In this document: in pieces, positions 1-64,000 of the stretch
Numbering within the stretch: the first letter of the stretch is position 1
How the letters are laid out: each line of letters starts with the position of its first letter
Origin: Sphyrna mokarran
Taxonomy: Eukaryota
Reading direction: 5' to 3'
Assembly: GCA_024679065.1 (NCBI GenBank)
Contig: JAGIQG010000007.1
Location: 74,338,001 to 74,402,000, forward strand
Length of the DNA stretch: 64,000 nucleotides
Made by a program: the position numbers and the translations under genes
Notes under the pieces: model-generated
Seen by the model: the letters and a program-made list of their open reading frames with translations, nothing else
Databases searched by the model: none
Told to the model about the DNA's origin: nothing

Positions 1-59
1 TTTTTCAACCCTCCTTTTTTTCACTTGCTGAAAATCTATTATATATCTAATACAGAAGT

Positions 60-600
60 AATCAATCTTGCTGTAACTGTACAGGACATTGTGATATGCA
101 TCTAAAATACTGCACACAATTTAGTCTCTTATTTAAAAAAGGATACAAATTGCATTTGAAGCTTTACTGTGGTTGATTCATGGATTCAGCATGATTGAAA
201 AGGTTTTGTCATACTTGTTGGAGTTTAAAACAGTAACAGGTGATCCTATTCAAACATAATTGATGCTGTGGGGGCTTCACAGGGTGAATGCTGAGAGGAT
301 ATTTCTCCTCATGGGGGAATCTAGAACTATGGGACAGTTTAAAAATATGGGCTCTCCACTTAAAATGGCAAAGAGGAATTTCTTCTCAGAGCGTCATGTC
401 TTTTTACAACTCTCTTCAACAAAAGCAGTGGAGACTGAGTTAATGAATAAATTCAAGGCAGAGTTAGTCAACTAAGACAATTAACTCATTGTGGGGACAG
501 ACAGAACTGTACTTAAAACCGTCCATCAGATTAGCCATATTATTGAATGGTAGAACATGCTCTGTGGGCTGAATGGCCTACTTCTACTTCTTTTGATGTC
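60..600 (+). mobile_element. Degenerate CR1-type LINE 3' fragment
   Basis: Decayed ORF2 C-terminal motifs (RNFFS.R) and a ...gggctgaatggcctacttct 3' tail. Confidence 0.7.
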
Positions 601-1689
601 ACAATTTCTAAATTTTCCCCATTCTGATCAACTGCACTGACCTTAAACATTAACTCGGTTTCTCCCTTTACAGATGCTGCTTTACAACTGAGTACTACAA
701 AAAAAATTTAAGATTCCACTGATAGTATGCCTATGCAAAAACAAAGTATAATAAATAAAGGAAGATTTAGTGTCCAAGAACTGCAATTTTTTTTTAAAAA
801 CCAACTTCAGAGCCTGGAAATGGACATTCAACTGAAACATTTCTGTCTGTCTCTAACAGGCTACAGAGCAAACACTGGAAAATGGGAATAGAATAGATAG
901 ATGCATGACAGCCAGCAAAGACATGATGGGCCAAGAGGCGCCTATGTGCTGTAAAGCTCTATGGTTTTTATGTTGATAAAGAGTTGTTTTCTTCTTTTTT
1001 GAAACAAAATTCAGAAATATATTTAATAACCAAAATATGTAAGTTATACTGTAACAGAGGTATTTGGTGTTTTGAGGCAAGACTTGTCTGTACCACAAAT
1101 GGAGAAACTAACCAAGAATGATAATCCCCCATCAGAATGGCTCCCCGAGACAAAAATCTAACCAGAATAAAGCATTCAACCCACTGGAAGGTTCTTTCCC
1201 CACAGCCTCTCTCAAATAAGATAACCATGGCCCAAGTAACTGACTTCAGGTCGCTCCCCTAAACTAGTCAGGAATCCAACCTTTGTCCCAGATAATCACC
1301 ACTGAACACAATGATTGCAATAGGGTGTCCTGTTTCTCTGACTCACAATGATTATTGTCCCTTTGTTGCTGCCTTGGGCTGCTGATTTATTACCTGACAA
1401 CTCAGATGAGATCATTGATGAAATAACACTATGTCCTGCCAAGCCAAGATGGTTGCTGATACCCATCTGCACATACGCACTTGGAACCCAAAGATGCAAT
1501 TTGCTAGAACTATGAATCTAATGGTGATGACTTTTTGACAACCTTCAAAGTTTTAATAATATTACAGCATTACTCATATATCTCCAAAATGATTTACACC
1601 AGCCAAAAAAAACAACCAAGTGGACCATTCTTCTGAACTAATTAAATGGTTAGACTGAAATTTTAAACAATTCCACACTTCCTGAGCTC

Positions 1690-2110
1690 ATAAAATTACT
1701 CCTGGATGCCAAGGCTCAATTATTCCAATTGGTAGTGGCTAGTCTCTCACTTGCTGTCTCGTTCATTCGAAGCCCTGTTCATCCATCACTTATGTACATG
1801 CTGACCTATTCTGGCTCTGGGTCAAGAAAGATTTTAAAATTCCCATTTGTGTTTCAAATTCCTCCATGGCCTCAGCTGTACCCTACCTCTTTAAATCACC
1901 TCCACGATTCTCCAACACACCTCTTGAGCACCTGATTTTAGTTCATCACCATTGGCCACATCTTTAACTGGCTAGTTCCAAGGTCTGGTTTTCCATTCCT
2001 CTACCTCCTGAATTCTCTACCTCTTTCCTCCTTTAAGGCACTTCTTAAAACATTGCCACCAAGCTTTTAGCCATCTGCCCTGTTATCACCTTTTATGATT
2101 CAATGTCTAA
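1690..2110 (+). mobile_element. Old L2-type LINE 3' fragment
   Basis: Decayed L2-like ORF end (tttaaaattcccatttgtgtttcaaattcctccatggcct); resembles 55060-55300. Confidence 0.55.
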
Positions 2111-2779
2111 TTTTGCTTTAAGGCTGCAAGTAACTACAAAATGTTACATTTATCATGCTTTTAACATAACAAAAAGTAATTATGATGTGCTGATTATTTT
2201 CATGTGGAAAAATAACCAAAAGGTTTGCTATCACATAATCAAGTCAAAGGGTAACCATTTGGCTTACTCTGATGTAAGATTTAATTAGAACAACTTCCTA
2301 TTAATTCGGGCATTCATTCATAATGAATGACTACTTTGCACCTACTATGGCAGCTAATTCATATAACATTAACCATTACCTAAAGCCCGATGAGTGAAAT
2401 ATATCATAGCAAGATCAATGGATAATCAATTCCAGACTTGGATAGTAGAGAATGGTGCTGTTGCAATAGTCAACATGTTTTTTTGCAAGCTGAGAGTTCA
2501 GAAATTCATATTTCAAATGACAGAGCAGACAATTCTCCACCAAGCAGCTTCCTTCTCACTTAAAAGCATTTATGTTTGAAGGAGTTCAAAGAACTCTCCA
2601 CATATTAAAAATACTAATGGCAAAATTATAACAGTCCAAGCAAAAGGACCTAGCGGTATAGATACCCAAATCACTATAAATAGTGAAAAGCAGACAAGTC
2701 ACGTTAAACCCATAAAACCTTGGTTAGATCATACTTGGAAGCTAAGTGCGCAGTTCTGGTTGCCATATTGTACTATGGA

Positions 2780-3325
2780 TAAGAACATAAGAAATAGGAG
2801 CAGGAGGAGGCCATCTAGCCCTTCGAGCCTGTCCCGTCATTCAATAAGATCATGGCTGATCTGAAGTCGATTAGTTTCCTGCTTTCTCCCCATAATCTTA
2901 ATTCCCACATCTATCAGAAATCTATCTACCCGTGACTAGCCTCCACCACTTCAATGGGCAGAGAATTCCAGAAATTCATCATCCTTAGAGTGAAGAAGTT
3001 CCTCCTCAACTCTGTTCTAAAGTGCCCCCCCCGGCTTATTTTGAGGCTGTGCCTTCTAATTCTGCTATCCTTTCTAAGTGGGAAGAATCTTTCTACCTCT
3101 ACCCTATCTAGGCCCTTCATTATCTTGCAATCTATAAGATCCCCCGCCTCAGCCTTCTAAAACTGTAAGGCGTACAGACCCAGTCTATTCAATCTCTCTT
3201 CATAAGCTAACACTCTCATCTCCAGTATCAGCCTGGTGAACCTTCTCTGTACTCCAAGGCCAATATATCCTTTCGCAAATGCAGGGACCAAAACTGCACA
3301 CAGTACTCCAGTTGCGACCTCAGAT
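2780..3325 (-). mobile_element. CR1 LINE 3' fragment nested in an older plus-strand CR1 remnant
   Basis: VQRRFTRLILEMR...YEERLNRLGLY and FRTELRRNFFT motifs; taagaacataagaaataggagcagg tail. Confidence 0.85.
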
Positions 3326-3524
3326 ATAGAGGCATTAAGGAATATGAACAAGATTTCCAACTAGGAAATTTTTAGGAAAGGATAATCTAAAATAGGTGTC
3401 CATAGATATAAAAAGGGTTTGATAGGATGGATGGAGAAGATGCATCCAATTGTGGACACCCCAAAATTCAGGGAAAGATGAAAGTGGAGGAGAAAAGAAG
3501 AAACCTATTTGTGTGCAAAATATT

Positions 3525-3905
3525 TATATTACTGAAATAGTAATCCAGAGGCAAGGATAAATGATCCAGCAATATGCATTCAAATTCAACCACAGTAGTT
3601 GGGGAATTTAAATTCAATGTACAACATATGGATTCTGAAAAAAGCTAGCAATGGTGAACAATAAAGTGATCAGATTGCTGTAAAAGCTAAATGGTTTATT
3701 TACGCCCTTTAAAAAATGAAATCAGCATCTTTGCCCAATCCAGCTTCCAAACTTAGGGCAATGTTAATCTCACTTCCCTGTCTTCTGGAATGGCTAAGCA
3801 CATCATTCACATGTATTCATCATCACCTTCTTGAGGGCAATTAGGAATGGACAATAAAGTCTAAGCTTGCCAATAAGACATACATCCCATGGATGAATTA
3901 AAAAA
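3525..3905 (+). mobile_element. Old SINE with a LINE-derived tail
   Basis: Similar copy at 53590-53890; tail caccttcttgagggcaattaggaatggacaataaa matches the LINE end at ~41075-41125. Confidence 0.6.
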
Positions 3906-4074
3906 TACCCAGATTAGTAAGAACATGGAACTCATTATCGTAAAAAGTAGTTGAAGTAAATAAGATATATGCATCAAAGGGAAGGCTAGAGAATCACATG
4001 AGGGACAAATGAATAAAAGTCTATGCTGATGGGGTTAGATGAAGGTCAGCTCACAGGAAGCTCACGAGTGCAAA

Positions 4075-4625
4075 AAGGAAAATCCATATTTATATAGTGC
4101 CTTTCAGGGCCACCAAGCATCCCAAAGCTGCAGTAACAGTTCTACTATAGTAAACATGCACTCATCAACATGATAATGATCAGATAATCTGGCTTTGTGG
4201 TAATGATTGAGGATTGATTGATCACAACATTAGAACCATGTAAATTACTGTGGATTACAGCAAAGTGGGCAGTGTCGTTGTCTGGCATATTGACTTCTAC
4301 CTCACAGAGGCTAATCACCAATTTTCAGATACCCCCCCAGACCAAGACCACACCACACTAAGCTATTATCCCCAACACCATTATTGACTTTATTTCCTCC
4401 AGATGCCTCCCCTCCTCAGTCTCCCAACTCCAGACATTCAACTGAGGGCACTGACATAATCTTGGTTTAAGGTCTTATTTGAAATAACAGCATCTCTGAG
4501 AGAGTACTGCACTGGGTATCAGCCCACTGCTGGACAGGGTTCGACACTGCTGGACACACAACCATCTGACTAAGAGACGAAAGTGCTATCAACTGATTTA
4601 AGGCATAGTCCAGCTGGCAAATGGC
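4075..4625 (-). mobile_element. Interrupted DeuSINE (SacSINE1/AmnSINE1-like) remnant
   Basis: Reverse complement of the GAAAGGCRCTATATAAAT tail, plus Deu-domain-like sequence. Confidence 0.55.
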
Positions 4626-5012
4626 TTGCTTTGGTGCTTTAAATTTGCACTTCAACTAATAATCAGGAAAGAATATCTTTGGAGTCCCAACAGTCCACAA
4701 TGTAGTTTGGAGAATACCTTAGGGATAACTATCTTGCAGAGTAGTATTGCAAATGGACTAAATTTTCTTCCTTTGAAACATATCATTGGCATAAAACCAA
4801 GAGAGAAAGCCAAATCGAAAAAAATCTACAAACTTCCAATAGCAGGAAAAATTCAGTCACCCACTTTATTGGGGAAACCATGAATTAGTGTAGCCATACA
4901 AATATCAGAAAGACAAACGGCTATAAAACAAAAATACTTACATAACTTGTAAAATCTGAACATACATCTTTATCAAACCAAATCAGTGCCAATTAAATGA
5001 AAATAACCTTAC

Positions 5013-5122
5013 CAAGCTGCTTTTCAATCAATGCATTCTCAGTAAGAGCAATGCGCTGATGTTTGATCTTGCCGAAGCCACGTTTGTAGATTAATTCACG
5101 GACAGATTTCAGATTTGGATAT
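5013..5122 (-). CDS. RPL7: RPL7 coding exon 5 (110 nt); the following exon was not found in the window
   Basis: [37 protein letters not shown]; ttctag acceptor, GTAAGG donor. Confidence 0.96.
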
Positions 5123-5574
5123 CTAGAAAATGAATATTTCTTTAAAATTATCACCATTCTATGACATACTATCTCCTGGTTAAACTCCCAGTACACATAT
5201 TATTAAATCACCAAGAACAGTTAGTTTCAACCAATACAAATGTAGATCAATTTCTGTTAAAGTGACATATTTAGTCCCTAGCTATAACAAATCAAAATTC
5301 TTGTCCATTTTGGAAGGCATGTTTAACCAGACACTGTCAAGTTGTGTCTTCTTCATCAGAAATATATATTTATAGTGTTCTCCAATGTATATCTGACCCA
5401 CAAAGCCCAGCAATTCAGTTCTATTGTATTTCCATGCCTATTATGAAAAGGCTTGTTAATCCATGCTAGGGCAGAAATTCAAACGTAAAAACAACCAGAT
5501 GTTCCCCAATGGTTCAAAAGGGATAGAGTTTAGCCGGGAAGAGAAAATGAAAGCAAGAAAAACAGCAAGTATGT

Positions 5575-6380
5575 TACTATCCACTGGTTTGTTCTCACTG
5601 GAACAAGAGATTGGGAGCAAACTGATAGAAGTTTTTAAGATTATAAGGGGCCTGAACAAAATGGAGAATCAGAAACTTTTTCCTCAGGGGGGAGGAATCA
5701 ATTACTAGAAGGCATAAGTTTAATGTGCAAGGGGCAAGTTTTAAAGGAGATGTACAAGGCAAGTTTTTTTTAAAAAGAGGATGGTGGGTGCCTGGAATTT
5801 GCTGCAGGCAGAGAGGAGGCATAGCAGCAGCAGGGTCTGGACAAATACATGAATAGGATGGGTATTGTGGGATACAGTCCCCAGAAGGGTAGGGGGTTTA
5901 CTTCAGTCAGGCAGCATGATTGGTGCAGGCTTGGCAGGCCAAAGGGCCAGTCCCTTTGTGATAATTTTCTTTGTTTTATTATTTACAGCCTCAGGGCATC
6001 CAAAACGACTTCACAACTAATTAGGTAGTTCTGATGTTTCCCCTGCATTGTAATGAAGGAAAACCATAAGAGTTAATTTGCACAAAAGTCATATAAATAG
6101 CAGTAACAATAGCCTTACTGCTATCATAAGTTGGTGATTGTGGCTCATAAACATGGAATAGGATACATCCCTTGTTCACCAAGTAGTGCCACAGTAATTT
6201 TGGAATCTATCCTAGAGGTAAAATGTCTCAATCAAAAGATCAAAGATGACTCAACAATGCAGTAGTCTCTCAGTGTAGAATTAAAATCTGAAACTGGACT
6301 GTGTGTTTGAGGGACAATGGACCTGACCCCATAACCTTCTGTTTCTGAGGGAAAGGTGCTGGCTCTGAGTTATGACTGAC
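5575..6380. mobile_element. CR1 3' end (+) abutting a DeuSINE remnant (-)
   Basis: GLFSLEQ...LIEVFKIIRGL motif to ~5975, followed by an antisense Deu-like body. Confidence 0.7.
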
Positions 6381-6866
6381 ACCTATGTCACAACCAATAA
6401 CCTCAATACTCTGGTATGGGAATGAAACAGCAATGGTCTTTATTTCTTAAATAACCTCCACTAGACAAAAACTTGTGAAATTTTGGGTGATGAAATAATC
6501 AAGCTATGTTTTATAACAGGCCATTAAGAGTTGAATTGCACCTTGATGTCATGATTACCAAATGCCAAAATATCTAACAATGTGGACATGCAAGTTGTCA
6601 ATATCTTAGGAAAAATAGTTTATCTTAAATATAAAGAATATGTTCCCTAATCACCACAGCAGACTAGAATGTTTTCCAATTAAGTAATAAAAAACAGTGA
6701 CAGAAACTGTGTAGGCCACTATCCATGCCTGTTTGAGGTTTGTTGTATTAAACCACCAATCACATGCATTAAAAAAAAAACCTGGTTTCACACCATACTA
6801 TATTTTAACACTTGACCAAAAACATACCATTTCGTCTTTGCTAATTGCTTATTTCTAACCACATAC

Positions 6867-7004
6867 CCCCATGCAATGTATGGCTCTGCAATACGGAGCA
6901 TGTTGATTGAAGCCTTATTCAGTTTCACAAACACTCCATTGAAGATCTGACGCAGTCGTAGAAGCTGAAGCACCTTACGAACTTTAGGGCTAACACCATT
7001 GATG
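6867..7004 (-). CDS. RPL7: RPL7 coding exon 4 (138 nt)
   Basis: [46 protein letters not shown] (uL30 domain); cacag acceptor, GTATGT donor. Confidence 0.97.
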
Positions 7005-7152
7005 CTGTGAACCAAGGACAGAAATTAACAACATAGATAAAGGAATATTCTTTTAAAAGTAGTTGTTTATTTGCTGTCAATTTGTAATGGCTTGAAAAAA
7101 AATCAGATTAACCCATCATTACACTGATGAATAACCCTGCATTTCTACTTAC

Positions 7153-7319
7153 CCCCTAATACGGATCACAAAAGCTAGCCTAGGCTCCGCAGGGACATAA
7201 TAATTATTAGCTTTGCGTGCCATTCTGGCAAGGCGGATCTCACGTCTGTACATTTGCTTGTATTCCTTGTGGTAGAACTCAGCCCTCTTGTAGATTAGTT
7301 TTCTGTTCACTCTATTCAT
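7153..7319 (-). CDS. RPL7: RPL7 coding exon 3 (167 nt)
   Basis: [56 protein letters not shown]; ttaag acceptor, GTAAGT donor. Confidence 0.97.
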
Positions 7320-7499
7320 CTTAAAAAGAAAGGCACATTTGCTTAAAATGTACTAAACATACATGGCTTACATTATATTCCGTTTAAAAAAGTTAAAATA
7401 AAAAACATAGAATCCCTACAATGCAGAAAGAGACAAATATAACCTATCAAGTCAGCACAGACCGTCTGAAAAGCATTTGATTAACCTGATCAACTGGCA

Positions 7500-7700
7500 A
7501 GTTAGTATTTTCTACCAATATTCATCCCTCCATCAACATAATGAAAATATTATCTGGTCTTTATTGCGCTGTTTATTGGAGAGCTTGTATGAAATTTGGC
7601 AGCTGAATTTCCCACAATACAACAGTAACTTCACATGAGATACATTTGAGATGCCTGGTGTCCCTGAAAGGGTCTATATAAATGCACGTCTACCTTTATT
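7500..7700 (+). mobile_element. DeuSINE 3' remnant
   Basis: Ends cctgaaagggtctatataaatgcacgtc, a DeuSINE-type tail. Confidence 0.55.
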
Positions 7701-8342
7701 CCCTCTTTTCCAAATCATCAGACTAATGTTACTTTGTACATGATAGTATTTAAATTCTGCTCTGTGGTAAGTTTGTGGTCTACAAAGAGTTGATCTTTGC
7801 AGATACTATTGTGATTTTTAAAGGACATCTAGACAAATACATGAATAGGATGGGAATAGAGGAATATGGTCCCCGAAAGGGTATGGGGTTTTAATTCAAT
7901 CGGGAAGCATGGTTGGTGCAGGCTTAGAGGGCCAAAAGGCTGGTTCCTGTGCTGTAATCTTCTTTATTCTTTATTTACAACCTCAGGACATCCAAAACGA
8001 CTTCATAGCTAATTAAATATTTCTGATGTTTCCCCCATATCGGTAATGAAGATTAAAGCATGGTAGTCAATTTGCACAAAAATCATATAAACAGCAGTAA
8101 AAAAAACAGATGCATAAAGCTATCAAACCTGGTGATTTTGGTTGGTAAACATTTTATCCAAAGGATGGGACCTGCGGGTTAGTACTGCACTATGTTAGCC
8201 TAGCTTTCTTGCTCAAATCCTTAAGTGTAAATTGAACTCAAAACTTCTTGACTCAGTGGCAATAATTCTACCAACTTGTGTCATAGCTGTCTTTAGAGGC
8301 ACTGAAACTACTTCTATAACTGAATAATTCAACAATTGTAAT

Positions 8343-8525
8343 AGAAACAAAATACTGCAGATACTAGAAATCTGAAATAAAAACAGAAGATGCTGGATAA
8401 CCTCAGCAGGTCTACAGCATTCGTGGAGAAAAACTGATAATATTTTCAGTCTATCAAAACTTAACTGCTTCTCTCCACAAATGCTTTTTGACCTGCTATT
8501 TTTATGTAGCATTTTGTTTTCAACT
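8343..8525. mobile_element. Imperfect palindromic Penelope-type terminal-repeat element (family B)
   Basis: Inverted arms (cagcaggtctacagcattcgtggaga / tctccacaaatgctttttgacctgct); related pieces at 622-720, 29487-29525, 33437-33530, 43270-43335, 54432-54490 and 61838-61950. Confidence 0.6.
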
Positions 8526-8794
8526 TCAAAAATTGTCTTATTGACAAAGCATTACAACTGCTATTAAATTAACTCTCTAAGTGCATCCTTGGATCCTCAG
8601 TTTTTTTTTTCCATGTACAACTTACCATAAATGATAGCCTTTTAATTGTTACTACATTGGAAAACAGGTGCATTAAAGATTTTGTCTGCAAAAATTAGAA
8701 GATTATGAACCACCACTGAAAATAATATATTTATGATAGGAACATTATGTGGCCTTATTATTGTTCTTCCATTGTCAATGAGAACCAAGTTGTT

Positions 8795-9150
8795 CCAGTC
8801 CTTTTGCAAGCAAGGATCCATTCCTCAGAAACTTTTGATGCTTCCATCATACACCTCTATAGGAGGAAGGGCAATCGGCAAATGTGCGACAATCACAGAG
8901 GAATCTCGCTGCTGTCCATCATAGGAAAAACCCTAACAAAAGTCCTCATCTAGATCTGGGCCTGCTTCCAGGGTCACAATGTGGCTTCCACAACAGTTGC
9001 AGACTATTGACATGATTTTTGCTGTGCGCCAACTTCAGAAGAACTGTCAGGAGCAGAATTGCGAGCTCTAGACAACCTTTGTTGATCTCATGAAAGCCTT
9101 CAACACTTCAGCCGACAAGGCCTGTGGAGGATCATGTCAGAGTTTGGCTG
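8795..9150 (+). mobile_element. RTE-clade LINE reverse transcriptase fragment
   Basis: DASIIHLYRRKGNRQMCDNHRGISLLSIIGK, followed by decayed QCGF...DMIFAVRQLQ...FVDL.KAF motifs. Confidence 0.85.
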
Positions 9151-9318
9151 CACCCCTCCCCAAAACCACCATTCATGTGTCCTTAATAGTGAAGTACATG
9201 GGCAGAAATGTTTCCATTATTATGCAATATAAGACAAAGGCATTTAAACTTTTACTGTCACACATTTATTAATGATGATTAAAAGTTATAGTTCAATAGA
9301 TCGAAATATTTCACAAAC

Positions 9319-9421
9319 CTTCTTTTCTACCAACAAACGCTTGATGCGCTTGGCCTTCATCAGTGCAAACGCCTGGCGCTTTTTCAAAAGACTTTCAGGG
9401 ACAGATGGCACCTTCTTCGCT
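9319..9421 (-). CDS. RPL7: RPL7 coding exon 2 (103 nt)
   Basis: Translates AKKVPSVPESLLKKRQAFALMKAKRIKRLLVEKK; ctag acceptor, GTTTGT donor. Confidence 0.95.
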
Positions 9422-9856
9422 CTAGTTAAAAAGAAACAGATGGAATTAATGTTACTTTATCATAAATTATTTTCAGTGCCCTTCACTTAATAGGGATATT
9501 AAACAACGTGTACTGTAATAGGCCACAGCCTGATCGTGAAAACACTAAATGCATATTTACAGTGAATATGGTCCTGGTACAAAATTTGTTTTTTAAATGC
9601 TATTTCTAAGATCTTGCTTAGTCAATTGCATTAGTTAAGAGTAAATGAAAGCTTCAATTGGGCGCAATATAACCTGAGCAGCCGGATCTGGATAAGCCAG
9701 TCGTCCTAACACCGCATCCAAACAGTTAGATTAAACAGAAAGGTATAAACGTAAGCTAGCTCGTCATACAAGAATATCCCGTCGGTGGACAGTGTTGGAA
9801 ATTAAAAGTTAACTACGGATGGATTCGGATTTTAATTCAGTTGACTCCACACTCAC

Positions 9857-9870
9857 TTCTGGTCCGCCAT
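9857..9870 (-). CDS. RPL7: 60S ribosomal protein L7, coding exon 1 (M-A-D-Q-E, phase 2)
   Basis: ATGGCGGACCAGAA followed by a GTGAGT donor; lies just downstream of a pyrimidine tract; frame joins exon 2. Confidence 0.9.
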
Positions 9871-9886
9871 GATCACCGGAGCCCAC

Positions 9887-9932
9887 GGGGCGGGGGAAGA
9901 GGAATCACGCATGCGCAGAGGATATTTATAAA
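9887..9932 (-). promoter_or_regulatory. RPL7 core promoter: TCT/5'TOP pyrimidine initiator, NRF1-like site and TATA-like box
   Basis: The minus strand reads TTCCTCTTCCCCCGCCCC (9904-9887). ACGCATGCGCA lies at 9907-9917. TATAAA on the minus strand (9930-9925) is about 25 nt upstream of the tract. Confidence 0.7.
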
Positions 9933-10312
9933 CCTACCTTTGGACGCTGTCCCTGATATTGCCTGAACTGATGCAACGATTTCAATGTCGTTAATAACAT
10001 CCGTCTGTTTATTTCAATTGGCATTTTTTTTTTAAAAGAAAAGCTGAAGGCAAAGTATCGGAGGACAGTCAGAGGAGGCAGTGGTGAAGTGACCTGGCCC
10101 TGGGAGGGGTCCTTGCCCGCGGGGAGGGCCGGTTGCTTATTTAAAGGCTGAGGCGGAGTGAAGATGATCAGAGTCCGGAGGAGGCGGTGGTGGTACTGGC
10201 TGGATACCGGCCCAGCCCAACGGGAGTCACCTCAGCAGCATCACCACCATCCAGCCGCCTCTGACAGCTCTCTGTGCGGCAACCCACCAGCCTTTCCTGC
10301 CCGGCGCCAGCC

Positions 10313-10762
10313 ATGAACATCGCGGCCGAGTTTTTCGTTGTCACTTTCAAAGTGCTGTGGGCTTTCGTCCTGGCCGCCGCCAGATGGCTGATCAAGCCCA
10401 AGGAGAAGAGCGTGTGCGACCAGGTGTGCCTGATCACGGGAGCTGGCAGCGGGCTGGGCCGCCTCTTCGCGCTGGAGTTCGCCAAGAGGAACGCCAGCCT
10501 GGTACTGTGGGATATCAACCGGGAGAGTAACGAGGAGACGGCCGAGAAGGTCCGGCAGCTGGGCGCCCGGGTCTACACTTACACTTGCGACGTGAGTAAA
10601 AGAAGTAGTGTGTACCGGACGGCCGATCTGGTGAGGAGGGAGATCGGAGATGTGACTGTGCTGGTCAATAACGCAGGTGTGGTATCCGGACACCATCTCC
10701 TCGAGTGTCCCGATGAACTTATCGAGAGGACCATGATGGTCAACTGCCACGCTCACTTTTGG
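10313..10762 (+). CDS. RDH10: Retinol dehydrogenase 10 (SDR16C family), coding exon 1 (150 codons)
   Basis: Kozak context gccagccATG; [26 protein letters not shown]...TGAGSGLG (TGxxxGxG)...NNAG...NCHAHFW; GTGAGT donor. Confidence 0.97.
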
Positions 10763-12714
10763 GTGAGTGTGAAAAGCTGAGGAAATCTGTATTTAATTGC
10801 ATAAGTTATGTTGTCCGTGAAGTATTCTCACTTTTAAACTGAAGCCTCTGCTTAAAGTAAGCATCATTTCTAATAAGCCAAATTAATTTGACACCATAAA
10901 CACACTCCTTGGTCTGTTGAGTTGTGCGACAAGCTTTATCATACTAAGATGTTATGAACATCCCAGTAAATGGCGTTTCACTGGAAAATAACTTTTTACA
11001 TAACAGCAGTTATCACTGAGTCGCGGTGTCGATGCTAAGCTTTTAAAGAGAAATAAAGCTGTGAATCAGCTCCTTGGGTATTAACAAACACTAGTGAACA
11101 CTTTATTAATGATTAATGTGACCTTCTACATGGTGCTGTCGCGCAGCTTTTACTAACTGTATCCAAGCACTTTTTGGCTTTTAATATTAATGTCTTCATG
11201 ATTCAGAGCAGTTCCTGGTAATTTAGTGATATGAGTAGTTTCCGGTCCTGAGCTGCTGCCCTTAACGTGGGGGACTTTACTGTGAAAGACTTTCTTTTCC
11301 CTATAGAAATAAGATGTCTGTCTGGTCTTTGGATAGTGTGCTCCTTGCCCAACAACCTCGCGTGGCAAAACTAAACCCAAAAGATAGGGGTTCGTTTTAC
11401 GATCCTGATTGTAAGATCGCGTAAAGACTAATTTGTGGTGGTTTGAATACATAACTGGGGATATTATGAGCGCAACAATTTTCATATCGGTTGGTGTATT
11501 GCTAGCTGTAAAACAATCCTAATGCTGGAAAAACATTAACACCACTTTTAAAGGGGCCAGAATTTCAAGTGCTCATCTCCGGTCTAAATTGTGGGAAAGT
11601 CTTCTATCTCTCACCACTAAAAGTGAGGTGTTTTTGATGTGAATCCGTATCCCCTAAATCCTTGAACCATCCGAACTGTTCCATTTTCGATTGGCGCCTA
11701 TCGAGTTACACGAATGTTTTTAACTCCAGGTCGTAATAATGAACACAACTTTCGTGAAGTGACTGTACAAAGACAAACACTTGGGGACCTTGTGCCCCGT
11801 TTTAAAGAATGATTTTATGTAGTTGTATAAAACTTGCTACCTCTAATTGTCTTGGGGTACTTTGCGGAGGGAGGGGACTGAGGAGAGCCGAATGTTCAAC
11901 GTTTCATAAAACCATTTTGGTTCATTTCTCAAATCATTTCACTTGTCTTGAGCAGAATTCTCTTGTAATCAAACGCTGAAGACCACGGCTCCAAGATTGA
12001 GAAGAATCGTTTAGTTTTGTTTATGGTATAAAAATTGGTTTAATTGGATGCCCTGAGAATATGAAATTGGACTCTTTCAACATCTATATGAAGACTGCAG
12101 CTGATCAACTTGTCCAATGTGTGGCTGTGATTCTATTGAGTGATTTATCACTTTGTATTAGACTTGCAATAGCAGCCTCTTCAACCTACATCTGTTGTGC
12201 TCAATAAATGAAATAAAGAGCTAGATTACTTATTAAAACTAAGTGTTTCTGATGTCACTTGAGCTATATTAATAAAAATCTGAGGTAAAATGTAAATAAT
12301 GGTAGCTGTAAATGATTTAAGAATAGTGAAGAAGCTGCACACATTTTAAAAACTTCCAGGAAGACTATGAATTGAACAAACAACCTGATACCTGACTGTA
12401 ATTAACAGTTGACACACAGTCTGCTCCTGTGCACTGGAAATACAATTTGAGTTCACAATGCTAAACTAAATCTGGATGCTTGCAATGTATTGGACTGACA
12501 ATTCTTTAATTTAGAAAAACACTGAATCACAGCAAACTTGGCAAAACACAGTATGTCACTTCCTTCTGATCAGCTAAATGAGGCACAGAAGGTGATAACT
12601 GTATGATTGGCTATAACTAGTACAATTTTACCCCTAAACTGAATCTGTAGTCTATTTACAATGAATTGTGGTTCACTGACCTATAACCATACTACACTAC
12701 ATAATGAAGTGGCA

Positions 12715-12840
12715 CCTTTTCGTCTATAGACACTGGGAGGAAACCCCACAGACAAAACATGTACAAACTTAAGTGAGCCAAGTTGGGAATCAAACCCAGG
12801 TCCCTGCTACTGAGGGAGCAGCACTAGCCACCATGTTGCA
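12715..12840 (-). mobile_element. V-SINE (HE1-like) 5' remnant
   Basis: Antisense tRNA-derived head with B box (gggaatcaaacccagg). Confidence 0.6.
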
Positions 12841-13389
12841 GTGTTTTCTTCTGCCTTCCCCCACTGATCAGAAAATGACAGCATTCCCCATTTTGTTAAC
12901 AAATAGCACTAGCCTCCATTCTTCCCTTGCATTCTGAAGGGTAATGTGAGACAAACTGCATGTGAAGAGAGATGCCAACAGAGTGGAATGAAAGTCTCCT
13001 TTGCAGTACCAAAGATGCAGCCAAAAAATTTTGTTGTATAATATTCTTGCAACTACATTTCCTGACCATTGAGTGGCACTGCTGTAATTTTTCTTTTGGG
13101 CTAAAACTCAATCTTTAAATTTTTCTCAAGCTAATCTTCTTTTTTTAATGAAACAAATATCCTTTTTATGCCTTTGATTTAATGAAAATAAGACATGTTA
13201 AACTTAGCATTCCAATTATTTCTCTAAAACCATCAAAACCACACTTATGGATAACATGATGGGGGAGGGGGGTGTGGAGAAAGAGGATAACAATCTGCTG
13301 TAATCTGAATGGGTTTAAGGATTTGAAGGGCCTAGTTTGTCCCTGCAGTTTTAGGAGAAACAGCAGGATGGGCAGTAGCAGATAAATTT

Positions 13390-13635
13390 ATTGAATCCCT
13401 ACAGTGCAAAAGGAGGCAATTTGGCCTATTAAGCCTACACAACGGCAATCTCAATCTGGCTAATCCCTCTGAAGGGGCAATTTATCATGGCCAATCCACC
13501 TAACCTGTACATCTTTGGACTGCAAGGAAACCCCTGTAGATAGTGAGCAAATGTAAAATCCACAGTCACCTGAGGCTGGGGTTGAACATATATTGTTGGC
13601 ATGGAGGCAGCAGTAGCTTGCCTCTGTGCCATCCT
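13390..13635 (-). mobile_element. V-SINE (HE1-like)
   Basis: Antisense head, V core (catctttggactg...aaaccc) and CR1-like tail. Confidence 0.75.
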
Positions 13636-16600
13636 TGAACTGGACTAGAGTTTGAAGAAATGAATCACAAGGAAACAATTGACTAGTAAACTGACATAAT
13701 GTTTGCAATTTGAAGAGGTATTCTGTTTGCAGCTGTGAAGTAATTTGAGCCTGTATAGTAACTTTTAGTATTCTGCAATTTTCTGGAGTTATAAGTGGAA
13801 GGAAGAATGTATTTTAAGTTGCTAAAACACTTTGAAGCTCAACGCTGCTTTTATATTTGCCCCATTCTAATGCAGTGGGCCAGAATGAAGCACTATTGTA
13901 TCTTATTTGACCTGACATTAAGAGAAGTTACCTGAAACAAATAGCACTTTTCTCTTCGGAAATGTTTATTACTTTCATCTCTCAGATCAAGATGATGAAC
14001 CTTGACTGCATTTGTGTTTTTGAAACCCCCACTTATTAGACTTGTACAAATACAATAAAATTATGCAGGGGTTTAAAGCAGTCTTAAAAATATTTGCTTG
14101 CTTGTACTCGAGTGTAGAGAGTCTCTTGGGTTCTTGTCACGCCATGATCAACCTCGACATTAGCAACAGCAATGAGAATTGTCATTTTAAATTCCTGAAT
14201 TGAGGCACAAGCAGCCCCACACATATTGGAGATGTTGTCTAAATTTAATTTGCTTTCTTTGAAAATTCCAGCTATTCATCTCCCTTGGTTCTACCTGACC
14301 TGATGCAGTATGTGTAAACAAATAAATTTAGTTTCTCTTCAATTTGTTTATCACAAATAGAGAATAAAGCTCTCAGCATTTTGTATACAAGGAATACCTC
14401 TGGGAATCCGGTACTACTTGTAATAGAAATGTTGTAGTGTTTTTCTTTGCAGAATAATGGCAACTTCCTATTTTTGTGATTTTAGCTACATTTTGAGGAA
14501 ATCATCCATGCAGTTAATAATCTAAATTGTAGAATTACTGCTTGGAGCCTAAATTCTAGTGACATTGGACAAGGGAGGACATTTGTTTAAACTTGCCAAA
14601 GTCCGTAAACAATTTAGTGCTTTTTTTAAATTGATATCTTGTAACAATCTGCCCACAACTGACGTTTTGCTAACAAACCAATATATCTTGCCTATGCTTC
14701 TCCATCTTGAATGAAGTTGCTGTGTCAGCAATTGTCTAGCTTATGGTGCACTTAATTTTTAAGGTTTGAACATTTGTGTCCAGAACCTCTTCCATCTCTT
14801 TCACTTAACAGCTTGGGTTGTATGCCATTTCAAGTCTGACTTATTCACCTTGATTGAATCATTTCAATACTAGTTTGCTTTTTACAGTTCTCCCTAACCA
14901 CCACCTGCACCTGTGTAAATTAGTGAGTTATATTCACTAAAATTTTTTTATCCGTTACATTGTAGACTCCATTTCTGTGTAGTGTTGTTACTACAATGTC
15001 TACAAACATTTTTTTAAAGTCCTTTTCATATTTTTGCTTTTTTAACCTCTTTTTTGATTTTATATTTAATGTTAGCTGATTAAGTTTAATGTTCTTACTT
15101 ATCCACATCTGTACCTAATGTATTAATTTCTAGTGCTTTTCGACTTGAGATTTCCCAGTGTTAACTTATTTTTCTCTGTTCAGATATTCTTAGTCCTATC
15201 CTAATCCAGTACCCAGTCGTTATTGTCATTCTTTCCTATTGAATGTTGTGGCCACTGTTTACTGATTTCACCCTGATATCTTCATGCACCACCTTCACTT
15301 TTGAGAACTGGAAGTTGCTTTTCCTTCTAAAATTAGAAACATAACTGATCTGAGACTCCTAGTACATTCTTAAAAATGTGTTCATATTACTGCCCTGTTC
15401 TTGCATATTTCAGAATTGCCTATAAATTCTCTATCCTATCCCATCCCAGCTTCATTCATTAATAGCTTAATGTGCCATTTGTCTTCCTGTTGGCCCTGAA
15501 CATGTACGTACTGTCATGGTAAATCCTGTAAACATTGGTGTACTCTAGTGCTGGTTAATAACCTCTTCCATATTTCCTTTGTGATTTAAAAGGAATATTA
15601 CATTTTCATATACACCAACAAAATTAATGATTTTATATAATTTGACTACCCCTCAAGTTTGTTTTGCAATGTCTTGTTTCTGTGTTGACGATTTTCTTCA
15701 CTCTCAATCTTCATCTTGGCTCCCTAGTCCCCTCTTCTAATTTCATTATCCTCCTGTCTTTCCCTAATCTTAACCTCCCATACAAACTCTACTACCCTGC
15801 CACTTCTTAATTTTATTATTTCTGGCAGCCTCTGTAGTCAGTCCCTGTCAAGCATGAGGGGATGGATGGACTTTCATACTCTCCCCTGACAGCACTTCAT
15901 GTACATGTAGAAACTCGAAACTGCCCAACATGTGGCTCTTCATTCAACAAAATGCTTTTCAGTCACTTGCTCATTTCTACCTTTTGTAGTCCTTGTTCCC
16001 AGCAAAGCCTCTATTTTTCCTGTAATGGTCTTCATCTTCAAAGTTCAAGGAATGCAGGCTTGTGTACCTAGCAAAGAACTAGTTTAACTTTCTATCGCCA
16101 GTACCAACTGTACTACATCAAACCCATCTGTCTTCACTTCTCTTTCCAAGTTTCCCACTATTCCAGACTCATCCCTGGAGTTCAAGTGATTTCCTTTTTA
16201 ATTTTTCTCACAGCCCCTTGAACCACTGTTAAGGCCCCATGGATGACTCACCAAGATCATTTGAGCACTTGAAACATTGTGGCATACAAGGCTATGGATC
16301 AAGTGCTGGAAAATAAGATTAGAATGAATAGGTCTTGATGGCAGGCAAATGTAATGGGCAGAATGGCAGAATTTGTTCTGTGAAACTCTGACTCTATCAA
16401 GCAACTCAATTCAGCTGCCTCTACTCTTGAGTCACTCTTTCTTACTGCCCCAGCCCTAAATTAGATGGAAATGACCTTGTTCAAGAAAATCTACCTCCTT
16501 CCTTGGCCCTTGTGATAGTTAATAATGTAAATAATTCTGTTTCATCAAGTGTTGCCCGCTTTCCTTCAAGACCGCAGTTTCTTCTTTTCAAAATAACCTA

Positions 16601-17629
16601 TTCAATCCCTATTTACTTCTTGAAGATAAAGCTATAGTTTACATCTGGTTTCTTTCAGGCCCATTTTTTCCCACCTGATTATGTTTCCAGTCTTTCTGCA
16701 ATCCCTTCAAATAAATGATCTTGCCATGCCATTCGTAAGTAGCCCAAACTAAATTTGCACAGCACCCACTATTCTGCAGTATTGCTTTTTGATTTATAGT
16801 CCAACTTTTTCCATGGTTGTTCATGCAATTCTCTGTCTAGCTCTCAAAGGATAGGCAAGAGTGAAACCAATTGTAGCCAGAGCATCTCCAATAAAGATTT
16901 CTCTTGCCCATGCATGCTCAAAACCTTGGGACCCATATCTTGCCCTATTAGCTCATTATCACCCCATGGCCTCACTGACCTTTGTTGGCTACTGGACCTC
17001 TTAATTTTATTCAAAATTTGCACCTTATGATTTTGTTGAACTCTACTACCCTGTAGCCACCGCACCCCCCCCAAATTTATTTGCATCTGTTGCCTGTGCC
17101 CTGAACTCTTTTTAGGATAGTTACTTTTGATCATTACAGTACAAGGAATTCTTTGAAGATATTTTTCCAAGATTAGGATGTAAGCTTTGGATTGCAGCTT
17201 TGTGTGGGAGCATAATCTTTTGAAAGTAACTTGTATTACTTGCATTACAAAATTAACATTATTTGTATCACTATCTATTTCTTAAATATCTTGATGTTTA
17301 AAGTATGAGCTCTTGGACAGAGGTAAATATGCATCTCAGCTTTAATTTTCAGGGGAAGGGCCTATTTTGTAACCTATTGACCCACGAGGTTTGCACAATT
17401 AGGAAAATGCTTGTCTGCTGTAGTGCGTTTTTCCATTCTTTGTGTGGCTGCTGTTGATCTTAAAGGGAGATGGCAAGGAAGCTACTTTAGATTTTGGAGA
17501 GGTGATGATAGACATCTGAAATGAAATGCAGTCATGCTATGCTGATATAAATTCAAAAATAAAGTAAGAGCCTATAAAATAGCATATGGTAGTTCCTTAG
17601 TATTAAAAATCTGTTATTCTGAAATAAGG

Positions 17630-17800
17630 TGCTGCCAAAGCTTTTCATCCTGTGCTCATCAGAGCAGATACAATGCCAATTTCAAAGGAAACAACAATTT
17701 ATAATGCATGAGGAAAAAGGGTGCTCATTGGTTGGCAAGTGGTCTCTGGTTAAGGAGTTGCCTTAACCAGGGAACACTTATCCACCAAACTTTTTAAAAA
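17630..17800 (-). mobile_element. Probable Penelope-type remnant with a minimal hammerhead ribozyme motif (family C)
   Basis: The minus strand reads CTGCT-CTGATGA-GCACAGGAT-GAAA-AGCTTT-GGCAG. The element's extent is uncertain. Confidence 0.5.
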
Positions 17801-19270
17801 CCACAAGTCTACTGTGGCCAAGATGCTGCCACAAGGATTGCAAAAGAGCACATCCTTTCTGCTATTTGCAACGGGCAGAATACTGACTATATTAAACCAG
17901 CCCTTGCTGGCCAAACAAGTACTCAATAATCAGTGATTCTGGAATAGGACCAACACTTGCTGGACAATCCTGAGTGTGCTAAGAATTGCATACTAGCCAA
18001 TTTAAGATTCAGTTGGATCCAGTGGTTCAATTGCACTTGCTTGAGACATATTCATATGCATGGCCCTGTCCTCTACAAATGAACATGTCCAGGCATTACA
18101 TTTTTTTAGTTAAACAAAAACTTGAACAATTTTCCCTGGTGTGTTCAGCATGGTAAAATATTGACCAATTGGAGTCAACTTACCATCCTTCTCTTTGCAA
18201 TATAAACTTTTCATTTTGAAATTTGGTATTCTTGTGTCCAGTGAATAAAATACAAAAGACCTTAATGACAAGTTGTTACCAAGTAACAAAAATGGCACCT
18301 ATTTAAATCCTTCAACAGATTTTGAAAGGCTGTCAGTGAGGTTGTGTTCATCTGAAGTAGCTCTTTTTGATCTAATATAATGAAATATACCCTTGGTACT
18401 AAAATTTAAACCAGCACCAACTAATGAGAATGTTAGTCTGTAAGTTTGTTTGTAAACTACATTTGAGAAAACAAAATGGCTTCACTTTGTTTAACAGACA
18501 TATGTTTCAAATTCTGCTATCACAGTCTCAGAACAGTGAGGAGGACATTCAGTAGTTTGCATTCTTCTGCCCTGTTGTGGTAACTCAGCATTATTACCAT
18601 TTATGTAGTTTCCTTGTGGTTTACTACAAAGCAGGAAAAAAATCTTGAGCAGCTCCATCCAGAGGAGGCTTCAGGCCAATCCACATTCAACCTGCTTTGA
18701 AAACTCTGCTTGCATTTTGACAATAACGAAGAAATTTCAGAACATCAACTGAGACAATCGGCAACATGCTAAATAAAATAATTCACAACTTCTAAGGTGA
18801 ATTTGTTATCTCCCAATTTTAATCCTGACAATAAGGATTATAACTACAGTTTTCCTGATCTGTAAAAGTTCTAGTTTCCAGAAAAATTAACCAAGAAAAA
18901 TCTTCTATTGTGTTAGACCAAAGCTTAATTAAAATTAACATTTGGGAATGTCTGTTTACAGCGCCTCTTTGTAAAGTGTGTTCATTCACAGTGAGATGTG
19001 AGCAAGCTAAGAAGAGAGCAGGAGCATTTATGTTGATCTTAACGTGATGAGATTCTTGCTAACTTTAATATAGCCACTATTTTATAGGTAAATAGCAGCC
19101 AGTGAGAAGAATTCCCCAGATACAATTCAGGTGAACAAATGATATTACCTCTATGGCACAACAGGTGAACATTTAATTTTGTCTACTCTAGTTCAGAAAG
19201 CTATCTAATTAATTCCATTCCACTTTTTCTTGTAGATATTTATCCATTTCCTTTCCGAATAAGATGTAGG

Positions 19271-19358
19271 CAAGACTGCAAGAAACTATGAAGGTCTGTG
19301 AACATTGCATTATGTTCTAGGCTATGTTCACAGACCTTCATAGTTTCTTGCAGTCTTG
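19271..19358. repeat. Perfect 35-bp inverted repeat with an 18-nt loop
   Basis: 19271-19305 is the exact reverse complement of 19324-19358. Confidence 0.95.
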
Positions 19359-19409
19359 ATCCGAGCAGGAGAAGTACCAATCTGTGATACATCTGGAAAA
19401 GATAGTTGC

Positions 19410-19626
19410 CTCACTAAGAGTCTGGCACCACCAATTTTAAATCCAACTGATTTATTTGATAGTAAATCTGCTAGCTTTTGGCGTTTGTGCCTTCGTCATT
19501 CACCTGACAAAGGCACAAATGCTGAAAGCTAGCAGATTTACTATCAAATAAATCAGTTGGATTTAAAATTGGTGGTGCCAGACTCTTACTGCGTTTACCC
19601 CAGTCCAATGCTGGCATCTCTACATC
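19410..19626 (+). mobile_element. Penelope-type hairpin insertion with a hammerhead core (family A)
   Basis: 84-bp arms (19415-19498 / 19505-19588); tail ccagtccaatgctggcatctctacatc; TSD AAAGATAGTTGC at 19398-19409 and 19627-19638. Confidence 0.85.
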
Positions 19627-22600
19627 AAAGATAGTTGCGCCCTAGAAACAATGTCATAGCAGATGTACTGGCTTCCTTAAATCTGAGAAAGTAGAGGTAT
19701 TGGTGGGCATTCTCAACTATAGCATCAGCAAGAGGGACCAGGACAGGTGATTGGTGATCTGGAAATCTAGAAACTTGAAGATCTCAATCGTTTCTACTTC
19801 TTCATCATTGGTGTAGACAGGGGCATGTTCTCCACTATGCTACTTGTTGAGTAGTGCCATGGGATTTTGCATCCAAATGAACAAGGAGACAAGATCCAAA
19901 AATACAGAAAATGACTGAACTGCAAAGTGGCAGCTTATACAGTCAAATTCACAGTTAGACGGAGCTTACCTGTTTTATGCATTGGTTAAGAATTGTGCTC
20001 GAGGATTTTCCTGAAACGGACTGAAGATTTTAATCTTGGTCTGGTTTTGGCTAACAAGTGGAATATTGTTGGGCATTGGTTATATTGAGCTAGTAATCAT
20101 GAGATCTTGCAGTTAAGATTTTAAATCTATAAGTAAGAAAAATGCCTGGTTTTAGCAATTAGTTGAAGAAAAATATAATTTGCTTACACATCTCTTCAAG
20201 GAGATTGCCATTCTCAGACTGCAGTTTCAGTTTAACTAACTTGGTTTAACTTTTTTGGACTAATACTAACTTTTTTTGTGTAAAACATCTTGCAGTGAGT
20301 GACTCAAGAAGGATTATCACAACTTCTGAGGCCACTGTAGATACAATCAATATCATCCATGCCAGCAGTGTAGCTGTATCCTAAGAATTTTTTAAATTTG
20401 GAATGAAGTACTGTAATACCTTCGAGTACCCAAATGAATCCCTGCCTTGAGAGGAGTAAAATAGCTGCTAGGATCAAAAATGCTCTCCACTGTCTTAGTT
20501 TGCCAGTACCACTAAGATAGTCATTGTACTGTGGCATGTAATATTGGTAATTTAGTACATATGACTAAACCTGATTTGTGAACTGCTTAAACTTGATGCA
20601 AGTTTGAAAGGAGCTTTCTCCTAGGGTTGTGCATATCCACCACGGTGTGAATTAGGGATGCGAACCATTTTTGCTATTTGGTACAAACCAGTATTTTGCC
20701 AACATAACACTGAAGTGACCAGAAAGAGAATTTTGTTGGAATGCTCTAGAAAAATCTGTTTGGAATTCTCTGCTTTAATGGTAAATGTATGCAATAATCC
20801 CTTCCCTTTTGAAGAATGTTACAATAAACAAACTCTACAATCAACTGCCAGAATTTCAGACAGACTCTTATTATGGAAGATTAAGAGGATTATCCAATGT
20901 TGCAGTTCCCTTGATCACTGTACCATCTCCACAAGAAGCGGATCAAAGGATCTTGTCAACTAATCAGATTTTAAATCTTATTTATGTGCTTTGTGTGAAT
21001 TTGGAGAACTTGAGTAACTTTTTTCCCTATTTTTGTTCCAGAAATCTAGATGTGAAACCATTAAATTCAATTTGTGCAGTATTGGCATGCAAGAATCAAG
21101 GATCTACTATGAATCTTCTAACTGATTTTTAAAATATTCGTGGTGTAGTTTCTCTTGTTTTCAAATATGGAGTAGCTGGAGCATGTTATTTCAGTCAAAT
21201 TCGTAAAATGTTGTCACATGCAACTGGTTTCAGAAACCAAAATGTAAATTTTACACTAACTTTTGTGCTCAACCACAGGATTTTAAGGTGAGATTCCATC
21301 GACATCAAGCTCTTTTGTATGAAGGAAAAGCAGGTAGTCACTTGCTATAGATCTTCGTAAATTAGAAATACCATAGATGTGCTGGAATTCACACCCATAG
21401 TGAGCATTAACTGTCAGTATTAAAGATGGTGTACAGCTTGGCACTTGCACTCAGTTGTCTCAAATGTAGCATACTTTGGCCATATTTCACATGTAAAAAT
21501 GAAATTTCATGACATAGTGCAAAGTGTATTGGCAAATGGATGCTTAACACGGGGGGGAGTGGGAGTGCTGTGTGGAGAGAGAATGCATTAATTTTATTAA
21601 GTTGTCACTACCTTCACAGGATTCAGTGAGAAATAATTGTACCAATAACAAATGGATTTTGTTCTTTCTACAAAAACAAATTCTGATATCTATACTGCAA
21701 TACTGGATATAGTAGAAAACATGAGGTAGTGGTCTAATTTATATTTTATGCTTCTGCATTTGTGTATTTCTCTGATTTTAAAATTATTTCTATTAGCATG
21801 TCGGGTTTTAGTAAAAAGGAGCACTTTTTTACTATCGAACAGAAGATTGGATCATTTCAAGCTCTTGCTAACTTATCCAGACAATTTAATTAATGCTGTA
21901 ATTTAATGCACTTTCTTTTGCAATGTTACAAAGTACCTTGCAACATGGCAAAAAAAATATGATCTAAGGAGAGCAGGGAGTATGTGCAACATTTAACAGT
22001 GGCACAGCTGGGATCCATAAATGCTACTATATTGGATCTTGCTAAGGGCTAATTAATTATCTTGTGTAAACTAAGTATGGTATAGAAAAGATAAGGGTGA
22101 CAAAATTGCTGGTGATTTTTAATGGAAGAATGTACAGATGGGAATCACGAATTTTATCACCAATTGTTTGGATGTGAACTATTTAGACTTGAATTTTTTA
22201 AGAATAAGTAAAGATTATTCTACATTTCTAAACATCTAATAGCTAGATAATGCAATTCCAATCTTGCTGTTTAGTTTTTATAAGCTGTATTCTGTAAATG
22301 TTTCACAGCTTTTTAAATGTGTAGGTTATACATGACATTATTTCTGATTAGGGTAGGTTTTTCAGTCTGCCAAGATTTTGTGCCCTGGTAATGAGAGAAC
22401 TGAATGGTCTGTTACTAAATTCCTGTTATCCTTCATGTCTGCGTGAGGAGGCACAGATTGCTACCTGGAATGAGCTATCCTTTCTGCCTGCCAAGTAATG
22501 TTGTAACTTCCACTTTGAATAAGAAATCAAACCTTTGACTTTTCACTCAAACACTGGCACTGAACACAAGCTGCAACTGTTGAAGGGGAGCATTGTGTTT

Positions 22601-23869
22601 ATTTCAATAAAATGTATTTTTAACAGGCATTTCCTTTTTCTTAATCTTTAGGTAGGAATATGGGAGATTCCTCCCCACTAAATGTTTGTAAATGAAGTGG
22701 GGGATTTCCAAGTCTTAAATCCTTGTGATAAACTATTAACTAGGAGGGAATGAAAACAAAATTCATTTCCTTCTATAAACTAGTTTGGGATATTTTGTGA
22801 TCCCCACCTTTATTTTAGAAAGAATGACTGGTGCTTTGGAAATGGGGGAATTCCAAAACATAAACTCCATGATGAAGGAAGGAACAGTAAGCCTAATAGT
22901 GACCGTGTCCTACAAATAGCTGTCATAAAGAATGAACAAGTATCATGCAGTCAGTATTATTGGACTTTTGGCTTTGCTGCTGAGAAAAATCTAATACCTG
23001 CCTGATCACTCATCAATTAATGCCTTTTGAAAGAATAGGAAGTTTGACATTTTTCTCCTAGTAAATCATATGTAGGATAGTAGAAGACTTCACTCATTAG
23101 TTTTGCCAAATCTTTGATATATATTTGCTAATGCTATTGAGTTGAGAATGAATAATTTCTGAAGTTTAACTTTCCATGTTTGGATGTATAACTATTTTAA
23201 AAGTTTGCTAGTATTTGTATGTGTTTTTAATTTATAACTTCAGGAGAGAAATTTGTGCCACATCAATTTCTCAGTTACTAATTTAAAATTTGTTTGCTAT
23301 TTGCAATTGCTGCATAATTAGTTTTTACTTGGTTATGATATTGAAAACCACTAAACTTTCACACTGAAGGTCTTGATTGAATTTCTAGTTGCCACGATTG
23401 ACAGCTATTTCTGAGTATCAGTTTAGTTCAATAATTTTTCTCAACCAGAGCCTTATGGGTCCAAACCTTCTTTCCAGACATGTTTAGAATCTAGGTTGAT
23501 GCTTTGACTGTAAAAGACATTAAGGAATGCTCCACAGACTATGAATTTTTCACAGAAGGCAGCTATTTGGCCCATTACCTGTGCCAGCTCCAAATGAGCA
23601 GTGCAACTATTGCCATTCCTTACCTTTTATCATAACCCTGTTCATTCTTTTTAGATGATGCAATATCCTCTTAAATGCCTTGATTGAACATGACTCCTAT
23701 ATGATCTGGCAGTACTTTAACATCTTAACTACTGGCTGCTGGAAGTTTTCTCGTGTTTCCATTGCGCTTCTACCAATTACCTTTAAATCCATGTTCCCTC
23801 ATTGTTGAACCATCAGTGGGAAGAGTTTGCCCCATCATGATTTTGAATACCACTATTGAATCTTCATCA

Positions 23870-25545
23870 AGATCCAAAGACTGTATCTGACCAAGCTAGA
23901 GTCCCAGGCTAGCCACACAGACCCCCACTGATTGTGGCAAGGTCTGTAAGACATAAAGACTACAAGATGAAGGCATGTAAATTGTGAGCTCCAATGCACC
24001 CATCCCTAATGAGCTCCATGCATTCTATGCCCATTTTAAGCAAAAAGTCAACAAGAGCATGCCATCCACCTGAGAAGCCTCAAGGTGAACTTGTCGTCAT
24101 TGCAGATGTCAGAGCCACCTTGAAGGTCAAGCCCTGAAAAGTGACTGGTCTGCTTGGTGTATATGAATGACCACTCAGATCCTATGTGGATCAGCTGGCA
24201 GGGGTATTTGCAGACCTCTTCCATCTGTCTTTACAACATTGAGATCCCTGTCTACGTCAAGATGATGACCATCACCCCAGTGCCAAAGAAAAGCCAAGTA
24301 GCATGTCTTAATGACCATCACCCAATGACTGATATCCACCATGAAGTACTTCAAAGATTACTTATGGCACGAATCAATTCCAGCCTCCCCGACTGCCTGG
24401 ATCCAGTACAGTTAACCTACCACCACAATAGGTCCACAGCAGACACCATTTCCCTGGTCCTGCACTGAACTCTGGAACATCTAGATAACAAGGATATCTA
24501 TGTCAGACTCATTTATTGACTACAGCTCAGCCCTCAAAATATTTTTCCACAAAACTCATCTCCAAATTCTGTGGCCTGGGTCTCGGCACTTCTCTGTGCA
24601 ACTGGATTCTGAACTTCCTAACCCACTGGCCACAGCACTACTTCATCCAAAATCATCCTCAACACTGGTGCCCTACAAGGCTGTGTTCTCAGCCCCCTAC
24701 TATACTGCTTATGCACCTATGATTATGTGGGCAATTTCCCCTCAACTTGATTGTCAAGTTTGCTGATGGCTGGGGCATATCCCAAACAATGACAAGACAG
24801 TACAGGAATGAGAGAATCTGGTGAACTGGTGTGATGGTAATCTCTCTCAATTGTCAACAAAATGAAGGAGATTGTTATCAACTTCTTCAAAGTATATGAA
24901 GAACGTGCCCTGTCTACTTCAGTGTGATGGAGTAGAAATGGTTGAAAGCTTCAAGTTTTTAGGTGTCCAAGTCACCAAAAATCTGTCCTGGTTTCTGCCT
25001 GACACTGCCCCCGCCAAAACTACAGTTAAGAAAACCTGCTCAGAGCTCTCTTTTCTCAAACCTAAAACTTTGGCATGTCATCTATGACTCCCATTAGCTT
25101 TTGCAGATGCACCACAAAGCATTCTTTCTGGTGCTATCAGTTTGATATGGCTCCTATGTCCAAAACCGCAAGAAACTAAAGGTTATGAATGTTGCCCAAT
25201 CCAGCCCCCCATTCATTGATGCTGTCTCAACAAAGTGGCCAGCATCATTAAGCACCCCAGGCACCCCAGACCTCTCTTCTACCTTCTTCCCTTGGGGTGG
25301 GAGAGGAGATGCAAAAGTCTGAGGTCATTACCCAGCTAACTTGAACAGCTGCTTCCCTGTTGCCATCAGACTTTTGAATAGACCTACCTTGCATTAAGTT
25401 GATCTTTCTCTACACCCTAGCTATGACTGTAATACCACATTTTGCATTCTCCTGTCTCCTTCTGTATGTATGGTATACTTTGTACAGCATAGAAGAAACC
25501 ATGCTTTTCACTATATACTAATGCATGTGACAATCAAATCAAATT
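23870..25545 (+). mobile_element. Rex1/Babar-type LINE, degenerate, inserted in an older antisense CR1
   Basis: LDPVQLTY..NRSTADTISLVLH, FIDYSSA, GA.QGCVLSPLLY and VESFKFLGV motifs; tail gtgacaatcaaatcaaat. Confidence 0.85.
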
Positions 25546-26494
25546 GCCTTGACCTGTCCTCCATGGAGAGCAGTCCCAACCTCTGACTCTCTAACTGTAG
25601 TTCCTCATCCCTAAAACCATTCTTGTGCAACTATTCTGCTCTCGGTGTTGCTCAGAACCAAATGCAGTACTCTAGCTGAGGCTAAGCCAGTATCATACAA
25701 TTTAACACAATTTCTTTACTCTCATACTCAATGTTCCTATTAATAAAGCCTAGGACACCTATGCTTTAACTTCTCTCAACCTGTCCTGTCACCTTCGACT
25801 TGTGTATATACACCCAAGTACCTCTGCTCCTGCACCCCCATTAGAATTTATATTGTCTCCGTTTTCGCTCTACTGAAATGAATTACTTGTCGTCTGCCCA
25901 TGCCAGCAACTTGTTTATGCTCCTTGAAGTTCTACCTTGGCATTTTCATAGTTCAGTTCACAATGATTCCAAGTTTTGTATCATTTACAAACTTTTAAGT
26001 TTGTATCCAAACACGAGTAAATGTCTAAAGAGCCAGAGTCCCAACACTGACTCCGAGGAACTCCATTACAAAGTTTCTTCCAGAACACCAAATGTTCATT
26101 AACACTACTTACTGTTTAGTGTCACTTGGCCTATTTAATATGCATATTACTACTTATCCATTTTTATTCCATGAGCCACAACCTGCTTGTAAGTTTGTGT
26201 GGCATCTTATTGTTTGGAAGTTCATGAACACCACCACAACGGCCTTACTCTCATCAAATTCATTTCCTCATCTTAAAAAAAACCTAGTTAAATGTGATTT
26301 TTTTTTTTTCCACGATTTAAATTTGCTGGCTTTCCTTTTTAACCTGCATTCATCCATGTGACTTTTGCCCCTGATTTGTTTCTAGCAATTTTCCCATCAC
26401 TTTAGCTGAACTGGTTAGATTTATGTTGCACCTATTTGAGGTCCAATGTTTGAAATTTTATATCCTTTGGCACCACTCTCCAATCTGAGAACTT

Positions 26495-27493
26495 GTAGAG
26501 TACAAGAGCTGGCCTTTAATGTTGCAGTTGTATAAAACATTGGTTAGACCTCATTTGGAATACTGCGTCCAGTTCTGATCGCCTTACTACCGGAAGGACG
26601 TGGAGACTCTGGAGAGAGTGTAGAAGAGGTTTACCAGGGTGCTGCCTCCTATGGAAGGTCTGAGTTATGAGGAGACGTTGGGCAAATTGGGACTGTTTTC
26701 CTTAGACGTAGACTTAGAGATCTAATAGAGGTGTACAAGATTGAGGGGTATAGATAGAGTAAACAGGGTTAAGCTTTTTCCTAGGATGGACTCGAATAGC
26801 ACGAGGGGTCACGGGCTTAGGATGAGGGAGGTAAGGTATAATTTGGATGCTAGATGGAGTTTTTTCACAGAGGGTGGTGGGGCTATGGAATGCGCTGCCA
26901 AGTAAAGTGGTGGAGGCAGGTACTCTGGCGTTATTTAAGAAATACTTAGATGGGCACATGAACAGAATGGGAATGGAGGGGTATAGAAAACTGATTTAAA
27001 ATAGGATCATGAGCCTTGGGAGTCCCTGGGAAGTGTGTAAATAGATGATGATATTGATGTACTTGTTTTTATCCTACAGGTGCTTTGGTCCACCTTGTTG
27101 TCTAACAAGGGGCATACACGCAATGGATCATGAGAAGGCTGCTCTTGGATTTTTTTTCGAGAGTATCCTAGTGCTTCACATTGTTAGTGTACGCTTGACC
27201 TGGACCATTTGATGGGTGACATGACAGCTCAGTGACTATTGCTGTGCTGTGCAGATACATGGATTTGGGCCTGTGTCTGTGGGAGTTTGCGCATTCTCCT
27301 CGTGATTGCGTGGGTTTTTTCCGGTTTCCTCCCACATTCCAAAGATGTGCTCTTAGGCTAATTGGCAAAACAAATTCTCCCTAAATTGTCTGAAATTTGG
27401 TTTTTAATCTATAAACAGGGATCGCAGGTAGAGGTGGCGGTGCGGGCTCGTTGGGTCAAAGGGCCTGTTTCCTGTGCTGTTTTGTTCTTGTTC
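26495..27493 (+). mobile_element. 5'-truncated CR1 LINE with a long 3' UTR containing a V-SINE body (copy 1)
   Basis: EYKS..LMLQLYKTLVRPHLEYCVQF motif; V core at ~27270-27360; colinear with 58348-59370. Confidence 0.9.
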
Positions 27494-27894
27494 ATCAGGA
27501 GGGCTCTGATGCTGTGATACCATGTAAATAATTGGGGTTTTATGACCAATTTTGTGCAGGAGAGTGCAGCGTAAACCACCCCCCATCTGAGCAACAGACA
27601 CCATTGCCCTTGAATTGCTACATACTCCTGCAGAGCTGTTAGGAAGGGAATTCCAAGACTTTGATCCAGTAACAGTGGAGGAAGGGAATTTAGCTCAAAG
27701 TTGGCATGGTGTGTAGCTTGTAGATGTTGGTGACCCAGGGCCCTTGTCCTTCTAGATGGTTGAGGAAGGTGCTGTTGAAGGATCGGGAATGCTATGTATG
27801 GTATTGATCTTTTTAAGGAAGATTATAAACATGTTAATAGCAGTCAAAAGATATACTAGGCAATATTGGAATAGATGCTGGAAGGATTCCAATC

Positions 27895-28057
27895 CAGTCA
27901 TGATGTAAAGATGCCGGCGTTGGATTGGGGTGGTAAGAACTCAGTAAGAATTTAGCAACACCAATTATTAATCCAACCGATTTATTTGATTGAAAGCTCG
28001 CGGATTTACTATCAAATAAATCGGTTGGATTAATAATTGGTGTTGCTAAATTCTTAC
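27895..28057 (-). mobile_element. Penelope-type hairpin insertion (family A, internally deleted)
   Basis: Perfect 47-bp arms (27944-27990 / 28011-28057); antisense tail at 27901-27930; TSD AGGATTCCAATC at 27883-27894 and 28058-28069. Confidence 0.85.
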
Positions 28058-28559
28058 AGGATTCCAATCTGGCAGCTTTTGTTAACTTTGGGTCTAGGAA
28101 CCTCAGTGGAGAGAGAAACAGTCCATATGACTCCTTCAGAGCATGGGTGGGATTCTTGGGCATTTCATGCCAGCAAGATTCTCTGGTCCTACTAATGAAT
28201 GCAAATTTGGCCAACTACCAAGTTTTCTGCCCTTACTGATAGTGGAGGTGAATTGTCTCAATTATGGAATGGATCATGAGGAAAAGCTGGGCAGGTGAGG
28301 CTTCAATCCATTGGACTTGATTGAAATATAAGATTGAGTGGGCTTTACAAAGTGGATGTGGCAAGGATGTTTCCTCTGTATCTGGATCAAGAGATCACCT
28401 GTACTCTAATATATTTTCTCGAGGGTTGAATCTTTGGAATCCTCTTTCTCAAAGGTGGAAGCTGAGATTCTCCTAAGGCAGTGAAAGGTTATTGGGTTAA
28501 AAAGCATGAATGGGGAGCTGAGGTTAAAATTAGAGCAGATATGAGTGGCTGTTTCCTCA

Positions 28560-29480
28560 CGTAGAGGTCCTTGGTGAATTGTTGCAATGCATTTTGTAGT
28601 GGTGCACTGCTACCATGATACAATGGTGCAGGGAGTTCACTTAACTTTGGCATCCCATCCACCACTTAACATTCAATCAAGCAAACTGCTTTGTCCTGGA
28701 TAGTTAGAGCGAGTGCTTTTGAAGCTGCACTCTTTCAGCCATGTGGAGAGTGTTACTCCTGACTGATGCCTTGTGTATGGTAAACAGACTTTGGGAGTTG
28801 GGAGCTTAGTTACTTGCCACAGAATTCCCAGTCTCTGGACTGCTGTTGCAGCCAGAATATTTATATGGTTGATTTAGTTCTTGGTCAGTGGTAATCCTCA
28901 GGATATTAAGTGGGGGATTCATTGGATGTAATGGGGCTATGGTTAGATTCTTTCTTGTTGACAATCATTACTTGGCACTTGAATAGTGCACACGTTACTT
29001 GCAACTTGGCAGCCCAAAACTGAATGTTGCATAAATCATATGGACAGATTGTTTTAATATTGGAGAAGTTTCAATTCTGACATGGTAGTGAGAAGATCAT
29101 TGAAGCAGCTGGATATGGTTGGCTAGGGCACTCCTGAGGAACTCTTTCAGCAGTGTCCTGGGACTATATTGCCTCCAACAACCACAGCTATCATTTTTTT
29201 TCAAAGTATGACTCCAACCAGTGGAGAGTTTTCCCTGAATCTCATTTACTTCAATTTTTCTCCATCTCTTGGTCAAATGGTACCTTCTTAACAAGAGCAG
29301 TCATCCTCTTCTACCACTATTTGGACCAAGGTTGTATATAATGAGGTCAGGCACAGTGATCTGATAGAATCCAAATGGAGTGTTAGTGAGAGGTCAGTGC
29401 CATTTGATAGCATGTCAATGACACCATCCATCACTTTGATCAAAAGTAGACTGGAACTGTAATTGGTCAGCTAGGATTTG
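28560..29480 (-). mobile_element. Old CR1/L2-group LINE internal fragment
   Basis: Decayed ORF2-like sequence; similar to 40530-40650. Confidence 0.55.
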
Positions 29481-32319
29481 TCTTATGTTTTCTCCCTCAG
29501 CAGATGCTGTCTGACTAGTTTTTTTCATCATAAATTTGTGAATGACTTCAGTGATTTAAATAGTATTTACAGCCCTTGTTTCATAAGATTTTAAAACCAG
29601 CTATTTTTGGTCAATAAATGTGATTACTTTGTTCAGTATTTTTGAAAATTGTTCTACAATGCATTTTCCTTTTCGTATAACTTCATAAAGTGAAACTAAA
29701 TAATGAAAAGGAACTTCCAAATGCAGTTTTGATATTGACTATTATCTGGATTATTAGTGAATTGCCTGGATTTGATGCTTTTGCCATTTAAGTGGCCTGC
29801 TTTACATATCTGTTTAAAAATTAAACACTTAAACTGTGGTAAGTGAGTAAATGTTAATCATTTAAAACATATGAAATCTGAATCTTGAATTGATTTTTAC
29901 AGTTGGTTTTGACACTTTTTTCATTCACTGCCTTTCAAGACTTGCAGCCAAGATTAAGGGATGATCTTCTTGAAATGTTAACATGATAGTGATTGAGCTG
30001 AAGACTGCTTCCTACTACAGAGATGTGTGGGAGAATTGAGAAGATTTAACACTTGAACTGAACTGGCAAAGTTAAATTCCTGCAAGCACCATTTGATTTT
30101 TGAGAAAAATCAAAAAAAATCACCAAAGCAGGATTAATTGGTGCTTAAGCATATTAAAGGTAGTGGCTAACTTGAATAGCTATCAGAAAGAACTTTCTGA
30201 TCTACCAATATGGTGAAGCAGGCTTAAATGGTCAAATGATTTACTTTTTTCAGGAAAGCATACAATTTCCAATCGTCTTTACGTTTGTTTTGAGGCTGTC
30301 ATCCTTCATCAACAAGCTGTTGGGCTCATTTTGCATTTACAGGCCAATAATCAGGCTTTTTACTGGTATTGATGCCATTTTTGGCAAGATGCTGTTCATC
30401 TGTCAGCTCCAAGTGGATTTGTATAAGGCAGGTCATGCCAGTTGAACCTGATGTGTTTTGAAGAGGTAACTAAAGCAGTGGATTAGAGAATACCAAATGC
30501 CTTCTGCAAATCCATATCAACAAAATTTGCAGACATCCCTAATAAACCGTTGGCTGACATTAAAGACATTTCCTGCATTGGAAATTGGCTGGGTGACAGG
30601 ATTCAGTGAGAATTTTGGGAAGCTGGTGGTGGAGATAATGATTTAACCCTGATAGTTAGTTTGTTTCTAAATCTGTATCAGAATAATATGGATTGTAACT
30701 TGGTACACAGAGGGTACAACCGAAAGAAGAACTGATTAGATTTTGATGATGTGGATCCAGATTCTGGAAACTTTTGAAGAATCCATTGATATTGGGGGAA
30801 AAAGTGAGTTGAATGAAATTAAGATCATGAAGGAACTGGATTGGGGAAATTAGAGCCAGAACTTTCAGAAGTAAAATTGGGAAACCCTTCCACACATGCA
30901 CACAGATGGTAAGAAGTTTGTAACTCTTTGCAAATGGCAATTAATGCTAGATCATTTGTTAATTTTAAATTGGATTTTTTTTCTTAACCAAAGACAGTAA
31001 GGGACATAAGACAAACACTTGTATGAAGAGTTTATGATCTCATTAAATTGGACTTTAGCTTATTACATATTGATGAGCTATTTAGTTTGGGGTATGGCAG
31101 ATGATGGGGGAAACACAAAATTAAGTGAATCCCTCCACTTATTGCATTAGACAATGTGTGTGCCCATGCATGCATTATAAGATTTGTTTCCTTAATTTTT
31201 CTAAAATATAGTCTATAAAAACAGCAGTGCACGGTCACACGGGCTATGTTCTTGACCTCTCCATTGATAACTAATTTAGTTGTAATTACATTGACAGAAC
31301 AATAAATGCTGTATCTATAATTATAATTGGGCCAAAATTTGTTTTGGTAACATCTTTTTGGAGTGATTGGTCAAGGTGACATTGCCTTTTATCCCTCTGC
31401 AAAAAAAAAAAGCTGTAAATGCTGGAGAAATGAGTGCAAACTCTGTTCATTTTTCAGTTTGCTTTGGAAGAGAGAGAAAATAAAAGCTGTTGCCATTTTC
31501 AGAAAGAAAACTAGCAAAGTAGTGCTGTACTTGAATTGTAAATTTATAAGTATCCATGACTAGTACCACACCTCAGGGAAGAGAGGATTGAAAATATCAA
31601 ACTCCAAATATGATCTATGTAAATCAAACTACAGTGTTGATATCCTGAAACTAGACTACCTTCTATTTCTAGACTTGCTAGTCTTTCCTGTTGCCTTTTT
31701 GTGACTGCCAATGTCTAGGTAAACTATAGTTTGTTGTACTTGAGTTAATATTGAAGGTAATGCTAGATACAAATTGAAATATGGTTTGTGGCTCTCAAAC
31801 TTGTGACTGGAAAGTGTAATTGGCCAGTTTGTGCATGAGCAGCTTGGAGGAGATTTGGCTCTGAGCTCTAAGAAATAAAAGCCACTAGATGAGGTACAGT
31901 GATTTCAAAAGGTGGGCTGAGCTGACCCAGTTATTTTACAATTGGTTACTTGTTTTGGGGAGCAGTTTGACAAGATGCCAGATGACAGGGTGCAAATGCC
32001 ATGTTGATGGCACAGAATTCCTCACTGTTCTGAGGGTAATCAAGCTTGCCAGGCAAAGGGATTTAACTGTTAATATGTATTACACATGTAAAAAGCATTT
32101 TGTGATCCTTGTGTGCCAAAGATATGTTCTTTACTAGTTCAGAATTACATACATTTCAATCCACTTTCTATTTCAATAGTGTCTTTAAATCTTGAATTAT
32201 AGCAAGTCACAAATATTTTCTGGTAACAATCTGCAATGTTTTAAATGGAGCTTTGTTCTAGATTTACAGGATATAAAGCAATGGTTGTAATACTTCAAAC
32301 ACTTTAGAATTATTAACAT

Positions 32320-32632
32320 GTGCAGTAGCACAGTGGTTTAGCACTGCTGCTTCACAGCTCCAAGGACCTAGGTTCAATTCCCAGCTTGGGTCACTGTCTG
32401 TGTGGAGTTTGCATGATCTTCTTGTGTCTACATAGATTTCCTCCAGTTTCCTCCCACAGTCCAAAGATGTGTGGGTTATGTTTGGCCATGCTAAATTAAC
32501 CATAGATTAGAGGATTAGTGGGTAAAATATGTACTGATATCAGGGGTAGGGCCTGGGTGGGATTGTGGTCAGTGTAGACTCAATGGGCCGAATGGCCTCT
32601 TTCTATACTATAGGGTTTCTGTGATTTCTATG
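32320..32632 (+). mobile_element. V-SINE (HE1-like), near full length
   Basis: A box tagcacagtggtt, B box ggttcaattcc, V core, CR1-like tail gggccgaatggcctctt. Confidence 0.9.
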
Positions 32633-35600
32633 AACAACAGGACATTGCTCATTGTTTGAGCTTTCCACTCTTGTTCTTTCTAAACTCGTGCTGAAAGTAG
32701 ACCATGGCAAGAAAATAGTTTGCTAAAGGTCTCCATATAAAATATCATTAGACATGGGATTGACTACCAAAATATGTCGCACAAACCCATGCAACAATCA
32801 AAAGACTTCAATTCATAACTTGGGTTCTAGAAGAGAATGAGAATCAAACTAACTTGATATTCCTACTAAGCCAATCATTCATAACTTGTATGATGTGGTG
32901 ATTTTGGAGATAATTATGAATTCTTTCTACTCTTGAAGTAGAGAAACTCATTGGCAAATGTCACTTTTATGTTAATATAAATAGAAAATTAACAGTTCTA
33001 TTCAGAATGTTATTGTATTAGATAAACTAATCTAATTTGGTTCTGAAATGAGTTTTAGGGGCAGGAGGGAGAAGAGAAATCCAATGACTACATAGTACAT
33101 AATGAACTAATGCACATCCCTGAAAGCAGAAAATCCCATGTCTGTTTTCTTCAGGTCACCCACTTCAGTCTCAATAGGCAGGTACATAATATTTTGGTTG
33201 GAATTTCAGGTGTTGCAAAATGTTTTGCAGCTCTGCAACATGGAATACATGAAACAACAAATAAGGAAAATAATTTCTAGCAAATACTTCTTGATCTAAA
33301 ACATTTCAAAGTGCCAACTCTGTACAATATTTCTTGCTGCTCCACCCAAAAAGATATTGAAACTTGGCTAGGAATGTACTATACTGCTGTTCAGCCATAT
33401 AAATATTTGGTGTGAAACCAACTGTCTTGCAGAAAAGTTAGTTCTCCACAGATGCTGTTAGACCTATTGAACTTTCCTAGAATTTTCTGTTTTTGCTCCA
33501 AATTCCAACACCTGCAATAATTTGCTTTTGTCGTGTGATTCTCCTACTTATAAGCTGCAAGGTTTTCCTACCTAATAAGGGATATGTCGAACTACTGTTA
33601 TGTATTGCACCATTAGTTGCTGGTCTGACAACATACTAGAATATTGCTTATGGGTTGTACTCAAATTCATCAGATGAAAGTAATTCAAGGCTGCCTGAGT
33701 TGGCAAATGGACTTATTTGTTTTACAAGCACAAATGTAAGTAAGCTGAATTATAAATAAAACTTGTTCTGATAAATCTTAATATGACAGGTTTTGTGGTG
33801 TGGCTATAAGTACAAGAATAAGGATTTCAACTAATGAAATCCAGGTGGCTTTTTGAAAATGATGTCTGTTTAAACGTTGATTCAGCTGCCTCATTGCACT
33901 AATGTGGGATGACACTACAGCTGTGATCAGCTTGGTTTCCTAAAACCCATCCCAATTCTTCCTGTTAAAAAGGCAACAGGAAAATTTAATTAAGAGGTGC
34001 AGGCGAGCAAAACAAAATCTCTCCACTTTTGTGAATTAATCTGCCATAAGCAGAAACTGAAGGCTGCTTTGTGACTAACAATAGTTAGAGCAGCCAAGTT
34101 TCTGAACTAGGATGTGGAGCCTTGTTTGGTTTAACACATTTGGTGTTTTGGAGAGCCTCAAGGCCACATTCATCCATTAAATTGGCTTCAGTTTGTACAT
34201 TCTTGCTAGTTGTTCAAATCTTCCATTCTGTTAGTGCATTAAAAGCAAATTTAGCAGTAAATGGAAACTCTACAATTAGATTCAACTTCTGAAGATGAGC
34301 CAGAGAAACAAGATAGTGGAAAGACTCAGAGCTAGTATTAAATATAGAATTATAATTTGGCGGGAAAAAAATTTGGGCATCCAGTGAGCATCAAATGCCG
34401 ATCAAACCTTGTGCATTTGAGCACCTAGTCCAAGACGCCGTAGTCCTCTAGACACTTCAGTTTAACAATAATTGAGATAATAAGGATTTCTATTTGAATC
34501 CAAATGATAGAATTGAGAAGGCAGACCAACAATAATGCATGACATGCATTTATGGCCCATCTCTACCACTGCCAACGTTTTGCCCACTCCTGTAGTCTAG
34601 CTATATCCCCATGTATCCTACTCAAACTTGCTTTCCTTTTTTGTCTCATTAACAAATTTAGCTAAAATACTTGGTCCCTTCATCCAAGTTGTTAACATAA
34701 ATTGTAACTAGTTGAGACCATGGCCCTGAACCCTGTAGCCTCCTGCTGTTTACATTTTTCCAAACTGAGAAATGACCTGCTTATTATACCTGTATTCTCT
34801 TAATTAGCCAATTATTTATCCACATTAGTCTATTACCTCAAACATCCAAGAGCAACCTTTTTGTCTGGCAACTTCCTGATTTTTTTTTTTTGAAGTTTTA
34901 TTGAGTTTCTAAATGTCCTGTTACTACCTTGATTTTTGATTCCAGCATTTTCCCCAAGGACAGATGTTAGGCTAACTGGCTTTGGTGGCACTTAATTGCT
35001 TTAATTTGTATATTGAAAGCCCATATTCCTTCTACTTTGAATACCAAATTTAGGCCATCATAATTTGCTGCCACTACGTTATTGGCTCTCCTCCATTCAA
35101 GTAATGATTACATACTTACTATTAAAAATTAGTATGGTCCCCCTGAAATCCAAGTTTTTGCCACAACTTTACCAGTAATCATTAACAATAGTACATGTAA
35201 GCATACAGTATTGTAATCTGAATAGTTCATGACTTTGCTTTACATTTTTATTCATAGAATGTCACAAGGTGACATGGGGAAAGAGATGGGACCAGCTACT
35301 CCACCATTTGAGTGGTTCAGTAGAGGGCAATGACGAAGATATTTCTCCCATAAGAATAACCTATGATGGGCCAACCAGTTTGGGGTCGGCTCACAAGGCA
35401 ACATTTAGTTTGGACATTCCTGATGATGCAATATCTCTTGCAATGCCAGGGACTTTGCCAGTGAAATCCTGCCTCTTGAATGGCTATATGGTTGATTTGT
35501 GCTGGGGCCCCTTTCCTCCAGCTACTTATTACAACTAATGTGGCCCCCAAATAAAATCAGAAGTCCAAGCAGACATTGGACATGGGTTCTCAGAGCCAGG

Positions 35601-37602
35601 AATTCTCCAGTCTCCACACCCAACCTGGCAGCAAAAATCAGACGCTTTGTTTAAAATGTATATGCAATTGATGCAAAATCTGCTCTTATTATTTTCCGTA
35701 ACCCTTTTTGGGATTTGAATGGTTGGTTGAGTTTCATAATGTATACTGATTAATCTTACTTTTTGGTCAGAACTGTGGATTAGTCACTTCAGAGACTAAT
35801 AATTCACTTGTCAATGTGATCCATTGTTGCTTTAAGTGTGAAAAACAAAGCCCTTAGAGCAGCACATCATTTCCCACAGTATCATTGTTCTGTTTCATGC
35901 AATGAGACATTCTTCATAATGAATCATTTGACATTGAGCATCATTTGGGTATTTTAACAAATTTGACACTTTGGGCTAAGATCTGGTTGTTTCAACACAG
36001 CTGTACTACAGAATCTGACCAACATTTTTCCCTGTACACCTCACTTGCCTTCCCCTAAATTTGCTGTCTGACCAAATGTTGCAACCAGTTTTATTAGGTT
36101 TGTTTTTAATTTGTACTGCTACATTAGCATATTTCCACAATTCTCCAATATTTTTAGTACGTATTCTTTAAGCAGTATAATATCAGCACAGCTGTTCAAC
36201 TAGCTAATTTTAGGTGTGTCCTGATCTGAAATTGCTCTTGCCTGTTCACTGTCTAGATGGGATCACTGAATAATGACCAGATACCATTCTTTACTCATTT
36301 ACCCATTTAAATTATTTGAACATGCCCAATTGAGCTTCTGTTTTTTTTGTAGTACAGAATAAAGGCAAATCAAATGTATGAATTGGAGTTTTTGCTGTTT
36401 AGGTGGTGGGTGCACCTGGCCTTTGTCATCAGGTTTGTGAAAGAAAATAATTCCTGTTTTTGTGCCAAACAATTTTTAAACCCCTTTTACTGCTATTTCT
36501 GTATCTGCTGAAAGTGTTGCTCATTGAATCTTTTTGACATTTTCTAAAGGAAGTGCCACTTCTATTGTGAAGACCCTTTAGGCATTTTTTAACATGTTAA
36601 AAGTGCTATGTAAATGTGATAGTTTTTGTTTTTAAGTATGGATTTTGTAAATAATCAACTGCATTATTGTGGTAAGCCCAGAAAAAAGCTGATCTTCCCT
36701 ACCTTTAAATAGCTTCCTCCTCTAGAGAAATTGAAACATTATAGACATTGTCCCTCTTCTAATTGATTTTTTTCTATTTTTATTCTAATCAGGTGCTAAT
36801 GGGGATATTTTAAAAGTTGCAAACCTAATTGTATGCAACACCTCAACATTTGAGGATGCTCAGTTGTTGCAAACTCTGGTTAGTTTTGAAATGAACAAGT
36901 TGAGGTCTTCAGAAAAAGTACTGTAATAGCGGAACAAAAGCTAGAAACATTGTGTTTGGAGTCTGGATGAAATAATTGTGCAGATTAAATTGTAATTTTT
37001 AGGAGGTGGTGAGAAAGATGTAAATTGGTTAATGTGGAAGTAGGTGCAAACATAATTGTAAATCCTTCCATTGCCTCACCTCATTCCAGTTTGAGACCTT
37101 TGTATTTGAGCAGCCAACTAGTTTATAATAGGCAGAAGATGGGATGTGTGCAAAGGAGAATGAGTTTAGAGGTGACTGAAATATGAAGGGGTGGAGGCAA
37201 GTAATGTTGCAGCCAATTGTGGATTTTGGCTGAACAATTTAAGTTTATATAACCTGACTTAAGACTAAACTATTGACAGGGGAGGTGATTGGAATCAGGA
37301 GCAAAGGAGAGGAGTTAATATTGGAAGCCAAAATCCATCCTTCCTGTGTTTAAACTTGAGGAGTTTTCACTCAATCCTGACTTGCCATCCAATGCCTTCT
37401 ACAAGGAAATGCAGGTATGTGAAAACTATGAAGAGGAGTGGGTATGGCTATGATTCCCACCATTTTATTTCAGTCTTTGTTCTACCCAGCTGAGTTCTAC
37501 GATCAGCTCTTTCTATCTACCTTCTGCTTGTTATAAAACTTTGGGTGAGGCTGTTCCTTGCATTTTAAACAACTGCCACCCTTCTCTTCCTGCCATTCCA
37601 TT

Positions 37603-37619
37603 CCCCCCCCCCCCCCCCC
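37603..37619. repeat. C17 homopolymer
   Basis: Direct count. Confidence 0.9.
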
Positions 37620-38881
37620 AAAATCCTGGGCAATTCCTAATACTTTCTATTGAGTGCAAATGAAAATACAAGAATTATGACTTTCCACTTCAGATGGTGT
37701 AACATCTTGCAAAATTGTCAATGTGTATATATGCTCTAATCTATACAGGAATGTGTATCTGACTTTTTTATATTGCTACTTAGCAAACTTGTACTTGAAA
37801 CCTACCTACTCTGTAACTAGCTGATGCTAGTTAATGTCTGTAGATATAATGGGAGAAAAATAATTAAGAGTTTGAGTAAGTTTAACTTACTAGCCATGTG
37901 TAAATATCTGGGATTGTTTTATGGGATTTCTGATTTGTCTAATCATTGCTCCCTCTACCTGCACGCACCCATTTCTTGTTCTTGTATAGGGAAACTGGAA
38001 TGTTGGCTATTTTTCTTGGCTCAGTTGCTTAATTTAATTCTAGGGCATTTTCACAATTTTTGTACTGTTGCCAAGCTTTTAGGCTCATGATCAAAAATAC
38101 CAGGAGTTGCTAATAACACCAGAGTCCAATTTAATGTAATGTTGTATAATCAGTTAATACTTAAAAATGTACATTCATTCAATGTACTTTTTTTTGCTAT
38201 CAGGAGTCCCTCAAACTAACTATCTCATAACATAATAAATGATGTGTACAACAAAATACTATTCATAACAGTCTCCCTCTCTGGTCCTCCTGGCCTAACT
38301 TTTAAAATGATGTTTAACTATATTGCAAATTCTGATGTATATAACCTGACTCTTTCTCAGTCCCAAAAAAAGTCCTGTTTTAGGTATATATTCACTGTAT
38401 AGGTTGACATCTTTGTCAGCCACAGCATGCTATATTTGTGATAGCTGCTTCAATTTTTCTCCCCTCAAATGCATGTTTATCTTTTTAAACTGGGATCAAG
38501 GGACAAAATTCAATATGTCGCAGAGATCTTGCGTCAAAAACAGATGCCATTTGGAAATGGCAATTATCCATCCCCATACAGGCATTTCACTGAAGTATCA
38601 ATTTGACTTGTATGCTAACATGCATATTCACTGTCCCCTCTGATAGGAGTGGTACAATTGAAATAGGTATGGCATCATTCAAAATGTAATTGGATTCTCA
38701 GTTGGAGCAAATGAGCTTTGCTGTATCCATGTGGCCTTAATTTTCTTGTTTTGAAATTACTTTGCCTAGTATTGAAATGTATAGTTGGCTCCAACATGTA
38801 CATAATTCTAAATATTAGGCATATATTCCATGTATTTCAGCCCTACTCATTGGGATACTTGTAGATTCACTACTAACATTT

Positions 38882-39200
38882 GAGTGGCACAGGTTAGCAC
38901 TGCCTCACAGCACCAGGGACCTGGGTTCAATTCCCAACATGCTCCACTGTGTGGAGCTTGCACATTCTCTCCATGCCTGCATGGGTTTCCTCCAGGTGCT
39001 CCAGTTTCCTCCCACAGTTCAAGAATGTGCAGCTTAGGTGGATTGGCCATGCCAAATTGTCCCTCAGTGTCAGAGATTAGCTAGGGTAAATGCATGGGGT
39101 CATGGATAGCGCCTGGGTGGGACATCTGTTGTGGAAATGAGATCCTGGCTTCAGACGTAATGGGCTGAATGGCTGTCTCTTGGATTGTATGAATTTGATT
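38882..39200 (+). mobile_element. V-SINE (HE1-like)
   Basis: A and B boxes, V core, tail gggctgaatggc. Confidence 0.88.
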
Positions 39201-39449
39201 CCAACCATTATGATAGATGTATTTGTCACTAGGGCACAGATTAAATTGTCATATCCATTTGGTAGACTATGTAAACGCTAAAATACACGCTGTAGGCACT
39301 TGTGTACAATGACAGCGATCCATGATTTTAAAGATATGTTCAAAACTGAATATTTACTTGCCCATCCAATAAAGCTACCCAGCATGCCTACTTGCTTTGA
39401 TTTCCATTTGGTTTAAAGGATACATTGTGAAAGATTGTGTTTCAGTATA

Positions 39450-40260
39450 GGTTTTTGGGATGTTGTAATATTGGAAGAAATCATTTGGCTCCATTATGCA
39501 AGCTCTGCAGTACAATCCTTTCCGTCCTATTCTAACACCATGGCCTTGCAAGTTTATTTCCTTTTTGAAAATTCTTATTTTATCACTCTGTCTCTGTTCT
39601 CAATTGGAGCAAATGGCAACAAGTTGCAGGTCCTATCATAGTTTTTAAACAAATCCATTCTCTATACATCTCTTAAAACCTTCAAACCCACTAAGTCCAC
39701 CAGTCCTTGCTAATGGGATCAGATTTTCTTTGTCCATCTTCTCCAAATTGGTCATAATTTTATACATCCATTTGATCTTCCTTCAACCTTTGCTCCAAGA
39801 TGAATACCAATCTTTTAGTTAAGTTCCTTCATCTCTAGTAAATCTCTGAACCCTCTTGATGACCTTGTGGTTTCCAGAAGTGCATGCAACACTCTGATGG
39901 ACTAAATTAATTTTTTACTTCCCTTATTTTTCAACACACTGCCTTTTATTTTTTTGATCCCTTATGCCTTGCTAGCTAATCTCAATATATCCTTCCACCT
40001 TCAGAGGTCTGTGTATGAACCCCAAGGTTCAATTTGTCTTTGCATATATTTTGGAATTGTGCTAGTAAGTCTGTATTACCTCTGTCTCTTTTGTCAAAAT
40101 GTATCATCTTGCACTTAAATTTCTACCCCTGATCTTGCCTATTCTGCTGACCTTTGTCCTCTTGCAATCAGTTGGTATCATCATTATTGTTTATCACACC
40201 TCCAAGTTTGGATTCATCAATTTTTAAAAATTTTTCTTCATGTTAATATTTATGGTATCA
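39450..40260 (-). mobile_element. Highly decayed CR1 3' fragment
   Basis: Pyrimidine-rich antisense CR1 pattern similar to 52430-53580. Confidence 0.5.
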
Positions 40261-40654
40261 AAGTATTTTGGTAGCATCATGGCTGACTAGAGATGGCTAA
40301 ATCCTGAACATCTGCCAGATGGGGCCTGTAGATGGTGAACAAACCAACATAAGGGAAGGCCTATTGTCCTTGCCCATCTGTTATGGATGCAAATATCCAT
40401 CAACTTAGTAGGAATAACTACAGCATAATTCTTGTAGAGATAATATCCTGGCTTCAGATGGACATTCAATGTCATGTGGCATGATCAGTATTTAATGATT
40501 CGGAACAGATGGTTTTGAGCATGGTTGGAGCATAGCTCATCCAGGCAAGTGAAAAGTATTCCGTCATGCTCTTGACTTGAGAAGCTTTTGGGGAGTCAGG
40601 TGGTTGATTACTTGTTGCAAAATTCAAAGCCTCTGACCTGCTCCTGTGGGTCCA

Positions 40655-41130
40655 GTTTCTTGTCCATCTACAAGGTTAAGAGTATGATGGAATACTGTCC
40701 ACTTGCCTGGATGAGTGCTTTTCCAACAGTGCTCAAAATAATCAGCCATAAAGTTGCCTGCTTGATCAGGGTCTCATCCACCACCTTTAAACACTGCTTC
40801 CATTACTGATGCATAGTACCAGTAGTGTATAGGATTTAGAAAATGCACTGCAGCAACTTGCCAAGGCTTCCAAATCATGACCTGTACCACCTTAAAATTT
40901 GGGGGCAAGAGATGCGTGGGAATACAACTGCATGCAAGGTTTCCTTGAGTCCTATACTATTCTGACTTGGATATTGTTAGTTCTTGGCTGTCAGTAGGTC
41001 AAAAAAAACTAAAATCTCTTCCCCAACAGCCCTGAGTGTACCTACACTATTTGGATTGTAGTGGTTGAAGAAGGCTGCTCACCACCACTTCAAAGGCAAT
41101 TTGGGATGAGCAATCAGTGCTGACATTCCA
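40655..41130 (+). mobile_element. CR1/L2-group LINE 3' end
   Basis: IYK..VKSMMEYCPLAWMSA motif; tail aagaaggctgctcaccaccacttcaaaggcaatttgggatg. Confidence 0.75.
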
Positions 41131-44100
41131 TTGCTTGATCTCCTTAATTAACTGAAACTCCCCAGGTGCTGTTGATTTTCTCCTGATTATTGTTTCTTGA
41201 GATCGCCTACATTTGAATGGACTTCCTTGGTTACCAGGAATGTTCTTGCACCCTTGAATGAGGAGGTCATATTAACCACTTATCCAGTCTGCTGGCACCT
41301 TTCCTGTATCTAGTGAAGATTGGAGGTTTTTTGGAAGGCCTTTGTTATCTTGACCCCCTACATCCATTAGGAACTTGAACTAGGATTTACCAACATCAGC
41401 ACAGACAGGATATAAATCAAAAGGCTGACAATCAGGTTTCACTTATTATCTCAATCCTGTTGCTTTGAACAATATTTTGTCAGCATCCCATGCCTTTGAA
41501 AATACTAAAACAAAATATTCATGAAGTATTCTAACCTCTCAGCATTTTGGCATGCCCACTGGAATAATGCCATATGCATAATTTTAAACATGGACTGTAT
41601 TCGCATAACTTTTCTGAAATGTTTTTAAAACAAAAGGACACTAAACTACTGCTAACATGGCTGGCAAGGTTCAGGTAACTTTACAATTTCTGCATAAACT
41701 CAACTCCCTCAGATGCTGGGGCTAGGGGGATCTTCCTAATTGAAAGACTGAGTAGAATACCATGAACATAAAAAGACAAAACTATTTGTGGAATTAACAC
41801 TTAGTTTTTGGGCAAGTTCCCAAGCAATAAAATCCATGGACTTTTTGTCTGAGCTTGAAACTTAGCTGTGGGACGACAACATGAGTTGGTGTGAATAAAC
41901 ACCATCCATCCTCCGTTGCATAGCAGTGGCTTCAGACTTAGTTCTAGATGAACAACAGAAGTGTTCACCTGATAGAACTGATCAGTTCTGACCAAACTTC
42001 TCCAAGCACTAGGGAGAAACCAGACAGTCAGCAAACAACACAGAAGCAGCAGCAATATCTATGCTTAAACTGTAACATAAGGTCTCCAAACCTGTTTTAA
42101 GGGACACCAGTGCAGAAAACCATCCTTTTAAACTATACGTAACTAACTTTATGACCTCCTGAAAAATCCACGTCTTCAAGGGAATCCTGCAACAACATTT
42201 AATACTTTTTGAATATTGAATTCACTTAGCCACGCAAGTGGAAAAGAATCTCCTTTACCAAAACAATTACATGACTTGCAAACTATTCATTTGTTTGTGA
42301 CTTGCAAACTCTTTAAATTTTTTTCAAATGTGCATGTCATAGCATTATATTTTTCAAGGTGAAAGTGTGAATAAACAACAATTTAAACTTACAGAAGCTT
42401 GCTGCTGGTTATTTAAATTGACCATGTACTCTGCTTAAGCACACGTTTTTAAAGGAAAAGTTATGGATAATAAGGGAAAAAGGAGTTTCAGTTGTTTAAA
42501 ATCAACATCTTTGCTCCCAATTTGTTCTATCCTGCTTACTGGTTACGTACTAGTAAGTTATTAGGGTTTTGATTGTCATTCTATTTTCATTATCTCTATG
42601 TAAGTCTTAATTTATCATTTTCTATTCAAACTCATTAATTTTGATCCTGCTCCTGCTTGAAAAATTCATCTGATATCTTATTCCTTTTGTTTCTTATTTT
42701 CCTTATCAGTTCTGGCTGTAACTTCCTTGCCTTTCATTCTGCATTGTACTTGGTCTAGTCCTGAAAGCATCTTCCTTGAAATTGTCAAACTGTTTAATAT
42801 TTTTCAGGGCAAGATCCCTCTTCCCCCAAGTTTTAACTGAAATTAACAAGGAAAAATTTAATATATCAGTTTAATTCCTACCCACTTTTCCAACAGACAC
42901 TTAGCCCAACTTATTCCACAGCAATGCCTCCTTTGTAATTGCACTGAGGTAGTGCTGCTTAAATTTCTGCTGAACACATTTTAAAAATGTATTTCCCCTC
43001 CTGTGCTTTTTATTTTGTTCTAACATTACCTCGTCTTGGGATGATTAGCTCCCTTGATGTCACTACGTTATACTCCTTGAATATATGATTTGCTTTTCTA
43101 TCTGTCATATGATGTTGTGGTCCATTGATCATCCCTAACAGTGTTTAGTTTCTCAAGTTTAAACAAATGTGTTTTTGAGTGACAAGGAGATTCTCTTTCC
43201 AACTGTATAATGTCTTTCCTGATCCATTCTATCAGCCACCTCCCTTAGTTTTCCTGAATACATGTTCAGCGGAAATGTTGGCTCTGTTCTCTCTCCTCAG
43301 ATGCTGTCAGACCCACTACAGTTTTCCAGTGTTTTTGAACCACTCATTTTTGTTTTAAATATGCGAGTTGTATTCTTGTCTGCTCTTAACTGAAATGGCA
43401 TTCCTTCCTTCTCTGGTACTATCCATTACTTTTTATACATGGTCTTCCTTCTTTCTATTTCAAATGTGCTGATGCCCATTCCCAGCCAATTTAGTTTAAA
43501 CCTTCCCAATCCACACTTCCCTGCATTCCTTGTTGATTTGCAACCCATTCCTGTTGAATATAGATGCCTTCTGTCTCAGAACTAGTCTTTATAGTTTTTG
43601 AAATTGCTAGGCTTAGTTCTAGGTTGCTCCTTTGCTAATTTTCTCTACCTTGAAGGAGTGATGCAACCATTGTTTCCCTAATCAAGCTCTTGAGTCCTTT
43701 CCATGCAGATGATATTGAAACTTAAAACTAACTTGGATATATTGCAGTTAAAGCTTTGGAGCTACAAAAAAAACTGAACAGCTGTAGCATTTTGTTTAAC
43801 AACAGCCACTGAGTTTGCTAAATTGTTTTTACATGGATCATTAAATTAATGGAATAAATTCATTTATAATAAATTGAAATTGACTCCCTTTTCTGATGGA
43901 TACCAACTTTGTATTGGGAAGGTGAAGACAGCACCCAAGAGAAATGAGTCAATGTTATGAAAAGTAACTATCTCTTAATGCAGTTTTCATTTGCATAGTG
44001 AACTTCAACTTAAGGTCTGGCTAGGAAGGAGGGACAGGAATGTGCTAATATTTGAACTTTGATTTCCTCTGATATTTCTGACTTTAGGTTAACTGAATAC

Positions 44101-44484
44101 AGTAACATTTGTGATTGCATTGAATAGAGAAGAAAGATATTTCTTGAGTTTTGGTAAATAAATCATTACTCTGAAAAATGTACTTTATTCTAAATGTGTC
44201 ATTAAACATAACTATGCACCTGAACTATTTACTATGTCTTTATCAGATGATTCTAAAACTATTCCACTGAGATTTGAGCAGTTATTTTCTTCTATGTCTG
44301 AAGATCATTGTCATTTGAATCACTGCTTTGTTGTTTTTTCACTATCATTTACTCCTAGCTTTAAGGAGACTGTATAGGGTTGAACTTCGGTTTTTTTGGT
44401 GAGAACACGATCTTATTTACAGTTCTGATTTTTTTTTTGTGTAGTAGGTCTTGAAACAAAATTATTTTGACTTTCCTTCATCAG

Positions 44485-44583
44485 ACTGCCAAGGCATTTC
44501 TTCCCAAGATGCTGGAAATGAACCATGGACATATTGTGACAGTGGCAAGTTCCTTAGGGTTGTTCAGCACTGCTGGTGTTGAG
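44485..44583 (+). CDS. RDH10: RDH10 coding exon 2 (99 nt)
   Basis: [33 protein letters not shown]; tcag acceptor, GTTAGT donor. Confidence 0.97.
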
Positions 44584-46861
44584 GTTAGTACCTTTTTAAC
44601 TATTGCTCCAGAAAAATGTTCCTTTTTTTGATGCATTTTCTCATTTTGAAGAACAAGCAATGCCTTAAGGGTCTAAAATTTTAAAAAAATCATTCCACAG
44701 TCCCAAATTATGTTTTTGAAATGAAATGCGCCATGGTGTCTCAGCATATCAATTGTTATTTTCTAGTCAATATATAGTATCTTGCTATAATTGAGCAAAT
44801 AGCAAATATTAGAATTTAAGCAGCTAAAATATTGTTTCGCTTTGTGCAACACACAAAATATTTTTGGGGGACCAGAAGATCTCATGATGGCAGCAGTGAA
44901 GGGGAAAGAAAAATTTGAAGTATTTTGCATGAACTCTCCCCTCCTGGGTCTTTGTGTAATCAATGGAACTCAGTTACTAAGCTTTGAAACTTGTATTCAC
45001 CCCACCCACATCCAAAAGGTTGAACATTCCTGAGTTACATAGTGTTCAGCACCGAAACTGTATACCTCGATTCGAATCTGTCTCTTTCCTCCCCCACCCT
45101 ATGTTTCCAACTAAATTTTTTTGAAACTGGTTTGGCAAGCAATATTTCCTTAATTTACAAATTAGTTACTGAACTGATAACCATTTTTAATACCTCAGTC
45201 ATCTCCTGTGTTGTTATATTCTGGCCTTTTTTGATTCCTTCTTCCTCGCATTGGGCCCCTTTTACAGCTGGTCAGCTATTCTCTTGTTTACATGTGCTCA
45301 ACTTCAAATCCATTTACAACATTGTGCCACTGTGCTCCAATTAAGACAACTTTGTTCAGCCAAGCAGAAGAAAAAATGACAGTGAATATAGAAAGGGAGG
45401 ACGGCAAGCTCTTTCACATGATGCTCTGTCTTGTACTCATTTGCTGTCTGTCTCTATCTGTTTTAAAGTTGCTATCAGTGTAAGAATTGCCTTACTCCAA
45501 TGGTGTGTTTTGCTGCCATTCCATCACTAATTTGGAATGTAATAATGCAGCTCCTTTAAAATGAGTTCTAATACATAAAACAAAGGAATTTAAGAAATTG
45601 TCTAAAGTACAGGAGGTCTCTGATTAAAGAGTATCTTTTTCCCTTTTTATGAAGCACACTATGCACAGCAGTTAATTTCCATACTGCATCAAATGCATGT
45701 TATTCTCCATGCTACTAGAAAAATTGACTTGGGTGGGATTTTTTGTTATCATTTTTATCTTTGTTTTTGAACAGCCATGACACAGGAACATTTCATAAAA
45801 ACTATCCAACTTAAATCTTGTAAGATCACAAGATTTGGCCCCTCAAGCCTGTTCTTAAAGGTTAGTAAGATCATGACCGAACTGATTCTAGTATCCATTT
45901 TCCTGCCTGCCCAGTCAGTGACATTTGGACACACTTGATCAAGAAAGATACCACTGAAACAACCAGTCAGTAGCAAGAATGTTAACAAACTGACTTGTTG
46001 CAAACACACTTGGGCCTACCCATATTTTCAGTTTTTCCAAGGAATTCTCAAGGTAGCATCTTCTCTTTCCAGAGCATTCTTTACATGGTATAACTGTAAA
46101 TTTATTTTCCCCCAATGTTACTGATGTCCCCATGAAAACTTCCAAACTATTTTTAGATGATAAATAATTAGACCCTGGTGATATTGTGGCATTCGACTAG
46201 TTACAGTTGCCAATCTGAGGGACTCATTTATTCTATTCCCTACAGCATCCACCATGTGCAGTAGTTTGTAGTAAGGGTTAATGTGCAACATGGGCAAATG
46301 TACTGTTCACATTATGTAAAGAGTCACATAAGCTCTCTGTGGAAAGAACAGGAGAGAACTCTGTGTGAAGAAACAGCACTAACTATGCACTATCTTGGAG
46401 ACAAGCATGTAAATAGTTGTGTGCTAATGATACAGTTTATGTTCAACCACACAAGCCTCCAGGCCTCAGACACCAAACAACTTTTTAAACATGATGGTGG
46501 CAGGAGGTGAAAAACCCCAAAATATCAATGAAAACATCTGAGGTCAGGCAGTAGTATTGTGTGCCTAAATCAAAGACAGGACTGGAGATTGCCTAAAAAG
46601 ATGCATTCCAGGTGAGGAAGTGAAGGAAATTTCACTGTGCAGCTGAAAGGAACCCCATCCATGCAAGTGTAGATACACTGCCAACCTGATCAGATGCAGT
46701 GTCAGAGTGAAAAAAATTCATTAAGGCTGAAGTAGCCTTTTAAAAATAATCAGCTCATGCTAATAGCATGCAGCTGGATCCAGAGTATGCCATACCATTC
46801 AGCTGAACTAAATGCTCACTTTGAAATCAGATTTTTGAAATTCAGACTAATTTGAGCTTGG

Positions 46862-47110
46862 TGGGTGGCATGGTCACAATGGCACTGTTGCCTCACCATG
46901 CCAGGGACCTGGATTCAATTTCCAGCTTGGGTTACTATTTGTGTTTCCTCTGGGTGTTCTGGTTTTCTCCCACAGTCCAAAAGACGTGCTGGTTAGGTGC
47001 ATTGCCTGTGCTAAATTCTCCCTCCAGGCACTGGAATGTACTGGCTAGGGGATTTTCTCTAACTTCCTTGCAATGTCAATGTAAAGCAACTTGTGGTACT
47101 AATAAATAAA
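46862..47110 (+). mobile_element. V-SINE remnant
   Basis: tRNA-like head, partial V core, ends aataaataaac. Confidence 0.75.
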
Positions 47111-47329
47111 CTTTTTACTTTTTCATGCCTAGGCCTACGTGGACTCCAAACTGGGCATCATAGAAAAGTGAAATTTTAGGTTACAGGAGTATATCAGGAT
47201 TAAGTAGAAACCAAAAGTAGTGCAAGTTAATATATTGTAATTGGTGAAATTTTTGATAAGGCATTGATGAATCCTCAACCACATGAGGTATTAAAAGCCA
47301 TTTCACAAGTACTTTAAACTCAAAGTTGT

Positions 47330-48975
47330 GGAGACCATATTTTTTAAAATAAAAGGCCTTGAACACTCTAAAGCACCAAAAGTGCAAGGAGACTTGAGTG
47401 AGGAATATGGTATCTCTCACAACCTTTTAAAAATGCTGACAGTACCCAAACTGCTGGTGGCAGTGCAGAGTGAACAGATAGCTGTGAATGAAGGAATGTT
47501 AACTGGTGCAGTGCAAAAGCCACAAAACTGCAAAAAGAAAATTAACTTATTTCATTGGGAAATGATCATATCAAAAATGAGGTGGAAGAACACAACCAGC
47601 ACAACAGGTAGAAAAAACACTCAGCTTCTGCCCTGAAAGGCTCATTACATGAGCCTGGATAAATGAGAGCTTAATGTTGAATACAACTTGAGGAAAAAGC
47701 TGCTTTGGAACTATCAGCCGCAACAAAGCACTGTGTGTTGTCAAGAAGTCAACAAGAAAATGAATAGTTAATTGCTCTCCATGATCAAATGCAAAAGGAA
47801 TACGTAGTTATGGAACCCTACAGTGAAGGGGGCCATTTGGCCCATCGTGTCTGTATTGGCCACAATCCCACTCAGGCCTGATTCCTGCAACTCCACACAT
47901 TTACCCTGTTAATTCCCATGACACTAGAATCAATTTAGCATGGCCAATCAACCTTGTACATCTTTGGACTGTGGCAGGAAATTGGAGCACCCAGTGGACA
48001 TGTATGCAGAAAGTGGAATGTGTAAACTTCACACAGTGACACGAGGCTGGAATTGAACCTGAAACCCTGGCACTGAGGGAACAGTGCCAACCACAGTGCC
48101 GCTGCTGAGAACTATCTTGAACAACAGGAAAAAAGCAAATGCTAAATTATGAGAAATCTCAGGATCAGGCAACTGAGCTTCACAAAGGGAAAAACCTTGT
48201 TGAATGACATTCACATGCTCCAAAGATCCTTGAGTCACCATTTGTTTGTCTGGAAAATCATGAAGAGAAGCAAAATTTAATGTCACTGTGCCAAATGGTT
48301 TTTCTTTTTAGAGAAGATTCAGCAATGCTCAATCCTCCAGGAGGTAGCCAGAGCTACAAAAACTGCAGAGCTGAAGAAAATGGTAGAATATTTAGAAAAC
48401 AGGGGGAAAAAAATTTCCAAAAATGCACATGAAATGGAAAGCAAACTTGTTAATACTATGAATGGAAAAAGTGATAAAGTATGCAGAGGTCAAACTACAA
48501 AATGAAGGACTTCCAGAGGAAAAGAAATCCAAGTACAGGGGCAACAAGAAGTAGAAAACTTACAGCTCCAATTTGACCATCAGTGTTCACTCCCACTTTT
48601 GCAGCAGAACCAAGTGAAAGATGAGATGAAAACAGAGATTCTTAGGCTGAAGAACCTGCTGACTAGTGAAGAAGAGGCATTAAAAGGAAAGGTTTTCCAA
48701 GCTGAGTAGATACTGAAACTGAGTAGCATGATAGCAGAACTGGAACAAATTAAGACTGTCAAAGACCAACCTGACTAAGTGAAGCATGAGGACAAAGTTC
48801 CTCTTTCTCATCTGCAGCAAATATCAGGAAATATAATTCTGAAGGAAAAACACAGGGTGCCTCAAACTTATTAGAATCAGTTAAGATGTTGAAAATGATA
48901 AAGCTGGAATGAAAACCAAAAATCTAGAATGGCAAAAAGATTTTCAAAGGAGAAGTGTCTGGAACAGCTGGTAGA
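47330..48975 (+). pseudogene. Possible decayed retrocopy of a coiled-coil protein gene
   Basis: Purine-rich strand; fragments translate to E/Q/K/L-rich peptides with stops and frameshifts; parent gene not recognised. Confidence 0.35.
47808..48103 (-). mobile_element. V-SINE (HE1-like)
   Basis: Antisense head, V core and tail. Confidence 0.8.
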
Positions 48976-49475
48976 AATAACAATGGCATTTTCTTGTTTG
49001 TTAATTCCCCAAAGCTTTAGCTACTGTTTTTCCTTTTTATATACTTGGAGAAACCTTTTATTGCATTTTTATTTTTATTCCCTACTAATTTCTAATTGTT
49101 AAACATATGTACCTGTTCAGTTACTGCATCATTTAATTGGATTCAAATTTCATTCACTACTAGTGACATGACCAACATAAATGTTTGATTCCAAAATACT
49201 GACATGTATTACATTGATTTGCTTTAGCACTTCCAAATGTGACTAGCTGAAATGCTTCTGCTCATTTTTCATTCATTCTCCTACCATTCCTTCAGAAACC
49301 ACCCAATTTGGTAAGTGGCAGAATTACTAATGAAAGCATGATCCATCTTGGCCACAGAAGATCAGTGCTATTCACACAACTGGTAAACTTGTTGATGAAT
49401 TAAATGTGCATCAATGGCTTTTATTATAATTGAAATAAAAATGGTTCTGAATTATAAATTTATCCTATCATTTAG

Positions 49476-49621
49476 GATTACTGTGCAAGCAAATTTGGAG
49501 CAATAGGATTTCATGAATCCTTGAGCCATGAGTTGAAGGCTTCAGAGAAAGATGGGATCAAGATGACACTTGTTTGTCCGTATTTAGTGGACACCGGTAT
49601 GTTTCGTGGCTGCAGAATAAG
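49476..49621 (+). CDS. RDH10: RDH10 coding exon 3 (146 nt), contains the catalytic YxxxK
   Basis: [49 protein letters not shown]; ttag acceptor, GTGAGG donor. Confidence 0.97.
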
Positions 49622-50887
49622 GTGAGGTGAATAATGAGCTGTTGAGTGCATGAGGTTTAAATTGTATATTTAATCACTGAATTAAAAGTCTGTTACATGG
49701 TCAAAAAATGATTTGTCTTCAGAGGAATGATGAGGATAACTTGAGGAAATTTGACCAAGCATTAGTTTACATTAAGTCACTTTACAATGTGTACCCAGCC
49801 TTAATACAACTGGTTAGAGTATGGTGCAGGGCGTATTCCTTTTATTCCCCTCAAGTGTTTGGCAAATGGCAGGAAAAGGTATTTTTGGGGGGTTAAATAA
49901 AAATGCGTAGCTCAAGTGTTTAACAGTTTTTGGAATGTCACATTACAAAATTTTTGGTATTTATTTCCAATTATTTTAATGAAGTTGTGTTTTTAAATTT
50001 GGAATAAATGCAGCATTTCCTTTTCATATTAGAATTTTCGTGCCCATTTTTCTTAACCATAGAATCCTAATGGGCCAGTTAGCCCATGTCAGCATCGACT
50101 GAGTATCATACCTAGTCCCTTTTACAAAGCGTACCCACAAAACGGCATTAAGATGAATGACTAGTTGAAAGGGGAATGTTATCAAAGAATTTCTAGAAAT
50201 TGCTTGATTCTTTTCAAATAAGTGTTCACGGAGAAGCAAATAGCGCCTTTGTTTACTGGCTCGTCTGACACACAGTTCAGGTTACCACTTTCCATCTTAG
50301 CATCCCTCTCTTACAAAACATCAGCATATCTTCCAGTGCTACATTGTTCATATGTTTGGGTGCCAGGATAGATCATGACAAGTTGATATTTAATGAATGT
50401 AAGCCTCCAGCATTCTGAAATAAAGGCGTAGTTGAAAACTGATTAATTTTCCATGATGTGTGTTTTGGTAATTGTGTCATTTATTTATAGCTGAAAGGCA
50501 TTTGTGTTGATGTCTATTTATACCCCAGGTTTGACGCACCTGCAGCATTTCAGGATATGAAATTTATTTGTTACTTCAAGCCACAAAAATGTAGTGGGGC
50601 AACCACTAAAGCTTTTAAGTTAGGTTTGAGCAGTGCAGGTGTGTACCACTTCAGACATGGTGCTTCTGTTACTTTTGCAATTCGAAGGAATAAGTAAACT
50701 GGACTTTCAGCAAGAATGTCTGTCTGAGACCTGAGAATTCATAGCACTGATTACCACATTTCTCTTGAGTGATGGCTACAATAGGAACTTTCACTGGTAA
50801 ACTAGAGAATTAATCAAAACGACCTTCAATTCATTAGCCCTACTTTCATAAAACTTCTATTTGCTTGAATAGATTTGGTTATCAATT

Positions 50888-51655
50888 AGAACATAGAACA
50901 ATACAGCACAGAACAGGCCCTTCGGCCTTCGATGTTGTGCCGACCAAAATAAAAAGCAATGCCCCTCCTAACTAAACCATTCCCTTCTCTTCCATATACT
51001 TATCAACTAACCTCTTAAACGCCACCAAACTTGGCGCATCTACAACAGCTGCAGGCAGGGCATTCCACTCCCTAATCACTCTTTGAGTAAAGAACCTACC
51101 TCTGATATCCGTCCTATAACTCATACCCCTTAATTTAAAGCTGTGTCCCCTCGTGCTAGCTTTCTCCATCCTAGGAAAAAGGCTATCACTGTCCACCCTA
51201 TCTAAACCTCTAATCATCTTATATGCTTCAATAAGATCCCCTCTTAGCCGCCTCCTTTCTAACGAAAACAACCTCAAATCCTTCAACCTCTCTTCATAGG
51301 ACCTGCCCTCCATACCAGGCAACATCCTGGTAAACCTCCTCTGTACCCTCTCCAATGCCTCCACATCTTTCTTATAATGTGGGGACCAGAACTGCACACA
51401 ATACTCCAAGTGCGGCCGCACTAGAGTTTTGTACAGTTGCAACATGATGCTGCGGCTCCTAAATTCAATCCCCCTACCAATAAAAGCTAAGACTCCATAT
51501 GCCTTCTTAACAACTTTATCCACTTGACTGCCTACTTTCAGGGATCTATTGACACATACACCAAGATCCTTCACTTCCTCAACACTATTAAGAGCCCTAC
51601 CATTAGCCCTATACTCTACACATTTATTGTTCCTGCCAAAGTGCATTACCTCACA
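50888..51655 (-). mobile_element. Young 5'-truncated CR1 LINE with an uninterrupted ORF2 C-terminus
   Basis: CEVMHFGR...KDLGV...LYKTLVRPHLEYCVQFWSP...FFTQRVIREWNALP to the stop at 50972; short 3' UTR. Confidence 0.95.
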
Positions 51656-51685
51656 ATGCACTTGAGGTAATGTGAGGTAATTCTC

Positions 51686-51963
51686 TATAGAATCCCTACA
51701 ATGTAGGAAAGGGCCATTTCGTCCATCAGGCCTGTACTGACAACAATCCCTTGTATTTGCCCTGCTTATCTCCCTAACACTAAGGTTCATTGGCCATGCT
51801 CATTTGCCCCAAACGTGCATATATTTGAAATGTGGGAGGAAACTGGAGCGCCTGGAGGAAACCCACACAAATATGGGGAGAACATGCCAACTCCATACAG
51901 TGACCCAAGCTGGGAAACAAACTCTGGTTCTTGATGCTGAGGCAGCAATGCTAACACTGCCAT
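51686..51963 (-). mobile_element. V-SINE (HE1-like)
   Basis: Antisense head and V core. Confidence 0.8.
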
Positions 51964-53899
51964 CTTTGATTTCATAAACTTCTTTGATATCTGATCTAAC
52001 CATTGTCTACTCTTTATACCAATTTAGCTATCCAAGGCTTTCAACATAACAGGAAAAAAAAGTTGACATAGGGAATGAACTTAAAATATTCTTTGTTCAA
52101 TAAAAAAGCCCTTCTAAGCCTCTTAGTTTTCAAGAAGTCTTTAATATTGCTGTTTTTATTGTCATTGATTTCATTCTCTACAGGGAGTCTGTTTGGCTCT
52201 TCCAGACTTTTTGTAGTTCACATATAGTTCTCCCTACTTCAATAGTAATGGTTTGAATTATTTGAAATACAACTAGTTGTTTTTCATTTCTACAACTGGG
52301 TTTCTGATTTACATTTGGAATAAGCAGGTGATGAAGTAAAACTAGCTTTAGACACTCCTGAAATTGAAGGCTTATTAAACCTGTAGGGCAGTTGCTAAAT
52401 TAGTTCACTTCCAACAGACTTTTAGATCTTCTCTCATTTACACTTTAAGCTGCAACCTATCCTACCCTTTCCCCATATATCCCTTAGGCTTTTTGTTCAC
52501 CAAAATTAGTTGTGAAATTGAAATTAAGAATTATCTAACATCAATTGCCATTTGTGGAAGCAAATACCAGCTTTTGTATAAGTGTTGCCTAATTTTGCTC
52601 CTGAAAGATCTGGTTCTAATTGTTTATTTCTGTAATTTCTATCTACACTCTGTTACCTTTGTATCTTAACCTTCAGTCACATCATTCCTTGTATTTCCTG
52701 GCAGCTGTAGTTTGTGTAATACAGTATTCTGGTAAATTTGCATTGCACTCTCCAAGGTCAAGGTATAGTGGGAGAATTAAACTCTAAGCTAGATATGATC
52801 CAACTGGGGCCTTTATAGCTGAAATATGAATTTAATCCCTTCTGTTAGCCTCTAGGTACACAAGCAAGCATTCAATTAGCTTTAATTGTTTCTATCTGTT
52901 CATGACATTTTAATGATCTGCCTACCTGGACTCCTGAGTCTCTGGACCATTGATGTTTCAAGCGTTGCACTATTTAGAAAGTACCACATTCTATCCTTTT
53001 GCGTCCAAGTGGATGACCTCATTTGCTTGTCTTAAAATACATTTTTCATAGTTTTGCCCACTCACTTAACAATAACATGATATGCTTCCATCTACAATGT
53101 TTTGAGTATCATTAGCAAACTTAGATGTGTGGCTTTCTACCCCTTTAAGTAGTTAATAAATAAAGTGACTACTTAAGGCCACAATTACAGATTCTTACAG
53201 ATCAGCATTTGTCACATTCTACCAATTATTATAGATCTAACTATTGTTTCTATTCTCTATCCCTTGCTACTGAATATTTCCCTGGTTAAGAAATTTAGTT
53301 TGCCTTCACCCTAAGAGGCTATTAGAATTAATTTCCCTAAAAGCCTTCTGAAAATCTGTGCAAATAATATCAATAAACATTCCCCTATCCAATACTTGAG
53401 TCACTTGTGCAAAACAGTCAGATTCATCATGGAATGATCTGTTGTTTGCAAATCCATACATGACTCTCTGAACATCTGACTTCTAGATATTCCATCGCCA
53501 TATCCTTAACCATAGACGAGCAATTTCCCAGCAGATATTGGGTTAATAGATGTATAATTCCTTGCTTTTCCAAACCTGTGCCCAATCAGGGGAAATGGTG
53601 GTAATGTCACTGGACTAAATTCACAGGCCAGGCTCTTGGTCACTATTTCCAATCCTACCATGGTAGCTGTAGAAATTTAAATTGAGTTAGATTCATGGCC
53701 ATTATTACAGACTACTGTTGATTGTCAGAACAACCTATCTGGTTCTTTCATGTCTTTGAGGAAAGAAATTTGCTATCGTTGCATAGTCTATATCACTCCA
53801 AATCCACCACAATGTGGTAGGCTTTAAACTGCCCTGCAATCACTCCATTATGAGCATAATTGCTGGCCTTGCTAGCAAAGCCTACATTTGAAAACCATT

Positions 53900-55340
53900 G
53901 GTTCCTAGAATCTGGTTTCTGTCCCTACTGCAATATAGAACTGGCTTTTATCGAAATCACAGTTGATATTATGTAACTGTGAATAAGAAACTATCCCTCG
54001 TTCTTTCCCTGTCTGCAAACTTTGAAATGGGTGACATTATCTTCCTCCAACACCTTTCCACTGTTATCCAGTTGGGTGGAACTGCACTTGCCCTCTTCAG
54101 TCTAAACTTAGTAAGAAGTTTTACAACACCAGGTTAAAGTCCAACAGCTTTATTTGATAGAAAAGCCACTAGCTTTCAGAGCACTTGCTGTTTATGGATA
54201 TTGATCACCTGACGAAGCAGTGAGTACTCAACGCTAGTGGCTTTTGCTACCAAATAAACCTGTTGGACTTTAACCTGGTGATGTGAGACTTATTTTGTTT
54301 TCACCAGTCCAATGCTGGCATCTCCACATCACATCAAGTCTAATCATAGCCAGAGGGTCAATTTCATTGATTTTCCTTCCTGCTCCTGCACTGTTACTGC
54401 AGAGTATAAAACTATGTTGGATAATCTCAGATTCAACAGATGCTACCAGATCCAGCATTTTCTGTTTATTTCAGAATTGCAGCATTTTATTATTACCTTG
54501 AGTGGGCCAAGGGGCACCCCAGTCTCTCATCATGCCACTTGGTTATGATATCCAAAGAGTGTTATTTTTCACATTGATGCTGACAATCCCCAACTATGTG
54601 TCACTGCCATCCCTTGACACCTCAACTGTCTCTTTATTGTCAGATTACTTATCAAAAATCTGTATTGAATAATAGAGATTTCCTCACTTAATATTTGGAT
54701 GACAAAAGCTTTGTCCATGCCATGAAAGCTGTATTCTAGTCACCACCTCCATCTCTCATCCTGGGAACTATGTTGTGTTGAACCAAACTGCTGGCAAGCA
54801 TTTCATATTTGACCACAAGGAACTTACATCCATGTTACTCCCATTAATAAGACCATCTATTTTCAACTCTGACATTGCCTGACTTCATGTTGGTACAGAA
54901 GCTTTCGTTTGTGGCTTTGTTATTTCTAAACTTGACTATTCCAACATGCTGCTGGCTAGTTTCATGAACTCTGCTCTCCATAAACCAAGGTTATCCAAAA
55001 CTTCCAGTATCTTTGCCTCCACTAGCTCTGTTCATCCATTTGGAAGTCAGTGTAGGTCAATCAGTAGTACTTTAGTTTTAATTTTTGTTTTCAAATCCTT
55101 ACATGGCCTTGCCACCTCTCTGCTTATTGAATTTGAATGTTTTTCACCATCTGTAATTGTAATTGTGCCATCACTGTTGGCTGTCTAGGCCCTTTGCTCT
55201 GGAATTCCCTCAAAATCTCATCTTTCCTCTTTTAAGGTGCTCCTTAAATCCATCTCTTCGATCAAACTTTTGGTCATCTGCCTTATTACCTGTCTTTATG
55301 TATAACGCTACTTTGAAGTGCCTTGAAATATACATTAAAA
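53900..55340 (+). mobile_element. Decayed L2-type LINE, interrupted by Penelope-type elements
   Basis: LSANF..GD.(LSAAFDTVDH-like), DADNPQL (YADDTQL-like) and FVISKLDYSNMLLA motifs. Confidence 0.7.
54112..54336 (+). mobile_element. Penelope-type hairpin insertion with a hammerhead core (family A, second subfamily)
   Basis: Imperfect arms ~54112-54190 / 54215-54292; CAC-CTGACGA at 54206-54215; same tail as the 19410 copy; degraded TSD agtctaaacttag / agtctaatcatag. Confidence 0.8.
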
Positions 55341-55821
55341 ATACTGCATAAATACAGGTGTGATGGTGGTCTCCCTTTCATGCTGCCTTAATTAATGAAG
55401 TGACATGTCCATTCTAAAGGAATGGTTTCTGAATCAAGAACTTTGTAAATATCTTGACAATTTTCCAATGTTGCCTATTTTCCTTTTAAACAGTGAAGAT
55501 CACCTGTGTTTTGTTACTGTTTGACTTTTGTATGTCCATTAAATTCAATATTTATTGGCTGTCTTGCATTTTGTCCTCATGCTGTCCTTTTCCACATCAG
55601 TAAATACCAAAGTAAAGTTTATACCATTTTATTTTTGCACAGTTTCCAATAGATTTCAGACATCCAGTGTACTATTAGTATAAACTATATAATTAGATAA
55701 TACAAAACACTTTGCAAAATTTGTACTAGTTTAATGATACTTTGTTCTTTGCAAAACCCATACAATTATTGGCAGGAATCTTTTTATAAAAATCAAAAGG
55801 ATTGTTCTAATTTTCTTGCAG

Positions 55822-55953
55822 GAAAGAATTTGAGCCATTCCTTCCACCTTTGAAACCAGAATACTGTGTGAAAGAAGCAATGAGAGCCATCCTCACAGAC
55901 CAACCAATGATTTGTACACCTCGACTAATGTATACAGTAACATTCATGAAAAG
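55822..55953 (+). CDS. RDH10: RDH10 coding exon 4 (132 nt)
   Basis: [44 protein letters not shown]; gcag acceptor, GTAAGT donor. Confidence 0.97.
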
Positions 55954-56560
55954 GTAAGTAGGATAGATTAAAAAAATTATCCATCAGAGCAGAAAATTGT
56001 AAAGACTTGGAATATAACTAATTTATACACTTTAATTATGCAACATTTCAACAAATATTCCAGATGTACCAGTTTTTATTGTAGCCCTCCAGTTAGTGCT
56101 TGGTGAGGTAATGTATATGTCTTGGGGGCAGGTAAGATTCCTTTCCTAGAGTACAGTTGTGGCAAATAGTGATTCATTCCTGAGCACACTTGGCATAGAG
56201 ATGATGCCATGATGAACTGATTTAGAATACTAATGAATTATTATTGTGAAAGTCCCATAAGCAAAGTAGAAACAGTTGTGCCTAGATTTTCTGTTATCTT
56301 CTGTCTGGTCTTGCAACAGAAATGGTGTCCACTTGATGTATTGTCATTTCTGGCAGTAGCAGGTGCATTATTTACAACCTGTTTTATATGCACATAAATG
56401 TATTGTCATACACAAGTGTGTAAGCTGTTTGTTTCTGCTGGAGGTGCGTTGGCTAGTTGAAAGGTGAAAAGACTGCTAAGATTTCCACCTGGTTGGCATG
56501 TCCAGGATTGTCACATTACATTGCCAGCCTCTTGTATCCTCACAACAAATTCCTCCAATG

Positions 56561-56754
56561 CCAACATAGACACTGTAGATCTTGCACATCTGATTCCCTC
56601 GTCCCCTTGCTATTTGGATATCCCTACAGGATATCCCAGAGAACATGATTTTGCCTTTTTTTGCTGCCCCTACAAGGGCATCCCTGCTTTCCAACACTTG
56701 TCTCTGATCAGTACTGCCACCCCTCTTTCCCTTCTGTACTCTTTTCTGAACACT
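56561..56754. repeat. ~200-bp direct repeat, second copy at 59621-59824
   Basis: Long shared blocks such as atcttgcacatctgattccct, cctacaggatatcccaga, ctgatcagtactgccacccctct and cccttctgtactcttttctgaacact. Confidence 0.9.
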
Positions 56755-58347
56755 ATAGTTCTGATTTTGCCCTAACCATTATTACTTTACTGATGTGCCA
56801 GCTATACTGACATTGCATAACTGCCTAATTGTTGAGAGGTAGCCCCAATAATTAAAAAAAAATTGTTGATACTTGTCTCCAATTGATCATGAAAGTTCTC
56901 AACCCCCCCACCCCCAGAGGTCTTATGCATTCTGCAAGAATGTTTAGTCTGCTAACAAAAACAGCCCTTGGATCACTGGAGTCTTAAAAATCTGAGCTGC
57001 CAGGGCTGTAATACAGTTGGATATCCTCCAATGTACTATGCATGCTAATGACTGTTCTTTCTGAGCTGCCATCTGTAGCACATTCTGTACATGGAACAGT
57101 TTGATTCTGTGTAAGGGCTTTTGATAGCGTCACTGTACGCAAGGTTGTGAACAGATCTGTCCAGCTTGTATAAAGCACAGCTTCTTCCAACGCATTAATT
57201 GTAAACAATTTGAGCAAATTAACAATATGTGAGGGCATAGGAGGCCATTCTGCCTATTGAGTCCATGCCAGTTCCTGTAGACAATCCAGTCAATCCCACT
57301 CAACTGCTTGATCCCATCGCACTGCAAATTTATTTTGTTCAAATGTCTACCCAATTCCCTTTTGAAATCATTCTTTCTGCTTCCATCCCCATTTGTGGAT
57401 AATGATCCCAAATCATTACTGTTCGCTGGATAAACCTCACGTTTCCCCTGCATTTCTTGTCCAGAATCTTTAAATCTGTGTTCCCTCGTCTTTCTAATGG
57501 GAAGAGAGCATTTGGCACTTTCTGTCCATTCTGTTAGCCTATCTAGTGCTGTTGCAGGCAATTGCTGTTGTTTCCATTTTGTGCCACTCCTGAAGTTTGG
57601 TATCATCAGCAAACTTTTTAATTTTACTCTGTATTCCAAGATTGAAGTCATTTGTATATCCATATGGACAACATCCACTGCATTTCCTTTATCAGCCTTC
57701 TGTTTCATCAAAAAAATTCAACTAGATTAGCCAAGCATCTGACAAATTCACCTCCACACTTTCTTTTTAATTAACTTGAACATTGCCAATTACTGTTTCT
57801 GCTTTTTTTTTTCTCTCCCCTATTCCCATTATACTCCCCTACTCCCAATATAAAGTCCAAAACTTTACTCACCACTTATGGCAAACTAACCATCTCATAA
57901 TTACTAGGACCTTTCTGACACCTTTTCTTGAATAAGAGTGTCACACTTACCACTTTTTAATCTACTGTCACTTCCCCATTTATAAGGAAGATTGAAATAA
58001 TCCCTCCCAGTATCTCCACCCTCACTTCTTCAACCTGGGATGTAAATTTTTCAGGCCAGGAGACTTGCCTATTCTAAGCATTACTAGCCTTTTCTGGATC
58101 ACTCCTTTTTTCACACTATCTGCACTTAACCTATTTTATCATTCCTCTTCCTTAGTAAACATTCAAGCATTCTAGCCTTGGCCTCCAGCTGAGGCTTATA
58201 TTGACCTCTTTGTTTCTAATTGCACCCACCTCCCTTTCTCTCCGCTTCCTACTTACATATTGATGGAAGATTTTTGGGTTCCCTTTTTATGTTAACTGCC
58301 ATTTTACTTCCATCCACAAAATTAGCCCTCTTCCAATTTAGAAGTTC

Positions 58348-59370
58348 GAAGAACAAAACAGCACGGGAAACAGGCCCACCGGCCCAACGAGCCCGCGCCG
58401 CCACCCCGACGTTCCCATCTCCACCCACGATCCCTGTCCATGTTCATAGATCAGTGGATTTAAAAACCAAATTTGAGACAATTTAGGGAGAATTTGTTTT
58501 GCCAATTAGCCTAAGAGCACATCTTTGGAATGTGGGATGAAACCGGAGCACCTGGAGAAAACCCACACAAGCATGGGGAGAATGCGCAAACTCCCACAGA
58601 CACAGGCCCAAATCCATGTATCTGCACAGCACAGCGATAGTCACTGAGCTGTCATGTTGCCCATCAGAAGGTCCAGGTCAAGCGCGCACGAACAACGTGA
58701 AGCACTAGGATACTCAAAAGATCCAAGAGCAGTCCTCTCTCGACCCATCGCGTGTATGCCCCTCGTTAGACAACAAGGTGGACCAAAGTACCTGTAGGAT
58801 TAAAAACAAATACATCAATATTATCCATCATCTATTTACTCACTTTCCAGGAACTCCCAAGGCTCGTGATCCCTATTTTAAATCAGTTTTCTATACCCCT
58901 CCATTCCTATTCTGTTCATGTGCCCATTTAAGTATTTCTTAAATAACTCCAGAGTATCTGCCTCCACCACTTTACTTGGCAGCGCATTCCATACCCCCAC
59001 CACCCTCTGTGGGGAAAAAAACTCCCTCTAGCATCCAAATTATACCTTACCTCCTCACCCTAAGCCCGTGACCCCTCGTGCTATTTGAGTCCATCCTAGG
59101 AAAAAGCTTAACCCTGTTTACTCTATCAATCCTCTTCAAAATCTTGTACACCTCTATCAGATCTCCTCTAAGTCTACGTCTTTCTAAGGAAAACAGTCCC
59201 AATTTGCCTAATCTCTCCTCGTAACTCAGACCTTCCATACCAGGCAGCATCCTGGTAAACCTCCTCTGCACTCTCTTCAGAGTCTCCACGTCCTTCCGGT
59301 AGTAAGGTGACCAGAACTGGACGCAGTATTCCAAATAAGGTCTAACCAACGTTTTATACAACTGCAACAT
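58348..59370 (-). mobile_element. 5'-truncated CR1 LINE with a V-SINE-containing 3' UTR (copy 2)
   Basis: ORF 59047-59370 MLQLYKTLVRPYLEYCVQFWSP...; reverse-complement colinear with 26519-27493. Confidence 0.92.
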
Positions 59371-60737
59371 GTTCCATATCAGATTTTTCCTTGCTGTTCT
59401 CCAGTACTAATTTAAATCTTGTGATATGATCATCTACACAAATATTTCCTTACAAACACTATCTGTGGCCCACCTCACTTTCAGCATCAAATCCAGCAAT
59501 GTTTTCTTTCCAGTTGGGCTGAGAGCATAACAGATCAAGGAAGTTCACCTGAGCACAGTACTGAAATTCCTCCTTCAATCCTTTTATCCCAATCAGTATT
59601 TGGGTAATTAGTGAAGTCTTCCAACATGGCCACATTGTACATCTTGCACATCTGATTCCCTAGTTCTCTCACTATTTGGAGGCCTACAGGATATCCCAGA
59701 TAGCATGATTTTGCCTTTTCTTTTTTGCTGCCCCCTTCAAGGGCATCTCTGCTTTCCAACACTGTTGTCCCTGATCAGTACTGCCACCCCTCTTTTCTCC
59801 CTTCTGTACTCTTTTCTGAACACTCTTTATAGTGCATTAAGTACCTCTTCTCCATTTTAAGCCACACTTCCATTTTTTGCCATGATATTGTACTCCCATA
59901 CTTCTATTAGTGCATGTAGCTCACCATCCTTGTGTTTACATGTGTGCTTTGAATCCTGTACTTGCATTCCTTGTATTAGTCTGCTTGTATCTAATAGGGA
60001 GCTGCTCCCTTCTGTATTGTCTAGCTTTATGCACCTCATTTCTATTGCCATATGCTGGTACCCATCCCCTTGCTAATTTTGTTTAAGCACTCCACAATCA
60101 CATCTCCCCATAAAGACACTGGTCCCAGTCCTGTTGAGATGCAACACACCTCTTTGAATAGGCACCCTCAGTCCATGAATTAATCCCAAGAATCTGAAGT
60201 CTCCTCTCAACCATGCATTGATCCAGATTGTTGCTGCAGCAACAGACTCATCAGATTGGCTGAAGGATCACCTTAGGAAATCCCTCTAAAGTGGGACTTC
60301 CTTCCCAAGTGAGAACATAAATCCCACTTCATATTCATTTGTGTTCTGAAAAATTCAGGCCATGGTAATTTTGTATTTTTGTAGTTGAGGGCATCCATTT
60401 TTTTATACATGTTCCATCATTATCTGAAGAGGGAATGTTACTCATCATTAAGTAATCATATCCATCTTTGGAGGCAGTTTGCTTCTCAGTATCGTAATGG
60501 AGAGAACACAAAATTTCTTGTCCTGTTTGTAACTAGTTTGTACCTTCATTCCAGTGTTCCCCTTTGTCTAGAATTTTCTTTTTATCCATTTAGGATCCTA
60601 CATATTTAATCTGACCTAAGTCATTCTGTGTGCATGCTCAATCTGGATCATCTGGTATCTAGCCCAGCTATTGCATTTTTTATGCTTGAATAACTTAAAC
60701 AAAATCTCTAAAAATAAAACATTTTTTTCTATTTCAG

Positions 60738-60861
60738 CATTATGCCATGGGAAGCTGTCGTTTGTATGTACCGTTTTTTGGGAGCAGATAAGTGCATGTA
60801 TCCATTCATTGCTGAGCGAAAACAGGCTTTAAACAACAATGAAGCCAAAAATGAAATCTAG
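60738..60861 (+). CDS. RDH10: RDH10 last coding exon (124 nt including TAG)
   Basis: [40 protein letters not shown]; the five exons total 951 nt = 316 aa plus stop. Confidence 0.97.
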
Positions 60862-62896
60862 AACAAAACTGCTTGCTGCATCCAGCACTGGGGCCTCCTC
60901 ACAGAAGTGCATGCAATATTTGACTCATCAACATCTCCATACAATTCAGTGTTTGCAGTGACTATGTTTGAGTGATGCACTCTTGGCAAACAGCTGTGAA
61001 GCTTTAGCTTTCCATGATCACTGTGGATAAAACAGTTAATACTGTACCTGTGTATTGAACAAATCACAAGATAAATGTATTATGCCAATCTTTGTATAAT
61101 TTTTCTAGTGGTTAGACTTGCACACATTTTCATGCCAACTGAGCAAAGTAAGATACGATGTTTTTAACATTTGACTTTTACTCAGCAATGCAATTTGTGT
61201 TTGCTGTTAGAGCTGTATTTATGTGATATTCAATTAGAGATGTAGATAAGTGCAGTACTTTATAAAATTCCTGTTACTATAACTTTTTAAATAGTAAATG
61301 CACTGTAATTATTCACTTCTCCAACAGTCCACTGCAAGTACTTCTACAAATTTTAGAATTACTACTAATGGAATATTCAGTTATCTTCACTAAAATTCTG
61401 TAAATTTCTCCAAATGATCTTGCAGTTAAAAATTGCAGAACATGTGTTCTGTTCCAGAACAGAACACTGGAATACTTTTTTAGGAAAATCTCTCATTGGT
61501 GTGCCTTTTGAATCTAGTTTAAATGTTGTCCTATTTTCTGTGGATTAGTGGTCCATTTTTTTAAGCCTGAAATTTCTACCTCCTTTGTATATCTATTTGA
61601 ATAACACCTAAATTTGTTTATCAGAAGTTTTAAAAGTAATGTCTTTTGTGTATCTTTTGTGATCACTTTTAGATTAATATCTAGTCAGTTTTTTAAGTAA
61701 TATAGCTAATTGTAAAGAATTTTTAATTAAAATACCATTTAAGATGCAAAAGATGTGCGCAATTTTTATGATGCTTGGAGAAACAATATTTGAATTGGAA
61801 TGAGTCTCATCAACAGAAATCTCAGCCATACATAAGATAAAGCAAAATACAGCAGATGCTAGAATTTGAAACAAGCAGGGTATGCTAGACAATCTCAGCA
61901 TGTCTGACAGCATCTGTGGAGAGAGAATAGAGCCAATGTTTTCTGACGTTGTCTCAGCCATATATGCTAAGTGATCTATTGGTTATATTAGCTAGATTCC
62001 CTTGCATTATATAAATACATTTTTTGAGCATTGAGAACTTTGTACCATAATCCCTAAAATATACCACTGCAATTAATAACTGGTCATTTTCCATTTGATA
62101 ACCGCATTGAAAGAATTTGAAGTTTTTCTGATGCCCAGGGTCTATTGGGGTTACTGAAACTTTTTTTTTCTTCAATTCTTTTAAAATTACTCCTCCTATT
62201 AACATTTTCAATACGCAGCTTTCTCTTGATTTATTGCCTAGGATAATGTTCCAAGTTCACATCTGTCAGTTAGAAACTTCATAATCCCTGGCCATGTTTT
62301 TGTTGCATTGGGGAAATTATTTGCCTTGCCACCAATGATGCTGTCTAGTCTACGTAACCAATGAAGCTCACATTTTTAGGCAAGATACAGCCCAATCAAG
62401 AAATGGGTCTGGCACTCATACTATTTGGCTGCTATAATGAATTCATTTAGTTTGAAAATTTGTTACAATTAAATGCATTGACCGAGGCAACAAATTTATT
62501 TAATCTTTGGAACAACACTGATCATGTGGACAATATTAAACTATGAAAGAATGGGCCAGGGTAGATGGAAATAAGGATCTATAGATATATTGAATGTAGC
62601 AGATTGAGGGCAGGAGAAACTTTATATTCTTGGAATTCATTTCTAGGATTAGTAACTAAGGCACTCGGTATTTTTTCTCTCAAATTGAGTGGTTGGGCTG
62701 AAAATATTTATGTTGTAGCTTCTACGTATATGCCTTCAGGCTGGATAAGCTAAGACAAATCTACATGCTGTATTGTAACTTGCTCTTTTTTGAAAAAAGC
62801 AAGGTTTTTGTGATAACTTTTAAGCCTTTAAATTCAGCAAATGTAATTGTGGTACAAAAAGTTGGTTAGAGTACATCAGTTCAAATCTAAACTTCC

Positions 62897-62902
62897 AATA
62901 AA
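62897..62902 (+). terminator. Candidate RDH10 polyadenylation signal
   Basis: AATAAA about 2 kb after the stop codon, with T-rich downstream sequence; alternatives at 63189 and 63312. Confidence 0.3.
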
Positions 62903-64000
62903 CCTTTTATAGGTTTATATATAAATAGTAAATCTCTGGGTTATGTTCTTTACTGTCAAAGCTAATCTTTTGTCAAGATGCTAATGCTATACCAAAATGA
63001 ATTAGGAAAAAATGTCCAGGTTTTCTGATCTCCTTCGTTTTGATTAATGCTAATTTAATAAGCATTGCAGCAACTAAAGAACTAGAGACTGGAGTGAAAT
63101 TGATATATGCCAGTACAGAAACTTCTCACTTGAAGTTGTGGTTGCATTTTTGAAAATCATAACTAAGTGATTTGTGGATTCCCACAGGAATAAATACTAA
63201 AGCTAGGATCCTTGGGATATTTTTTGTCTGGGGGGAAAAAAACCACTGAACAAGTTGAAATACAATACCATATATATTCAACATGGCATTCTGAGCTAGA
63301 ATAACTTGCACAATAAATATATCATAAATACTGCATGAATTCCAATAGGGCCTGTTTCCTGTGCTGTTTTGTTCTTTATATGCTCCAATTTCTCGTACAA
63401 TCCCTTAAATTCGAGGCTGACTTGCTTTCGCTTAGGGCATTAAACTTAACAGCCATATTGAAACCCATTGAACCAATCCCCAGCCTCTGTCACATATGGG
63501 CAGGTATTATTTGGAGGACAAGTTGGAGGAGTTCAGAGGTTTTTGCACTCTCTGCACCTTAACTTGGCATCTGCATGTTCATGATAAAGTAATATTTTTC
63601 AGTGCCTTCCCAAATGAACCATCTCCCATTTCAGTTGGTGCCATGTGTTGATGTTGGTCTCCTTTTTAGGATATTTTGAGGACATCTCTTTGCTGGGCAT
63701 GTTAGCTTAGGGGATGGGGAGATTCTGCTGTTGCATAGCCTTTCTTATCAGTGAATTTGGAGGATGTTTGAGATGGCTGGTATCATGGCTTTTGTCTTTG
63801 AGATCCTCATATTCCTTTTACTACTTTTGTTTCTGAATTGAAGGTGCCATGTAACACCCTGCTGAGTTAATGTGTCAAAGAGCCAGGATCCTGGAGGTGG
63901 GGGTGGGAAGTAAAGGACTGTTTCCCTTTGGCTTTCCTTTGCTTCTCCTGGTGTTAGATATCTTTAGTAGTTAATGCCGTCATTGATTACCCTATTCACT

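Follow-up and report, generated by a model that had tools for sequence, protein, structure and literature searches.

An insert of 217 bp in an intron of a dehydrogenase gene of Sphyrna mokarran is, at a probability of roughly 0.88, the shortest form of EN+ Penelope-like insertion: a tailed sense copy joined head-to-head to an inverted tail-less copy within a 12-bp target-site duplication (TSD), which likely arose in one target-primed reverse-transcription event and has likely been dead since. Its sequence is that of the pLTR of a 3.1-kb element with an open reading frame (ORF) for a reverse transcriptase (RT) and, at the C-terminus, a GIY-YIG domain, and its layout is the full-length layout with the ORF left out. 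The insert is of a known kind: hammerhead motif, inverted layout and tail have all been published before for Penelope-like elements.

In the window (the whole stretch of 64,000 nucleotides that was analysed), the insert occupies positions 19410-19626 and is flanked on both sides by an exact 12-bp TSD. Recomputation confirmed the insert length of 217 bp, the 84-bp arms and the exact 12-bp TSD given in a preliminary description of this DNA. The features of the insert, with signed positions relative to C3 of its hammerhead motif, are:

19398..19409, no strand: left TSD AAAGATAGTTGC, an exact repeat of 19627-19638
19627..19638, no strand: right TSD, the first A of which is alternatively the A of the element's ATG
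19410..19498, - strand: inverted tail-less pLTR-end copy, from ~+90 back to +1 (arm alignment and family positions)
19496..19626, + strand: sense pLTR-end copy of a Penelope-like element of the EN+ type, beginning at -8 and including the tail (92-93% identity to the pLTRs of the full-length copy L080)
19496..19498, no strand: 3-nt microhomology TCA at the inversion junction, the last bases of the inverted arm being the first bases of the sense arm (-8..-6)
19547..19552, + strand: AATAAA hexamer, conserved in the family (read from the sequence)
19595..19626, + strand: unpaired 'tail' of ~32 nt, directly followed by the ATG of the element's ORF in ORF-bearing copies

Base pairing between the two arms (19415-19498 and 19505-19588) spans 84 bp, of which 83 bp were aligned and T19415/A19588 adjoin, with four mismatches; the fold energy of the hairpin is -148.4 kcal/mol (z -21.5), equalled by none of 200 shuffled sequences. 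The mismatches, at 19509, 19520, 19523 and 19524, are transitions at CpG sites as previously proposed, but at three sites rather than four; three are changes of the right arm and one of the left. Some decay is common to both arms and is therefore invisible when the arms are compared. The AATAAA hexamer is a possible polyadenylation signal. Such hairpins resemble microRNA precursors in Rfam, with scores below threshold, and also look like MITEs.

The genome searched for relatives comprises 2.77 Gb. With the insert as query, 4535 first-look candidates were obtained and 40 scored; the best 30 relatives possess the same layout and the same tail end, and 20 of these 30 have an exact flanking repeat of at least 10 bp. 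The tail pattern has 11,892 exact matches genome-wide, a lower bound for the number of tail copies, and none in the control. The tail-only sample consists of 240 loci (232 unique) that were first among the matches listed and are weighted towards CpG-decayed tails. Of 19 pattern matches that extend upstream of the motif, three have additional unique sequence in common and two continue into an open GIY-YIG-like frame that ends ~210 nt before the hammerhead core. Pfam RVT_1 was matched in two of the three frames scanned (E 6.5e-10 and 1.1e-9), Pfam GIY-YIG was above cutoff in two of six frames and below cutoff in P0001, and the top Atlas cluster is GIY-YIG (0.96). The longer copies carry a DKG motif, and P0001 and L083 a C-x4-C-x2-C linker. 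In the accessible text of PMC8557442, DKG together with a linker of the CX4CX2C type (CX2-5CXXC before the nuclease) marks Neptune and Nematis; such a linker is absent from Penelope/Poseidon, in contrast to the parent element of the window family. Judged from its sequence, the parent's linker has the CX2-5CXXC form of the Neptune clade, but Nematis shares this form.

The full-length copy L080 opens with an inverted tail-less piece of 639 bp, followed by the remnant of a 5' pLTR that begins ~7 nt ahead of C3; next come the tail and the ATG with its ORF, and a tailed 3' pLTR stands last. The right arm and tail of the window insert are 92-93% identical to both of its pLTRs. An inverted tail-less 3' piece is found at the 5' end of all four long loci, none of which has an unbroken ORF, and copy lengths form a continuum up to full length. 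The Penelope origin that had been suggested for the insert is thereby upheld, the pLTR being tied to an RT and GIY-YIG ORF. Related sequence was found in contigs from other data sets, one of four being without cover. Two loci of 3.9 kb (L055 and L056, on contigs C917, of 38.7 kb, and C889) are identical and are likely an assembly duplicate.

The accessible portions of PMC8557442 and PMC3846280 describe a pLTR, an adjacent inverted 5'-truncated copy, a tail of 30-40 bp and a variable TSD in EN+ Penelope-like elements. As far as these portions go, insertions of Penelope/Poseidon and Neptune share with the window insert the head-to-head tailed and tail-less copies and the TSD of variable length, and share with its family a tail that runs into the ORF start and a parent element with RT, DKG and C-terminal GIY-YIG. 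The window insert differs in that its units are of only ~130 nt and 90 nt, with no coding sequence past the start codon region, and TSDs of the family centre on 12-14 bp, compared with 8-10 bp in the rotifer examples.

Of the 232 tail-anchored copies, 93 were found to have an adjacent inverted arm; 64 of these 93 hairpins have the outer end of that arm at +85..+97, which is the stop site of tail-less sense copies. TSDs of 9-17 bp and variable sequence flank 56 of 86 hairpins (none of 86 mismatched controls), 41 of the 56 being 12-14 bp long. The 3' ends of copies extend 0-12 nt into the ORF start. Both arms of a hairpin carry the same subfamily letters and then decay independently: arm-to-arm gene conversion, considered on account of variants shared in the window copy, was discarded as a general process when 100 hairpins showed 10 rare variants shared and 66 and 68 private to one arm. 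Arms from RNAs of two subfamilies are likewise not supported, the diagnostic columns, among those listed, rarely differing between arms. At family position +68 (the region of 19572 in the window), a G→A difference between arms that is outside CpG occurs in 18 of ~100 hairpins, as frequently as at a CpG. The TCA junction of the window copy is also present in L002, L016 and L019 and, on another subfamily background, in L126. L105, L167 and L172 have 100-300 nt between an upstream inverted arm and the sense arm, and the unrelated sequence in this gap was possibly captured during insertion.

Hairpins of the window class were likely formed anew at each landing. The nuclease would make a staggered cut, 12 nt apart, and each target strand would prime cDNA on the element RNA, one at the tail end (~+123 from C3) and the other at the tail-less site (~+90); both cDNAs would stop beside the ribozyme and be joined at the TCA microhomology. 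A hand count of 84 hairpins gave 32 whose tail-less arm extends further 5' than the tailed arm by more than 10 nt, 12 with the reverse, and 40 in which the two arms are within 10 nt of each other. Fold-back of a tailed cDNA cannot yield the class of 32, and a tail-less cDNA gains no tail by folding, so that across the hairpins two RNA-primed cDNAs appear likelier than simple fold-back, although later deletion could mimic some of the asymmetric junctions. In the accessible text of PMC11167929 (Frangieh et al. 2024), the anole element PAc (a Poseidon of Anolis carolinensis) has two RT start sites in vitro, which delimit the tail, and both target strands are extended. PAc has in common with the window family a similar distance from ribozyme to tail end and, on the proposed insertion route, the two RT start sites, the extension of both target strands and an insertion that needs no cleavage.

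For the window copy taken singly, with arm ends at -8 and +1, a fold-back fits as well as two primings: the first cDNA would fold back at the TCA/TGA micro-palindrome to give the inverted arm, which would be trimmed at +90. As an account of the formation step alone, such folding is possible, on the doubtful side. It would fit the near-perfect palindromic centres of L253, L137 and L201, the sharing of subfamily letters by the arms of one hairpin, and the coincidence of inner arm ends, 26 of 84 hairpins having theirs no more than 5 nt apart compared with 6.8 when permuted; the end-caller itself doubles such coincidences (7% to 14.5%), leaving an approximately two-fold excess. Self-priming at palindromes has also been proposed for rotifer Penelope in the portion of PMC3846280 that was accessible. 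However, matched inner ends would also be given by one RNA with a fixed 5' end, spacers reach 44 nt, the fixed outer end at +85..+97 would have to be explained separately, and the inverted arm is the longer on the inside in the 32 hairpins noted above.

The inner ends of copies accumulate just upstream of the ribozyme. At -15..-1 of C3, 55 of the 215 inner ends that extend to the bin fall there, compared with 14 of 229 at 0..+14 and 10 of 139 at -45..-31 (Fisher p 2e-10 for a bin that was chosen after looking), and the window copy (-8) falls in this peak. Simulated uniform truncation, with random flanks or inverted arms, gave flat end calls. No sharp peak was found at the predicted cut (+28) among the sampled copies. 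An apparent peak at +33/+34 from the first BLAST pass is partly an alignment effect of subfamily divergence; profile and simulation leave a broad shoulder at +30..+44 (33 of 286 ends, compared with 12 of 298 in the adjoining lower bin), which is seen among hairpins (16 of 76) and is missing where no arm was called (3 of 124). ORF-bearing copies end in the -15..-1 bin in 3 of 29 cases, compared with 34 of 159 (p 0.21), and most of them reach further upstream. Short copies for which no arm was called give no independent check, since none of 18 passed the TSD threshold and at least three are missed hairpins.

The letters at the pile-up presumably resemble an initiator element. Penelope transcription starts inside the pLTR, according to the accessible text of PMC2377424. 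These two observations make run-off at the 5' end of the RNA the leading guess for what the pile-up marks, against which the ends of the ORF-bearing copies count. A tentative and rather unlikely extension is that the short hairpins record insertion in vivo: both target strands would prime on one RNA, at its pair of internal start sites, and each cDNA would run off at the 5' end of that RNA, the transcription start, 5-10 nt upstream of an uncleaved ribozyme. The end pile-up upstream of the core, and not at the cleavage site, in the 232 copies may be a new result, together with the further reach of the tail-less arm in 32 of 84 hairpins: in the literature covered, to which most subscription journals and Repbase (which may file the family) did not belong, neither the family nor the pile-up was found described.

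The ribozyme motif of the sense arm is numbered (C3, G8, C11.1 and so on) by the hammerhead consensus, and its parts in the window are:

19498..19537, + strand: decayed minimal type I hammerhead motif (family comparison and exact-match counts)
19498-19503 with 19532-19537, + strand: stem I, ATTCAC with GCAGAT, the second pair broken by G2.2→A
19504-19510, + strand: core CUGACAA, with G8→A at 19509, followed by an extra A at 19511
19512-19514/19521-19523, + strand: stem II, with C11.1→U
19524-19527, + strand: GAAA
19527-19530, + strand: palindromic AGCU, followed by A17 at 19531
19531/19532, + strand: predicted cut (from the hammerhead consensus)

Stem I, omitted from the preliminary description, is weak in the subfamily and further broken in the window copy. 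The catalytic core is intact on neither arm of the window copy: the sense arm carries G8→A together with C11.1→U, and the remnant on the antisense arm is without C3 and carries G12→A. Changes at G8 generally abolish hammerhead cleavage. The substitution G8C abolishes cleavage by the anole ribozyme in the accessible text of PMC11167929. The ribozyme of the window copy is likely dead by CpG decay at G8 (G8→A in the sense arm), in agreement with the inactivation by CpG decay that had been thought probable. In folding calculations, stem I and stem II have pair probabilities of 0.0 in the window insert; for three relatives the value of stem II is likewise 0.0. Full pairing between the ribozyme arm and its antisense counterpart is predicted also for copies whose core is intact. 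Within the host pre-mRNA, the ribozyme arm would thus be duplexed and unable to fold.

The hammerhead that had been rebuilt from the arm mismatches occurs verbatim 727 times in the genome in an exact-match search, with none in the control, and its unchanged presence indicates that the reconstruction and its CpG state are right. Motif statistics are from the 112 of 153 copies reaching stem I that could be parsed (41 unparsed copies were dropped), by a pattern that itself selects for the core; 53 of these 112 retain CUGANGA and GAAA with G10.1-C11.1 intact. Pair 2 of stem II (45 G-C, 39 A-U, 26 G-U) is paired in 110 of 112 copies compared with 94.6 in shuffles, and pair 3, which is C-G, G-C or A-U among subfamilies, in 109 compared with 84.7, these counts being of related sequences and not of independent events. 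The extra A is present in 111 and the palindromic AGCU in 109 of the 112. Stem I pairs 1, 2 and 4-6 are formed in 99-105 copies; pair 3, a C·A mismatch in the subfamily of the window copy, is formed in 86 of 112 compared with 81.4 in shuffles, which is no excess (120 of 2000 shuffles reach 86). The same subfamily has A at position 17 (13 of 112 parsed copies). By its sequence, the family motif is thus recognizable as a minimal, dimer-type type I hammerhead whose stem II covaries between subfamilies. The parsed copies bear out the minimal type I hammerhead with palindromic AGCU of the preliminary description, whose term 'canonical' does not apply to this minimal dimer-type variant without an Rfam match: the Rfam covariance models, when run, detected no hammerhead at E <= 10 in the window or in the intact natural copies L052 and L069. 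Because these intact copies are likewise missed, the Rfam negative is uninformative on decay. The ribozyme would matter only in the RNA of the parent element, as a dimer through AGCU.

The minimal hammerheads (min-HHR) of metazoan Penelope-like element (PLE) pLTRs, as presented in the accessible text of PMC4209133 (Cervera and de la Peña 2014), resemble the family motif in their type I order, an extra nucleotide between 9 and 10.1, the G10.1-C11.1 pair, a palindromic 15.1-16.1 with no real helix III, and subfamilies with compensatory changes; they too are mostly dispersed single motifs, with opposite-strand pairs that the same text attributes to truncated copies. They show low activity even as dimers. 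Helix II is of 3-5 bp in the window family, compared with 7-8 bp in the Schistosoma families, and the window subfamily is distinguished by A at position 17 and the stem I mismatch. No minimal hammerhead of a cartilaginous fish was found in that text, the supplements of which, or those of a bioRxiv preprint, may list some. The ORF of PAc starts at stem II of the ribozyme (PMC11167929, accessible text), whereas the ATG of the window family follows the tail.

The host gene encodes a short-chain dehydrogenase on the + strand (Pfam adh_short, E 1.2e-24), presumably RDH10:

10313-10762, 44485-44583, 49476-49621, 55822-55953 and 60738-60861, + strand: dehydrogenase exons

The insert lies after the first coding exon, within the intron 10763-44484 (33.7 kb), and the ribozyme arm and the gene are both on the + strand, so the sense orientation in the host pre-mRNA assigned earlier stands. 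The first coding exon encodes 150 residues in one piece; human RDH10 is assumed to have an intron inside the stretch that matches 10313-10762. Two more hairpins of the superfamily are present in the gene. One (27901-28066) has its tail on the - strand and starts just before GAAA, without CUGANGA; the other (54103-54331, + strand) belongs to a subfamily that has diverged further and whose stem II is longer. The Penelope insert is at the edge of an older, different repeat. A second hairpin, of 38 bp (19271-19358) and 40 nt to the left, is a local inversion within this repeat; it has 208 candidates, and its best other copies match the right part only. Upstream of the gene, an open frame on the - strand (6788-7024) presumably resembles a ribosomal protein L7-type exon. 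Fragments of LINE reverse-transcriptase C-termini, presumably CR1-like, are found on the - strand at 50972-51799 and 59047-59406, and 26519-27489 and 58349-59370 are inverted repeat copies of ~1 kb, 31 kb apart, with 87-98% identity.

The preliminary description took the insert for a non-coding, retrozyme-like derivative, and a non-autonomous element of retrozyme or SINE type that propagates itself, with the Penelope protein copying it as one unit, would account for the high copy number and for the recurrence of one junction in several close relatives. In their accessible portions, PMC3846280 reports movement in trans of pLTR-bounded sequences, and PMC7229834 and bioRxiv 10.64898/2026.07.22.740005 describe animal non-LTR retrozymes that are, like the window insert, short, non-coding, derived from PLE pLTRs (a derivation given by the preprint) and equipped with a type I hammerhead. 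In contrast to those head-to-tail tandems, which have at least two same-strand ribozymes and circular RNAs, the window insert is a single head-to-head unit with its ribozyme paired to antisense. Two same-strand ribozyme units within 829 nt were found in only 3 of the 232 loci, junctions are diverse, the TCA junction occurs on different subfamily backgrounds (L016 compared with L002; L126), the motif is predicted to be sequestered in the duplex, and lengths are continuous up to full-length copies. Not being tandem, having variable junctions and with its motif apparently locked in duplex, the hairpin is improbable as a self-propagating element. An origin as a MITE of a cut-and-paste DNA transposon, suggested by the long inverted arms and the TSD, can practically be dismissed: the right arm is not terminal and is followed by a 32-nt unpaired tail, the TSD, of 9-17 bp in the family, has no fixed length or sequence, unlike that of a fixed-TSD MITE family, and the insert has the terminal sequence of an RT/GIY-YIG element. 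Very improbable, too, is a co-opted intronic ribozyme or structured RNA that regulates the dehydrogenase pre-mRNA. The sense orientation within the intron would suit such a role, and a stable 84-bp duplex could serve as an editing or dicing substrate; against it, the motif has G8→A, C11.1→U and a decayed stem I, its decay is like that of other copies, and of the two further family hairpins in the gene one is in the opposite orientation.

The single locus, a repeat copy that is likely dead and lies in a 34-kb intron, matters little. Such hairpins call for caution in annotation, as they mimic microRNA precursors (below the Rfam threshold) and MITEs. The family, with at least 11,892 tail copies, is a large natural record of Penelope-like insertion. 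If the pile-up is the 5' end of the RNA and the arms are two primings, these copies would amount to an in vivo test of the internal-initiation model, and ribozyme cleavage would not be needed for the template. If the run-off reading is true, ordinary pLTR transcripts would yield mainly 130-nt ribozyme-bearing stubs from a template that is used uncut; the many solitary minimal hammerheads scattered through animal genomes would then be accounted for.
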